Source: a virus (taxonomy: Duplodnaviria; Caudoviricetes). From it: 42,783 nt of DNA. Positions 1 through 42,783 of this stretch are shown piece by piece. Each line of letters starts with the position of its first letter. Positions within the stretch are counted from its first letter, which is position 1. Position numbers and translations under genes: made by a program. Where the stretch lies: positions 1-42,783 of IMG/VR virus record IMGVR_UViG_3300005077_000038. One strand, written 5' to 3'. The notes beneath the pieces were generated by a model, which had not been told where the DNA came from, searched no databases, and worked only from the letters and a program-made list of their open reading frames with translations.

Positions 1-32
1 CCCCGCTGATTAAGAAAGGAAAGAATAAAACC

Positions 33-491
33 ATGGGCCGACCATTAGCAAACAAAAACGGAAACGACAGGGTCATGACACCGGACCATCTCGCACTGTC
101 CATCGTCGAGCACTTCCGGCCCAGCGGAAAGTTATTAGAACCGTGCTGCGGTGAGGGTGCTTTTCTGCGGGCCATGCCGGGAGCGGACTGGTATGAGATT
201 GATAAAGGACGGGACTTTTTCGACGCTGAAGGTCACTGGGATTGGATCATCACAAACCCGCCGTATTCGATCTACCGGAGTTTTATGAATAAATGTTTTG
301 ATGTTGCAGACAATGTTGTATTTTTACAGCTTATCAATGCGACATTTTATAAGGCGCGATTAAGAGACATGAGACAGGCCGGATTTGGAGTCAAAGAGAT
401 ATGGTGTGTTGATACGCCGAAAGAGTTTCCGCAGTTCGGCTTCCAGATGGGGTGTGTGCATTACGCAAGAGGGTGTCGAGGGATGATTTAG
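33..491 (+). CDS. DNA amino-methyltransferase (probably N6-adenine), compact 152 aa
   Basis: SAM-binding motif LEPCCGEGAF followed by catalytic ITNPPY; RBS AAGGA upstream. Confidence 0.85.
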   Translation: MGRPLANKNGNDRVMTPDHLALSIVEHFRPSGKLLEPCCGEGAFLRAMPGADWYEIDKGRDFFDAEGHWDWIITNPPYSIYRSFMNKCFDVADNVVFLQLINATFYKARLRDMRQAGFGVKEIWCVDTPKEFPQFGFQMGCVHYARGCRGMI

Positions 492-503
492 AGGAGGGGT
501 AAC

Positions 504-794
504 ATGAAAAATTACGAAAAAGAAATAGAAGTTTATAACTATGTAAAAACCAATGCTCAAGAATATTTTTCAGTGATTGTCAACGCCTTAAATGATGGGA
601 TAAGACAAGAAAATGAACGGTTAAGAATTGAAAAAAGCAAAGTAGAGGCTGGGATCGTAGTCCTTCTTGATAAAGTTAATCTGTCAAAGCTGAATACAAA
701 TTTAAAGCTGACATTAAAAGACGCATTAAATCACTGTACGTTTTTTGTGTTTGATAAAAATATTAAAGAGTTGGAGGTTGCAGATGGAGAATAA
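504..794 (+). CDS. hypothetical protein
   Basis: 96 aa ORF, strong RBS GAGGAGG, tight packing with neighbours. Confidence 0.7.
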   Translation: MKNYEKEIEVYNYVKTNAQEYFSVIVNALNDGIRQENERLRIEKSKVEAGIVVLLDKVNLSKLNTNLKLTLKDALNHCTFFVFDKNIKELEVADGE

Positions 795-1146
795 CACAAT
801 CTCCCTCTGCCCTCACTGTCTATGTATGACAAAAAAAATCAACGGAAAATGCGGGAAATGTGGAGGTGATAAGATGGGGAAGAATAAAGAGATTGAGGAT
901 GTGATAAACAAATTCTGGATTGATTGGGAGGCGGAAAGCAACAAAGTATACACAAAAGAACTAGCCGAATCTATCATCAAAGCAGGCTACGTCCGCAGGG
1001 ATCTGATTGGGATTGATACCAACAAAGCATTTGATGTGATAAGAAAGAGCGATTGGTTTATAAAATCAAGAATACCAACACACGATGATATTTTTACAAC
1101 AGCAACAGCCCTGGTTAAATCAGACATTTTAACGGTGGAGGAGTGA
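784..1146 (+). CDS. hypothetical protein with N-terminal CxxC-CxxC zinc ribbon
   Basis: GGAGGT before ATG 784; second in-frame ATG at 874 with GGAGGTGA; CPHC...CGKC. Confidence 0.6.
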   Translation: MENNTISLCPHCLCMTKKINGKCGKCGGDKMGKNKEIEDVINKFWIDWEAESNKVYTKELAESIIKAGYVRRDLIGIDTNKAFDVIRKSDWFIKSRIPTHDDIFTTATALVKSDILTVEE

Positions 1147-1181
1147 AATAATCGACGATAAAGCGAGGAAGGGGGAGTGAG

Positions 1182-1448
1182 GTGAAGGACAAGCCAAAAC
1201 TCTGGACAGATAGATTCAAACCACACAAGCCATTTTTACAAGTAATCCGGGAGCGAACAATGATCGCCATCGTAAACAGAAGCCGTAAAGGTGCTGAAAC
1301 CTGTCGTTACACATTACACATCAACGATCAGCATATCTGCACGTTTACACATAAGAGATCAGACGGGCTGGCCGAGTGTCTAAGGAAGGCGGCGGAAGCT
1401 GTTGAAAGAGATCGAAACGAAATGATTTTAAAGTTTCTGAAAGGATAG
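1182..1448 (+). CDS. hypothetical protein
   Basis: GTG start after GGGGGAG; alternative in-frame ATG near 1260. Confidence 0.55.
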   Translation: MKDKPKLWTDRFKPHKPFLQVIRERTMIAIVNRSRKGAETCRYTLHINDQHICTFTHKRSDGLAECLRKAAEAVERDRNEMILKFLKG

Positions 1449-1453
1449 CAACA

Positions 1454-1657
1454 ATGGACACCCACACAATGATAACCGACTGCGACCACGGCAGGCAACC
1501 CATGATCCAAAGACCTCGCCAATGGTGGATGACTCTCACACGACTGCAGATTGATGAACTCGAACCTTTTGAATGGCGGGCATACATGGACGGTGAGTGT
1601 ATCTGCTGCGCCCGGACAAAAAAGGAATGTGCTTGCGGGGCGAGGTTTAAGCAGTAA
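1454..1657 (+). CDS. hypothetical Cys-rich small protein
   Basis: AAGGA RBS, 67 aa, last plus-strand ORF before the convergent late operon. Confidence 0.4.
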   Translation: MDTHTMITDCDHGRQPMIQRPRQWWMTLTRLQIDELEPFEWRAYMDGECICCARTKKECACGARFKQ

Positions 1658-1669
1658 AAGTTTTCTTTA

Positions 1670-2161
1670 CTACTCATCCCTCCATGCTATTACATATTGT
1701 TTTGTTACCCTGAAAAAATGTTTCGGGCTGATACGCTTTTTCCATTTACCGAAGAACACAAAATTACAGACCTCCGAACAGTACCATTTTTTCTTTGAGT
1801 TTAACTGCCCAAAGGGTGTCGCGAACCCTGCTATCCCGGCCCAATCATACGGTTTTCCTAACTCAGCATCGCACGTTTTGATCATTTCCTGTATTTCGCG
1901 TACCGGTTTAACTTCGCAAACATCCCATCTTTCAGGATGCTCAAAAAGAACATCATTCTCAAGCCATCTCGTGCCGGTCGTTCCGTTAGTATTTTTTGAG
2001 GCACTGGAGTACCATCGCCATTTACCGTTAAGGAAAAACCCTATCTCAACGTGGCAATACTGGGGTGTATTCCAATTAAACAGTCCAGTATACCCGGAGA
2101 TCATGTTACCCCAAAAATCACCCTTCTGCGCTTTGTAGAAAGCAAGCCTAACGGTTTTCAT
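1670..2161 (-). CDS. permuted papain-like (NlpC/P60 superfamily, YiiX/YaeF-type) amidase/peptidase
   Basis: His motif YCHVEI precedes GKPYDW and Cys motif KWYCSE, the permuted catalytic order. Confidence 0.75.
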   Translation of the reverse strand: MKTVRLAFYKAQKGDFWGNMISGYTGLFNWNTPQYCHVEIGFFLNGKWRWYSSASKNTNGTTGTRWLENDVLFEHPERWDVCEVKPVREIQEMIKTCDAELGKPYDWAGIAGFATPFGQLNSKKKWYCSEVCNFVFFGKWKKRISPKHFFRVTKQYVIAWRDE

Positions 2162-2342
2162 AATCGACTCCTAGTTCCATATCCCGAAAATAAATATTGA
2201 CTGTTGTGGTATCTACAATATTAACACCCCCGGATAGAAATATGATGGACAAAACAATGCTGGTTGAGATTACGATTAGGACGGCGTAAAACATAAACGC
2301 AAAAACAGTTCTCTGCTTTTCCCAATCTTTCAATCCCACCAC
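2148..2342 (-). CDS. small single-TM membrane protein (possible lysis accessory)
   Basis: Hydrophobic run VFAFMFYAVLIVISTSIVLSIIFLSGG; start codon uncertain. Confidence 0.5.
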   Translation of the reverse strand: MVGLKDWEKQRTVFAFMFYAVLIVISTSIVLSIIFLSGGVNIVDTTTVNIYFRDMELGVDYENR

Positions 2343-2367
2343 CCCCAGTCTGGAAGTTCCTCGTCCA

Positions 2368-2520
2368 TTATTCCTCCGTGTCTCTGATGTGTTTTTTGTG
2401 CTCTGCCAGCGTTATAATTCTGTGGCAGTCCGGGCAAATCCAGCAGGTTCCCAATTCTCCCCCGCTGACCTCGACAAATTTCTGTTCAAATTTACACCAA
2501 ATTGAAACCTTTTTGCTCAC
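2368..2520 (-). CDS. 50-aa hypothetical protein with CxxC (not in ORF track)
   Basis: Hand translation: GTG start after AAGGGGA, MSKKVSIWCKFEQKFVEVSGGELGTCWICPDCHRIITLAEHKKHIRDTEE; fills the gap. Confidence 0.5.
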   Translation of the reverse strand: MSKKVSIWCKFEQKFVEVSGGELGTCWICPDCHRIITLAEHKKHIRDTEE

Positions 2521-2779
2521 GTTGTCCCCTTATCGTTTCAGAGATCGGACCTGATGCCAACCCGTGATCGTAATCGTCAATAAGCTCCTCGATGCTCTTC
2601 ACGATCATTTTATGCCGGAGATTCGCAGAAGCCGCATGGTTCATGAGATTGTCGATCTCCGCATCCATCTTGTGGCACATCTTGCAATGCGCCGGTTTTT
2701 TAAGCCCGATCCTCTCGCAGAAGTGGCACTGCAATGCCCTGATCTGTGCAATTTTTTTGGTTGTGTGAAGAGTGTCCAT
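2492..2779 (-). CDS. hypothetical protein with CxxC...CxxC
   Basis: ATG 2779 coupled (TAATG) to the upstream stop; CHFC and CKMC. Confidence 0.55.
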   Translation of the reverse strand: MDTLHTTKKIAQIRALQCHFCERIGLKKPAHCKMCHKMDAEIDNLMNHAASANLRHKMIVKSIEELIDDYDHGLASGPISETIRGQREQKGFNLV

Positions 2780-3084
2780 TATTTCAATCCAATCTTTAAT
2801 GCGACATATCCAACAAGGATGGTGATAATCGCCCGGAACGCCCAATCAACAAGGCCCTGTGACGATGTTTTTTTTGTCTGATGTTCTTCCCACATACGAT
2901 TGATCTTGTCTTTATACCCGATCTTACCATTGGTCTCCCAGGCCAAAATATGCGTGTTCATTTGATCGACGCTTTTTTGAAGGCTGGTTAACGCCTGGTT
3001 GATTAGCAGGTCTCTTAATTTCAAGTCTTTCTCCAAAAGATCATGATTAGATTTACAGTTATGTTCCTTTACGCAATCGTCCAC
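2779..3084 (-). CDS. coiled-coil protein with C-terminal TM helix (XhlA/holin-like)
   Basis: Heptad-like N-half, C-terminal WAFRAIITILVGYVALKIGLK; lies downstream of the tail fibre genes. Confidence 0.55.
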   Translation of the reverse strand: MDDCVKEHNCKSNHDLLEKDLKLRDLLINQALTSLQKSVDQMNTHILAWETNGKIGYKDKINRMWEEHQTKKTSSQGLVDWAFRAIITILVGYVALKIGLK

Positions 3085-3111
3085 ATTGCGCCCCTTTCCG
3101 TTTATAAAGTT

Positions 3112-3267
3112 TCACCCCTCATCGCCAAGATCAAACACCATGAAAACACGGCGATCCTGTCTCTTTTCCTCATCCCTGATTTGCCTAGCAAAAGTTTCAA
3201 CATCCCCCCATTTTCCTTTCTGGAGTAATCGTTTTAACGCCTTGAGTAGTTTTTCGAGTCTGTTCAT
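3112..3267 (-). CDS. 51-aa hypothetical protein (not in ORF track)
   Basis: Hand translation MNRLEKLLKALKRLLQKGKWGDVETFARQIRDEEKRQDRRVFMVFDLGDEG fills the gap on the operon strand; no clear RBS. Confidence 0.4.
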   Translation of the reverse strand: MNRLEKLLKALKRLLQKGKWGDVETFARQIRDEEKRQDRRVFMVFDLGDEG

Positions 3268-3274
3268 TTATCAT

Positions 3275-4798
3275 TTAAAAAAATCGTCTGGTTCGGCCTG
3301 CTGGCGGTGAGCCTCCGGCATATTCATCAGCGCCGATGTCCCAAGGTGCATATGTGTCTCTATAGTCCCCGTCGAGGTCGTAGTCGTATGGACTACCTAA
3401 ATCCGTCCCGGCATCAATCGCGTCCGATCCACTCGCCAAATGGAAATCAGAACTTGAAACAAAGTCGTCGCTTGTTATAGTGTTGATAGAATGTGCGCCT
3501 GTAGCTGTGGAGTCTGACGAGCCATTATAGTCGTGTGTAGCAGACGCATGAAAAGAAAAATCAGTTTCAGCATTATATACAAGATTCCCGTAACAGGTAG
3601 ATGAATCAGATGCGCAATTAATCCCACGATCTGTTCCGTTGCTATTGTCTATGTTATAAACGGTATTATGATGTGCTATATTATTGTCTGTATTAGAGCC
3701 GTCAAATCCTGTATAAATTGCGGTCGTGTTATTAGCTAAAATATTTGCTACAATGTTTCCATAAATTTTAATATTTTTTCCATTTGCATAGTCTTCGCAC
3801 ACAATTCCATTGATATGCCAAGATGCAGTGATGTTCCCTATGAGAGTATATCTAATAACTGAGTACGTACCACGCATATAAACATAATAATTTGTTGTGT
3901 ACTCAGTCATTGAACCTCCGGAGACTTCGAGGTATTCAAATACAAAATAGGACTCATTTACATTGATTAATGTTTCATTACTTAACGACGTTGAATATAC
4001 TAATCTAGCCCCATCACCAAAAGTAGCAATGCTTCTTTCACCTTCTGGAACTGTTAAAGTTCTATAATATGATGAGTTTGTTGTTGCGCCAGCAAATTCG
4101 ATCATTTCATCCAATGCGCCCTGGTCGTCGTAAACTTCAAGGGTTTCCCCGTTTGTCGCCGTTACTAAATCGTTATCGGTAGCATCTTCCCAAAGAGTAA
4201 TACTGTTATAATCTTCTCCGCTTTTATTACACGTCGAGATTGTTTCAGCTAACGCTCTACGTGTTATGACGTTCGCAATCCGGATTAAAGGACGTTGAAT
4301 GTAAGCATAAAACTTTCTTTTCGCTTCATATTTCGACAAATCTTGAAGAGTTGTCGCTCTCATTTCAATTTTTGATGCATCAATTTTGTTTTCAATAAGC
4401 CCCTTTTTTGCTTCAACGCCAAGTTTTGAAGTGTCGATCTTGTTCTTTCTATAAGAGACCGTCTGCATGATAGGAGATCCATCTTTAGCTGTACCGACCT
4501 GCTCCTTCCAGGGTTCTTTCATGGCCTTAACTTGTTCATCAGTCAAAGCGGTCTTATAAATCAACCACTCTTTTTTTTCTGTTTCGCTTGGGACGTTTTG
4601 TTCATTTACAGGAAGAACCGCAACGACATCACCAGCCTTTGACCGTCCTGCATCTTGTTCCGCAGTAACACCAGAACGATCTTCAAGCCGAACATAGACC
4701 CAGTAATCTGACGTCTTTTCGACTCCTCTGACTTCTAACTGAGCCAAAGCACTCCCACACACCGCCATCAACGCCAAGATCATAAGTGCTTTTTTCAT
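3275..4798 (-). CDS. parallel beta-helix protein with signal peptide (tail spike/adhesin-like), 507 aa
   Basis: AAGGAG RBS before ATG 4798; MKKALMILALMAVCGSALA; Asn-ladder repeats; C-terminal DFHLASGSDAIDAG...WDIGADEY cap. Confidence 0.7.
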   Translation of the reverse strand: MKKALMILALMAVCGSALAQLEVRGVEKTSDYWVYVRLEDRSGVTAEQDAGRSKAGDVVAVLPVNEQNVPSETEKKEWLIYKTALTDEQVKAMKEPWKEQVGTAKDGSPIMQTVSYRKNKIDTSKLGVEAKKGLIENKIDASKIEMRATTLQDLSKYEAKRKFYAYIQRPLIRIANVITRRALAETISTCNKSGEDYNSITLWEDATDNDLVTATNGETLEVYDDQGALDEMIEFAGATTNSSYYRTLTVPEGERSIATFGDGARLVYSTSLSNETLINVNESYFVFEYLEVSGGSMTEYTTNYYVYMRGTYSVIRYTLIGNITASWHINGIVCEDYANGKNIKIYGNIVANILANNTTAIYTGFDGSNTDNNIAHHNTVYNIDNSNGTDRGINCASDSSTCYGNLVYNAETDFSFHASATHDYNGSSDSTATGAHSINTITSDDFVSSSDFHLASGSDAIDAGTDLGSPYDYDLDGDYRDTYAPWDIGADEYAGGSPPAGRTRRFF

Positions 4799-4806
4799 GG
4801 TTCTCC

Positions 4807-5718
4807 TTAGTCTGCTGTTCGTGTTCCTGAAATACATACCGTAACCCAATCAACTGTCCCGCTCGGAGCGGCGCAATCCCATTCGATCGCTTCGCTGTCC
4901 GTGAACGTGCCGTTTGTGATAGACCCGTCATCCTCGGCCCCGTCTGCGTCGCACGTAACCGCCTCAAGTGAATTCGTGCCGTCCCCTAATGTAATAGCAA
5001 TACTCGTTCCACCTTCCGTCTGACAATGAACGTCTGTGATCGTTACGGCATAATCATATATCCATACGGGAATATCGTCATCAGCATCTGTTGGAGTCTC
5101 AAGAGTCCGGCATGATGTAAACCGTCTTGCATCCAGCTCATCCTGCACATAAGCCGTCGTCGCCACGCTCGTGTCATCATCATCCGCACTCGGTGTCGTG
5201 GCGGTTGCCGCTCCGATATCCCCACCGGCAAACAGCAAGGCCCCTGTCCCGCTCTCGTCGTCCATAATCGCACGCAGTTCAGAGGATGCGTCAATCTCTG
5301 TCTCGACAAGGATATTCACGCTCGTTACGGTTTCGATCTCGCCGACAGTATCCCACTCTGTGTCCCTTGTGACCGCTGCGGCAATCGTTACATTAACCTC
5401 CGTATCCGGAGACTCCGAAAGATCAAAGTCATCCCCTTCAAAATCAAGCGTCACAATATCCGCACCACCAACCCCGGAATCCTCTTCCTGAATCGTGGTG
5501 AGCGTCCCGGAACTATTACCAGTAGGCAAATCGTCATAATCACATTCTCTTACTCCTATCCCGGCTTTATAACAAAGGAACGTATCGCCGCTTTCAAACG
5601 TTCCTGCCGCAGTAGCTGGCGTGATTATGTCTGTTACTCCAGGCTCAATAGTCTGCGTCGCACAATACCCAACACCGCAATACACAATCAGCAGTAACCA
5701 AATTAATGTTTTTCTCAT
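4807..5718 (-). CDS. tail fibre-like protein with signal peptide
   Basis: MRKTLIWLLLIVYCGVGYCA; fibre-type motifs DESGTGALLFA and ATTPSADDDDTSVATTAYV; very acidic. Confidence 0.65.
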   Translation of the reverse strand: MRKTLIWLLLIVYCGVGYCATQTIEPGVTDIITPATAAGTFESGDTFLCYKAGIGVRECDYDDLPTGNSSGTLTTIQEEDSGVGGADIVTLDFEGDDFDLSESPDTEVNVTIAAAVTRDTEWDTVGEIETVTSVNILVETEIDASSELRAIMDDESGTGALLFAGGDIGAATATTPSADDDDTSVATTAYVQDELDARRFTSCRTLETPTDADDDIPVWIYDYAVTITDVHCQTEGGTSIAITLGDGTNSLEAVTCDADGAEDDGSITNGTFTDSEAIEWDCAAPSGTVDWVTVCISGTRTAD

Positions 5719-5757
5719 TTATCAGCCCCACTTCTTTTCACTCTATGTTATTCAAAT

Positions 5758-8700
5758 CTATGATCCATCACAAACGCCATCAGCATCTACTGAACACGTC
5801 ATAACACCGTCAAGAGCATAACATTCCGTCCACCCTCCGTCATCTGTATCTCTCAGCATAAAACATCCGCCAGTTGATCCATCAACGGTTATTTGTCCCG
5901 TCCCTGTTCCTGGATTAATCGTTAATTTTGCATCATATCCAAAAGTGTATACATAAGTCCCTCCATATAGCAATCTTAAAATATTTCCAGCACCATCTTG
6001 TTTTATATCCACTACAGAATTTGTGTCTGACGCATTATCTTGTACAAAATAAGCGACAGGGACAGCCTCTGGTGATGCTGTATTTCTACTAAACCATCCG
6101 GAATAAGAATTTGTTGAGACTGCTCGAATTGCTTGGTTATTGGTGCTTGTAAAATATGCGCCATAGCCATTTGTACTTGATCCTTGCAATCCGTAACCGT
6201 TCCCGCTTCCAAAATACCCTCCAATTCCATTTGTGCTGTTACCTCTGACACCATATAAATTTTCACTAGTAAAATATCCGCCATATCCATTCACGCTTGA
6301 TCCATCAACTGCGCTTTCATTAACACTATAAAAAGTTCCTGCTTGCGATGTTTGATCTCGTACTTGGTAATATAAATTAACATCCGTATTCGTCCATGAC
6401 GATCCATTTGTTGAGATCGCACCGATGTTCGATGATGTACTGGAATCAAATAATATATTCCCTCCGACTGGCGTAGTTCCCCATTTTATTACAAGCCAAT
6501 AATCCGTTCCTGACACTAACGCTTTTGAAGTACCAAGAGATAAGTTTTGATAAGATGAAGTAAGGGTTCCGAATAAAACACTTTTTCCGGTGGCAAGTGC
6601 TGACCCTGTCGGCTTAGAAGGAGACCCGCCATCATCCTCATAAATGTAACCTGTTAATTTTGCGAGAGAGGATGTTGTATTGGTGATATCCGCACTTTCT
6701 TTAACCCTTACTATAAAATCACCAATAGTCTCGTCGTCAGATGCTGTAAATTTAACAGCAATATATTGATTTGACATCGTTGCGTCTGTTCCAGTATGAC
6801 TTGTTCCATCTTCAAGACTACCAGCGTGTAAACTTACTACAAAAGATGTGTCCGCATCAAAATACGTTACTGGTGTGCCATTTGAATTTTTTAAATCAAA
6901 TAAATGTGCAGTTTGAGAAGAATGGGGATCAATCGACAGTTGAACGATATCGGCGTCTCCATCTATGTCAACCTTTGCAGTCGGTGATGTAGTACCGACA
7001 CCAATTTTTGACGAAGTTGTAATATCTCCTCCGGTATTAAACTCTTTATTTGTTTCGATTGAATCATCATCTTCTATTAAATATGATGCTGCATTATTCG
7101 TTGGAATATTGGCTGCACTATTATCTCTAGCTTTATAAGTAAAATTATCTACATTTGACGCAACAGTATACGTCGTTGGACTTCCATCAAAAAATTTAAT
7201 GTACATATTAATATTTATATCTTCTGTGACGTCAGAACCATCACCTATTTCAAATAAATAACCAGTCCATCCGGCGGCGAATCCACGTGAATACGTACCG
7301 ATAAAATTCACATTGTGAACATTTCCATCAATAAATATAGCATTATCACTAACTGTGGCATCAGCATAATGCGAAATAGATCCACCAATAAAACTGGTAT
7401 TATAGGTATGTTTTCCCGAAGAGCTGTCCCCTATTCTTATAATAGGACCATTAAATCCTGCGGCCGTAATTTCAAAATACGGCGCATCAAAAATGAATGA
7501 ATCCGTGCCATCAAGTTTTAGCGCATTTTCTGAATATCCACCTGCCCCCTCTAAAACTAAATTAGCAAAATAGCAACCGCTTGAAGATTCCATTACTGCA
7601 AAATATTCAGCAGCAAAATCAACATTACCTGCGTGCGTGTTAATAAAAGTTATGACGTTTGAATCATTTTTTATCCATAAATTTATTTTGCTTGCATCCT
7701 TAAATTCCGTATTTATAACTGTATTCGACCAACTATAGTCGAAAATACCAGGATATTGTATGTCTTCAGATTTAATATTAGAAAATTGTGAATAATGGGT
7801 ATGCTCTACCGCTAGCCCAATCCCGTCAGTATTATTCCCCTTTAAAGTAAACCCGTCAACTTTAAGTCGATCAACTCTTGTAGAATGAGCACCTCCGGTA
7901 TACCCAATTTCAAATATATTAAAAGATCCTGAAGTCTTATTAAAAATAGTTGAACTTAATCCCGATCCAAGAAATTGCATATTACTTACATCCAAAACAA
8001 TAGAATCTGATAAATAAAAATTCCCATCTGTAGTAAATACTCTCCGAGTATTACTATCAGATGCCGTAATTGCGGCATTTATTTGAACTTCATCATCCGT
8101 TCCGTCGCATTCATAATCGCAATATCCTGTATATGTCGTATCACTTGCACAGACAATAAGTGCATTGCCACCATCCTCCACCGGCGTATCCCATGTCGGG
8201 GCTAATGTTTCCCCGTTGCTCCTCAAGTATTCTCCGCTGGATCCCAAGGCCAATTCCGTCACGTCTCCAGAGCCATTGGAATAAAACAGCCGCCATGCTG
8301 TCTGCTCGACAAAAGATGTTAGGTTCGTGTATCCACTTCCACCATCGCTATTACAGACGATCCCGACTCCGGTATCATACGTGCAATACTTTGTGTTTGT
8401 CAATGTACCGGTGAAATCCGCGATATCGTCGAAATACCCGGCGGACGCATGATCCCCCCATCCGTAAGCGGTATTCCAGTTTGCCGCGGATGAAATATAT
8501 GTATCTGTAATTGGGGTCCCCTGCCACGTTCCGACCGATATAATGCCGACAGATGTAATGTTCGTCGGAGCGATAGTCAGCTTGAGGTAGTCGGTTCCTT
8601 CCAGGGCAACCGAAAGAATATTATTTGCTGACGCGATCTTGTAAAACTCAAGATCAACACTTGATTTCTGTTTAAATAACCCGACCCCGGATGATCCGGT

Positions 8701-8892
8701 ATTTGATGCGGTGTTTGTTTCCCCTCCTCCGACGGCTTCGTTTACAGCCTCTTCAATGGCCGTCTGAACATTTGTAGACGCAATATTTCCAAACGGAGAA
8801 AATGAGACATCCTTTGCCGGAGTTTTCGTTCTGGCCTGCGCCACGGAACAACACAAGAACAAAAGCATTAATGGGAATATTAATTTTTTCAT
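5758..8892 (-). CDS. large tail spike/fibre with pectate-lyase-like beta-helix and signal peptide, 1044 aa
   Basis: MKKLIFPLMLLFLCCSVAQA; IASTNVQTAIEE; CDGTDDEVQINAAI beta-helix cap; KIGVGTTSPTAKVDI fibre motif. Confidence 0.75.
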   Translation of the reverse strand: MKKLIFPLMLLFLCCSVAQARTKTPAKDVSFSPFGNIASTNVQTAIEEAVNEAVGGGETNTASNTGSSGVGLFKQKSSVDLEFYKIASANNILSVALEGTDYLKLTIAPTNITSVGIISVGTWQGTPITDTYISSAANWNTAYGWGDHASAGYFDDIADFTGTLTNTKYCTYDTGVGIVCNSDGGSGYTNLTSFVEQTAWRLFYSNGSGDVTELALGSSGEYLRSNGETLAPTWDTPVEDGGNALIVCASDTTYTGYCDYECDGTDDEVQINAAITASDSNTRRVFTTDGNFYLSDSIVLDVSNMQFLGSGLSSTIFNKTSGSFNIFEIGYTGGAHSTRVDRLKVDGFTLKGNNTDGIGLAVEHTHYSQFSNIKSEDIQYPGIFDYSWSNTVINTEFKDASKINLWIKNDSNVITFINTHAGNVDFAAEYFAVMESSSGCYFANLVLEGAGGYSENALKLDGTDSFIFDAPYFEITAAGFNGPIIRIGDSSSGKHTYNTSFIGGSISHYADATVSDNAIFIDGNVHNVNFIGTYSRGFAAGWTGYLFEIGDGSDVTEDININMYIKFFDGSPTTYTVASNVDNFTYKARDNSAANIPTNNAASYLIEDDDSIETNKEFNTGGDITTSSKIGVGTTSPTAKVDIDGDADIVQLSIDPHSSQTAHLFDLKNSNGTPVTYFDADTSFVVSLHAGSLEDGTSHTGTDATMSNQYIAVKFTASDDETIGDFIVRVKESADITNTTSSLAKLTGYIYEDDGGSPSKPTGSALATGKSVLFGTLTSSYQNLSLGTSKALVSGTDYWLVIKWGTTPVGGNILFDSSTSSNIGAISTNGSSWTNTDVNLYYQVRDQTSQAGTFYSVNESAVDGSSVNGYGGYFTSENLYGVRGNSTNGIGGYFGSGNGYGLQGSSTNGYGAYFTSTNNQAIRAVSTNSYSGWFSRNTASPEAVPVAYFVQDNASDTNSVVDIKQDGAGNILRLLYGGTYVYTFGYDAKLTINPGTGTGQITVDGSTGGCFMLRDTDDGGWTECYALDGVMTCSVDADGVCDGS
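6085..6340 (-). repeat. ~11-aa periodic protein repeats in tail spike (approximate bounds)
   Basis: NGYGGYFTSEN LYGVRGNSTNG IGGYFGSGNG YGLQGSSTNG YGAYFTSTNN QAIRAVSTNS. Confidence 0.7.
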
Positions 8893-9176
8893 GCTGACCC
8901 CACTTCCTGATAAATTCCGAAAACATGATCTCCGGAATCCACGCCATCAGATAAAGTTATTGTTTTCCCTGATACCGTAAAATCGCCAGCCTCTTCATTT
9001 TGAGCGGTCCCGTTAATATACAGGCCGACAACTTGAACCGGGATTGTATCAAGAACAAATTCATCTTGTCCGGATGTGGCAGTAAAATCAAAAGGAGTAA
9101 ATCTTGTCATAATCGGCTCCTGAGCGTAAACGGTGATTGATGCCACCTTCTGTTTTATTGTAAGGGATTGAACCAT
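8889..9176 (-). CDS. small virion-associated beta-domain protein
   Basis: FTATSGQDEF...LYINGTAQ...DFTVSGKTITL, a pattern typical of tail/baseplate appendage domains; position. Confidence 0.55.
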   Translation of the reverse strand: MVQSLTIKQKVASITVYAQEPIMTRFTPFDFTATSGQDEFVLDTIPVQVVGLYINGTAQNEEAGDFTVSGKTITLSDGVDSGDHVFGIYQEVGSA

Positions 9177-9177
9177 T

Positions 9178-9546
9178 TTAGACCTCTGTCGCGGTTTTCT
9201 CTAAAAAGAACGTCCCTCCGCACAGAGGAAACGCTGTTTCTTCGGTAGGGATGAGCCATAGATCCCAGATCCCTTCATAGTCTGATGCAAGTGTATCCGT
9301 TGATGATCTCTTAAAAATAATATAAACAATTCCATCCTCACCGTCAATCAATATTCCGCCATTTTCTGTTGTCAGTTCAATGTCCGCATCCTCGGAATCC
9401 TCAGTCTGTCTTATCTGCATTTTCGCCGTATAATCGGTCAAATCAATGGCCTCACCAAGATAGTCTTTGTAATAAACAGGTATGCTTAAATAAGCACCTT
9501 TTTTCATTGACAAAGGAATTTCTAGTTGACTTAATATGCTTTCCAT
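9178..9546 (-). CDS. fibre-attachment/BppU-N-like adaptor protein
   Basis: AIDLTDYTAKMQIR...IELTTENGGI...WDL motif pattern; position among fibre genes. Confidence 0.6.
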   Translation of the reverse strand: MESILSQLEIPLSMKKGAYLSIPVYYKDYLGEAIDLTDYTAKMQIRQTEDSEDADIELTTENGGILIDGEDGIVYIIFKRSSTDTLASDYEGIWDLWLIPTEETAFPLCGGTFFLEKTATEV

Positions 9547-9550
9547 ATTT

Positions 9551-10339
9551 TTAACTCCCCAGTGGTAGCCAATAAACAGTGTTGGATCCTGTTACTTTCC
9601 AATAATGCCCCTTCTTGACGGGCATTGTTATCCCAGAAGGAACAGAGCTGTCGCCCGCCAGATAAGAACCGACTCTTAGAGTTGTAGGAGAGCTTGACGC
9701 ATCTGTATATCCAGTTACCCCATATCCCGGAGTAGTTGAATATGCACAAACAAAACCATCCGTCAGCGCCTCATAAACAGTGTTATTTGATTTCGATGCC
9801 CATGTGCCAAAACCAACTTGGACAGGCGTGTTGTCATCAACATATTTTTTCGTTGCCGACTGATAATCTGTCGTCGGGGTTGGAACAATTGGCGACGATG
9901 AAAATGTTTTAATCCCGGCAACAGTTTCATTTCCGGTCAATCCGACAAATGGCAACGTTGACCAGCTCAACGGGCTTGACGCTGGAGCGTTTCCGCTGTT
10001 TGAATCTGTGAGAGATTTATAAATAACACCGCTTACCTGGCACAGACTCCCCGTATAATAAACCGTGTTCGTTTCCCATTCCGGGATACCAGCCTGCATG
10101 ATGTAGGCTATTTGACGAAACGCCAGCAAAAAAAGACTGTTCATGTCCTCAATCGCAGGTTCAGATCCTGAAATAACAGCCGATTCCCATCCATCGAGAA
10201 ACGCCTGCAGACTCTGGATTGTTGCCGGGTCCTGGGTGTTCGCTGGCGATCCTGCGGCCTTACTCCCAAATGTCCCGAAATATGAAGATGTCCCGTCAGA
10301 ACCAAATAATTTTTGTAAAACACGTGTTATCTTTGCCAT
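9551..10339 (-). CDS. tail fibre protein (baseplate-anchored)
   Basis: Follows the wedge gene; IEDMNSLF...QAGIPEW...YKSLTDSNSGNAP N-terminal domain; GNETVAGIKTFSSSPIVPTPT and ATKKYVDD fibre motifs. Confidence 0.8.
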   Translation of the reverse strand: MAKITRVLQKLFGSDGTSSYFGTFGSKAAGSPANTQDPATIQSLQAFLDGWESAVISGSEPAIEDMNSLFLLAFRQIAYIMQAGIPEWETNTVYYTGSLCQVSGVIYKSLTDSNSGNAPASSPLSWSTLPFVGLTGNETVAGIKTFSSSPIVPTPTTDYQSATKKYVDDNTPVQVGFGTWASKSNNTVYEALTDGFVCAYSTTPGYGVTGYTDASSSPTTLRVGSYLAGDSSVPSGITMPVKKGHYWKVTGSNTVYWLPLGS

Positions 10340-10351
10340 CGTAAACGCTCC

Positions 10352-10951
10352 TTATAGCTTATTGATCGTGTATGAAACTCCCATTGCCGTCGGGAAAATT
10401 CCCAAAAAATCAGCGATGTCTGAAACCTGATGATACGGATCATAAACATCGAAATCTACCGTCATATCGAGATTGTCCTCAATATCAATGCTCCCGGCAA
10501 ACTCTGCGAACAGCGCCTCTTTTATTGATTTCATTGTCCGCGAAAAACAATTAAAAATAATTTTCAGTTTTATAACTGCCCTCATCTGATCATCTGTCAT
10601 GTTGGTTACCGCATCGACGAAATATCGACGCCACAAAATACCGGTTGTTCCAAGATCAGAATAGTCCGCAAAGTCAGTCCCTGCAGTTGCGGAATAATCC
10701 GTGAATTGAAAATATGTATTAGTCAAATCTAGACCATGGATTTCCCTTGTGATCCCTACTATCCTGCCCAAAATATCCAACTGCGCCCCAACTGCCTCAT
10801 CTAAATCAAAGCATGACGGTTCATCGAGCAACATTCCATCAAGCCACAACTCTCCAGCCACACTCTCAACCGTCGCAATCGCACGCGGTTTATTGGCGTA
10901 TTGTTTGATCAGGATTCCTGAATAATATGATTTCAATTCGTCTAGTGTCAT
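10352..10951 (-). CDS. baseplate wedge protein (DUF2612-like)
   Basis: LIKQYANKPRA...FDLDEAVGAQLDILGRIVGITR; follows baseplate J. Confidence 0.8.
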   Translation of the reverse strand: MTLDELKSYYSGILIKQYANKPRAIATVESVAGELWLDGMLLDEPSCFDLDEAVGAQLDILGRIVGITREIHGLDLTNTYFQFTDYSATAGTDFADYSDLGTTGILWRRYFVDAVTNMTDDQMRAVIKLKIIFNCFSRTMKSIKEALFAEFAGSIDIEDNLDMTVDFDVYDPYHQVSDIADFLGIFPTAMGVSYTINKL

Positions 10952-12111
10952 ACCACAGTCACCGATATGTTTGAGGTTGAAATAACAAATTTGTTTTTCT
11001 TTGCCGTCGGGTCCAGAATAGCCACATCAGAACCGCCATTGTTTATTGTCGCCGCAGAAACAACAACGTCCGTGCTGATATCATAAACGGCATTGATAAT
11101 CGTTGAAACGTCCGCCGTTTCATTGATTCCATAGGACAGAGCCTCCACAAGACCGGCCTTAATCGCCGCATCGTCAACTGATCCTCCTGTCTTGGATGAT
11201 ACCGTCAAATCAATGTAGAGATCCTCATCAACAGCACGATCAAAACTTATGTCAATCGTTGATGAATCAACCTGAGTGACAGAAACCGTTTCTGCCCCGG
11301 CCATCGGAACACCCATCGGGCGATAAAGGTAAATCATGGCTGCAATATCAGCATCCGATCCTCCGTCAACAACAACCCATATTCCGTGTGCCGGGATCCC
11401 GTCTCCATCGGTGCTTCCGGTAGTGTTCTCATAGACAACGGCTTGAACAACTCCATCCACCGTATAGAGTCCTCCAACAAGACCGGCAAAACATGACTGT
11501 GCAGGCAATGCAACAGACGCCTGACGCCTCAATCTCAACTCGGCATCTGTTTCCTGATCTTCCCCCTGAGTTGTCGGGGCGGATGGATTGTTAACGCTCA
11601 AGACACCCAAAACAGGAGTAACAATGGTTGTAAGCGTATTCAAAGACACCTGAACGTTTCCAATCTCAACCGCCCTGAAAGCGACCGTATTTGATCCGGA
11701 TGATAATGACTCATCATCAATCAATTCAAACAGGTTCCCAATCGAATCCGAAATTGTAAACGGTGTTGACGACTCTGACCCGTTGAGATTTAATGCCCTG
11801 TCTGTTGTAACGGTAATATCAACCTCTGTGTATGTCCCGCCCTCGCGCGTAATCCCACAAAGCTGTGATACCCCATCCAAGGCAACCCCCACAGCCTGAT
11901 CGGGATCTTTGGATGAATAATCCTGAGTTATGAAATCCGCGATATCACGGCACATAAGGGCGATCTGGTTTAATAACTGTCCGTCGGGGCTGTTCTGGTC
12001 GAGATTTATATCAGACCCATAAATTGACTGAAAAGACGATTCAAGCGACGAAATAATATCAGCCAGCGTTTTAGTTTGGATCCCCTCTGAATTTATTTGA
12101 TTGATGCTCAT
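10948..12111 (-). CDS. baseplate J/gp47-like protein
   Basis: SPDGQLL, AVGVALDG, GEDQETDAELRLR, VYENTTGSTDGDGIPAHGI motifs. Confidence 0.9.
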   Translation of the reverse strand: MSINQINSEGIQTKTLADIISSLESSFQSIYGSDINLDQNSPDGQLLNQIALMCRDIADFITQDYSSKDPDQAVGVALDGVSQLCGITREGGTYTEVDITVTTDRALNLNGSESSTPFTISDSIGNLFELIDDESLSSGSNTVAFRAVEIGNVQVSLNTLTTIVTPVLGVLSVNNPSAPTTQGEDQETDAELRLRRQASVALPAQSCFAGLVGGLYTVDGVVQAVVYENTTGSTDGDGIPAHGIWVVVDGGSDADIAAMIYLYRPMGVPMAGAETVSVTQVDSSTIDISFDRAVDEDLYIDLTVSSKTGGSVDDAAIKAGLVEALSYGINETADVSTIINAVYDISTDVVVSAATINNGGSDVAILDPTAKKNKFVISTSNISVTVV

Positions 12112-12467
12112 GGTCGAACCTCCACCATATCCCAGGTATTTGATGAAAAAATAGTTGTTATGTTATAGCTGAGCGTCAAAGTCCTGTCATCTGATGAGAT
12201 ATTGACGTCAATTTTATTGCATCGCAAAACTCCATATGACTGCAAAATCATTTCCTTAACTGCCCTCTGGATTTCTAAGTTTGTTCCCCTTGTTCCCAAC
12301 AGACGATACCAGTCTATTCCGGCCTCCAAATCGAACCAGCAGTCATTCAGAAACGAAAGGAGACGCGTTTTAATATTCTGCATAATCGCCTCATTCTCGA
12401 ATTTATATGACTGGATTCCTTTCCCAAACTGCCAATCGTTTTCACTGTCAACGGCTCTGATGTGCAT
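12108..12467 (-). CDS. baseplate wedge/sheath initiator (gp25/gp46-like)
   Basis: DWQFGKG...QNIKTRLLSFLNDCWFDLEAGIDW; position before baseplate J. Confidence 0.75.
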   Translation of the reverse strand: MHIRAVDSENDWQFGKGIQSYKFENEAIMQNIKTRLLSFLNDCWFDLEAGIDWYRLLGTRGTNLEIQRAVKEMILQSYGVLRCNKIDVNISSDDRTLTLSYNITTIFSSNTWDMVEVRP

Positions 12468-13444
12468 TAGTATTTAATCTCCACGTTAACCATTCTCCCC
12501 GGCTGGACGTTGTTGTGTGAATTTATGGCATCTGTGTGGCCTGTGTTTCCTGTTACCGTTGTTGTTTGTTTCGCATAATCTCCTCCTCCGCCTCCCGCCC
12601 CTGAAAATACTTGTTGAGTTACGCTGTGGTTGTGTTGCTGGATTCCTGATTCCTGACCGGTCAGTAAATGAGATTCTTCACCAACAGCCCCGCCTAATGT
12701 ATCTTTGTTCGGCGTAAACGAAGACGTAAGAACCCCAGCGGAGGATCCCCCCATATTATCCAGTCCGACAAAATTACGCCCCCTGAAATCGGGAACGTTG
12801 AACGTTGTTGACCCATCCCCCGCGCCCCATGTCGTTCCGATGGCGTCAAACAGTACGTCGTAATCCGTCCGGCTGATTGCCTGACCATAACACAGGATCC
12901 AGCCTGGTGAGGCTGTGGCGCGCGCTGTGGCCTTCAAATCACCTGCTTGGGCCAACCGTTCACCCGTTCGGTCAATCAGGCTTACAATGGTAGCGTTAAA
13001 TGATGACAACGGGTTGGCATTTGACCGGATCCCAACCAATGCGATAGCATCAGACAATGAATGAATCCTCTGGCTGTTCGGCTGGCTTTCGGTAACACCA
13101 GTTTGAAGCCAATTATCAATGTCACGATCGCAGAAAAACACAACACACGTGTCTCCAACCGTAACGGGTAGGGTCAGCCTGCTAACCCCACCAGTCAAAA
13201 AAATGACCGGGCATTTCAACATCAGGGGATATGAGACTACCTTGTCATTCATGTCGATATTGTTTTCTGCCGGGACAATCTCTTTGATGACTTTTTTATA
13301 ATTCATCGAAATGGTGGCCTGCTGAGTCGATGTATCGAATGATTGAATCGTCCCTATTCCGACGCAATACATAGCGGACAAAGACCGGAATATCGCCTCG
13401 TCAAGCAGATCATTCATCGTTGGTGTTGGATTATCTCTTCCCAT
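12467..13444 (-). CDS. baseplate spike (Gp138-N/gpV-like OB fold) fused to phage tail collar domain
   Basis: CPVIFLTGGVSRLTLPVTVGDTCVVFFCDRDIDNW...RIHSLSDAIALVG, then PGWILCYGQAISRTDYDVLFDAIGTTWGAGDGSTTFNVPDFRGR; start moved to ATG 13444 (AGGGAG). Confidence 0.8.
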   Translation of the reverse strand: MGRDNPTPTMNDLLDEAIFRSLSAMYCVGIGTIQSFDTSTQQATISMNYKKVIKEIVPAENNIDMNDKVVSYPLMLKCPVIFLTGGVSRLTLPVTVGDTCVVFFCDRDIDNWLQTGVTESQPNSQRIHSLSDAIALVGIRSNANPLSSFNATIVSLIDRTGERLAQAGDLKATARATASPGWILCYGQAISRTDYDVLFDAIGTTWGAGDGSTTFNVPDFRGRNFVGLDNMGGSSAGVLTSSFTPNKDTLGGAVGEESHLLTGQESGIQQHNHSVTQQVFSGAGGGGGDYAKQTTTVTGNTGHTDAINSHNNVQPGRMVNVEIKY

Positions 13445-13454
13445 TTTCTCCCTA

Positions 13455-14369
13455 TTACTCCCCACTCACAATATTAAACGGATCGTCTTTCCCCTGCGAT
13501 CCGACCATTAAAACAACGCGTGTTTTACATGATCCGGAAACGGCCCCGGAAATAACACCAAAATGACTCACTTGGATAACTTTATAAATCCCATTAAATT
13601 TCTTAAAATCAGCACTTGAACTGTCGAGTTTTATCCATTGTCCCACATCAATCCCGGGTTCAAAAATCATATCAACGGTGATCTGTAGACCGTCAATTTT
13701 AGGAGTTCCAAGTAAACCGGTTTCTGAATTAATGACTGTTACGGTTCCATCGGTTGTTTCGTTGATTTTCAAACAATAAATTTTTCCATTGTCAATGAAG
13801 CAATTTCCTTCGGTTTCCTGCTTTAAGATATCCCATGTGTTTCCGGATGCGGTAAATGAGCGTCTTTCTGTTGCGCTGAAATCTCCAATGGCTCCAACTG
13901 GGATTGAAATTTCCGAACCTGTTTCAATATCAATATATTTCAGATCTGAACATAATCTGGAAATGACATTATATTTTGAACTTGCCGGACCAGATGCTGT
14001 CCAGTCTGACCGGCTGTTTTTAAACACAAAACTATATCCGAAACAGTCAATTTCCGTCATAAAATTCGTTTGTCCTTCCATCCTGGAAGAATTGCACCAC
14101 AGGATGTCTCCTTCAAAAATCGTTGATAAATTGTCACCATATCCGGCTTCGAGTTTTATTTTTATAAACCTTGAAATCTCAACGGAATTTTTATACAGAC
14201 GGCCTCTGTGTTCAACGCTAAGATTATAAATCCTGAGTCTTGCCGTTCCGGACATCGACCATGACGCGCGCGAAATGGCAAGCTCAATGGTCATAGGATA
14301 TTCGACAACGATATCGTCATATCCGTACTCCTGAATCGTTAATTTATAGTTTCTTTGGAATTTATCCAC
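13455..14369 (-). CDS. baseplate hub protein
   Basis: ARLRIYNLS, IKLEAGYGDNLSTIFEGDI, INSETGLLGTP motifs; GTG 14369 with GGAG. Confidence 0.75.
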   Translation of the reverse strand: MDKFQRNYKLTIQEYGYDDIVVEYPMTIELAISRASWSMSGTARLRIYNLSVEHRGRLYKNSVEISRFIKIKLEAGYGDNLSTIFEGDILWCNSSRMEGQTNFMTEIDCFGYSFVFKNSRSDWTASGPASSKYNVISRLCSDLKYIDIETGSEISIPVGAIGDFSATERRSFTASGNTWDILKQETEGNCFIDNGKIYCLKINETTDGTVTVINSETGLLGTPKIDGLQITVDMIFEPGIDVGQWIKLDSSSADFKKFNGIYKVIQVSHFGVISGAVSGSCKTRVVLMVGSQGKDDPFNIVSGE

Positions 14370-14712
14370 GATACTCCGGAATAATGTTTGTCTCGACGTA
14401 ATCAATATCCGTCTCGTTTAAAATAAACATCTCAGCCCGCCCTGTTGAAAAATCATCTTTATAAATCGGCTCCTGTTTGTCTGCAGTTATGCAGGCGATT
14501 CCAAACGGCAAAATATTTTTGAACGCCCGGAGCATATTCGGAGACGTAACAACGCGCCGGTTTCTCACCTTAAATGATCCGTATTCAAGAGACAAAAACC
14601 ATCCTTTTTGTCCTGAAATAAATTCAAGGCTGATAATAACCTTATCACCATTTTCAAGAATGAATGTCATTTTTTGTTTCGGATCATCTGTTATTGATTG
14701 AATCTGCTTCAT
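14362..14712 (-). CDS. small baseplate (plug-type) protein
   Basis: 116 aa between the Dit-like and hub genes; overlapping stops/starts. Confidence 0.6.
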   Translation of the reverse strand: MKQIQSITDDPKQKMTFILENGDKVIISLEFISGQKGWFLSLEYGSFKVRNRRVVTSPNMLRAFKNILPFGIACITADKQEPIYKDDFSTGRAEMFILNETDIDYVETNIIPEYRG

Positions 14713-15464
14713 TGAACTGCCCCCGATAATGAAAAAGATGAATAATTTATTGTTTTTCCGACAATTCTCCCTTTATCTGTGAATTTTGCTATTGAATCGG
14801 CGAAACGTCCGCTTGCTTTTTTTGAAATCGTGATATTTTTTACAGTCCTGATCTGCTTAAACATGACCTGAAAGTCGCTTACAATATCAGTTTCGTCGCG
14901 CTGAATGGCAGAGATCCGCTGAATAGCCATATCTTTAAAAATTCCATAGGGTGTTTCAACTGTGCAGAGCGTTCGGCTGTTCCATAAATTGGAGAAGAAA
15001 TCAAACGCCTCACCCTGTTTCGTGTCGGCGCTGGTCTTGTCATAGAAAATATCAATGATGTTGTTGGCCTGATTGATATATGAGTTAACTGTTGACACAA
15101 CCGATTCAATTTTTGAATATGCCTGGGCGGCCTGTGCAGATAGGTTTGGCGCCAGTCCAGCGATATCCCCTAGGCTCTGAATATTTTCAAGTACTGAAAT
15201 ACCCGTTGACGATGGTTTATTCACCAATTCCCCGACAATTCCTTTAAGAACGAAAACAGCCGGGCGTTTCGCGATATGGTCCTGAACGGCATAGTTTTCT
15301 TCGACATAATGATCGGTTATTTCAGACTCGAGAGAAACTTCCTCATGGAGGACGATATCAAAAACATATCCGTTAACGCCCCTATTTATATCCTGCGATG
15401 TCACGATGTATTTATTGACAACGCTTGAAATAAATTCTTCAACTTTTGGGATATTTTCCATCAA
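14709..15464 (-). CDS. tail tube initiator/Dit-like baseplate protein
   Basis: ESEITDHYVEENYAVQDHI and VETPYGIFKDMAI motifs; directly after the TMP gene. Confidence 0.75.
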   Translation of the reverse strand: MMENIPKVEEFISSVVNKYIVTSQDINRGVNGYVFDIVLHEEVSLESEITDHYVEENYAVQDHIAKRPAVFVLKGIVGELVNKPSSTGISVLENIQSLGDIAGLAPNLSAQAAQAYSKIESVVSTVNSYINQANNIIDIFYDKTSADTKQGEAFDFFSNLWNSRTLCTVETPYGIFKDMAIQRISAIQRDETDIVSDFQVMFKQIRTVKNITISKKASGRFADSIAKFTDKGRIVGKTINYSSFSLSGAVQ

Positions 15465-16528
15465 TACTCTTTCGGGCTTAATTTATTATATGATCCCCCA
15501 AGAACTTCATTGAGGGCCTCTATTGTCATGTGTTTCATCGCTTGAGGATCAGACCCGTTAATATGAAAATTTGCTGTTACGTTATTGTTGCTTGCCTGTG
15601 ATGGCCTGGCTCCCATCATCATCATCAAAGGATCTGTCAAAAAAAACGGATTCTTTAAAACATCTAGAATTTCTCCAAAGACATCTTTAAGCGTTCCTTT
15701 TCTGGCAGAGTCTGCAAGGACAGCCCCAGACATAACAACACCCGGTATATTTCCCGTTCCAGCAGATACACCAAGCCCCAACAAGGCCAGAATCTCTTTT
15801 TTCGCTTCTTTTGCAAGGAATTCAGTAAATTTATCGACTATGTGTATTACTGGCGTAAAGATATCAGCAATAAAAGCACCGATTTGCATTACTATAATGA
15901 GGAAATTCTGACCAAATCTTTTTAATTTCTTCCGCAACGTAACCAGTTTTTCAACTGTTTCCGGATCCGCAACTATTCTATCGTCAACACTTTTCAACGC
16001 ATCTTTGTTTTTATATATCAAGAGCATCTGCTCATTAATGCCCATGAGAGACAACACGTTCCTTTGTTGGTCCGCGTCCATCTTTTTAATGCCGTTGGCA
16101 ATCTTTTCCTGCATGATAAACGCGTCGTCATAAATATCAATCCCGGCTTTACCGTATTCATTGAGCAGATAAATCCCCTGTAAAAATGAAGCATCAGGCT
16201 GATTCATTTTAAATTTCGCCTGAACCATTTGGATGTGTTTGAGGGATTGTTCTACTGTTCCGGCGGAAACTCCTACAGATTCGGCGGCGTTTGACCACTG
16301 CTTCATTTTTTGAGAGGACATTCCAGTGACAACACCGAACCGGTTCATTTCCATTGCGGTGTCGGTTGATATTTCCATGACCTTTTTTGTCGCGGCGTAT
16401 AATGCGCCAAGGCCAGCGGCGGCGAACATGGACTTCATGTCAAGATTCCCGACCATTCCGATAAAATCGTCCAGTTTGGTCAGGTCCTCTTTAAACCCCA
16501 ATTCATAAAATAACTCGCCAAGTTTCAT
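15461..16528 (-). CDS. tape measure protein (short, 355 aa)
   Basis: MKLGELFYELGF start, helical Ala/Gly/Met-rich sequence with hydrophobic segments; follows the chaperone gene. Confidence 0.75.
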   Translation of the reverse strand: MKLGELFYELGFKEDLTKLDDFIGMVGNLDMKSMFAAAGLGALYAATKKVMEISTDTAMEMNRFGVVTGMSSQKMKQWSNAAESVGVSAGTVEQSLKHIQMVQAKFKMNQPDASFLQGIYLLNEYGKAGIDIYDDAFIMQEKIANGIKKMDADQQRNVLSLMGINEQMLLIYKNKDALKSVDDRIVADPETVEKLVTLRKKLKRFGQNFLIIVMQIGAFIADIFTPVIHIVDKFTEFLAKEAKKEILALLGLGVSAGTGNIPGVVMSGAVLADSARKGTLKDVFGEILDVLKNPFFLTDPLMMMMGARPSQASNNNVTANFHINGSDPQAMKHMTIEALNEVLGGSYNKLSPKEY

Positions 16529-17114
16529 CAGGAATCCTTATTTATTTCAATAAATGACGATTCGTATTCATTCAGAAAAACTTCATATGAACTCATTGAA
16601 ACCACGAGATCGGTTCTCATCTCAAGAATTTCATCAGGCCTTCCGTGCCCCGCTTTTGATAACCTCAAGGCCGTTAATACGGCTTCGTCCTCTGTGATTT
16701 CTACTTTTGGACGTTTCCGATCTTTTCCTTTAGGGCTGATAACACGGAATTTAGATTTTTGAAAAAAGGGGCAAGGTTATAAACCATGACCTCCTTTGTT
16801 ACGGGTAAAAAATCAGCCCGGGCATTCGCGTTTTCAAATGTCTCACGTGAAATCTTTTGTCCGTTGTAGAGAACAACTCCCATGCACGGCCACAGGGCAG
16901 ATTCCACAAGATCGGACGATATCAGCCTGGCCGCTACGTTCTTGATGGTATTTAAGACGCTTTCGTTTACGTCTCCGCTCATGTCGCCAAGGGATAAATT
17001 AATATTCTCGACCTCTTTCATGACGGCCTTGAGCAGTCGATGGCCATTCTCAAACGACGCCATCTGGATTTCTACCTTTGCCCCGCTGTCAAGCGTTTTT
17101 ATTAAATTTGACAT
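16528..17114 (-). CDS. tail assembly chaperone GT, -1 frameshift product (~195 aa)
   Basis: GCC CCT TTT TTC at 16772-16761; -1 frame open for 77 codons to a TGA that overlaps the TMP ATG. Confidence 0.75.
16701..17114 (-). CDS. tail assembly chaperone (G)
   Basis: Between tube and TMP genes; contains a slippery sequence near its 3' end. Confidence 0.75.
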   Translation of the reverse strand: MSNLIKTLDSGAKVEIQMASFENGHRLLKAVMKEVENINLSLGDMSGDVNESVLNTIKNVAARLISSDLVESALWPCMGVVLYNGQKISRETFENANARADFLPVTKEVMVYNLAPFFKNLNSVLSALKEKIGNVQK

Positions 17115-17125
17115 CCACCCCTCCG

Positions 17126-17587
17126 TTAATTACCGATTGATCGAGATGTGTTGCAGAATTTAATCAAATATTTCGCAATGGCCTGTTCTGTGTCACCATC
17201 GGCATTGTCGGTCGGCTCCGGGAGCTTAACCGGCACACCGCCACTGATAATATAAGTCACCGCCGTGACGTTCCCAGATCCGTCCCCGACGTTTTTAGTA
17301 AACTCACCGGTGAGCAGCGAGAACGCTGACGGATCATTTTTAAACAGGGCAAACAGATTATTCAGAAATTTATCATCAGATGAACCCAACAAAACCCGGA
17401 TTTCAAAATCAGCCTGACGACCATCGTTCTTGAAACTTACGATTGAATTTCCGTTTTTTCCTGTTTTTACGTTTGCCAGATCATTCGGATAAGTTAATTT
17501 CGCAACGTCTCCGTCCGCGAAATCATTAAAAATCCTTCCGTTTAATTTAATTACGTCGTTTCCGACGAGTGAAATTGATTCCGCCAT
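17126..17587 (-). CDS. tail tube protein
   Basis: 153 aa directly after the sheath gene; DFADGDV...KTGKNGN pattern. Confidence 0.8.
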   Translation of the reverse strand: MAESISLVGNDVIKLNGRIFNDFADGDVAKLTYPNDLANVKTGKNGNSIVSFKNDGRQADFEIRVLLGSSDDKFLNNLFALFKNDPSAFSLLTGEFTKNVGDGSGNVTAVTYIISGGVPVKLPEPTDNADGDTEQAIAKYLIKFCNTSRSIGN

Positions 17588-17604
17588 TTTGGTTCTCCTT
17601 TATG

Positions 17605-18723
17605 TTATGCCTCTGCTGTTACGGCAACGTTAATCACATGACACGCCCCGGCTAGCTTGATGGCGATCTGAATTGTCGGAGCGACCCTCGTCTCTCTGAC
17701 AGCCTGACTCTGGGCCGAAACCGGACTGCTGTAAATATAATATCCACGCTCAGCGATATTGTTAATCATGTCCTCCTGATTCCCAAACCATTCAGACGAA
17801 TTCCAAGACCCGGGCGCGACATATCCGTTTCTTACAGCCTGCTCACAAACCTTCCTGAAAGCAGATTTAATCAGGCTCATTCCGGACTCTGTTTGCGGGA
17901 TCTTGGTGCTTACGGTTGCCAGGGTGTTATACCCTGTCACTTTAAGTTTACTTACGAACCAAACAAGGTTGAAAACATCGTCAAAAAACTCGTTGGCTCC
18001 AAAAGACGCAACCCTTGGATCACCGGCATAGCTTACGTAGAGATCAACTCCGGCGGCACTGCTTGCGTTATAATATGTCTGGGTAATGCCAGAATCAGCC
18101 GTTTGACCAACAAGCTGTTTCAGATTCATTGTAATGGCCGTCCGAGATCCTTCAAAATCAACGGACATCCCGCGTGATGCATATCTAGCCGCAAATAACA
18201 GCGCTTCCGCGTCGCTTATGGTGTAAAAAAGACATCTGGTCCTGCTTGATCCTGCGTCCTTGATATCGGTAAAATCTCCAGCAACGTCAGAATATGTGGA
18301 TGACGGGAGAAAGAAAATCTTGTCCGGGTATGCCTGGATGGTAGCGGCCAACGTGGTCCTGTCTGATCCGGTCGGCATGAAGTTACTTAAAATCCCGCAA
18401 TAAAAAACGAGACCCTTTGTTCTTTCGATTGCCGCAGCGAGAGTTTCCGCTCCAGATTGAGGAATAATGATAAGCTCACCGCCTCCGGCCAAAATGTTTG
18501 GTTGCTGGCTGAATACAGCTACCGCCAGGGCATATGCGTCTGTTCCGGTCCCAAAATCCGTTCCAACCTCTGAGGCGTTGCGGTATGTTCGGAAAGCGTC
18601 GCTTCCTGGGTTTGACAAAAACGCCTCATCAACAAATAATGCGAGATTGTTAATGTTATATTCACCAAGGCCCCCGCCCGCCTGGGAAACGCTGATATTA
18701 ATGACGTTTGATAATTCGAGCAT
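17605..18723 (-). CDS. tail sheath protein (DUF3383-like), compact 372 aa
   Basis: LSNVINISVS start; KIPQTESGM, CEQAVRNGYVAPG, GYYIYS, IQIAIKLAGACH. Confidence 0.85.
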   Translation of the reverse strand: MLELSNVINISVSQAGGGLGEYNINNLALFVDEAFLSNPGSDAFRTYRNASEVGTDFGTGTDAYALAVAVFSQQPNILAGGGELIIIPQSGAETLAAAIERTKGLVFYCGILSNFMPTGSDRTTLAATIQAYPDKIFFLPSSTYSDVAGDFTDIKDAGSSRTRCLFYTISDAEALLFAARYASRGMSVDFEGSRTAITMNLKQLVGQTADSGITQTYYNASSAAGVDLYVSYAGDPRVASFGANEFFDDVFNLVWFVSKLKVTGYNTLATVSTKIPQTESGMSLIKSAFRKVCEQAVRNGYVAPGSWNSSEWFGNQEDMINNIAERGYYIYSSPVSAQSQAVRETRVAPTIQIAIKLAGACHVINVAVTAEA

Positions 18724-18724
18724 A

Positions 18725-19276
18725 TCAATCTCCTTGTATGTTTTCTATGGTAACTGTTTCGTTTTCTGTGTTGACTTCCGCGTTAAATGTATCGTAATAA
18801 TCTGCCGACTTGGTTTTTTCATGCCACGTGATGCTCATAACCGATATCTCAAAACGGTTCAACATCGCCGCGCCCTCAACGCCTGACAGATTTTCAATTA
18901 CCGGGTTCCTGTAGAGTCTGAATGAATATTTTTCCTGACATTGCTGGGAATAGATTGATTGCAGGGCCATGATGACTTCTTCTTTTTTCTGCTCTGCCTC
19001 CCGGTTTCTCGACATAAGGCTGATCGCAGAAGAATTCAAAACGGTGAGTTCCTGGGTTTCGGTTATCCCGGAATCTGACGGTACAGGGATATTCCTGTTT
19101 GAGATGACCTTTGTAGACTTCGATTCAATAACAATAAACAGGCCATCATATTCCGGAATATCAAATCTTTCATTGAAAATATTGACTCGGTCCTCATCAA
19201 TATCAATTTCATGGATAAGAATCATCCTTATAAAATCAAGGATGGTATATTTGGATGTGTCTGTTCTGTCCTGCAT
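18725..19276 (-). CDS. neck/tail terminator protein
   Basis: Position immediately before the sheath gene; size 183 aa. Confidence 0.6.
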   Translation of the reverse strand: MQDRTDTSKYTILDFIRMILIHEIDIDEDRVNIFNERFDIPEYDGLFIVIESKSTKVISNRNIPVPSDSGITETQELTVLNSSAISLMSRNREAEQKKEEVIMALQSIYSQQCQEKYSFRLYRNPVIENLSGVEGAAMLNRFEISVMSITWHEKTKSADYYDTFNAEVNTENETVTIENIQGD

Positions 19277-19656
19277 TATCTCTCCCGGGCATAATCTTTG
19301 ATCGCTTGGTAACTAATAAACCCGAACTCCGCCCAATTATCTTTCTGCATGATCCTGTATCTCTCACCGAACAGAATGACAATCTCATCAGTTTTCAACT
19401 TGACATTTTCTTCAACATAGATCAAAAACCATTCCCATGATCTGTTTCCCTCTTTCAGGGCCACCATTCTCTCAGGCATTGGTTGGGCGTGTGCCATCGT
19501 TCTTTTGCAAATCGGTATTTCCTGTGTATACCCATCAACCTGTTGTTTTTGAACAATTTCAATCGTGGTTTTACGCAGGAATCCCAATATCCCGTCAGAA
19601 ACATCCGGGACCAGAGAAATATCTGTAAAAATTTTTTTGTTTGCCGATACAATCAT
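19276..19656 (-). CDS. head closure/head-tail joining protein
   Basis: QP...LKEGNRSWEW...GERYRIM...W..FG pattern; position. Confidence 0.65.
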   Translation of the reverse strand: MIVSANKKIFTDISLVPDVSDGILGFLRKTTIEIVQKQQVDGYTQEIPICKRTMAHAQPMPERMVALKEGNRSWEWFLIYVEENVKLKTDEIVILFGERYRIMQKDNWAEFGFISYQAIKDYARER

Positions 19657-20144
19657 TTTTTGTCAACTTTTGATGTTATGGATTTTCTTAGCTGGGCCGT
19701 GTCAATCAATGGTGAATCTTTCCCTTTTTTTCTTAAAATAGTTTTCGGTCTATTTTCTTTCCAATTCCCAAACCCTCTGGTCTCAAACGCATCTTGCACA
19801 ACAGCCTCACCCGCTATCCCGAGTTTCGTATATGCCTGCTTCCACGCTGTTTCCGGAGATTCTCCCTTTAAAATCTTTTGAATAACCTCGCTATAAAACT
19901 GTTTTTTCTTTAAAAAAATCTCTTTATGCTTCAACGTCAACGGCATTTCAAGGAACGAACGCCGTGGGATTTTTTGGCTGTAGCTTCCCTTTTCATGGAC
20001 AAGACCGATATCGGCGTTTGACATTTCATCTTTTCGACTTGCTTTTCTTCCAAGAACGCCAACCTTTGTCACATATCCGGCTCCAAGTCCAGCAAGAAGC
20101 CTCTTTGCCGGTTCGTTATTTATTTTCAAAGAACGACCGCTCAC
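19653..20144 (-). CDS. neck/tail completion protein (virion morphogenesis family)
   Basis: VHEKGS...IPRRSFL and KKGKDSPLIDTAQLRKSIT motifs. Confidence 0.75.
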   Translation of the reverse strand: MSGRSLKINNEPAKRLLAGLGAGYVTKVGVLGRKASRKDEMSNADIGLVHEKGSYSQKIPRRSFLEMPLTLKHKEIFLKKKQFYSEVIQKILKGESPETAWKQAYTKLGIAGEAVVQDAFETRGFGNWKENRPKTILRKKGKDSPLIDTAQLRKSITSKVDKK

Positions 20145-20578
20145 GGGGTCGTCGCTCCGCTTACAGTTTGAATATTCCCAATCAATCTCGGAATCAGTAG
20201 CGACAAATATTTCATCCCATATCCGTTTTGTGTGAACGACGACAAGAACGGATCTTTTGAATACCGATCCGGGATTGAATACGAGACAGAAACGCCTCCG
20301 GCTGATTTTGAATTAATTGGGAAGTTCGCCTGGCTTGTTATTCCCTTCATCCCGATTTGAAGATCGCACACCAGATAAAACGCTGATAACCACATAAACG
20401 CTATGGCAGCGCCGTCCGGGAACAGCGCGTCATTGAAATTAATCTGGGCCTGAGCATACGCCCTGGAAATATCAGCATCCATCACATAGTCCTGATTGTC
20501 AGCGTCTCCCGCGGGAGCATAGTTGAAATCTCTAACGAAATATGATTTGAACGCTGATATTTCCGGTATCGTATACAT
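20141..20578 (-). CDS. head-tail adaptor (DUF4054-like)
   Basis: SKSAGGVSVSY...QNGYGMKYL motif; position after the capsid gene. Confidence 0.75.
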   Translation of the reverse strand: MYTIPEISAFKSYFVRDFNYAPAGDADNQDYVMDADISRAYAQAQINFNDALFPDGAAIAFMWLSAFYLVCDLQIGMKGITSQANFPINSKSAGGVSVSYSIPDRYSKDPFLSSFTQNGYGMKYLSLLIPRLIGNIQTVSGATTP

Positions 20579-20580
20579 TA

Positions 20581-20850
20581 TCAGATAGCCTCATTTTCTC
20601 CGAAATCTACCGGTGCTTCCGGTTGGATTTCAGGATCTGATGTCTTTCGCCCTCGTGATTTTTTAGGAACCTCAACCACGTCGTCTCCGACTTTGGCTGT
20701 GTTTTCTCCGATAATGAAAACTTCACCATCGAACAGTTTCACGAGATTTTCAGCCTCATCCTTCGGAATTGATACATGATCTTTCGGCTTGATCGTCATC
20801 GTTTTTAAAACGATTTCGCGTTCGCCTTTATTGAATACCATTACATTCAT
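20581..20850 (-). CDS. hypothetical protein after major capsid
   Basis: 89 aa, GGAG RBS, low-complexity C-terminus (KKSRGRK). Confidence 0.7.
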   Translation of the reverse strand: MNVMVFNKGEREIVLKTMTIKPKDHVSIPKDEAENLVKLFDGEVFIIGENTAKVGDDVVEVPKKSRGRKTSDPEIQPEAPVDFGENEAI

Positions 20851-20874
20851 AACTCATCTCCATCGGTTTATGGT

Positions 20875-21909
20875 TTAAGCTGCCCAATCGAAATACAGAA
20901 CCTCTTTCGGTCGGTATGCTTTCGTCCCGGTAAACTGGCCATATCCAACATTGTTGAACTGGAAACTGTTAACCGTGTTTGCCATTGTCGCTGTGTAATC
21001 GACGGGGATATCCATTCTCACGGTGTCCTCATCATAGTTCAGCAACACGTAGCGATTTTTTCCGAGAGCCGCCACGGAACCGACGTTATTTACCTGGTCC
21101 GCGTATGACAACGGCAAGATTTTGAAATTCGGATTCTGCGTCAATGTTTTGAACGATTCCTCCAACAACGCCAACTTGGTCTTGAGCGGATATGTTGAAT
21201 CCGGGAACGATGCCATGCCGTTAAAGTCGATCTCAGGAATAATGAAGTGAGTCGGTTTTGCGGTGTAATTGCAATTTTCGCGATACGCCTGAAAAACGCC
21301 AGCCACAAACGTATTAAACTCAGCTGCCGTCATTCCTTTGATGTATTCTGTGATCAGAGCGGTGTTGCTTGTGACATCAGACTGAGTCAGCAACCCTTTA
21401 ACGCTTGCATCATTGGCGGACCCCAGAAACGCGATCTTCTGAATCCCGAGATCCCAGTTTTTCTTTCTGGATTTCTCCTTGGCTGTGATCAGGTCCCAGT
21501 TCCCGGCCTTGAGTGCCTGCTGGATGTCAAAAAGCGTCCATCCGATAGACTTGGCCCAATTGATGACCTTGACAGGAACGCTGTCAACGCCAGCGTCCGC
21601 ATCAGCCAATCGACCGTTTGAAACACCGGTGTTAATAACGCCGGTCTCAAAATCATCAGCAACAGTAAAACTTCTGTATGTGATGAGCTGTGAGGACCAC
21701 GATCCCTCTCCGACCTTAACCGGCAAATATTCAGCCGGGGCAATCTCAAAAAACTTCTGTTCAACAACGCGTTTGATGATCGTTGTCAGCGTTGTAACGT
21801 CGATTTCATAACCCAGCGAGTTAATGATTTGCTGGTTGTACATCGCCGCCTTTTGTTCAGCCGCGTTTAACAGGACCGGCTCACCGTTTGAATTTAGAAT
21901 CTTAGGCAT
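20875..21909 (-). CDS. major capsid protein (HK97 fold, DUF2184-like)
   Basis: 344 aa; QKIAFLGS...VKGLLT motif; position after protease and decoration genes. Confidence 0.85.
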   Translation of the reverse strand: MPKILNSNGEPVLLNAAEQKAAMYNQQIINSLGYEIDVTTLTTIIKRVVEQKFFEIAPAEYLPVKVGEGSWSSQLITYRSFTVADDFETGVINTGVSNGRLADADAGVDSVPVKVINWAKSIGWTLFDIQQALKAGNWDLITAKEKSRKKNWDLGIQKIAFLGSANDASVKGLLTQSDVTSNTALITEYIKGMTAAEFNTFVAGVFQAYRENCNYTAKPTHFIIPEIDFNGMASFPDSTYPLKTKLALLEESFKTLTQNPNFKILPLSYADQVNNVGSVAALGKNRYVLLNYDEDTVRMDIPVDYTATMANTVNSFQFNNVGYGQFTGTKAYRPKEVLYFDWAA

Positions 21910-21941
21910 CTCTATATCTCCCTTTTGAGTTATTTAACTGT

Positions 21942-22694
21942 TTATGCCACTGTTGCTGTCGGAGTACCGACGTTTGACCAGCTCCCATTTAAAAACACAA
22001 GCTCAGCGCTATCCCCGACATCATCAAACCTCAATGTCGTTCCGTTGAGATAATTCGCTGGAGTCAGTGTTCCGGCCCCGCCATCAACAACCATGACGAT
22101 TGTCAGCCTCTGGCCTTCAATACCATCAGCCAGCGTCAACGCCTCTGCTCCGCCTGTCGTCAAATAAATATTTCTTGCCGTCAACGGTAATGCGCCTGCT
22201 CCGTCGTCATAATCGAAAACGGATTGAGCGTAAACAGCATCCGAACTTACAGGAACGGTGATTAAAACACGGACTAAATCACCAGATGCCGCCGCTTTAT
22301 CAAGCGCGATACCGGTCGTCGGATTCACTCCGGCTGCTGTAATAACTGTCACTTCCGAAACGTCAGCCTCAACAACGGCCCCGCGAGCGATTGCCGCACC
22401 AGCTTCCATATACATAACCGACCCGGCCAATGCAATTTCACAGGCGTCGCCAGCGACATAAGACGCGTCTTTTGGGTTTCGGACGATATATCCGAAAATC
22501 CCGTCTGTATCAGCAGTCGCCAGCAGGACTTTAGGAACGCCACCGGCTACGTCGGCCATTTTTACCGGGGATCCCGGAACCAGCGTTGCTGTTTCTGTTG
22601 ACGCGATATACGCCGAAATAATCGACGGGTTAATGGCAAGGTCAATTTTTCCAACCTCAACCGACATCACTCTTTGATTTGAATATTGTGTCAT
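21942..22694 (-). CDS. capsid cement/decoration protein with C-terminal extra domain
   Basis: Ala/Gly/Val-rich, GIALDKAAASGDLVRVLI; between protease and capsid genes. Confidence 0.7.
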   Translation of the reverse strand: MTQYSNQRVMSVEVGKIDLAINPSIISAYIASTETATLVPGSPVKMADVAGGVPKVLLATADTDGIFGYIVRNPKDASYVAGDACEIALAGSVMYMEAGAAIARGAVVEADVSEVTVITAAGVNPTTGIALDKAAASGDLVRVLITVPVSSDAVYAQSVFDYDDGAGALPLTARNIYLTTGGAEALTLADGIEGQRLTIVMVVDGGAGTLTPANYLNGTTLRFDDVGDSAELVFLNGSWSNVGTPTATVA

Positions 22695-22732
22695 CTCATT
22701 GTCTCCTGGTTATTTTTTTTGTGAATTAATAT

Positions 22733-23872
22733 TTACTTCCCATACCGCTCTTGCCCGCGCTTGATCTGATCAAACGACGTTTCAACAATGGCGTCACCCA
22801 CGTTGTTATGGGCGTTCTGGAGCTGTTTCAGTTTCTCTGCCGCGTTCTTTTTTTCCTCTTCCTCTTTCTTCTTGGCCTCTTCTTCTTCGTTCTTTTTGTT
22901 GGCCTCTTCCTCGTCATCTTCGTTCTTTTTGGCAGATTTCAAATACCGGTTGACGAGTTCTTTGATCGGCATTTTTTCCTCGCCGACTTCGATTTCGGTT
23001 TCCATGTTCACTTTCTGATCGTCGTCATCTTCGCCCTCGTTCTTTTTGGCGTTCTGGACTGTCTCGATCATTTCTTTCAGAGAAACCTCTTTCCCGTTCT
23101 CAAGCTGGATCATCGCGTTTTCATCAATGTCCTTCTCAACAGGAACCTTCTTGAATAACTTGAACATAATCTTCCCCTTTTTTTCGTTTTGCAGTTCTGC
23201 TGTTTTGGTTTTTTTGTATTCTTCAAATTGTTCCGGTGTCATGATCTTGGCATCTTCATAACGAGGATTTGGAACAATAGCAAGGTGAGTGTATTTCCCG
23301 TTCAGGATTTTTCTGTTGTATGGAACATTATGGCACTCTCCGCCCGATCCGGATTCCGTAGGAACGTATGCGTTTGAAACGCTCCATCCTTTGGCGATGG
23401 CTTTATGACACTCATCGGAAATTGCAATAAATTTCGCCCAGTGCCATCCGTCTAATTCCAAATAAAACGATTCGACAACATAACCGTCTGATTCCTGCTC
23501 AAGTTTTGAAACGTCAACAGAATCGACATGAAAAACCCTGACCGGAACCCCGGACATGGTTTTATCCATTTTATGGAGGGCCTCGTCATCAATAAAAATC
23601 GTTTCATTTTCATACCCGGTTATTCCCTTCTCAATATGTCGGCAATAATAAATTTTAGGCATCTGGCTGGCGTTTTGCTTTTCCATTTTTTCGAGCTTGT
23701 CGTAATAGTCGGGCATTTCAAAGAGATGGTCCATAGCTATTTTTTTAGGAGTCTCTTCGTATTCGGGGTCGGTGACGTGTTCCTTCTCAACCTCAATTCC
23801 TTTGATGAGCTGTTTTTCAATATCCTCAACGGAAACTCCATGCTTTGCGGCGATCTCTTCGATAGTTAACAT
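22733..23872 (-). CDS. prohead protease/scaffold (DUF2213-like) with N-terminal DUF5661-like domain
   Basis: YTHLAIVPNPRYEDAKI protease-type motif; charged C-terminal scaffold; N-terminal GIEVEKEH...IAMDHL.E.PDYY.KL; ATG 23872 with GGAG. Confidence 0.8.
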   Translation of the reverse strand: MLTIEEIAAKHGVSVEDIEKQLIKGIEVEKEHVTDPEYEETPKKIAMDHLFEMPDYYDKLEKMEKQNASQMPKIYYCRHIEKGITGYENETIFIDDEALHKMDKTMSGVPVRVFHVDSVDVSKLEQESDGYVVESFYLELDGWHWAKFIAISDECHKAIAKGWSVSNAYVPTESGSGGECHNVPYNRKILNGKYTHLAIVPNPRYEDAKIMTPEQFEEYKKTKTAELQNEKKGKIMFKLFKKVPVEKDIDENAMIQLENGKEVSLKEMIETVQNAKKNEGEDDDDQKVNMETEIEVGEEKMPIKELVNRYLKSAKKNEDDEEEANKKNEEEEAKKKEEEEKKNAAEKLKQLQNAHNNVGDAIVETSFDQIKRGQERYGK

Positions 23873-23886
23873 TTTTATCTCCAAAT

Positions 23887-23929
23887 AAAAAAGCCCGACC
23901 TTACGATATTTCTATCATTAAAGTCGGGC
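23887..23929 (-). terminator. intrinsic terminator-like hairpin upstream of the protease gene
   Basis: Minus strand GCCCGACTTTAATGATA-GAAA-TATCGTAAGGTCGGGC followed by TTTTTTATTT. Confidence 0.7.
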
Positions 23930-23969
23930 AGGATTCTTTATCCTTGTCCCCATATTTTAAATGTCTTTA

Positions 23970-24104
23970 CTACCTCTGCTGCGGCGGCGCGATGCTTTCA
24001 GTCTTTGTAACATTTCCGATTCCGCCACGGAAAAAATTGATTTGGATATTGCCAGTGAATCCTTCCTTTATAGCACGACTGATTATATCCACAATCCATT
24101 GCAT
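23970..24104 (-). CDS. 44-aa protein resembling YezD/DUF2292-like small proteins
   Basis: MQWIVDIISRAIKEGFTGNIQINFFRGGIGNVTKTESIAPPQQR; AAGG upstream. Confidence 0.5.
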   Translation of the reverse strand: MQWIVDIISRAIKEGFTGNIQINFFRGGIGNVTKTESIAPPQQR

Positions 24105-24111
24105 TTTACAA
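24082..24111 (-). promoter_or_regulatory. candidate sigma70 promoter facing the head genes
   Basis: TTGTAA-N18-TATAAT on the minus strand. Confidence 0.4.
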
Positions 24112-24127
24112 GCCTTTTTTTTATTTT

Positions 24128-26047
24128 TTATATAATTGGTATTGAAACACATCGGCAATTATGTATAATAATTCCATTAGAACAATACCAATTATTAATC
24201 GTTTCAAGGTTATAAACATGCCCAGAAAAATTCTCCGTACTCACTTGGATCACGCGATCGAGCTTCTTGACTCCGGGATGTCTCTTAATAAAGCTTCCCA
24301 GATTGTCGGATTTACAGCTGATAATCTTTCTAAACATCTCAGATCCATTGGCACAAATACCGATAGACGGAAAGGAAGACGACCGCATAATTTCCTTACT
24401 TTTGATCCTTATCCTATTATATCTGCTTATGTCTCTGGAGAAAGCGAGTTGTCTATTTCCAAAAGAACAGGCATTGAAAGAATTGTTATCCGCCGTCGGC
24501 TGCTCGATGCTGGTGTTAAAATAAGAAGCGGGTCTGAGGCCAACATCATTCGTTTTAAAAACTCCACAAAAGAAGAGCTTCAAAAAATAACTGAGGCTGC
24601 CAGAGCATCTCATAAAAGGAAAAATTTCCATCCGGAATATAGCAAAGAATATATTAAAACATTTCTTACTAAATGCTCTCAATCTAGATGTAAAAGAATT
24701 GGGAGAGGCGAAAAAGCAGTCCTTGAAGCGATGAAAAAATATAAACTCCCCTGCGATTCTCAGACTCCTTGCGGTATTTATAATATTGACTTGACCGTCA
24801 ACGGAACCATCGCCGTGGAAATCTTCTCGTGTGGAATGAGCGGTCAACATCGTAAAATTATGGCGGAGAGAATTAAATATCTTTCCGATCATGGGTTTAC
24901 TGTCATCTATTTCATTTCCAAAAGGATTAATCAGATCATCTTCCAACTTGATGATATAGTCTCCATCATCAAGCGAACCAATAGCCTTCCACCCTGTAAG
25001 CGTAAACACTTGATGATTAGGTGTAGCTCTGAGCGTTTTACCAGAATCCGTAATGATAGTGGTCAATTCTCCTGCATACCAACGACGGAACGCTTTTTTT
25101 ATTCCATAGGCGAAATCAATATTTGAATCTTCTGGTAAACAATTAAAATCCTCCCCTGGGTGCGCTCGCCTTCCAGTTTCCTCATCGACGATCGGCGGGT
25201 TGTCCCACGAGAAAATCCTCCCATTTAATTTCCGGTGCCGGTCCCTGACCCTTGAATCCTGTGATGAACTCCATCGGTATTTTTGAATTCCTGCACTTTT
25301 ATATCGTTCCTCACGATATTTACTGACCATCAAAGATGTTTCCTGCCTTGCCAGAAATTCAGCTTTTTTTCGGGTTACGTCGTATTCCGACATCAAAACT
25401 TTTTGGAGTTTATCAGCCCGCATACCGGAATAAACGTTTTTCTGGACTTTTTCCCGCAACCGCTCAACAGCCTTTTCAGTCCAGTCCTTAATGCTCAAGT
25501 TCATGTTTGTGTTATAAGACTCGATCAGGTTTTCTTTTATTCCTTTGGTGATCGTGGCTTTTATTCCAATCTCTCCCGGAACGGCTTTGATAAACTGATC
25601 GTCAACGTCCGCGGCGATTTTGTCCAGTTCTTTAGAGAGATCCATTTGATATGTTAGAGACTGGGTGTTTTTTTCTGTCTGGTCTAGAATATCAAACACG
25701 CCTTTCTTGACAGACTCTGCCTTGATCTCGCCCTGGGCGACCGAAGCCATAATATCCTGAGGAATCTTTCCTGGCGTGAGTTTATACCCCTTCACAACCT
25801 TGTTGTATTTACCGCCAATCTTAACAATTTCAGACGATATTTTTGCGCTGAACTTCCCGACAAAATAGCCATCAACGTATCTGACCTGGCCTTCGGACAG
25901 TGCTTCATTTAGTGCCGTTGTCTTGGCGTTCTTTATCTCAACGCTCAAGAAATCAAACAGGTCTTTGAATATCAGAGTATAAAAATAATATTCAAGACGT
26001 TCTCGGATGGCCTTTACATATTCGTCTTTGAATCGGATCGGTTTCAT
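24128..26047 (-). CDS. head morphogenesis protein (Mu gpF/SPP1 gp7 family) containing an intein; 311 aa after splicing
   Basis: LARQET, YRWSSSQDSRVRDRHRKLNGRIFSW, HPGEDFN|CRC rejoined by removing aa 303-630. Confidence 0.9.
   Translation of the reverse strand: MKPIRFKDEYVKAIRERLEYYFYTLIFKDLFDFLSVEIKNAKTTALNEALSEGQVRYVDGYFVGKFSAKISSEIVKIGGKYNKVVKGYKLTPGKIPQDIMASVAQGEIKAESVKKGVFDILDQTEKNTQSLTYQMDLSKELDKIAADVDDQFIKAVPGEIGIKATITKGIKENLIESYNTNMNLSIKDWTEKAVERLREKVQKNVYSGMRADKLQKVLMSEYDVTRKKAEFLARQETSLMVSKYREERYKSAGIQKYRWSSSQDSRVRDRHRKLNGRIFSWDNPPIVDEETGRRAHPGEDFNCLPEDSNIDFAYGIKKAFRRWYAGELTTIITDSGKTLRATPNHQVFTLTGWKAIGSLDDGDYIIKLEDDLINPFGNEIDDSKPMIGKIFNSLRHNFTMLTAHSTREDFHGDGSVDGQVNIINTARSLRIAGEFIFFHRFKDCFFASPNSFTSRLRAFSKKCFNIFFAIFRMEIFPFMRCSGSLSYFLKLFFCGVFKTNDVGLRPASYFNTSIEQPTADNNSFNACSFGNRQLAFSRDISRYNRIRIKSKEIMRSSSFPSIGICANGSEMFRKIISCKSDNLGSFIKRHPGVKKLDRVIQVSTENFSGHVYNLETINNWYCSNGIIIHNCRCVSIPII
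24142..24169 (+). promoter_or_regulatory. candidate sigma70 promoter for the antisense endonuclease
   Basis: TTGAAA(24142-47)-N16-TATAAT(24164-69), about 50 nt before ATG 24218. Confidence 0.55.
24158..25141 (-). mobile_element. intein in gpF (328 aa)
   Basis: C1 CLPEDS; block B LRATPNHQVFT; block F FSGHVYNLET; block G IIHN followed by extein Cys. Confidence 0.93.
24218..25126 (+). CDS. HTH + Vsr/DUF559-like putative homing endonuclease, antisense within the gpF intein
   Basis: HTH-like segments (LDSGMSLNKASQIVG; AYVSGESELSISKRTGIERIVIRRRL) and GEKAV...Q..CGIYNIDL....IAVEI...YLSDHGFTVIY; AAGGT RBS at 24206. Confidence 0.78.
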   Translation: MPRKILRTHLDHAIELLDSGMSLNKASQIVGFTADNLSKHLRSIGTNTDRRKGRRPHNFLTFDPYPIISAYVSGESELSISKRTGIERIVIRRRLLDAGVKIRSGSEANIIRFKNSTKEELQKITEAARASHKRKNFHPEYSKEYIKTFLTKCSQSRCKRIGRGEKAVLEAMKKYKLPCDSQTPCGIYNIDLTVNGTIAVEIFSCGMSGQHRKIMAERIKYLSDHGFTVIYFISKRINQIIFQLDDIVSIIKRTNSLPPCKRKHLMIRCSSERFTRIRNDSGQFSCIPTTERFFYSIGEINI

Positions 26048-27432
26048 TCTGTCGGTTTTGTTGTTTGAAAATCAGCGGGAGGCTGAGGAGGGACAGCCTC
26101 CCGGGTTCCGGCCATTACCTCTGTTTCGATGTCGAGCAAATCGTGTTTCTTTAACAGATCTGAATATTCTTTGTCCGTAAACAGTCCTTGAGAATACATA
26201 ACGGAAAATCTGTCAAACTTCTTATTCTTAACCTCTTCCTCGTCAGTTTCGGACAGGACCCTCAACGGTTTGAAATCAACAGTAATATCATCCGGGGAAA
26301 TTCCGAACAGGTGCTGACAAATAATCTGAACGGTTTTAACAATGATCGGTTCAGCCTTTGAGCGCACCTCACCATCAATCATTGAGTTATAATTCTCGAT
26401 ATCGTCCTCACCTGAGTTGAACCCAGAAGCTGATATTCCAAACAATTTTGTCATCGGAAACTTGAAATCGCTGGCAACGCCCATCCTGATCTGGGTCAGC
26501 ATTTCTCCCAGACCAGAGAACGCCATCTGTTTCTGGACATAATCGTCAGTTGTATCCATAACCAGAGCGCTCAACATATTCTTGAGCTGGTTTGAGAGCT
26601 GGACGCGGTTCTGGACGCTTGTGGTTCCGGCTGCGGTCCCCATGCTTGAGTTAAATCCTTCGATCTTGTAAACGTCAATTTTCGCCTCATCCAGCAATTC
26701 AAAAATAACCTCATGGTTTTTGAGATACGCATTAAACGACCGGATCAAACGTTCAACCTCACTCATCCCCCACCCGCGTAGAAGAGGACGGATAAACGAT
26801 GGTGCCTCTTTGCCTTTGAGCAATAACACGCGCGATGAGTGGACGCGGTGGTTGTAATAATTAAATTCGCTATCGCCATCATCCGGGTAGGGAGTAACGT
26901 CCTGATACGCTCCGGCTGTATTCTGTTTGTTGTAAAACAGCTCCCACATATCAACGGCGCGCAAGCTGAACGGTTCGTCTTGCTTGAGACCGTTGAACGG
27001 TTTCTCGCTATCCTGTCCGGTCAGTATCATAACCCCTGCACCGCCATAGAGACGATTCCATTTAAACGCCTGACAGATGATCTGAACAATGTTTTTTGAT
27101 CGGATGTATTCGTGAAGCGTTTCTATTTCTTCTTCGTTGATCTGATCGGAGTTAATTGTAATCCCCCCGCGAAAACCATCATCAACCGGCTGGTCAATCA
27201 GTGTCTGGATCAGGCCATGCTCAACGTAGAGATGAGATAGGAGCTGGCGCATATTTGAGATCATATACCACCGGTTATTTTTAAACAGCGTGTCTGTTTG
27301 GCTCATCTGGGAACCGCCGAAGAAATCATATCCGAGATCGGTGACAAGGGATGAAAGGGAGTTGTTGATTTGTGGCTGTGGCGCGGACGGGGTGTCCGCA
27401 GTGAGTGACTTTTTATGTTTTTTCTTAGACAC
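26044..27432 (-). CDS. portal protein (DUF1073-like)
   Basis: WNRLYGGAG, GWGMSE, PMTKLFGISASGFNSGEDDIENY; between TerL and gpF. Confidence 0.9.
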   Translation of the reverse strand: MSKKKHKKSLTADTPSAPQPQINNSLSSLVTDLGYDFFGGSQMSQTDTLFKNNRWYMISNMRQLLSHLYVEHGLIQTLIDQPVDDGFRGGITINSDQINEEEIETLHEYIRSKNIVQIICQAFKWNRLYGGAGVMILTGQDSEKPFNGLKQDEPFSLRAVDMWELFYNKQNTAGAYQDVTPYPDDGDSEFNYYNHRVHSSRVLLLKGKEAPSFIRPLLRGWGMSEVERLIRSFNAYLKNHEVIFELLDEAKIDVYKIEGFNSSMGTAAGTTSVQNRVQLSNQLKNMLSALVMDTTDDYVQKQMAFSGLGEMLTQIRMGVASDFKFPMTKLFGISASGFNSGEDDIENYNSMIDGEVRSKAEPIIVKTVQIICQHLFGISPDDITVDFKPLRVLSETDEEEVKNKKFDRFSVMYSQGLFTDKEYSDLLKKHDLLDIETEVMAGTREAVPPQPPADFQTTKPTE

Positions 27433-27501
27433 GGTTTATGCCCCCCAAAGTATTTGTTTATTTAATTCAACCATCAATGTTGTGTTTTGTAAACATTTAT
27501 T

Positions 27502-29955
27502 TTATAAATTATCGAGGATTGATATTTTTCTCTTTGCGATGCCTTTTTCAATCCCATAAATAATGTTGTCAACAATGTCATCATGCTTATGGCTTAAATC
27601 ACGCGAAAACTCCTCGCTTTCTTTTATCAGTTTTTTATTGAAAGAATATGTTTCGTCAACAGGTAGAAAAACACATCCAGACTGAATATAAGTCAGGACG
27701 TCCTCAAGCCTTGTCAGCTTGTCTTTTTCGACTTCCATTCCAATTACTGGAACGAATCCATCTTTTTTAATCTTTTGAATCAGACCTGTCCCGCTTGCCT
27801 TGTCTTCAATAAAAACAGACGAAACCGCGCGTCCTTTAATTCCCAGATGCCATTTATTCCAGAACTTTTTAAATTCTTTTTCAAGTTCAGGAGCCTCCCA
27901 TTTATCTCGTATTAAATCAATTAAATATAATTTTCCAACAAAAACACCCCAAAGACAGAACACGCTAAAATCATTATGTTCTTTCGTCTTCATTGCTGTA
28001 TCGCCTGTCATAAACAATTTTTCAAATACAACATCATTCAAAAAACTTATCGGGTAATATTGATACCATTCTGATTTTATAATATTTCCACCGAGTTTAA
28101 TTGGGTTTTGTTGGTATTGAGAATTAAAGACATATTGGTCTTCCATGATTTCTTTCAACCGTTGCTCTGTGTATTGAGACGGAAGGGTGCATTTTCCTTC
28201 TTTGTCTATCAGGGGGCGTGTGATAACTTTAAAATCATAAATTTCTTTTAATATTCCAGACAAATCTTCAAGATGAAGACGCTGTTGAATGTTAATTATC
28301 GGGATGTTTGAATCATTTACCCGGGACAGCAACGTTTCCTGATAATAAATCCTAACTCTGTCTCTCATGCGCTCTGATCGGACATCAGACGGCTTGTTTG
28401 CGTCGTCGCAATTATGTACTAATATAGGCTGACTTTGTTGTATAAATAGGTTACAATTATCCCTAACAGATAAACAATAGGAGGTTTTATTATGGATTTT
28501 ATTAATGAAGAGTGGAAAGATATCGTTGGATATGAAGGGCTTTACCAGGTTTCTAATCTTGGAAGGGCCAGAAGCCTTGACAGAATTATTACCGACAGCA
28601 GAACAAAAGTTAAATACAGGCTTGTTGGAAAAATTCTCAAGCAAACAGTAAACCCCACTAAACACAACATGGAGTCTTTTGTTGGCCCACAACAAAAAGG
28701 TGTTGAGGTTCGGCACATTGACGGAAATTCTTTGAATAACAATTTTTCTAATCTTTGTTATGGCACCAAAGCCGAAAACATGAAAGACTCTATTAAAATC
28801 AAAACTTTTTCTATGGGAGAGACACATCCTTGTGCAAAGGTTTCCGAAAAAGACGCTATCAATATCGCTAAAGACAGGAGAACAATTAGCGCGATCAGCA
28901 AAGAATATGGAATTACTCCTGCTGCTGTTCTTAGCATTAAACAAGGAAAAAACTGGAAGCAATCTATTAAATATATTTATTATAAGCCTAGAACAAAGAA
29001 GAGTTTTTCCGACGAAGAGTTTAAAGAGATTTGTGACCCATCCATAAAAAGAAAATATATAATGGAAAAATATAACCTCACTTTGCCGAGGCTCAAACGA
29101 ATGAGGAAGCTGAAAAAAAACGTCATTTGGAGTTAAATTTTGAGCCTCTACATATCCCCTGCTTTTTGTATAAAACTTGTGTTCTGGCGTGCATTCTATA
29201 ACGTCTCCATTCGACAATGTTAACTCTACCATCTCTGAGTTTTCGTTTTTAATGTATCGATCTATTGGTTTTAATTCTATAGTGTGTTTTTTGTGGTTAA
29301 ACGAATAAATTAAAACATCCATTTTTTTTTCTACAATGTCACCAATCCTAACAAAACCAATGTTTGTTTTAACTAGCGTTTCGTAACCAAAACAAAAAAT
29401 ACACCCGGAGAATTCTTTTGATCCGCGAATCCCGGCCCCGAACCCTGTTATAGCAGACCCAATACTTGAAAACAAAATAACCCCGCCCTCTGATGTGATG
29501 ATCTTTCTTGCAGAGAACTTATCTTTCCCTGTTGTTTCAAACAAATATTCTTTCCAAAAATCGTTTATTGGATCTTCATAGGATTCTTGTCGCGAGTAAG
29601 AATTTTTATACATCGTAGTATAAATTGGGTGCGACAATATTGATTCAAGGATCTTTGAAATCTGGGACAGAAGATCTTGAGAATATGAAGTGTAAATAAA
29701 ATTGCATCGTTTATTCTTAGCCAAATGAAACGCCATAAAATAAATGGCCAGCGTTGTTTTTGAACTTCGTGGAGGTAGATTTAAAATGAGTCGCAGAATT
29801 TCAATGTTGGTAACCTTATCAAACGCATCAAACAGCCCTTTATGCAATTCTTCTTCAATGAACGGTCGGTTCTCAACGGCCTTGAACATATATTTAAACC
29901 AAACCCGAAACCCTCGCTCTATTAGTCTTTGTCCAAGATATTCAGGGTCAATCAT
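27502..29955 (-). CDS. terL: terminase large subunit containing an intein; 489 aa after splicing
   Basis: Walker A LPPRSSKT; Walker B GCIF|CDDANKP split by the intein; IQQRLHLEDL; nuclease DTA, IEDKASG, HDDIVD. Confidence 0.95.
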   Translation of the reverse strand: MIDPEYLGQRLIERGFRVWFKYMFKAVENRPFIEEELHKGLFDAFDKVTNIEILRLILNLPPRSSKTTLAIYFMAFHLAKNKRCNFIYTSYSQDLLSQISKILESILSHPIYTTMYKNSYSRQESYEDPINDFWKEYLFETTGKDKFSARKIITSEGGVILFSSIGSAITGFGAGIRGSKEFSGCIFCFGYETLVKTNIGFVRIGDIVEKKMDVLIYSFNHKKHTIELKPIDRYIKNENSEMVELTLSNGDVIECTPEHKFYTKSRGYVEAQNLTPNDVFFQLPHSFEPRQSEVIFFHYIFSFYGWVTNLFKLFVGKTLLCSRLIINIFNRLLPVFSLFNAKNSSRSNSIFFADRANCSPVFSDIDSVFFGNLCTRMCLSHRKSFDFNRVFHVFGFGAITKIRKIVIQRISVNVPNLNTFLLWANKRLHVVFSGVYCLLENFSNKPVFNFCSAVGNNSVKASGPSKIRNLVKPFISNDIFPLFINKIHNKTSYCLSVRDNCNLFIQQSQPILVHNCDDANKPSDVRSERMRDRVRIYYQETLLSRVNDSNIPIINIQQRLHLEDLSGILKEIYDFKVITRPLIDKEGKCTLPSQYTEQRLKEIMEDQYVFNSQYQQNPIKLGGNIIKSEWYQYYPISFLNDVVFEKLFMTGDTAMKTKEHNDFSVFCLWGVFVGKLYLIDLIRDKWEAPELEKEFKKFWNKWHLGIKGRAVSSVFIEDKASGTGLIQKIKKDGFVPVIGMEVEKDKLTRLEDVLTYIQSGCVFLPVDETYSFNKKLIKESEEFSRDLSHKHDDIVDNIIYGIEKGIAKRKISILDNL
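28429..28457 (+). promoter_or_regulatory. candidate promoter for the antisense HNH gene
   Basis: CTGACT-N17-TACAAT, upstream of the AGGAGGT RBS at 28479-28485. Confidence 0.35.
28492..29136 (+). CDS. NUMOD4-HNH homing endonuclease, antisense within the TerL intein
   Basis: NUMOD4 EEWKDIVGYEGLYQVSNLGRARS; HNH VRHIDGNSLNNNFSNLCYGTKAEN; GETHPCAKV + HTH; strong RBS AGGAGGT. Confidence 0.9.
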   Translation: MDFINEEWKDIVGYEGLYQVSNLGRARSLDRIITDSRTKVKYRLVGKILKQTVNPTKHNMESFVGPQQKGVEVRHIDGNSLNNNFSNLCYGTKAENMKDSIKIKTFSMGETHPCAKVSEKDAINIAKDRRTISAISKEYGITPAAVLSIKQGKNWKQSIKYIYYKPRTKKSFSDEEFKEICDPSIKRKYIMEKYNLTLPRLKRMRKLKKNVIWS

Positions 29956-30335
29956 TGTATAGACTCGTCAATGTGTGAATCTGTTTCTTTAACATCTTCT
30001 TTGGTAATGAAAACCTTTTTTTCAATTCCAAAAGACCCAGCGTGATTTATATTTTGAATGCTTTGACCCTCAACCCTTTCTACCAAAGCCTTAAAAGCAG
30101 ATAAATCTCCATTTAATGCAGACGCGATTTGAACGAGACACATCCACTCAATGACAGGTAATGTGCATTCTTCATTTTTAATCGGATGTTCCCCTTTTTG
30201 AAGAGTATCAAAAATATCTTGTAAAATATTTTTTGTATTTCTTCTACCTTTTGGCCTTCCAGCAGGATTTCCTGATTGCCCCTTCTTCCATCGAGAGCCT
30301 TCTCCAACCTCTTTTTTAAAATTAGGATCTGGCAT
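29952..30335 (-). CDS. terS: terminase small subunit (DUF5681-type N-terminus)
   Basis: WKKGQSGNPAGRPKG motif; overlaps the TerL start; AGGAG RBS. Confidence 0.8.
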   Translation of the reverse strand: MPDPNFKKEVGEGSRWKKGQSGNPAGRPKGRRNTKNILQDIFDTLQKGEHPIKNEECTLPVIEWMCLVQIASALNGDLSAFKALVERVEGQSIQNINHAGSFGIEKKVFITKEDVKETDSHIDESIQ

Positions 30336-30359
30336 TTTTTCTCCTGATAAAAACTTGTT

Positions 30360-30400
30360 AAAAATGGGGAATAGAAAAAATCCTATTCCCCTTTGTTTTT
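30360..30400. terminator. probable bidirectional intrinsic terminator
   Basis: Stem GGGGAATAG(30366-74)/CTATTCCCC(30383-91) with T-rich tracts on both strands. Confidence 0.7.
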
Positions 30401-30405
30401 GTTAA

Positions 30406-30465
30406 TTAAGTTCCAGAACTTCTGTTTCCTTTTTTCCCGCCTTTTTTCTTTCCCCTTTTCGCCAT
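30406..30465 (-). CDS. 19-aa Lys/Gly-rich peptide MAKRGKKKGGKKGNRSSGT (not in ORF track)
   Basis: Near-perfect SD GAGGAGGTG directly upstream; followed by a terminator. Confidence 0.7.
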   Translation of the reverse strand: MAKRGKKKGGKKGNRSSGT

Positions 30466-30483
30466 CTGTGCCACCTCCTCTTT

Positions 30484-30867
30484 TTAAATAATTTCCACAT
30501 CGGTAGTTAGTTTATGTTTTTTGACAGGAATTGGTTTCCATGAAGATTCAGATATTTTAATATCAAGATTTCTGGAAAGTTCCAATCCGTCAATATAATT
30601 TTCATCTTTTTCATATCCTAATGCAAGCATAAAATCCTGTTTTTGCTTATAATTTAAAAAACACACACAAACAAAGAAGTCGGTGTCTGTGTTTTCTCGA
30701 AAACGGTCTAGTTCATTTTTTGAATTATTCTTAAATTGTTTTAATGTTTCTGAAACCTGAGCGTTTGATTTTTCTATAAAATTCCCATCAAAATCTTTTG
30801 GTTTAATAAAATATTTTGAATAATTCAATGGATTAATTTTGTTTATTTTTATTTTTATGGGCTTCAT
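30484..30867 (-). CDS. hypothetical partner of the PAPS-reductase-like protein
   Basis: Overlaps the upstream gene, GAGGAG RBS; DTDFFVCVCF...YIDGLEL. Confidence 0.7.
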   Translation of the reverse strand: MKPIKIKINKINPLNYSKYFIKPKDFDGNFIEKSNAQVSETLKQFKNNSKNELDRFRENTDTDFFVCVCFLNYKQKQDFMLALGYEKDENYIDGLELSRNLDIKISESSWKPIPVKKHKLTTDVEII

Positions 30868-31543
30868 AAATTTCTCCTCTTTTTATTTCCACATCGACTA
30901 AAGGAAAAAATTGTTTTATTTTTTCGTAATCATTTGGGAAGTTTTCTTTAATATGTTTTGAAAATCTATAATCAAATCCATCAAAAGACCTTCCAAAAAA
31001 CAAATAGTCTTTTGGGAGTTTAATTCCTGATGAAATTATTATTTCATATATTTTGTTTCTTTCATATTCAGCTATAGGGAATATTTTTTTTTGATTTTCA
31101 TTAACATCTCCATGTTTCTTAAAAAAAATTCTCCTCATTAATGAATCGGATTTATTTATTCCAACCGCAACATAAGGATTTTTTATTCCAAAAAATTTTC
31201 CCAATCCCGTTCGTATTTCATTGTAATCATATTTTAAATATTCATTATTTTCACAAAAAATGAGGTTTTTTGGACATTGAAAAACAGCATTATCTATCAT
31301 CCTAAAAACAGATTCATGGGGAATTTGTATTATTTTTTGATTAAAAAATTTTTCATAATATATTATTGCTTCTTCAACGAAAGAAAGTCCTTTAATTAAA
31401 TAACAATAATATGGATAAATTTCAATATCAGGATAAAATTTTCTTAAGTGAAGCCATGTTGCTAAAGAATCTTTCCCGCAAGAAAATGCTAATAATATTT
31501 TTTTATTTTTTTTAAGAATGTTTTTAAATTGTAAGCTATTCAT
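30833..31543 (-). CDS. PAPS-reductase-like PP-loop protein
   Basis: ILLAFSCGKDSLA PP-loop; GINKSDSLMRR; FPIAEY; DYLFFGRSFDG. Confidence 0.8.
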   Translation of the reverse strand: MNSLQFKNILKKNKKILLAFSCGKDSLATWLHLRKFYPDIEIYPYYCYLIKGLSFVEEAIIYYEKFFNQKIIQIPHESVFRMIDNAVFQCPKNLIFCENNEYLKYDYNEIRTGLGKFFGIKNPYVAVGINKSDSLMRRIFFKKHGDVNENQKKIFPIAEYERNKIYEIIISSGIKLPKDYLFFGRSFDGFDYRFSKHIKENFPNDYEKIKQFFPLVDVEIKRGEIYEAHKNKNKQN

Positions 31544-31851
31544 TACACAATCCTTTTTATAGTTAATCCCGCGGGCGAACCGTGCTTCTCAAATCTTCGG
31601 CCAGATCGGTTCTGGAACACCGCAAGAGCAATATTGATTTTCCTGTTTTCTCTCAAATTCTGATTTCCGTTTTTATCGGTTTTCCATGGAAATGTTTTCG
31701 ATTCGCCAATCCCAATGGTCTCAAAAAAATACCGATTCCGGGTCTCACCGTTCCATTGATGCGAGTTACATTTCGGGCATCGTTTAGGCTTTTTAGACCT
31801 TGGACGCCATGAGTGCCAGCATACCTGGCATAATGATGGAACAACCGGCAC
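31543..31851 (-). CDS. zinc-ribbon + putative DNA-binding protein
   Basis: CQVCWHSW...PKRCPKCNSHQW, then a basic domain; GGGGTGAGG RBS. Confidence 0.65.
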   Translation of the reverse strand: MPVVPSLCQVCWHSWRPRSKKPKRCPKCNSHQWNGETRNRYFFETIGIGESKTFPWKTDKNGNQNLRENRKINIALAVFQNRSGRRFEKHGSPAGLTIKRIV

Positions 31852-31879
31852 AACCTCACCCCCCCTTTTTCTAACTTTC

Positions 31880-32069
31880 CTTTTTTTGATTACATGTATA
31901 CATACGCGTACGTACCGTAATATCTATGTATATATGTAATCAATTTTATATATTCCTTATTATAGGTTGTTCCAGTTGTTCCAGTTGTTCCATATATATA
32001 TACCAATGGGTTACAGTGGAACAGCCGGATACAACCGGATACAACCTAATAAAAACAAGCGGAACAACC
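31880..32069. repeat. iteron-like repeats, candidate replication origin
   Basis: GTTGTTCCA x3 (31966-31992) facing TGGAACAGC, CGGATACAAC x2 and GGAACAACC, with AT-rich flanks, right after the primase-helicase stop. Confidence 0.7.
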
Positions 32070-34190
32070 TTATTCATCGTTTTTCCTCCAGACACGCTTC
32101 CTGATTCCAGACTCTCTGACCAGAAAGTTTTTCCAGCCAACCGATGAAAGACACCTTGCCAACCTCATTTGAGTTAGCTTGTCAATACGGTCAATCGGGA
32201 TCCCGAAACATTCCTTGGCAATGTCAAAAACCGTGGTTTCATGAAGTAAATAATTTTTCTCAAGGTATGACGCAAGGTAATTTTCCCACTCATCGTATTG
32301 CCGGTTTTTTTCTTGAACCTCTGCTGTTTCATCGGCTGGCATGACATGCCACTCATGGCCCTCTTTGTATAGATGAACAGCCTCAGCAAATAACTGCGCC
32401 CGGTCCTCCCGGATCCTGTCAATGTCGATTTTTGACACCTCAACGGGCCAGAACCGGCGCCCTCCGGTGTAATCCTTGAGAATGAGGTCCTCATTGGTCG
32501 TTCCAACAAAAACGCACTGCCGAGGATGATCAGCGGGGGACCTTTCGTAAGGAACACGAAACCGATCAGTTGGGTTTGAAACAACATCCTTGATGGTGTT
32601 GATTGACGCGCGGTCAAACGTATCAAGTTCGGCAATTTCTATGATGAGCTTGCCTTGTAGAGACTGATAAAAATCCTTTGAAAGAACATTATGCCCGGAG
32701 TTGGCATACCACTGCCCCCCAATGATCCGCAGGGCGGTTGACTTATAGATCCCCTGCTTGCCTTTAAGAATGAGCATATTGTCCATCTGGCAACCAGGCT
32801 CGAATATCCGCGCGACAAGGGAAATCCACCAGTTTTTCGATGCTGAAAGAACATATCCGGACTCCTGACATCCGAAATAATCAACAAAAAATCGCTCAAC
32901 ACGCGCCTGACCATCCCAAACAAGCGAGTTCATCCAGTCGCGCGGCTCGTTCCTTTCGTTTCTTGCGGCAAGGATTCGGAGGGTTTTATAAACGGTATCA
33001 TCGCCCAACCGTTTAAGTCCGAACTCTGACTGTATTTTAAGACACAGCTCAAGTGTGTCAACGTCCGTCCACTCGCGTGGTCCATGGGTCAAAATTTTCT
33101 GGTGGAACCTGTCAATCCAGACAATTTCATTAAGACCCGGCGTACCGGTGAGGACCTTGTAAATTGCCTCGGTGTTGATGATCGGTGATCCGTTGGTTGT
33201 GGTTGGAAGACCCAACTGCTCCCACATAGCATAAACAGATCCCGAAACGTTGGCCGGAGACTCCGAAACCGTAACATCAATTTTTATCGCGCGCGGCTTG
33301 GCCCACTCCTTGAAACCATCCCACCTCCAACCGCCCTCAATTGCATCCGCCGCATCCCACCCTGACGGCTGACCGGTAACATCAAGAACCTTGACTGTTG
33401 CGGATATCGGCGCAAGAATCTGAGCAATCTGATCCGCCGCGGCCCGCCCGGGGGCATCCGCATCCGGCCAGATAAGCACATTTCTGTCACGCAGAAACGC
33501 CCAGTTTGCCTTACTGACGGCCTTGGAACCATTTGGCCACGTCGTACACACATATATCCCCTGCGTTAACTCCTCAGCGGCATCAGCGGCCTTCTCACCC
33601 TCACAAATGAGGACCGGGGCCTTTGGGCGCGCGGCAAGTTTGTCAAGATTGTAAAGAGGACGGGGGGCGGGCCAACCCTTACATTGCCATCTCTGCTCAG
33701 AGGTATACGTCCAGGGCAGAAACTGCTTGCCGTCTGGAGTATCGTATCTGGCAACATAAAAGCAAGGCTGACCCGCCTCATCCCGATAAACCCATGTTTT
33801 TACCGGTAAACCAAATTTGCTGTGCCGCATCGGCGGATGGGAGGTTGCTGGTGGAACAATGGGAGTTTTTTGTTTTGGTAATGCGGGTGGATTAGGATTT
33901 GTGTGGTTAAATCTGAACTGCTCACAGAGATCAAGATATGCCTCACCCTGCGTTTTCCCGTGGATTCGGGCATAAAGGGATATTAGATCACCGCCCTTCT
34001 CATCGGGTCCCCCGGCAAACTCACACCACACCCCCGTTTTAATGTTTACCCGGCAAGAATCGCCCCGTCCACCGCGAAGATCAGCGCAACAATACTCAGA
34101 TCCTTGAATTCTCCCCCCGGGAAGCCATAGAGTTAGGATTGAATTGATATTTGACAAAAGGTGTCGTGAAAGGCCCTCAAAATCATGCAT
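32070..34190 (-). CDS. primase (TOPRIM) - VapE/virulence-associated E-type helicase fusion
   Basis: VLICEGEKAADA and WPDADAPG TOPRIM motifs; GKQGIYKST Walker A; EIAELD; GTTN; GGRRFWPV. Confidence 0.9.
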   Translation of the reverse strand: MHDFEGLSRHLLSNINSILTLWLPGGRIQGSEYCCADLRGGRGDSCRVNIKTGVWCEFAGGPDEKGGDLISLYARIHGKTQGEAYLDLCEQFRFNHTNPNPPALPKQKTPIVPPATSHPPMRHSKFGLPVKTWVYRDEAGQPCFYVARYDTPDGKQFLPWTYTSEQRWQCKGWPAPRPLYNLDKLAARPKAPVLICEGEKAADAAEELTQGIYVCTTWPNGSKAVSKANWAFLRDRNVLIWPDADAPGRAAADQIAQILAPISATVKVLDVTGQPSGWDAADAIEGGWRWDGFKEWAKPRAIKIDVTVSESPANVSGSVYAMWEQLGLPTTTNGSPIINTEAIYKVLTGTPGLNEIVWIDRFHQKILTHGPREWTDVDTLELCLKIQSEFGLKRLGDDTVYKTLRILAARNERNEPRDWMNSLVWDGQARVERFFVDYFGCQESGYVLSASKNWWISLVARIFEPGCQMDNMLILKGKQGIYKSTALRIIGGQWYANSGHNVLSKDFYQSLQGKLIIEIAELDTFDRASINTIKDVVSNPTDRFRVPYERSPADHPRQCVFVGTTNEDLILKDYTGGRRFWPVEVSKIDIDRIREDRAQLFAEAVHLYKEGHEWHVMPADETAEVQEKNRQYDEWENYLASYLEKNYLLHETTVFDIAKECFGIPIDRIDKLTQMRLARCLSSVGWKNFLVRESGIRKRVWRKNDE

Positions 34191-34566
34191 TTTTTACTCC
34201 CTCGATGGCTTCGTCCGGTGATCGCGCAACAAATGCGATCCCGCCGTTTTCTTGTATAAAATTCATCCATTTTTCTTGATTTTTCTGAATAGGTCCCGTT
34301 TTTGTTTTTATCTCACAAGACACAAACAGAGCCACACGCTGGCCGACCATGTCCGGAGTTATCGTTTTAGGAATAAAACCGATATAGTCTCCGCTCCCTG
34401 GGAACAATCCATATTTGATGATTCGGGCGTCCTGGATTATAACATCGTTTTTTATGCGTGTTCTTTTTTTGCCTGTCCACGCCGTCCCGACATTATTGCG
34501 AAATACACGGGCGCCAGCGCGGGAAAGGGCGATCTGGATTTTTTTTCCTAGGGCTGTTTCGTTCAA
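34183..34566 (-). CDS. VRR-NUC family nuclease
   Basis: FRNNVG, GSGDYIG, CEIKT...Q..W......GGIAFVARS. Confidence 0.85.
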   Translation of the reverse strand: MNETALGKKIQIALSRAGARVFRNNVGTAWTGKKRTRIKNDVIIQDARIIKYGLFPGSGDYIGFIPKTITPDMVGQRVALFVSCEIKTKTGPIQKNQEKWMNFIQENGGIAFVARSPDEAIEGVKNA

Positions 34567-34937
34567 GACACGTCTCCCTCACGAAGGCACCGACCGACCT
34601 GCTGGATATACAGCGCTCCACATTCCCCATCATAAATTATTTCCTTACCGAAGGAGATCGCCTCTGAATGTTCATCGCAAGAACCGACCGAACTCTCCCA
34701 CCCTTGGACCATGACAACAACATCACACCGTCTTAATATCTCTAGATATCCTTCAAGCCAGACAGAATCATCGCAGATCCCGTCAAAAAACGCCGAGTTC
34801 AAGTGCGGGCAGATAACCACATATCCGGCCTTCCAGTATTTTATAGCGACCTGTTCGGCGGCGCGGATGTTCTCAAGAACGGTTTTTCCGTTTGACGGCC
34901 GGTATGGTCCGGCGATGTAGGCGAGTTTCATTATCAT
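34563..34937 (-). CDS. DUF4406/nucleoside deoxyribosyltransferase-like protein
   Basis: YIAGPY, CPHLNS, LRRCDVVVMVQGWESSVGSCDE. Confidence 0.8.
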   Translation of the reverse strand: MIMKLAYIAGPYRPSNGKTVLENIRAAEQVAIKYWKAGYVVICPHLNSAFFDGICDDSVWLEGYLEILRRCDVVVMVQGWESSVGSCDEHSEAISFGKEIIYDGECGALYIQQVGRCLREGDVS

Positions 34938-36313
34938 ACCCCCTGCAGTTTCTTTTGTTGTCGGGCATTAAATACATATTGCGCCCATAATCTTGGCCGT
35001 TTATACCCTCTTCGTTTTCCTTCTTCCACCAAATCTTCAACAGTTTGACATCGTCCCTGCGCCTGTAGCCGTTTTTTTCTCAACGTTGCTGGATCAACCT
35101 CAACCAGATCACCTTCTTTTTGATCAATTTCTCTATATTGGACAGGGAAAGAGCATCCACAGAACATGCAGGAAGGTCGTCCTGAAACCTGAGCGGCGAA
35201 ACATTCCGGGCAGACTTTAACGGATATTTTTTCTGAATCGGATTTGTTTTCGATCGGCATATCAGATGACAGTTGCCAGTTCCGTTCTTCGTCCGGCAGT
35301 CCGTGGCGTTCGCAGTTTCCGGCATGATCGAGAATGATGGCTATTTTTCCCTCAACATAACGCAGGCACCGACCGACCTGTTGGAGATACAACCCTAAGG
35401 ACCGGGTTGGTCGTAACAAAATAACCGCCTCCATTGCAGGTAAATCAAAACCCTCCCCAAATAACTCGACGTTGGAGAGAATCTTGGTTTCCCCGGACGA
35501 AAACCTCTTGATTGCCGCATCCCTGACCTCTGGCGGCGTTTCCCCGTCAACGTGTTCCGCGGGGATCCCGGCGGCGTTAAACTGGTCAACGACGTGACGG
35601 CTGTGTTTAACTGACACGCAGAAAACCACGGCCCTTGCTCCGGGGCAAAACTTAGTATAATGTTTGATCGCGTCCCCAGTGATTGTTGGACGGTCAACCA
35701 GCTCGTCCAGTTCTGATGTTATGAAGTCCCCCATTCTCGTGTGCAGACCAGATGTGTTTATGTGGGATGGAGCATATATTTTATATGGGGACAAAAACTT
35801 GTTTTCAATAAGCCATGAAACGGACGGCCCGTGAACGATTTTTTTATACCAGTTTCCGAGTCCCTTGCCGTCAAGTCTCATCGGGGTGGCTGTTAATCCG
35901 ATATGATATGCGTTTGGAAAATATCTATAAATTTTATCCCACGACGACGCGCCTATATGATGCGTTTCATCCCAAATAATAAGAGAAGGCGTCCTGTATC
36001 GGGTTAGTCTGCGGATCAGAGTTTGGACGGACGCAATTTGAATCGGAAGGCGTTTGGCTTCCATAAATCCAGACGCAATGACGCCATGTGGAACGCCAAC
36101 CATTTTGAATGATCTGATTGATTGTTTTATGAGTTCCCGACGGTGAACAAGAAACCATGCGGACATGTTCTTTTGGGAGGCAGTTTTGAGCATGTGCGCG
36201 GTTAGGATGGTTTTCCCGGATCCTGTGGGCGATGTAATAAGGATTGACCGCGCGCCCTGCAACATATATTTTCGAGCTTGATCTATAATTTTTGATTGAT
36301 AACCTCTGAGCAT
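34934..36313 (-). CDS. superfamily 2 DExH helicase with C-terminal zinc ribbon
   Basis: PTGSGKT, DETH, TATP, EGFDLP, QQVGRCLR, CPEC/CMFC. Confidence 0.93.
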   Translation of the reverse strand: MLRGYQSKIIDQARKYMLQGARSILITSPTGSGKTILTAHMLKTASQKNMSAWFLVHRRELIKQSIRSFKMVGVPHGVIASGFMEAKRLPIQIASVQTLIRRLTRYRTPSLIIWDETHHIGASSWDKIYRYFPNAYHIGLTATPMRLDGKGLGNWYKKIVHGPSVSWLIENKFLSPYKIYAPSHINTSGLHTRMGDFITSELDELVDRPTITGDAIKHYTKFCPGARAVVFCVSVKHSRHVVDQFNAAGIPAEHVDGETPPEVRDAAIKRFSSGETKILSNVELFGEGFDLPAMEAVILLRPTRSLGLYLQQVGRCLRYVEGKIAIILDHAGNCERHGLPDEERNWQLSSDMPIENKSDSEKISVKVCPECFAAQVSGRPSCMFCGCSFPVQYREIDQKEGDLVEVDPATLRKKRLQAQGRCQTVEDLVEEGKRRGYKRPRLWAQYVFNARQQKKLQGV

Positions 36314-36319
36314 ATTTTC

Positions 36320-36347
36320 ATTGTATTCACAAATCGAAAAAAATCAA
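36320..36347 (-). promoter_or_regulatory. candidate sigma70 promoter of the replication operon
   Basis: TTGATT-N16-TACAAT ending 7 nt before the helicase ATG. Confidence 0.5.
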
Positions 36348-36383
36348 GAAAAAAAACGCACACGCACACGCACAAAAAAAATC

Positions 36384-36412
36384 TTGACATTCCGTTGATT
36401 AAGGGATATCAT
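36384..36412 (+). promoter_or_regulatory. sigma70 promoter
   Basis: TTGACA-N17-TATCAT ending 7 nt before ATG 36419. Confidence 0.75.
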
Positions 36413-36418
36413 CAAACC

Positions 36419-36532
36419 ATGAAATCAAACAATAAACAACCGCAATGCCCGGAATGTGAATCGAAAAATATCCTAACCAACAAGGACGGAACACGCCGTT
36501 GTCGTCGGTGTGGGTATGAGTGGAAAAAATGA
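36419..36532 (+). CDS. 37-aa zinc-ribbon protein
   Basis: MKSNNKQPQCPECESKNILTNKDGTRRCRRCGYEWKK. Confidence 0.65.
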   Translation: MKSNNKQPQCPECESKNILTNKDGTRRCRRCGYEWKK

Positions 36533-36554
36533 ATCCAGCAATGAGGAGAATGCC

Positions 36555-37022
36555 GTGAAGTCGTTACCGCCAAAAATAAATCTTGCTGTAAAAAAAATCA
36601 TATTAATCTCTGTTTTGGTAACCGGATGCTCCGGAGCAGATGCCCAGACACTCGCACAAAAGAATAATAACCCAGTCAACCTAAAGGCGTTTGTCCAGTG
36701 GGACGGTATGACCGGCAAAGACAAATATGGCCACGCAGTCTTTGAGTCCATGGATTATGGGATCCGGGCGGCTCTTAAAAATGCACAGACACGCCGAAGC
36801 AGAAGGCCCTGCCAGACATTAAGAGAGTGGATGAACGATTTCGCCGAGGAAAACGGGGATTTTGAAGCGGAATATATCGCCAGAAAAATGAACATCCCCA
36901 GTGAAACATTGTTGAAAAATATCGACATGGCGGAACTCGTCCGGCATCAGGCGTGGTTTGAAGGCCAAGTTGAGATCAGCAGGAATAAAATAACCGAGGT
37001 AAGGGAAAGGTTTGGGATATGA
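36555..37022 (+). CDS. lysozyme-like protein (NNNPxN family) with signal peptide/lipobox
   Basis: GAGGAG RBS before GTG; KKIILISVLVTGC; KNNNPVNL...W.G....GHAVFESMDYGIRA...AWFEG. Confidence 0.6.
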   Translation: MKSLPPKINLAVKKIILISVLVTGCSGADAQTLAQKNNNPVNLKAFVQWDGMTGKDKYGHAVFESMDYGIRAALKNAQTRRSRRPCQTLREWMNDFAEENGDFEAEYIARKMNIPSETLLKNIDMAELVRHQAWFEGQVEISRNKITEVRERFGI

Positions 37023-37227
37023 TCGGCCAAGGACGCCTGCATCTATCAAGGGAAGGGATCGCCACGGACGGGGTCGTGTTTTTTAAGATTTTATGCCCAT
37101 CTTTGTTAAGACGGTGTCGGAAAATCGGAAATCCCGACGACAAAGGGATGATCCGCAAGTCCGAAAGCGCTGTCGGAACATGGTTTTTTGTGAGAAATAT
37201 TATTTTATTTTTCCTGAAAAAAACTTC

Positions 37228-37255
37228 TTGACAAGTTATCACTTTGTGATATACT
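37228..37255 (+). promoter_or_regulatory. strong sigma70 promoter with palindromic operator
   Basis: TTGACA-N16-TATACT with extended -10 TG; inverted repeat TATCAC-TTT-GTGATA at 37237-37251. Confidence 0.8.
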
Positions 37256-37306
37256 TAGAGCAGATGAGGGAGGCAAAAGGCCACCCGGAAAAAGAAAGGA
37301 TCGACC

Positions 37307-37990
37307 ATGAAAAGCACAAGAGAAGAGAGGCTTGAGACCATCAAGCAGGCAGAGGCGGACTTTTTTGATATCCCTGAAAAGGACAAAGATCGCATTGAGT
37401 ATCGGTGTGTAGAAGATCCTGATGGCGATGCTTGCACAGACGCCGGAATAGATCATGATAAGTGGCTGGATATGATAGAGCTATACGCTGAGCTTAATGA
37501 CGGGATTGATAATCCAGACGACATCGACATTGACTGGCTGAGAGACAAAGTCTTTACGGAGTTGAGCAAGGAGTATGTCTTGTCACTTAAAGATCGCAAG
37601 CTGGCTGAGATCAGAGAAAAGCTGAGAGATGGTGAGGACATAGACGATCTATCACAGGATGATGTAGACTATATCGTGTCTCTTGCCACAGAGGCCCAGA
37701 TCACAAACCATCAGGACGGCGTAGCATGGGAGCAGTGGATAGATGTCACGGATGACTCATCCTGCGTCACAGATCACATCGTAGTCCGATGGCTGCCTAA
37801 CGCCACATACAGAGAGGCTGCAGAAAAAATTGACTCTGAGCGCAAGCGTATCCAGTCGCTTATGGATGAGGATATATCAGACTCAGAGAGAGGATCACTG
37901 CAAGATGAGATGGACAGCTTGTCTGATATGTGGCCAGAGGAAGATCAGTCATGTGACTGGGACTCACCAGACGCGATCGAGCTGAAATAA
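37307..37990 (+). CDS. highly acidic early protein
   Basis: 227 aa, about 67 D+E versus about 26 K+R (hand count); GAAAGGA RBS. Confidence 0.8.
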   Translation: MKSTREERLETIKQAEADFFDIPEKDKDRIEYRCVEDPDGDACTDAGIDHDKWLDMIELYAELNDGIDNPDDIDIDWLRDKVFTELSKEYVLSLKDRKLAEIREKLRDGEDIDDLSQDDVDYIVSLATEAQITNHQDGVAWEQWIDVTDDSSCVTDHIVVRWLPNATYREAAEKIDSERKRIQSLMDEDISDSERGSLQDEMDSLSDMWPEEDQSCDWDSPDAIELK

Positions 37991-38003
37991 TTGTGGACCT
38001 ATC

Positions 38004-38050
38004 CACCCCGGCGATTTGGTCGATCCTTGCCCCGCAAGGGGGCCGGGGTG
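38004..38050 (+). other. GC-rich branched RNA hairpin
   Basis: CACCCCGGC/GCCGGGGTG outer stem with inner CCTTGC-CCC-GCAAGG; no U-tract. Confidence 0.6.
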
Positions 38051-38067
38051 AAAATTAAGGAGATAAC

Positions 38068-38163
38068 ATGAATACTGTAAGTCAAATTTTAGTTTTAGCT
38101 ATCGTAACAGGATTCACTCTGTTTGTTTATATCATCAATAAGGCGACGGAGAATGAAAAATAA
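38068..38163 (+). CDS. 31-aa single-TM peptide (not in ORF track)
   Basis: AAGGAG RBS; MNTVSQILVLAIVTGFTLFVYIINKATENEK. Confidence 0.65.
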   Translation: MNTVSQILVLAIVTGFTLFVYIINKATENEK

Positions 38164-38359
38164 AAAAACAGGATGGCAGTCGTTTGGAGATTTCATAATA
38201 AAAATTATTATCGTCTATGCCATTTTGACAGTCTTTATATGTCAGGTTGATTTTGAAATCAAGATCATCAAGAAGAAAACAGGAATAATTCAAAATTTAA
38301 CGAACATCGCTGATAATGTATATTCTGGTTACAAAAGTTTGACCGGAGGCGTTAAGTGA
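38153..38359 (+). CDS. small membrane protein
   Basis: GGAG RBS; FIIKIIIVYAILTVFIC TM segment. Confidence 0.6.
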   Translation: MKNKKTGWQSFGDFIIKIIIVYAILTVFICQVDFEIKIIKKKTGIIQNLTNIADNVYSGYKSLTGGVK

Positions 38360-38574
38360 TAAAAAAAATACGCACTGAAATTTTTAAAGAAAGCCGCGCT
38401 CAATTTGCCAAGAGACTAGGAATATCTATCCGGGCGGTTGTATCGTGGGAACAGGGATGGAGAAATCCATCCAAGCCAGTCTGCAAGTTAATCGAAAGGA
38501 TGATCTATGAAAGAAAAAATCTTCCATCTAATCAAAAAAATGGAGTCGGACGGGTGGGACCTGATTGTCGTTGA
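38356..38574 (+). CDS. XRE-family helix-turn-helix regulator
   Basis: IKKIR...SRAQFAKRLGISIRAVVSWEQGWRNPS. Confidence 0.88.
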   Translation: MIKKIRTEIFKESRAQFAKRLGISIRAVVSWEQGWRNPSKPVCKLIERMIYERKNLPSNQKNGVGRVGPDCR

Positions 38575-38833
38575 TGTTTACACGACAAAAACGAACCTCC
38601 ACGTTTCAGATTCATGTTTCGCAATCCTCATCAAAGACGGAATTGAAATTTACATCGAATTCGAAGATGAAAAAGACGTCTGGATGCGCGGAGTAAAGAG
38701 CGTATGCCCTAAGTGTGATCGACATGTATATGATGGAACGATCGAAGAGGGCTGGGAATTTTGTCCGGATTGCGAAGTCGCTCCGGTTTATAAAAAGGAA
38801 ATCAACGAGGAATATTTAAAATGGAAATCATAA
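38507..38833 (+). CDS. hypothetical protein with C-terminal zinc ribbon
   Basis: GAAAGGA RBS; CPKC...CPDC. Confidence 0.6.
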   Translation: MKEKIFHLIKKMESDGWDLIVVDVYTTKTNLHVSDSCFAILIKDGIEIYIEFEDEKDVWMRGVKSVCPKCDRHVYDGTIEEGWEFCPDCEVAPVYKKEINEEYLKWKS

Positions 38834-39705
38834 CCCCAGAAAACAAACAGAAATGGCTTGAATTAAGAACGCAGGACATCACGTCAACAGAAGTATCCGC
38901 TCTATTCGGATTGAACCCATACATGACGAAATTTGAGTTGTGGCATAGAAAAAAACGCGGGGACGTGGTTGAACTTGCTGAAAACAAACGCATGTTTTGG
39001 GGAACAAAACTCCAGGACGTTATCGCCGAGGCCATCGCCGAAAAAAATGGATGGGAAATCCGAAGGATGGATGAGTATATCCGAGATCCGGATCTGAGGG
39101 CTGGGAGTAGTTTTGATTTTTCCATCGGCGATGATGGGATCCTCGAAATCAAAAACGTTGACGGACTTGTTTATAGGGATAAATGGGAAGAAAATTCCGC
39201 GCCTCTCCATATTGAAATGCAAGTCCAGCATCAAATGATGGTGTCCGGACGTGAATATGCCTATATTGGGATGCTCGTGGGTGGGAATGATGAAGTCCTC
39301 ATTAAAAGAAAAAGGGATGAGGTTGTTATCTCTGAGATTCGCAAGGCTATCAAAGAGTTTTGGAAATCCATTAATGAAAACAAACCGCCGGATCCTGACT
39401 TTAAGGCAGACGCAAAATTTATCGCAGAACTGTATGGATACGCCGAACCAAAAAAACTGTTTGACGCCAGAGGGGATGAGAAAATAACCGGAATGGCTGA
39501 AAGATACAAAGAACTCGGAGACTCAATCAAAGAGTTACAGACAGAGCGAGACGCCATCAAGTCGGAACTGTTAACAATCATAGAGGACGCTGAAAAGGTG
39601 ACCGGAGACAGGTTTACGATTTCAGCAGGGATCGTTGAGGAAACGCCGGTTAGCTATGTCCGCAGCGCGTTTCGTAATTTCAGAATAAACTGGAGGAAAA
39701 AATGA
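38821..39705 (+). CDS. YqaJ-like (lambda exonuclease family) recombination nuclease
   Basis: WLELR..DITSTEVSALFGLNPY, SFDF, ILEIKN, QVQHQM. Confidence 0.9.
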   Translation: MEIITPENKQKWLELRTQDITSTEVSALFGLNPYMTKFELWHRKKRGDVVELAENKRMFWGTKLQDVIAEAIAEKNGWEIRRMDEYIRDPDLRAGSSFDFSIGDDGILEIKNVDGLVYRDKWEENSAPLHIEMQVQHQMMVSGREYAYIGMLVGGNDEVLIKRKRDEVVISEIRKAIKEFWKSINENKPPDPDFKADAKFIAELYGYAEPKKLFDARGDEKITGMAERYKELGDSIKELQTERDAIKSELLTIIEDAEKVTGDRFTISAGIVEETPVSYVRSAFRNFRINWRKK

Positions 39706-39968
39706 CACAAAAAACACATGATCTGGCAGTAAAAACAGGGTCGTATACCGACAATAACGGCAACACGAAAAATAGGTATAAAAACTGCGGGATGGTTTTG
39801 AAGAAGGACGATGGCGGAGAAATCATCCTGATCGACCCGACATTCAATTTTGCCGGGGTCAAACTCGACAGCGACAGGGATATGGTTATCATATCGAAAT
39901 TTGAGGTCAAAAAGCGAGAACAAGCCGCCACAAGCCAGACACCGGATGCGGTGGATTGGGAGGAATAA
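39702..39968 (+). CDS. hypothetical protein, possible ssDNA-binding protein
   Basis: GSYTDNNGNTKNRYKNCG motif, acidic tail; lies in the recombination cluster. Confidence 0.5.
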   Translation: MTQKTHDLAVKTGSYTDNNGNTKNRYKNCGMVLKKDDGGEIILIDPTFNFAGVKLDSDRDMVIISKFEVKKREQAATSQTPDAVDWEE

Positions 39969-41188
39969 TGAAAATCATACATCTTAAAGCAGAAAACATT
40001 AAACGTTTGATCGCCGTTGACATTTCCCCGGACAAAAACGTGGTAAAAATCACAGGAAAAAATGGACACGGAAAAACGTCTGTTCTGGATTCGATTTGGT
40101 GGTGTCTTGGAGGAGCTCAGAACATTCAGTCACGCCCTGTCAATGACAGCGCGGATGAAGGGTTTGTTGAAATCGACCTTGGCGATATGGTTGTTACAAG
40201 GAAATTCAAAAAGCAGGACGGCGGGAAATATACGTCGTCACTGAAAATCGAAAGCAAAGACGGGGCAGTTTTCAAGTCACCTCAATCTCTAATTGATAAA
40301 CTTCTCGGGGACCTCACATTTGACCCGATGGCGTTTCAGCGTCTTGACCCGAAGAAACAGTTTGAAATCCTGAAATCGTTCGTCCCGGACGTTGATTTTG
40401 AAAAAATCGAGGACGAAAATAAAAAGGATTACGACGAAAGAACCGATCTTAACCGCCAGTATAAGGAAAAGAAATCGGCGGCGGATCAGATTGATGTTGA
40501 TATTCAAAGCGCGCCGACCGACATCATTGATACATCAAAAATGATGAAACAAATTGAAGTCGCGTCTGAACATAACTCAAAGGTTTCGTCATGCCGAAGC
40601 GACCGCGCGCAGAAAATCAAAAGGATGGAGCAGTTAAAATCAGAACTTAAACAGCTTGAAGAGGAAATAAAGGCCCAGATTGATGATCCAGTCGACATTC
40701 AGGATTTGTCGAAAAAAGTCGAAGAGGCGCAGAAACACAACGAAATCGTGAGAAATAAGCATGAGAAAGTCAAATTGATCGAAACAGCATCCCTGCTGAA
40801 ACAGCAGGCTGATGAGCTAACAAAGAGAATCGAGAAACGCAACGAGGACAAAAAGAGATCCATTGAAAATGCGAAACTTCCGGTCAATGGCATAGGGTTC
40901 GGTGATGGAGAAGTGCTACTGAACGGCTTGCCGTTATGCCAGGCATCAGATGCTGAACAGCTGAGAGCATCGCTTTCGATCGCAATGGCCCTTAACCCAG
41001 AACTCCGCGTTATCCGCGTTCGAGACGGATCCCTGCTTGACGATGATTCAATGAAAATCGTTGAAGAAATGGCAGAAAAGAATGATTTTCAGATATGGAT
41101 TGAGATCGTTGACGGGTCCGGCAAAGTCGGGTTTGTGTTAGAAGAGGGATCACTTAAAGGTTCTCCTGAAGGAATAAACGAATTTTAA
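39968..41188 (+). CDS. SMC/RecF-like AAA ATPase with coiled coil
   Basis: ITGKNGHGKTSVLD Walker A; long coiled coil; ASDAEQ signature-like motif; IRVRDGSLLD. Confidence 0.85.
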   Translation: MKIIHLKAENIKRLIAVDISPDKNVVKITGKNGHGKTSVLDSIWWCLGGAQNIQSRPVNDSADEGFVEIDLGDMVVTRKFKKQDGGKYTSSLKIESKDGAVFKSPQSLIDKLLGDLTFDPMAFQRLDPKKQFEILKSFVPDVDFEKIEDENKKDYDERTDLNRQYKEKKSAADQIDVDIQSAPTDIIDTSKMMKQIEVASEHNSKVSSCRSDRAQKIKRMEQLKSELKQLEEEIKAQIDDPVDIQDLSKKVEEAQKHNEIVRNKHEKVKLIETASLLKQQADELTKRIEKRNEDKKRSIENAKLPVNGIGFGDGEVLLNGLPLCQASDAEQLRASLSIAMALNPELRVIRVRDGSLLDDDSMKIVEEMAEKNDFQIWIEIVDGSGKVGFVLEEGSLKGSPEGINEF

Positions 41189-41210
41189 TTAATAATGAAA
41201 GGATTAACAA

Positions 41211-42233
41211 ATGACACATATCGAAGAATTTAAACAAAACCTCATCGCCATGCGAGACAAACTTGAACCTTTACTTAAGAAAGACACTGACAAGTTTATC
41301 CAGATCGCGGCAAATTATGTCGAACAAAATCAGGGATTGCTTGAAAAAAACAGGGCGTCTCTATACAACTCAATCATCAGATCTGCCCAGCAAGGATTAT
41401 ATCTTGACGGACACGAAGCCGCCCTGGTCCCGTTTAACGGAGAGGTCAAGTTTATGTCTATGTATAAGGGCCTATTAAAACAAGTCAGAAATAGTGGAGA
41501 ATTGGCAAGCATAAACTGCGGGGTGGTTTATGAAAACGATACGTTTGAGTTTTTTGTTGACGAGATCGGTGAACATATCAAGCACGTTCCGAACTACAAA
41601 GAAAAGCGAGGAAAGCATTCGGCAACATACGCCATCGCAAGAACAAAAGACAGCAACGCCCCGTACATCGAAATCATGCGTGAGGAAGAAATTCAGGATT
41701 GTAAAAAGGCCAGTCGAGCCAGAAGCAATAGCCCATGGGACGGCCCGTTCTCAGATGAAATGCGAAAGAAAACAGTTTTACGAAGAATTTCAAAACGTCT
41801 CCCTATGTCAACCGATCTTAATGCTGCATTACATGCCGATGATGACCTTTTTATCCCCGAAGATGACCCGAAGGATGATCCGAAGCCAGAAACGTCTGGC
41901 AAGCTGAGGGACGCTGTATCAAATAAACAAAATGAACCTGAACCAGCTAAGAAACCCTTGGCCGTGCAGGGCGTAATCGAAGAATTGAAAATTATCCCGG
42001 TAACCGTAGACGGAAATCCATCAAGCCGTTTCGCATGCCGGATTGGAAATGTTTGGTTCGGGACGTTTGATCAGAATTTTTATGAACAGATGGGATCGTA
42101 TGCTGACAAAAAATCATCAATCTGGATGGTGTTTGAAAAAAGAACAAACAAATCCGGGAAGGAATACAATGAGGCGCTTGAGATAAACGAAATTGAATCG
42201 ACGACAGTTGACGAAACAGAGGTTCCGATATGA
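41211..42233 (+). CDS. recT: RecT-family ssDNA annealing protein
   Basis: AQQGL, AALVPF, YKGLLKQVRNSG, SPW....EMRKKTVLRRISKRLPMS. Confidence 0.9.
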   Translation: MTHIEEFKQNLIAMRDKLEPLLKKDTDKFIQIAANYVEQNQGLLEKNRASLYNSIIRSAQQGLYLDGHEAALVPFNGEVKFMSMYKGLLKQVRNSGELASINCGVVYENDTFEFFVDEIGEHIKHVPNYKEKRGKHSATYAIARTKDSNAPYIEIMREEEIQDCKKASRARSNSPWDGPFSDEMRKKTVLRRISKRLPMSTDLNAALHADDDLFIPEDDPKDDPKPETSGKLRDAVSNKQNEPEPAKKPLAVQGVIEELKIIPVTVDGNPSSRFACRIGNVWFGTFDQNFYEQMGSYADKKSSIWMVFEKRTNKSGKEYNEALEINEIESTTVDETEVPI

Positions 42234-42397
42234 TTTATTCAATCCTTGGATGGTATACAATAGTTTTTATGTCTTTGCTGGTTATGGCATGTAGAGAAAA
42301 TTCGATTATGATTTTTATAGTATTCCCTGCACTTGTATTTTCAATCATGGCAATCAACAGGAAAGGATCGGCATCAAATGGAAAGAGGAAAAGTTAA
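42230..42397 (+). CDS. 55-aa two-TM membrane protein (not in ORF track)
   Basis: ATGA overlap with the RecT stop; [55 protein letters not shown]. Confidence 0.5.
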
Positions 42398-42584
42398 ATT
42401 TTTTGATGAGAACAAGGGATATGGATTCATAACTCCGGACAGCGGTGGGAAAGATATTTTTGTCCATTATTCTGGTATTGTTGGAAAAGGATTTAAAAAA
42501 CTCGAAGAGAATGAAATTGTAACATTTATCCGTGAGCAGGGGCCGAAAGGTCAGCAGGCGGCGAATGTTAAGGAGGTTTTATGA
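42378..42584 (+). CDS. cspA: cold-shock protein (CspA family), 68 aa
   Basis: [15 protein letters not shown] (RNP1), DIFVHYS (RNP2), [10 protein letters not shown]. Confidence 0.95.
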
Positions 42585-42727
42585 AACCCGGAATCTACGA
42601 AACAATTTACGGCAATGCGGCCGAGGTTGAAGATTGGGAAAGCGATACGGCCTGGGATTTAGATATGCAAGAAGAGATCCCGATTGAGATGATTGACCTG
42701 AAAAAGTTTATACGGGATTTCGAGTAG
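42581..42727 (+). CDS. 48-aa acidic hypothetical protein (not in ORF track)
   Basis: AAGGAGGT RBS; [48 protein letters not shown]. Confidence 0.6.
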
Positions 42728-42740
42728 TGATCTTTGAAAA
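42728..42740 (+). promoter_or_regulatory. boxA-like antitermination motif
   Basis: TGATCTTTGAAAA resembles rRNA-leader/nut boxA. Confidence 0.4.
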
Positions 42741-42783
42741 TCCGGGGATGGCGTTATAAAAGCAGGATAGAATGTATCTGGTT

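What the first reader, a model, noticed from the sequence alone, without database searches (positions are those of the whole stretch)
24158..25141. gpF intein almost wholly overlapped by an antisense HTH + Vsr/DUF559-like nuclease gene
The intein sits in the conserved HPGEDFN|CRC motif, nine residues from the C-terminus. The antisense ORF (open 24161-25126, likely start 24218) runs through block B and stops only at intein residue 6. Catalytic splicing residues and the nuclease C-terminus are therefore encoded by the same base pairs (TPNHQVFTLTGW opposite PPCKRKHLMIRC). This is a deeper dual coding than in the TerL intein. The active-site region VEIFSCGMSGQH departs from the usual ExDGxxxH, so activity is uncertain.
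Basis: partly seen in the sequence, partly recalled or inferred. Interest (0 to 1): 0.85.

Follow-up and report, generated by a model that had tools for sequence, protein, structure and literature searches.

The report
Intein overprinted by antisense homing nuclease
A predicted self-splicing insert (intein) in a phage head-assembly gene carries, codon for codon on its opposite DNA strand, a conserved gene predicted to encode a DNA-cutting enzyme that likely spreads the insert; a 2025 preprint described this kind of element, but its main text does not describe how deeply the two genes overlap.

Summary
Observation confirmed. A 328-aa class 1 intein (24158-25141, -) sits in a MuF/gpF head gene at PGEDFN|CRC. 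An in-register antisense gene (24218-25126) covers intein residues 308 to 7 and encodes a predicted HTH-HTH + Vsr/EDxHD-like fold (Vsr Z 12.2). It is a large family: 80 of 80 loci fetched by the splicing domain alone carry it. Both strands are under selection: 100 of 102 relatives have no antisense stop across block B, against 3 of 28 control inteins. The start codon, Shine-Dalgarno and a sigma70-type promoter lie in the block F/G codons. The nuclease catalytic strand I-A-V-E201 lies opposite an intein-frame motif, FHGD, that is itself selected. The active site keeps E165/Q182/D191/E201 but lacks the EDxHD His and last Asp throughout this clade, so cutting is inferred, not shown. Empty alleles dominate the closest gpF relatives, as homing predicts. 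Antisense VSR-like nucleases in full inteins were reported by Gosselin et al. 2025 (bioRxiv), and this scan met the element many times on other DNA. New member of a known kind; the depth of overlap, the FHGD/IAVE lock, the His-less clade and an escaped free-standing copy were not found in print.

The parts
24128..26047 (-). MuF/gpF (SPP1 gp7-like) head morphogenesis gene, 639-aa precursor, 311 aa after splicing
   Evidence: Pfam PF04233 E 2e-17; downstream of portal and TerL on the same strand
24158..25141 (-). class 1 intein, 328 aa: Cys1, T40-x-x-H43, His327-Asn328, Cys+1
   Evidence: PF14890; AF2 model matches Hint folds at Z 11-12, about 108 residues aligned
24128..24157 (-). C-extein CRCVSIPII*; supplies the Cys+1 nucleophile and, on the + strand, the -35 box
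25013..25024 (-). block B TPNH, opposite nuclease C269-R268-I267-M266; codons ACA-CCT-AAT-CAT
   Evidence: antisense Cys in 20 of 20 and Arg in 19 of 20 clade members, beyond what the intein residue requires
24806..24820 (-). FHGDG (intein 108-112): intein-frame motif under its own selection, opposite nuclease T197-I198-A199-V200-E201
   Evidence: pLDDT 85-95 for intein 81-120
24200..24220 (-). block F HVYNLET; its His codon CAT is the nuclease ATG and its Asn-Leu codons give the antisense SD
24218..25126 (+). antisense nuclease gene, 302 aa (P0001); the frame is also open from ATG 24161
24236..24346 (+). HTH 1 (residues 7-43; absent from several close relatives)
24410..24688 (+). HTH 2 (YxxGESELS motif, 65-97) and long basic helices (105-157)
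24695..24985 (+). Vsr/EDxHD-like core (160-256) with E165, Q182, D191, E201, R218; no conserved His
25010..25114 (+). C-terminal Arg-rich beta-hairpin (265-299), opposite intein residues 44-10
24142..24169 (+). sigma70-type promoter-like site TTGAAA-16-TATAAT (11 of 12); -35 in the C-extein, -10 in block G
   Evidence: synonymous-codon null P 0.04 for this copy; family enrichment
24206..24210 (+). SD-like AAGGT, 7 nt before the ATG (GGAGG at this place in many relatives)

Best explanation
This is an intein in the phage gpF/MuF gene whose opposite strand holds a separate, conserved, in-register gene for a predicted HTH + Vsr-like nuclease that likely acts as its homing endonuclease. Shown: the two open frames, their conservation, selection on both strands, and promoter-, SD- and start-like signals written into blocks F and G. 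Inferred: (1) the head operon makes a 639-aa precursor that splices by the class 1 route (Cys1, Thr40/His43, His327-Asn328, Cys+1) to give 311-aa gpF; (2) host RNA polymerase transcribes the nuclease from the antisense sigma70-type promoter, independently of the head operon and probably earlier; (3) the HTHs, basic helices and Arg-rich hairpin bind the intein-free PGEDFN|CRC site of a co-infecting phage, and the E165/Q182/D191/E201 centre nicks or cuts it by a His-independent variant of Vsr chemistry; (4) recombination repair, possibly by the phage's own YqaJ/RecT system, copies the intein with its nested gene. The gene starts and stops inside the intein, so the whole unit travels together.
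For: Fold: Vsr 1cw0 Z 12.2, rmsd 2.4, 113 aligned, model 160-301; I-Bth0305I 3r3p Z 10.1; profile match to 3hrl E 1.4e-7 and 3r3p E 0.0088. Linkage: 43 of 44 loci found by the nuclease have a full in-register antisense host frame; 80 of 80 loci found by the Hint N-domain have the antisense nuclease. Selection: stop-free across block B in 100 of 102 family representatives against 3 of 28 control inteins, and 2 of 18 GC-matched controls. The frame ends at intein residues 2-30 in 101 of 103. Antisense residues are conserved beyond the intein's needs at 18 of 44 columns over intein 7-50 in the window's clade, at 0 of 5 beyond the stop and 0 of 6 extein columns. Expression signals: His CAT 67 of 75 (extein 0.38), Leu CTC/CTT 74 of 81 (extein 0.36; controls 6 of 28); perfect antisense TATAAT in 39 of 84 against a null mean of 9.0, maximum 17; controls 1 of 70. 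Catalytic residues: E165, Q182, D191, E201 in 22 of 22 and R218 in 21 of 22 clade members. Homing pattern: among 80 gpF relatives, 44 distinct alleles are empty (one with CYC), including the five closest (57-62% identity); 3 carry this family's intein (49-51%), 1 another intein, 10 were not parsed. Splicing domains 59-63% identical to the window's sit in exteins from 19% to 51% identical.
Against: The His general base and last Asp of the EDxHD motif are not kept: S208 and M215 align to I-Bth0305I H213 and D222, positions that Taylor et al. mutated to make inactivated constructs (PMC3239194, passages). Pfam DUF559 for this protein is only E 0.035 and Foldseek gave no E <= 0.001 match. The window's SD is weaker than the family's GGAGG. 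Promoter-like sites in the region are no more numerous than chance (5 against 4.5), and the window's -35 lies in the extein, unlike those of its closest relatives. No near-identical intein in a divergent extein was found, so homing is shown only as old spread. The codon tests do not correct for shared ancestry beyond an 80% identity filter. Averaged over the whole family the tail opposite intein 7-30 is only weakly constrained (0.18 bit). No expression or cleavage data.
Confidence: 0.68

Rival explanations
1. The gene is real and expressed, but in this His-less clade the protein no longer cuts. It is kept as a site-specific DNA-binding protein, for example regulating the convergent head operon or itself, and the intein is now inherited vertically.
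For: No His or last Asp in the clade and a hypervariable loop after E201; strong selection on the HTHs and basic helices (about 0.9-1.0 bit over intein 161-240); no very recent transfer seen.
Against: The acidic triad, Q182 and R218 are invariant or nearly so in 22 divergent members. The clade occupies very different MuF subfamilies at the same site, which needs mobility after the His was lost. A second group of 29 rows also lacks GxxWH.
Confidence: 0.15
2. The nuclease is active, but its main benefit is interference: it damages intein-free competitor phages, and copying of the intein is secondary.
For: A separate sigma70-type promoter would allow early expression. An identical free-standing copy persists beside an intein-less MuF gene in three Acinetobacter phages.
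Against: The gene stays confined inside the intein ends in 102 of 103 cases, which is what a co-converted homing unit needs; the two uses are not exclusive.
Confidence: 0.12
3. Only the core is a gene. The stretch over blocks A/B is neutral read-through, or the whole ORF is a shadow of the in-register antisense frame.
For: The in-register antisense frame is the one most often open by chance; P 0.074 for the 64 codons in this window alone; stop positions vary from residue 2 to 30 across the family.
Against: 1 stop in 4120 codons over intein 31-70, and that one in a decayed mini-intein; controls 45 in 1120; codon bias at the block B Thr, Pro and Asn; the free-standing copy keeps a tail of the same length and pattern although its Hint frame is full of stops. 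It remains possible for the last 10-25 residues in distant clades.
Confidence: 0.04

Closest known systems
Full inteins with an anti-sense VSR-like homing endonuclease in actinobacteriophages (Gosselin, Arsenault, Gogarten, bioRxiv 10.1101/2025.01.02.630785; abstract, sections 6 and 15 and passages read; figures and supplements not seen)
   Same: Contiguous intein, antisense Vsr-like ORF matching 1CW0 and 3R3P, long helical N-terminal part; minor capsid (IPR006528) is among the hosts and all their minor capsid inteins are non-canonical. P0001 matches MuF genes of Gordonia phages Fosterous, Affeca, Vivi2, Sedona, Keitabear and Malisha, probably the same family (inferred; their table was not seen).
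   Different: [quoted passage not shown] Here the ORF crosses block B, also in Fosterous, Keitabear and Malisha (stops at intein residues 16, 9, 12). Its main text has no mention of promoter, start codon, ribosome binding, block B or block F. The family extends far beyond actinophages.
EDxHD homing endonucleases, I-Bth0305I (Taylor et al. 2011, PMC3239194; passages read)
   Same: N-terminal HTH-type DNA-binding repeats plus C-terminal Vsr-like core; helix Glu, Asp and the extra Glu align (E165, D191, E201).
   Different: His213 and Asp222 equivalents absent; extra C-terminal hairpin; encoded antisense in an intein, not in a group I intron.
Vsr-like endonucleases of fractured genes with split inteins (Dassa et al. 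2009, PMC2677866; passages read)
   Same: Vsr-like nuclease with its own expression signals between intein halves; overlaps of 6-69 bp with the downstream part.
   Different: There the intein is split and the nuclease is a free-standing ORF between the halves; here the intein is contiguous and 906 of its 984 bases are coding on both strands.
ShiLan hidden HNH insertion in phage methylases (Arsenault et al. 2025, PMC11855218; passages read)
   Same: Homing nuclease hidden in another reading frame of a translated insertion.
   Different: HNH, alternate frame, no Hint domain.

Membership tests
Class 1 intein | Cys/Ser at 1, block B TxxH, terminal His-Asn, Cys/Ser/Thr at +1 | tested here: met
   C1, T40-P-N-H43, H327-N328, C+1; C1, T40, H43, N328 invariant in 69 aligned inteins
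Class 1 intein | Hint fold | tested here: met
   AF2 pLDDT above 90 at both ends; Z 11.9 to hedgehog Hint, 11.8 to NpuDnaB intein
Class 1 intein | in-frame insertion absent from homologs | tested here: met
   44 distinct empty alleles among 80 loci; phi1422 gp47 empty
Class 1 intein | splices from the precursor | not testable with these tools
   inferred from motifs
Inteins with anti-sense VSR-like HEN (Gosselin 2025) | contiguous intein with no in-frame nuclease domain | tested here: met
   frame has no stop; Pfam shows only MuF and intein; intein 174-263 mostly pLDDT below 50
Inteins with anti-sense VSR-like HEN (Gosselin 2025) | antisense ORF with Vsr-like fold | tested here: met
Inteins with anti-sense VSR-like HEN (Gosselin 2025) | same sequence family as the preprint's VSR clusters | tested here: inconclusive
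   tblastn hits at 25-29% identity under MuF genes of Gordonia phages; the supplementary table naming the members was not seen
EDxHD homing endonucleases (I-Bth0305I) | Vsr-like core with N-terminal HTH/NUMOD DNA-binding repeats | tested here: met
EDxHD homing endonucleases (I-Bth0305I) | first Glu and metal-binding Asp | tested here: met
   E165 and D191 in 22 of 22 clade members; 40 and 41 of 41 in A2
EDxHD homing endonucleases (I-Bth0305I) | general-base His (H213) | tested here: not met
   aligns to S208; His in 24 of 41 family members but not conserved in the window's clade; H211 lies three residues later and is not conserved
EDxHD homing endonucleases (I-Bth0305I) | last Asp (D222) | tested here: not met
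   aligns to M215; Phe or His in most of the family
EDxHD homing endonucleases (I-Bth0305I) | cleaves the empty allele near the insertion site | not testable with these tools
   needs an assay

The most novel reading that the evidence does not exclude
The intein and its antisense nuclease have become one interlocked genetic unit. Blocks F and G double as promoter, RBS and start codon, block B doubles as a selected nuclease strand, and a structural FHGD segment of the intein doubles as the nuclease's catalytic strand, so the nuclease can hardly be deleted without damaging splicing. That would block the usual decay to mini-inteins (1 of 80 loci). About half of the family would also cut by an undescribed His-independent Vsr-type chemistry, and the nuclease can still escape as a free-standing gene (Acinetobacter phages).
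Probability: 0.35. Interest if true: 0.72.

Novelty: new member of a known kind. Interest (0 to 1): 0.48.

Why it matters
It is a natural, widespread case of two folded enzymes written codon against codon, with functional residues of both on shared bases and the signals of one hidden in the splicing motifs of the other. It corrects the published view that such nuclease ORFs mostly avoid the splicing domain and are rare: 1,359 protein clusters match at E <= 1e-30, and the gene is unannotated in 10 of the 11 GenBank phage regions examined. Cultured carriers in laboratory hosts (Escherichia phage Snoke, Gordonia phages) make homing, antisense expression and the constraints on overlapping genes directly testable.

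Tried and rejected
Single-sequence scans with P0001 found no relative in viral or metagenome contigs; an alignment was needed. Foldseek gave no match at E <= 0.001; 3r3p ranked second at E 0.013. A homodimer prediction for residues 140-302 gave no verdict (score 0.00); it is no evidence either way. No sequencing run was listed for 23500-26100; no evidence on expression. A search for nuclease-free inteins that keep FHGDG with nuclease-incompatible codons found 0 Hint domains in 60 matches; inconclusive, so the mini-intein L071 is the only such example. The FHGDG motif resembles the end of a LAGLIDADG motif (recalled resemblance); no LAGLIDADG domain was found in frame and the idea was not tested further. 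ATG 24161 was rejected as the start: it lies upstream of the -10 box at 24164 and relatives start at the 24218 equivalent. The careful tree did not finish; only the quick tree was used. Two control loci (L155, L250) were dropped for weak antisense hits and do not look like family members. The TerL antisense HNH was not found in 4 related records, 2 of them under 50% complete. Literature searches; only the Gosselin preprint describes antisense Vsr-like nucleases in full inteins, and FHGD with intein gave 0 papers. The library lacks most subscription papers.

Full report
Setting. The window is a 42.8-kb phage record with terminase, portal, MuF, capsid and baseplate genes on the minus strand and a YqaJ/SMC-like/RecT module on the plus strand. 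The MuF gene (24128-26047) holds a 328-aa intein at 24158-25141 between HPGEDFN and CRCVSIPII*, with Cys1, T40-P-N-H43, His327-Asn328 and Cys+1. Its AlphaFold model is confident at both ends and matches Hint domains at Z 11-12.

The antisense gene. The plus-strand frame 24146-25126 is open and exactly in register with the intein. From ATG 24218 it encodes 302 aa; nuclease residue n lies opposite intein residue 309-n, and the stop lies opposite Ser6. The model (pLDDT 82.7, 11-row alignment) shows two HTHs, long basic helices, an alpha/beta core and a terminal beta-hairpin. Foldseek found nothing at E <= 0.001, with I-Bth0305I at E 0.013. The wider aligner gave Vsr Z 12.2 (rmsd 2.4, 113 aligned, model 160-301), 3hrl Z 10.2 and I-Bth0305I Z 10.1. 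A 41-row profile matched 3hrl (E 1.4e-7) and 3r3p (E 0.0088), and 30 of 41 members match Pfam MTES_1575.

Family. Eleven proteins including the query were found directly. A profile matches 1,359 clusters at E <= 1e-30 (no context is known for these). Of 44 viral loci found through the nuclease, 43 have a full in-register open frame on the other strand. The 80 best of 467 confirmed loci found through the N-terminal splicing domain alone, from a partial scan and including duplicates, all carry the antisense nuclease; one of them, L071, is a 166-aa mini-intein with a decayed copy. Homologs occur in 60 and 120 GenBank phage records with two queries. In 10 of 11 regions fetched the gene is unannotated under a head or hypothetical CDS on the other strand.

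Selection on both strands. After reducing 126 inteins to 103 at under 80% identity, intein residues 31-70 hold 1 antisense stop in 4,120 codons (in L071) against 370 in 19,878 extein codons. The frame ends at residues 2-30 in 101 of 103, at residue 6 in 31. Control inteins came from 133 pattern-matched loci: 112 had a terminal motif, 2 were dropped, 44 had blocks A and B located, and 28 remained after clustering. They have 45 stops in 1,120 codons around block B, and 3 of 28 are stop-free against 100 of 102. Block B codons are biased towards those that give conserved nuclease residues: Asn AAT 86 of 101 (extein 0.39), Thr ACA/ACC 93 of 102 (0.51), Pro CCT/CCG 70 of 86 (0.62); the block B His shows no bias. 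A per-column test on 68 inteins shows the intein frame dominant at 1-70 and 309-328 and the nuclease frame dominant at 131-290; family-wide the tail opposite 7-30 is weak (0.18 bit). In 20 ungapped members of the window's clade, 9 of 24 columns at 7-30 and 9 of 20 at 31-50 are significant, among them C269, R268, R273, R276, R278, G282, R292, against 0 of 5 beyond the stop and 0 of 6 extein columns. These tests do not model shared ancestry.

A second dual-coded site. Intein residues 108-112 (FHGDG, 24806-24820) are conserved beyond what the nuclease requires (1.4-1.9 bits at H109-G112) and lie opposite I198-A199-V200-E201, the strand that carries a putative catalytic Glu. The codons are nearly fixed (TTC 64, CAC 61, GGC 63 of 69) because only these satisfy both frames. 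The segment 81-120 has pLDDT 85-95, though covariation imposed by the other strand could inflate that. It survives in mini-intein L071, which has lost the nuclease start and the Glu codon, and is not kept opposite the free-standing nuclease. I infer that it is a structural part of this intein, whose blocks A and B are only 40 residues apart; one mini-intein is thin support, and a targeted search found no other.

Expression signals. The block F His codon is the start (ATG 67, GTG 8 of 87) and an SD-like word precedes it in 76 of 87. A perfect antisense TATAAT occurs in the block F-G region of 39 of 84 members (null mean 9.0, maximum 17 in 200 draws) and in 1 of 70 controls. L001, L002, L004, L013, L025, L026, L029 and L043 have TTGAC, the -10 box, the SD and the start wholly inside the intein. 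The window instead has TTGAAA-16-TATAAT at 24142-24169, with the -35 in the C-extein (null P 0.04) and a weaker SD, AAGGT. The number of promoter-like sites in the region is at chance level (5 against 4.5).

Active site. Against I-Bth0305I the protein keeps the helix Glu (E165), the metal-binding Asp (D191) and the extra Glu (E201), and it has Q182, the probable counterpart of Vsr Gln42 (Dassa et al.; inference). It has Ser at the His213 position and Met at the Asp222 position. In the quick tree the window falls in a 22-row clade (SH-aLRT 99) where E165, Q182, D191 and E201 are invariant, R218 is in 21 of 22, and the loop after E201 is hypervariable with no conserved His. It works like an EDxHD nuclease in architecture but fails two defining residues, so I do not file it as an EDxHD member.

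Mobility. Among 80 loci for the closest gpF exteins, 44 distinct alleles are empty, including the five closest (57-62%); three carry this intein family (49-51%), one another intein, and ten were not parsed. Similar splicing domains sit in exteins from 19% to 51% identical to the window's. This fits past homing; no recent jump was caught. In Acinetobacter phage IME285 a homolog is a free-standing annotated gene, tail to tail with an intein-less MuF. It keeps the hairpin-like tail while the Hint frame has many stops, is identical in three phages and nests among intein-borne copies on a long branch of the quick tree; an escape from the intein is likely but untested.

What is known. Gosselin et al. 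[quoted passage not shown] In three Gordonia phages checked here the ORF crosses block B. The word 'overlap' occurs once in that text; I did not see that passage singled out. Taylor 2011, Dassa 2009 and Arsenault 2025 were read as passages (97, 118; 13). Earlier notes of this scan describe the same element on other genomes, including the SD, start and promoter overlaps; I read them after my own tests of these points. FHGDG and the free-standing copy were met in no indexed note, and FHGD with intein in no paper.

Verdict. It is a new member of a reported kind, with unreported depth of dual coding and an unusual active site. Active homing nuclease 0.68; non-cutting DNA-binding descendant 0.15; interference as the main role 0.12; neutral read-through 0.04. 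Interest 0.48.

Noticed in passing
L051:455-1348 (Acinetobacter phage IME285, MH853786.1; identical in BUCT629 and P1068): Free-standing homolog of the antisense nuclease, overlapping by 7 nt the end of an intein-less MuF gene (empty CKC site) on the other strand; Hint frame decayed; nests among intein-borne copies in the quick tree. Likely a nuclease that escaped its intein.
   Followed up: partly
window 28411-29394 (-) and 28492-29136 (+): Second 328-aa intein in TerL with an in-register antisense NUMOD4-HNH gene over intein residues 87-301, preceded by AGGAGG and an AT-rich -10-like stretch.
   Followed up: partly
L071:1801-2298: 166-aa mini-intein of this family: nuclease start lost, antisense stops at intein residues 53 and 126, catalytic Glu codon changed, FHGDG kept.
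   Followed up: partly
L278 near 1757: A different intein (starting CYHKDTEV) occupies the same gpF site in a close extein relative.
   Followed up: no
L136:386-1342 (Bdellovibrio phage phi1422 gp47): The only phage in the GenBank collection matching the whole N-extein (33%, two records); intein-free, and the first 8 bases after the site equal the window's.
   Followed up: partly
window 38821-42233 (+): YqaJ exonuclease, SMC-like ATPase and RecT genes: a phage recombination module that could repair homing breaks.
   Followed up: no
L024 (about 2400-3300): The one nuclease locus of 44 without a full antisense host frame (38% overlap); broken intein frame or another free-standing copy.
   Followed up: no
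L044:2465-3421: Family member with Lys in place of the conserved Glu201 and an 85-residue longer intein.
   Followed up: no

What the first reader, a model, noticed from the sequence alone, without database searches (positions are those of the whole stretch)
28411..29394. TerL Walker-B intein with antisense NUMOD4-HNH gene whose RBS is written in block F
The intein splits GCIF|CDDANKP, so packaging should depend on splicing. The plus-strand ORF 28492-29136 occupies the slot between the N-terminal splicing region (its stop falls in AQNLTPND) and block F. Its SD AGGAGGT is the reverse complement of intein codons ACC TCC T (K-T-S-Y-C-L), and a candidate CTGACT-N17-TACAAT promoter lies within blocks F-G. 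About 215 codons must stay stop-free on both strands. Inference: a free-standing HNH gene inserted in reverse into a mini-intein.
Basis: partly seen in the sequence, partly recalled or inferred. Interest (0 to 1): 0.88.

Follow-up and report, generated by a model that had tools for sequence, protein, structure and literature searches.

The report
Terminase intein hides antisense HNH gene
A phage DNA-packaging gene carries a predicted self-splicing insert (intein) whose opposite strand encodes a nuclease gene of the homing type, with its start codon and likely promoter and ribosome site spelled by the splicing domain's own codons; this is an HNH version of a published layout, it is widespread, and this copy has lost part of its nuclease and is likely crippled.

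Summary
Observation confirmed. TerL (27502-29955, minus) holds a 328-aa class-1 intein (28411-29394) just before the Walker B aspartates. The opposite strand encodes a 214-aa NUMOD4-HNH-HTH protein (28492-29136) related to I-HmuI, codon-for-codon in register.

It is a family: 13 DNA-checked members, including E. coli phage BUCT618, at four TerL sites within about 15 codons, and about 80 further protein clusters. Selection acts on the HNH frame (dN/dS 0.17-0.43), not on the intein insert (0.76-2.12). The ATG is always a block-F His codon. A same-position sigma-70-like promoter is kept beyond synonymous chance across the family, though not significantly in this copy alone. Empty Walker-B alleles almost never have Cys at +1, so homing would have to bring that codon.

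The short inteins found are deletion products, not ancestors.

Antisense LAGLIDADG and VSR-like intein nucleases are published; my searches found no antisense HNH. This scan noted the same family on other DNA before. Verdict: new variant of a known kind.

The parts
27502..29955 (-). Terminase large subunit gene (817 aa precursor, 489 aa after predicted splicing)
   Evidence: Terminase_6C; TIGR01630; uninterrupted homologues of 484-501 aa
28411..29394 (-). Class-1 intein, 328 aa (Cys1, block B T69-x-x-H72, His327-Asn328)
   Evidence: model and Foldseek hits to inteins
29107..29394 (-). N-terminal Hint region (intein aa 1-96)
   Evidence: pLDDT mostly 85-94
28528..29106 (-). Intein insert (aa 97-289): the sense-strand shadow of the HNH gene, low-confidence model, near-neutral in this frame
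   Evidence: pLDDT under 50; dN/dS 0.76-2.12 in the family
28411..28527 (-). C-terminal Hint region, blocks F and G (aa 290-328)
28408..28410 (-). +1 Cys codon (TGC) of the C-extein, first residue before the Walker B Asp-Asp; likely brought in with the intein
   Evidence: 11 of 11 full alleles TGC, 0 of 69 empty loci Cys; 1 of 60 empty proteins Cys
28492..29136 (+). Antisense, in-register NUMOD4-HNH-HTH gene, 214 aa, I-HmuI-like
28492..28494 (+). ATG start = reverse complement of the block-F His301 codon
   Evidence: same in 13 of 13 DNA-checked members
29134..29136 (+). TAA stop = reverse complement of the Leu87 codon at the end of the N-terminal Hint region
28479..28485 (+). Shine-Dalgarno AGGAGGT, from block-F Thr-Ser-Tyr codons
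   Evidence: p 0.013 against synonymous recoding
28429..28457 (+). Candidate sigma-70 promoter CTGACT-17-TACAAT, from the Ser-Gln and Asn-x-Asn codons of blocks F-G
   Evidence: family-level support; p 0.39 in this copy alone
28666..28671 (+). Approximate junction (Asn59/Met60) of an in-frame loss of about 18-23 codons spanning the end of NUMOD4 and the start of the HNH profile
28714..28779 (+). HNH catalytic core kept: His75, Asn87, Asn96
   Evidence: invariant columns; alignment to I-HmuI
28846..29109 (+). Two predicted helix-turn-helix modules (aa 119-206); the second marks the intein-borne clade

Best explanation
This is a terminase intein that likely splices and whose opposite strand encodes an I-HmuI-type nuclease, predicted to be its homing enzyme, and this copy's nuclease has an internal deletion that likely disables it. 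Shown: the two frames are back-to-back codon for codon, so the TerL frame stays open if the HNH gene merely avoids TTA, CTA and TCA, which costs no amino-acid change; selection acts on the HNH frame; the start codon is a block-F His codon in all members checked. Inferred mechanism: the late TerL precursor splices (Cys1, TxxH, His-Asn, +1 Cys) and rejoins Walker B, so packaging depends on splicing; a sigma-70-type promoter and SD written in blocks F-G drive a separate antisense message; the intact nuclease nicks an intein-free terL allele near Walker B in mixed infection; repair copies the intein together with the +1 Cys codon. This copy keeps the catalytic residues but lacks the strands and helix start that precede them, so it is likely an early step of decay towards a mini-intein.
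For: Domains and folds: (I-HmuI E 8e-22 for the family profile). Family: BUCT618; 13 of 13 DNA-checked full elements have an open, in-register antisense ORF of 214-250 aa starting at a His CAT codon. Control: of 80 HNH loci, 17 lie antisense in an intein; only 1 of the other 63 has an open covering frame. Selection: dN/dS 0.17-0.43 in the HNH frame (8 of 10 pairs computable) against 0.76-2.12 for the same codons in the intein frame. Signals: His 3-9 residues before the block-F aromatic in 76 of 81 family intein ends against 12 of 71 other intein ends; [S/C/G]-Gln in 22 of 81 against 1 of 71; fixed-position promoter score 98 against a synonymous mean of 85 (maximum 94 in 1500) over 12 lineages. 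Mobility: near-identical exteins carry different inteins at different sites or none; four insertion sites. Deletion: 14 residues against 30-35 in 41 of 41 aligned relatives; Pfam NUMOD4 matched 1-39 of 49 and HNH_3 9-45 of 46, while 8 relatives reach 44-49 and start at 2-5; one clean gap against the 10 closest proteins aligned.
Against: No splicing, transcript or cleavage was measured. The promoter is not significant in this copy alone (p 0.39); the SD is weak or absent in several relatives (for example L163, L170, L155, L156), and the BUCT618 clade lacks the promoter at the fixed position. Members are related, so pooled counts overstate independence. About 80 protein clusters are assigned by a profile of the sense-strand shadow, without DNA. 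The deleted protein still models well (mean pLDDT 86) and keeps ATG, SD, stop and catalytic residues. A pairwise phmmer alignment to I-HmuI can be drawn without a large gap. No close relative of this copy (best HNH identity about 41%) was found to date the deletion.
Confidence: 0.75

Rival explanations
1. Same element, but the shortened nuclease of this copy is still active, using the long NUMOD4 hairpin and two HTH modules for DNA binding, perhaps with relaxed specificity.
For: Catalytic His/Asn residues, ATG, SD and stop intact; deletion is in frame; model mean pLDDT 86; phmmer aligns it to I-HmuI without a long gap.
Against: An in-frame deletion is forced by the essential TerL frame, so it says nothing on HNH function. 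The segment is present in 41 of 41 aligned relatives, two of its columns at 90% or more, and in I-HmuI, where a small beta-sheet beside the core reads the major groove (PMC3384342, passages; that the lost segment is this sheet is my inference from the alignment).
Confidence: 0.13
2. The deletion is an assembly artefact and the real phage has an intact nuclease.
For: Single metagenomic contig; the protein cluster has one member.
Against: The gap keeps both frames open, and in-frame deletions of the insert occur in the family (P0034-P0037, L141).
Confidence: 0.06
3. The antisense gene is kept for a phage-level benefit (competition against co-infecting phages, or antisense control of terL) rather than for homing of the intein.
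For: Purifying selection does not name the function; a plus-strand transcript would be antisense to terL and no plus-strand terminator was found after the gene.
Against: Patchy presence among near-identical exteins, discordant intein and extein trees, +1 codon replacement and repeated decay to mini-inteins fit a homing cycle.
Confidence: 0.06
4. On origin only: the first reader's one-step insertion of a free-standing HNH gene, reversed, into a mini-intein (the model of Gosselin et al.), as against a stepwise route through a split intein or a start in a GC-rich phage.
For: Free-standing NUMOD4-HNH relatives are abundant; the preprint proposes this origin for other antisense nucleases.
Against: 0 of 28 free-standing genes tested are stop-free in the needed frame; chance is about 1% even in the GC-richer members; start, stop and signals lie inside Hint-coding DNA; the short inteins seen are derived.
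Confidence: 0.4

Closest known systems
Non-canonical inteins with antisense LAGLIDADG or antisense VSR-like nucleases in actinobacteriophage terminase and minor capsid genes (bioRxiv 10.1101/2025.01.02.630785; sections 8 and 15 read whole, other passages by search)
   Same: Contiguous intein, nuclease as a separate antisense ORF, unstructured in-frame insert, phage late-gene hosts, signs of continued spread, proposed origin from a free-standing nuclease.
   Different: Nuclease class is NUMOD4-HNH-HTH; the preprint lists HNH only in frame. Its main text has no occurrence of 'promoter' or 'start codon'. It calls these layouts rare; here about 80 clusters at 50% identity are inferred. Supplements not seen.
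Cyanobacterial DnaX intein with out-of-frame LAGLIDADG (bioRxiv 10.64898/2026.09.14.751524; first quarter and passages)
   Same: Nuclease in another frame, frame-dependent dN/dS, full, mini and empty alleles coexisting, putative SD.
   Different: Described there as a +2 frame ORF, LAGLIDADG class, bacterial host gene.
I-HmuI / I-BasI nicking HNH homing endonucleases (PDB 1U3E; PMC3017599 and PMC3384342, passages)
   Same: NUMOD4 + HNH + helical tail; only significant PDB match by profile and by fold at E under 0.001; catalytic His kept.
   Different: Those are group I intron-encoded, sense strand, 174 aa. The family here has an extra HTH, and this copy lacks the segment before the core.
ShiLan out-of-frame HNH insertion in phage methylases (PMC11855218, passages)
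   Same: Hidden HNH overlapping an open host frame, homing pattern.
   Different: Same strand, frame 3, no splicing domain, no detectable RBS.

Membership tests
Class-1 intein | In-frame insertion relative to uninterrupted homologues | tested here: met
Class-1 intein | Cys1, block B TxxH, terminal His-Asn, +1 Cys/Ser/Thr | tested here: met
Class-1 intein | Hint fold | tested here: met
   predicted model, Foldseek E 9e-8 to Npu DnaE
Class-1 intein | Protein splicing activity | not testable with these tools
   needs expression
Inteins with an antisense homing endonuclease ORF | Separate open nuclease ORF on the strand opposite a contiguous intein | tested here: met
Inteins with an antisense homing endonuclease ORF | Selection on the antisense frame and patchy, extein-discordant spread | tested here: met
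   family level; not testable for this copy, which has no close relative
Published antisense LAGLIDADG or VSR-like intein types | Nuclease of LAGLIDADG or VSR-like class | tested here: not met
   Pfam gives NUMOD4 and HNH_3 only
I-HmuI-type NUMOD4-HNH endonucleases | HNH catalytic residues and NUMOD4 N-terminus | tested here: met
I-HmuI-type NUMOD4-HNH endonucleases | Complete NUMOD4 end and His-x-Leu-Val segment before the core | tested here: not met
   absent in this copy, present in relatives
I-HmuI-type NUMOD4-HNH endonucleases | Site-specific nicking of the empty allele | not testable with these tools
   needs assay

The most novel reading that the evidence does not exclude
The antisense layout is an adaptation, not an accident: the splicing domain has been recoded at protein level (His for the start codon, Ser/Cys-Gln for the -35 box in place of the usual Asn-Gly, Thr/Pro-Ser for the SD) into a promoter cassette that expresses the nuclease early, when DNA replicates and recombines, although the host gene is late. 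The element also installs its own +1 Cys and has slid among at least four positions around Walker B. Both late-gene inteins of this phage use this design with unrelated nucleases.
Probability: 0.4. Interest if true: 0.72.

Novelty: new variant of a known kind. Interest (0 to 1): 0.5.

Why it matters
Annotation pipelines call these as plain terminases with odd inteins (BUCT618's antisense gene is unannotated), so a large homing family is hidden. It explains how two-strand coding can be cheap (avoid three codons), gives a cultured E. coli phage in which splicing, antisense expression and homing can be tested, and shows full, partly deleted (this copy), mini and empty alleles, the stages of the homing cycle. 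The layout itself is already in print for other nucleases, which caps the surprise.

Tried and rejected
Intein-only protein search at near lengths found nothing, because relatives are full-length TerL. Single-protein scan of viral contigs found no relative. The intein alignment found no confirmed locus in prokaryote genome contigs. Of 40 metagenome pattern matches, only 7 were TerL inteins; of 3 viral matches, 2. No sequencing run was listed, so neither expression nor the deletion could be checked on reads; this is no evidence either way. The VIA-align second look was not obtained. First promoter test (best site anywhere, intein's own codon usage) was not significant for any single member and was replaced by a fixed-position test with extein codon usage. 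A first count of the deletion on the shadow-profile alignment did not isolate this copy (part 2), so the HNH-frame alignments were used. Rejected: chance antisense ORF; mini-inteins as ancestors (L141 is a single 573-nt deletion of the L166 type that keeps promoter, SD and ATG); insert as an in-frame nuclease domain. Literature: searches showed no paper on antisense HNH inteins or on BUCT618; subscription papers (Gorbalenya 1998, Shen 2004, seen only as citations) and bioRxiv supplements were not seen.

Full report
Observation. The window is a 42.8-kb phage record. Its terminase gene runs 27502-29955 on the minus strand. Residues 188-515 (28411-29394) are an intein: Cys1, block B T69-x-x-H72, terminal His-Asn, followed by Cys-Asp-Asp of Walker B. 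The predicted structure is confident for residues 1-96 and 290-328 and below pLDDT 50 for 97-289; Foldseek's top hits are inteins. The plus strand carries ORF 28492-29136 with NUMOD4 and HNH_3 hits. The ORF overlaps Hint-coding DNA by about ten codons at each end.

Why two open strands are possible. The frames are back-to-back codon for codon. A stop in the TerL frame then arises only from TTA, CTA or TCA in the HNH gene. The HNH gene uses none in 12 Leu and 17 Ser codons; at local usage that has a chance of about 1e-4 to 3e-6, and 0 of 28 free-standing relatives tested avoid them. Of 80 HNH loci fetched with the family alignment, 17 lie antisense within an intein-bearing frame and only 1 of the other 63 has an open covering frame.

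The family. E. coli phage BUCT618 has the same layout, unannotated. From loci I kept 13 distinct full elements (duplicates, near-copies and truncated loci dropped); all 13 have an open in-register antisense ORF of 214-250 aa starting at a block-F His codon. They occupy four TerL positions: 1, 2 and 4 residues before the Asp-Asp, and an upstream Gly-Phe-Gly site about 15 codons earlier. A profile search of 50%-identity representatives gave 80 proteins at E 1e-30 or better; among the 150 listed, a profile of the sense-strand shadow of the nuclease marks 81 parsed intein ends besides the window's own, in terminase-like contexts. These are inferred without DNA, and a few were mis-parsed.

Selection and signals. 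Over 10 pairs, dN/dS in the HNH frame was 0.17-0.43 (8 computable, 2 saturated) and 0.76-2.12 for the same codons in the intein frame. For this copy the values (0.26, 0.33) cover long branches and do not show present function. His occurs 3-9 residues before the block-F aromatic in 76 of 81 family ends against 12 of 71 other intein ends, and [S/C/G]-Gln in 22 of 81 against 1 of 71. A TTGAC-like hexamer, 17 nt, and a TA-x-x-x-T hexamer sit at the window's position (one codon off in L178) in 9 of 13 members. Pooled over 12 lineages (one near-duplicate dropped) the score is 98 against a synonymous mean of 85, maximum 94 in 1500 draws; this copy alone gives p 0.39 for the promoter and 0.013 for the SD. 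Against: the BUCT618 clade lacks the promoter at that position, several members have weak SDs, and kinship inflates pooled counts. The 'usual' Asn-Gly of block G is recalled and seen in the control examples.

Mobility. L151 and L166 have nearly identical exteins but distant inteins at different sites, and L166's intein groups with that of L155, whose extein is distant. Full and empty alleles at the window's site occur in exteins 90-93% identical downstream. All 11 full alleles have TGC at +1; none of 69 empty loci has Cys and 3 have Ser; among 60 empty proteins 52 have Ile, 1 Cys, 1 Ser. Homing into this site would therefore have to co-convert the +1 codon (inference). Short inteins are deletion products: P0034-P0037 and L141, a single 573-nt deletion that keeps promoter, SD and ATG.

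This copy is damaged. Between the basic motif after the NUMOD4 hairpin and the Phe before the HNH core it has 14 residues; the other 41 of 41 aligned sequences have 30-35. Pfam coverage stops at NUMOD4 position 39 of 49 and starts at HNH_3 position 9, unlike 8 relatives. Against the 10 closest proteins I aligned (of 120 listed) the gap is one block after Asn59. The segment is present in I-HmuI, the only PDB match under E 0.001 by fold. A review describes a small beta-sheet beside the I-HmuI core that reads the major groove (PMC3384342, passages); equating the lost segment with part of that sheet is my inference. His75, Asn87 and Asn96 remain, and the model is still confident, so residual activity is not excluded; no reads were available to rule out mis-assembly.

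Mechanism. Shown: anatomy, frame relation, selection, conservation of the start codon, patchy spread, the deletion. Inferred: splicing restores Walker B; an antisense message from the embedded promoter makes the nuclease; it nicks empty terL alleles as I-HmuI does in its own target (PMC3017599, passages); repair, plausibly by the phage's RecT/YqaJ system, copies intein and +1 Cys. This copy likely splices but no longer homes.

Comparison with what is known. [quoted passage not shown] The DnaX preprint and the ShiLan paper describe other hidden-frame nucleases. Five searches showed no antisense HNH intein; subscription papers and preprint supplements were out of reach. Earlier notes of this scan report the same kind of element in at least 8 other genomes and embedded signals in a MuF intein; they are unchecked AI notes and I rely on my own tests. 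The window's second intein, in the MuF head gene, is of the published antisense VSR-like kind.

Verdict. Real, well supported, a new variant of a known kind. Interest 0.5.

Noticed in passing
window 24158-25141 (minus), ORF 24161-25126 (plus): Second intein, 328 aa, in the MuF/gp7 head gene (24128-26047), with an in-register antisense VSR/DUF559-like ORF. Likely start is the ATG at 24218, again a block-F His codon, with AAGGT upstream and an 11/12 promoter match at 24142-24169. 62 phage records match, including Gordonia phages; it fits the published antisense VSR-like minor-capsid type.
   Followed up: partly
P0009, P0012, P0035, P0036, P0090, C-terminal nuclease motif of TerL: A further intein near the TerL C-terminus whose in-frame insert reads like a same-strand, frameshifted HNH gene (impression from the letters; no DNA test).
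   Followed up: no
P0121; P0002-P0008: Terminases with two family inteins about 15 codons apart (both full in P0121; upstream mini plus full in P0002-P0008), in precursors of 1271-1526 aa.
   Followed up: partly
L033:699-1730: The Walker-B intein here appears frameshifted relative to the C-extein: assembly error or dead allele.
   Followed up: no
P0030, block F: Gln replaces the conserved His; a CAA codon would give a TTG start on the antisense strand. DNA not available.
   Followed up: no
P0168: A family-like intein at a different TerL position, just after the Gln-Arg-His motif.
   Followed up: no
window 38821-39705 and 41211-42233 (plus): YqaJ exonuclease and RecT annealing protein genes, a recombination system that could serve homing.
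   Followed up: no
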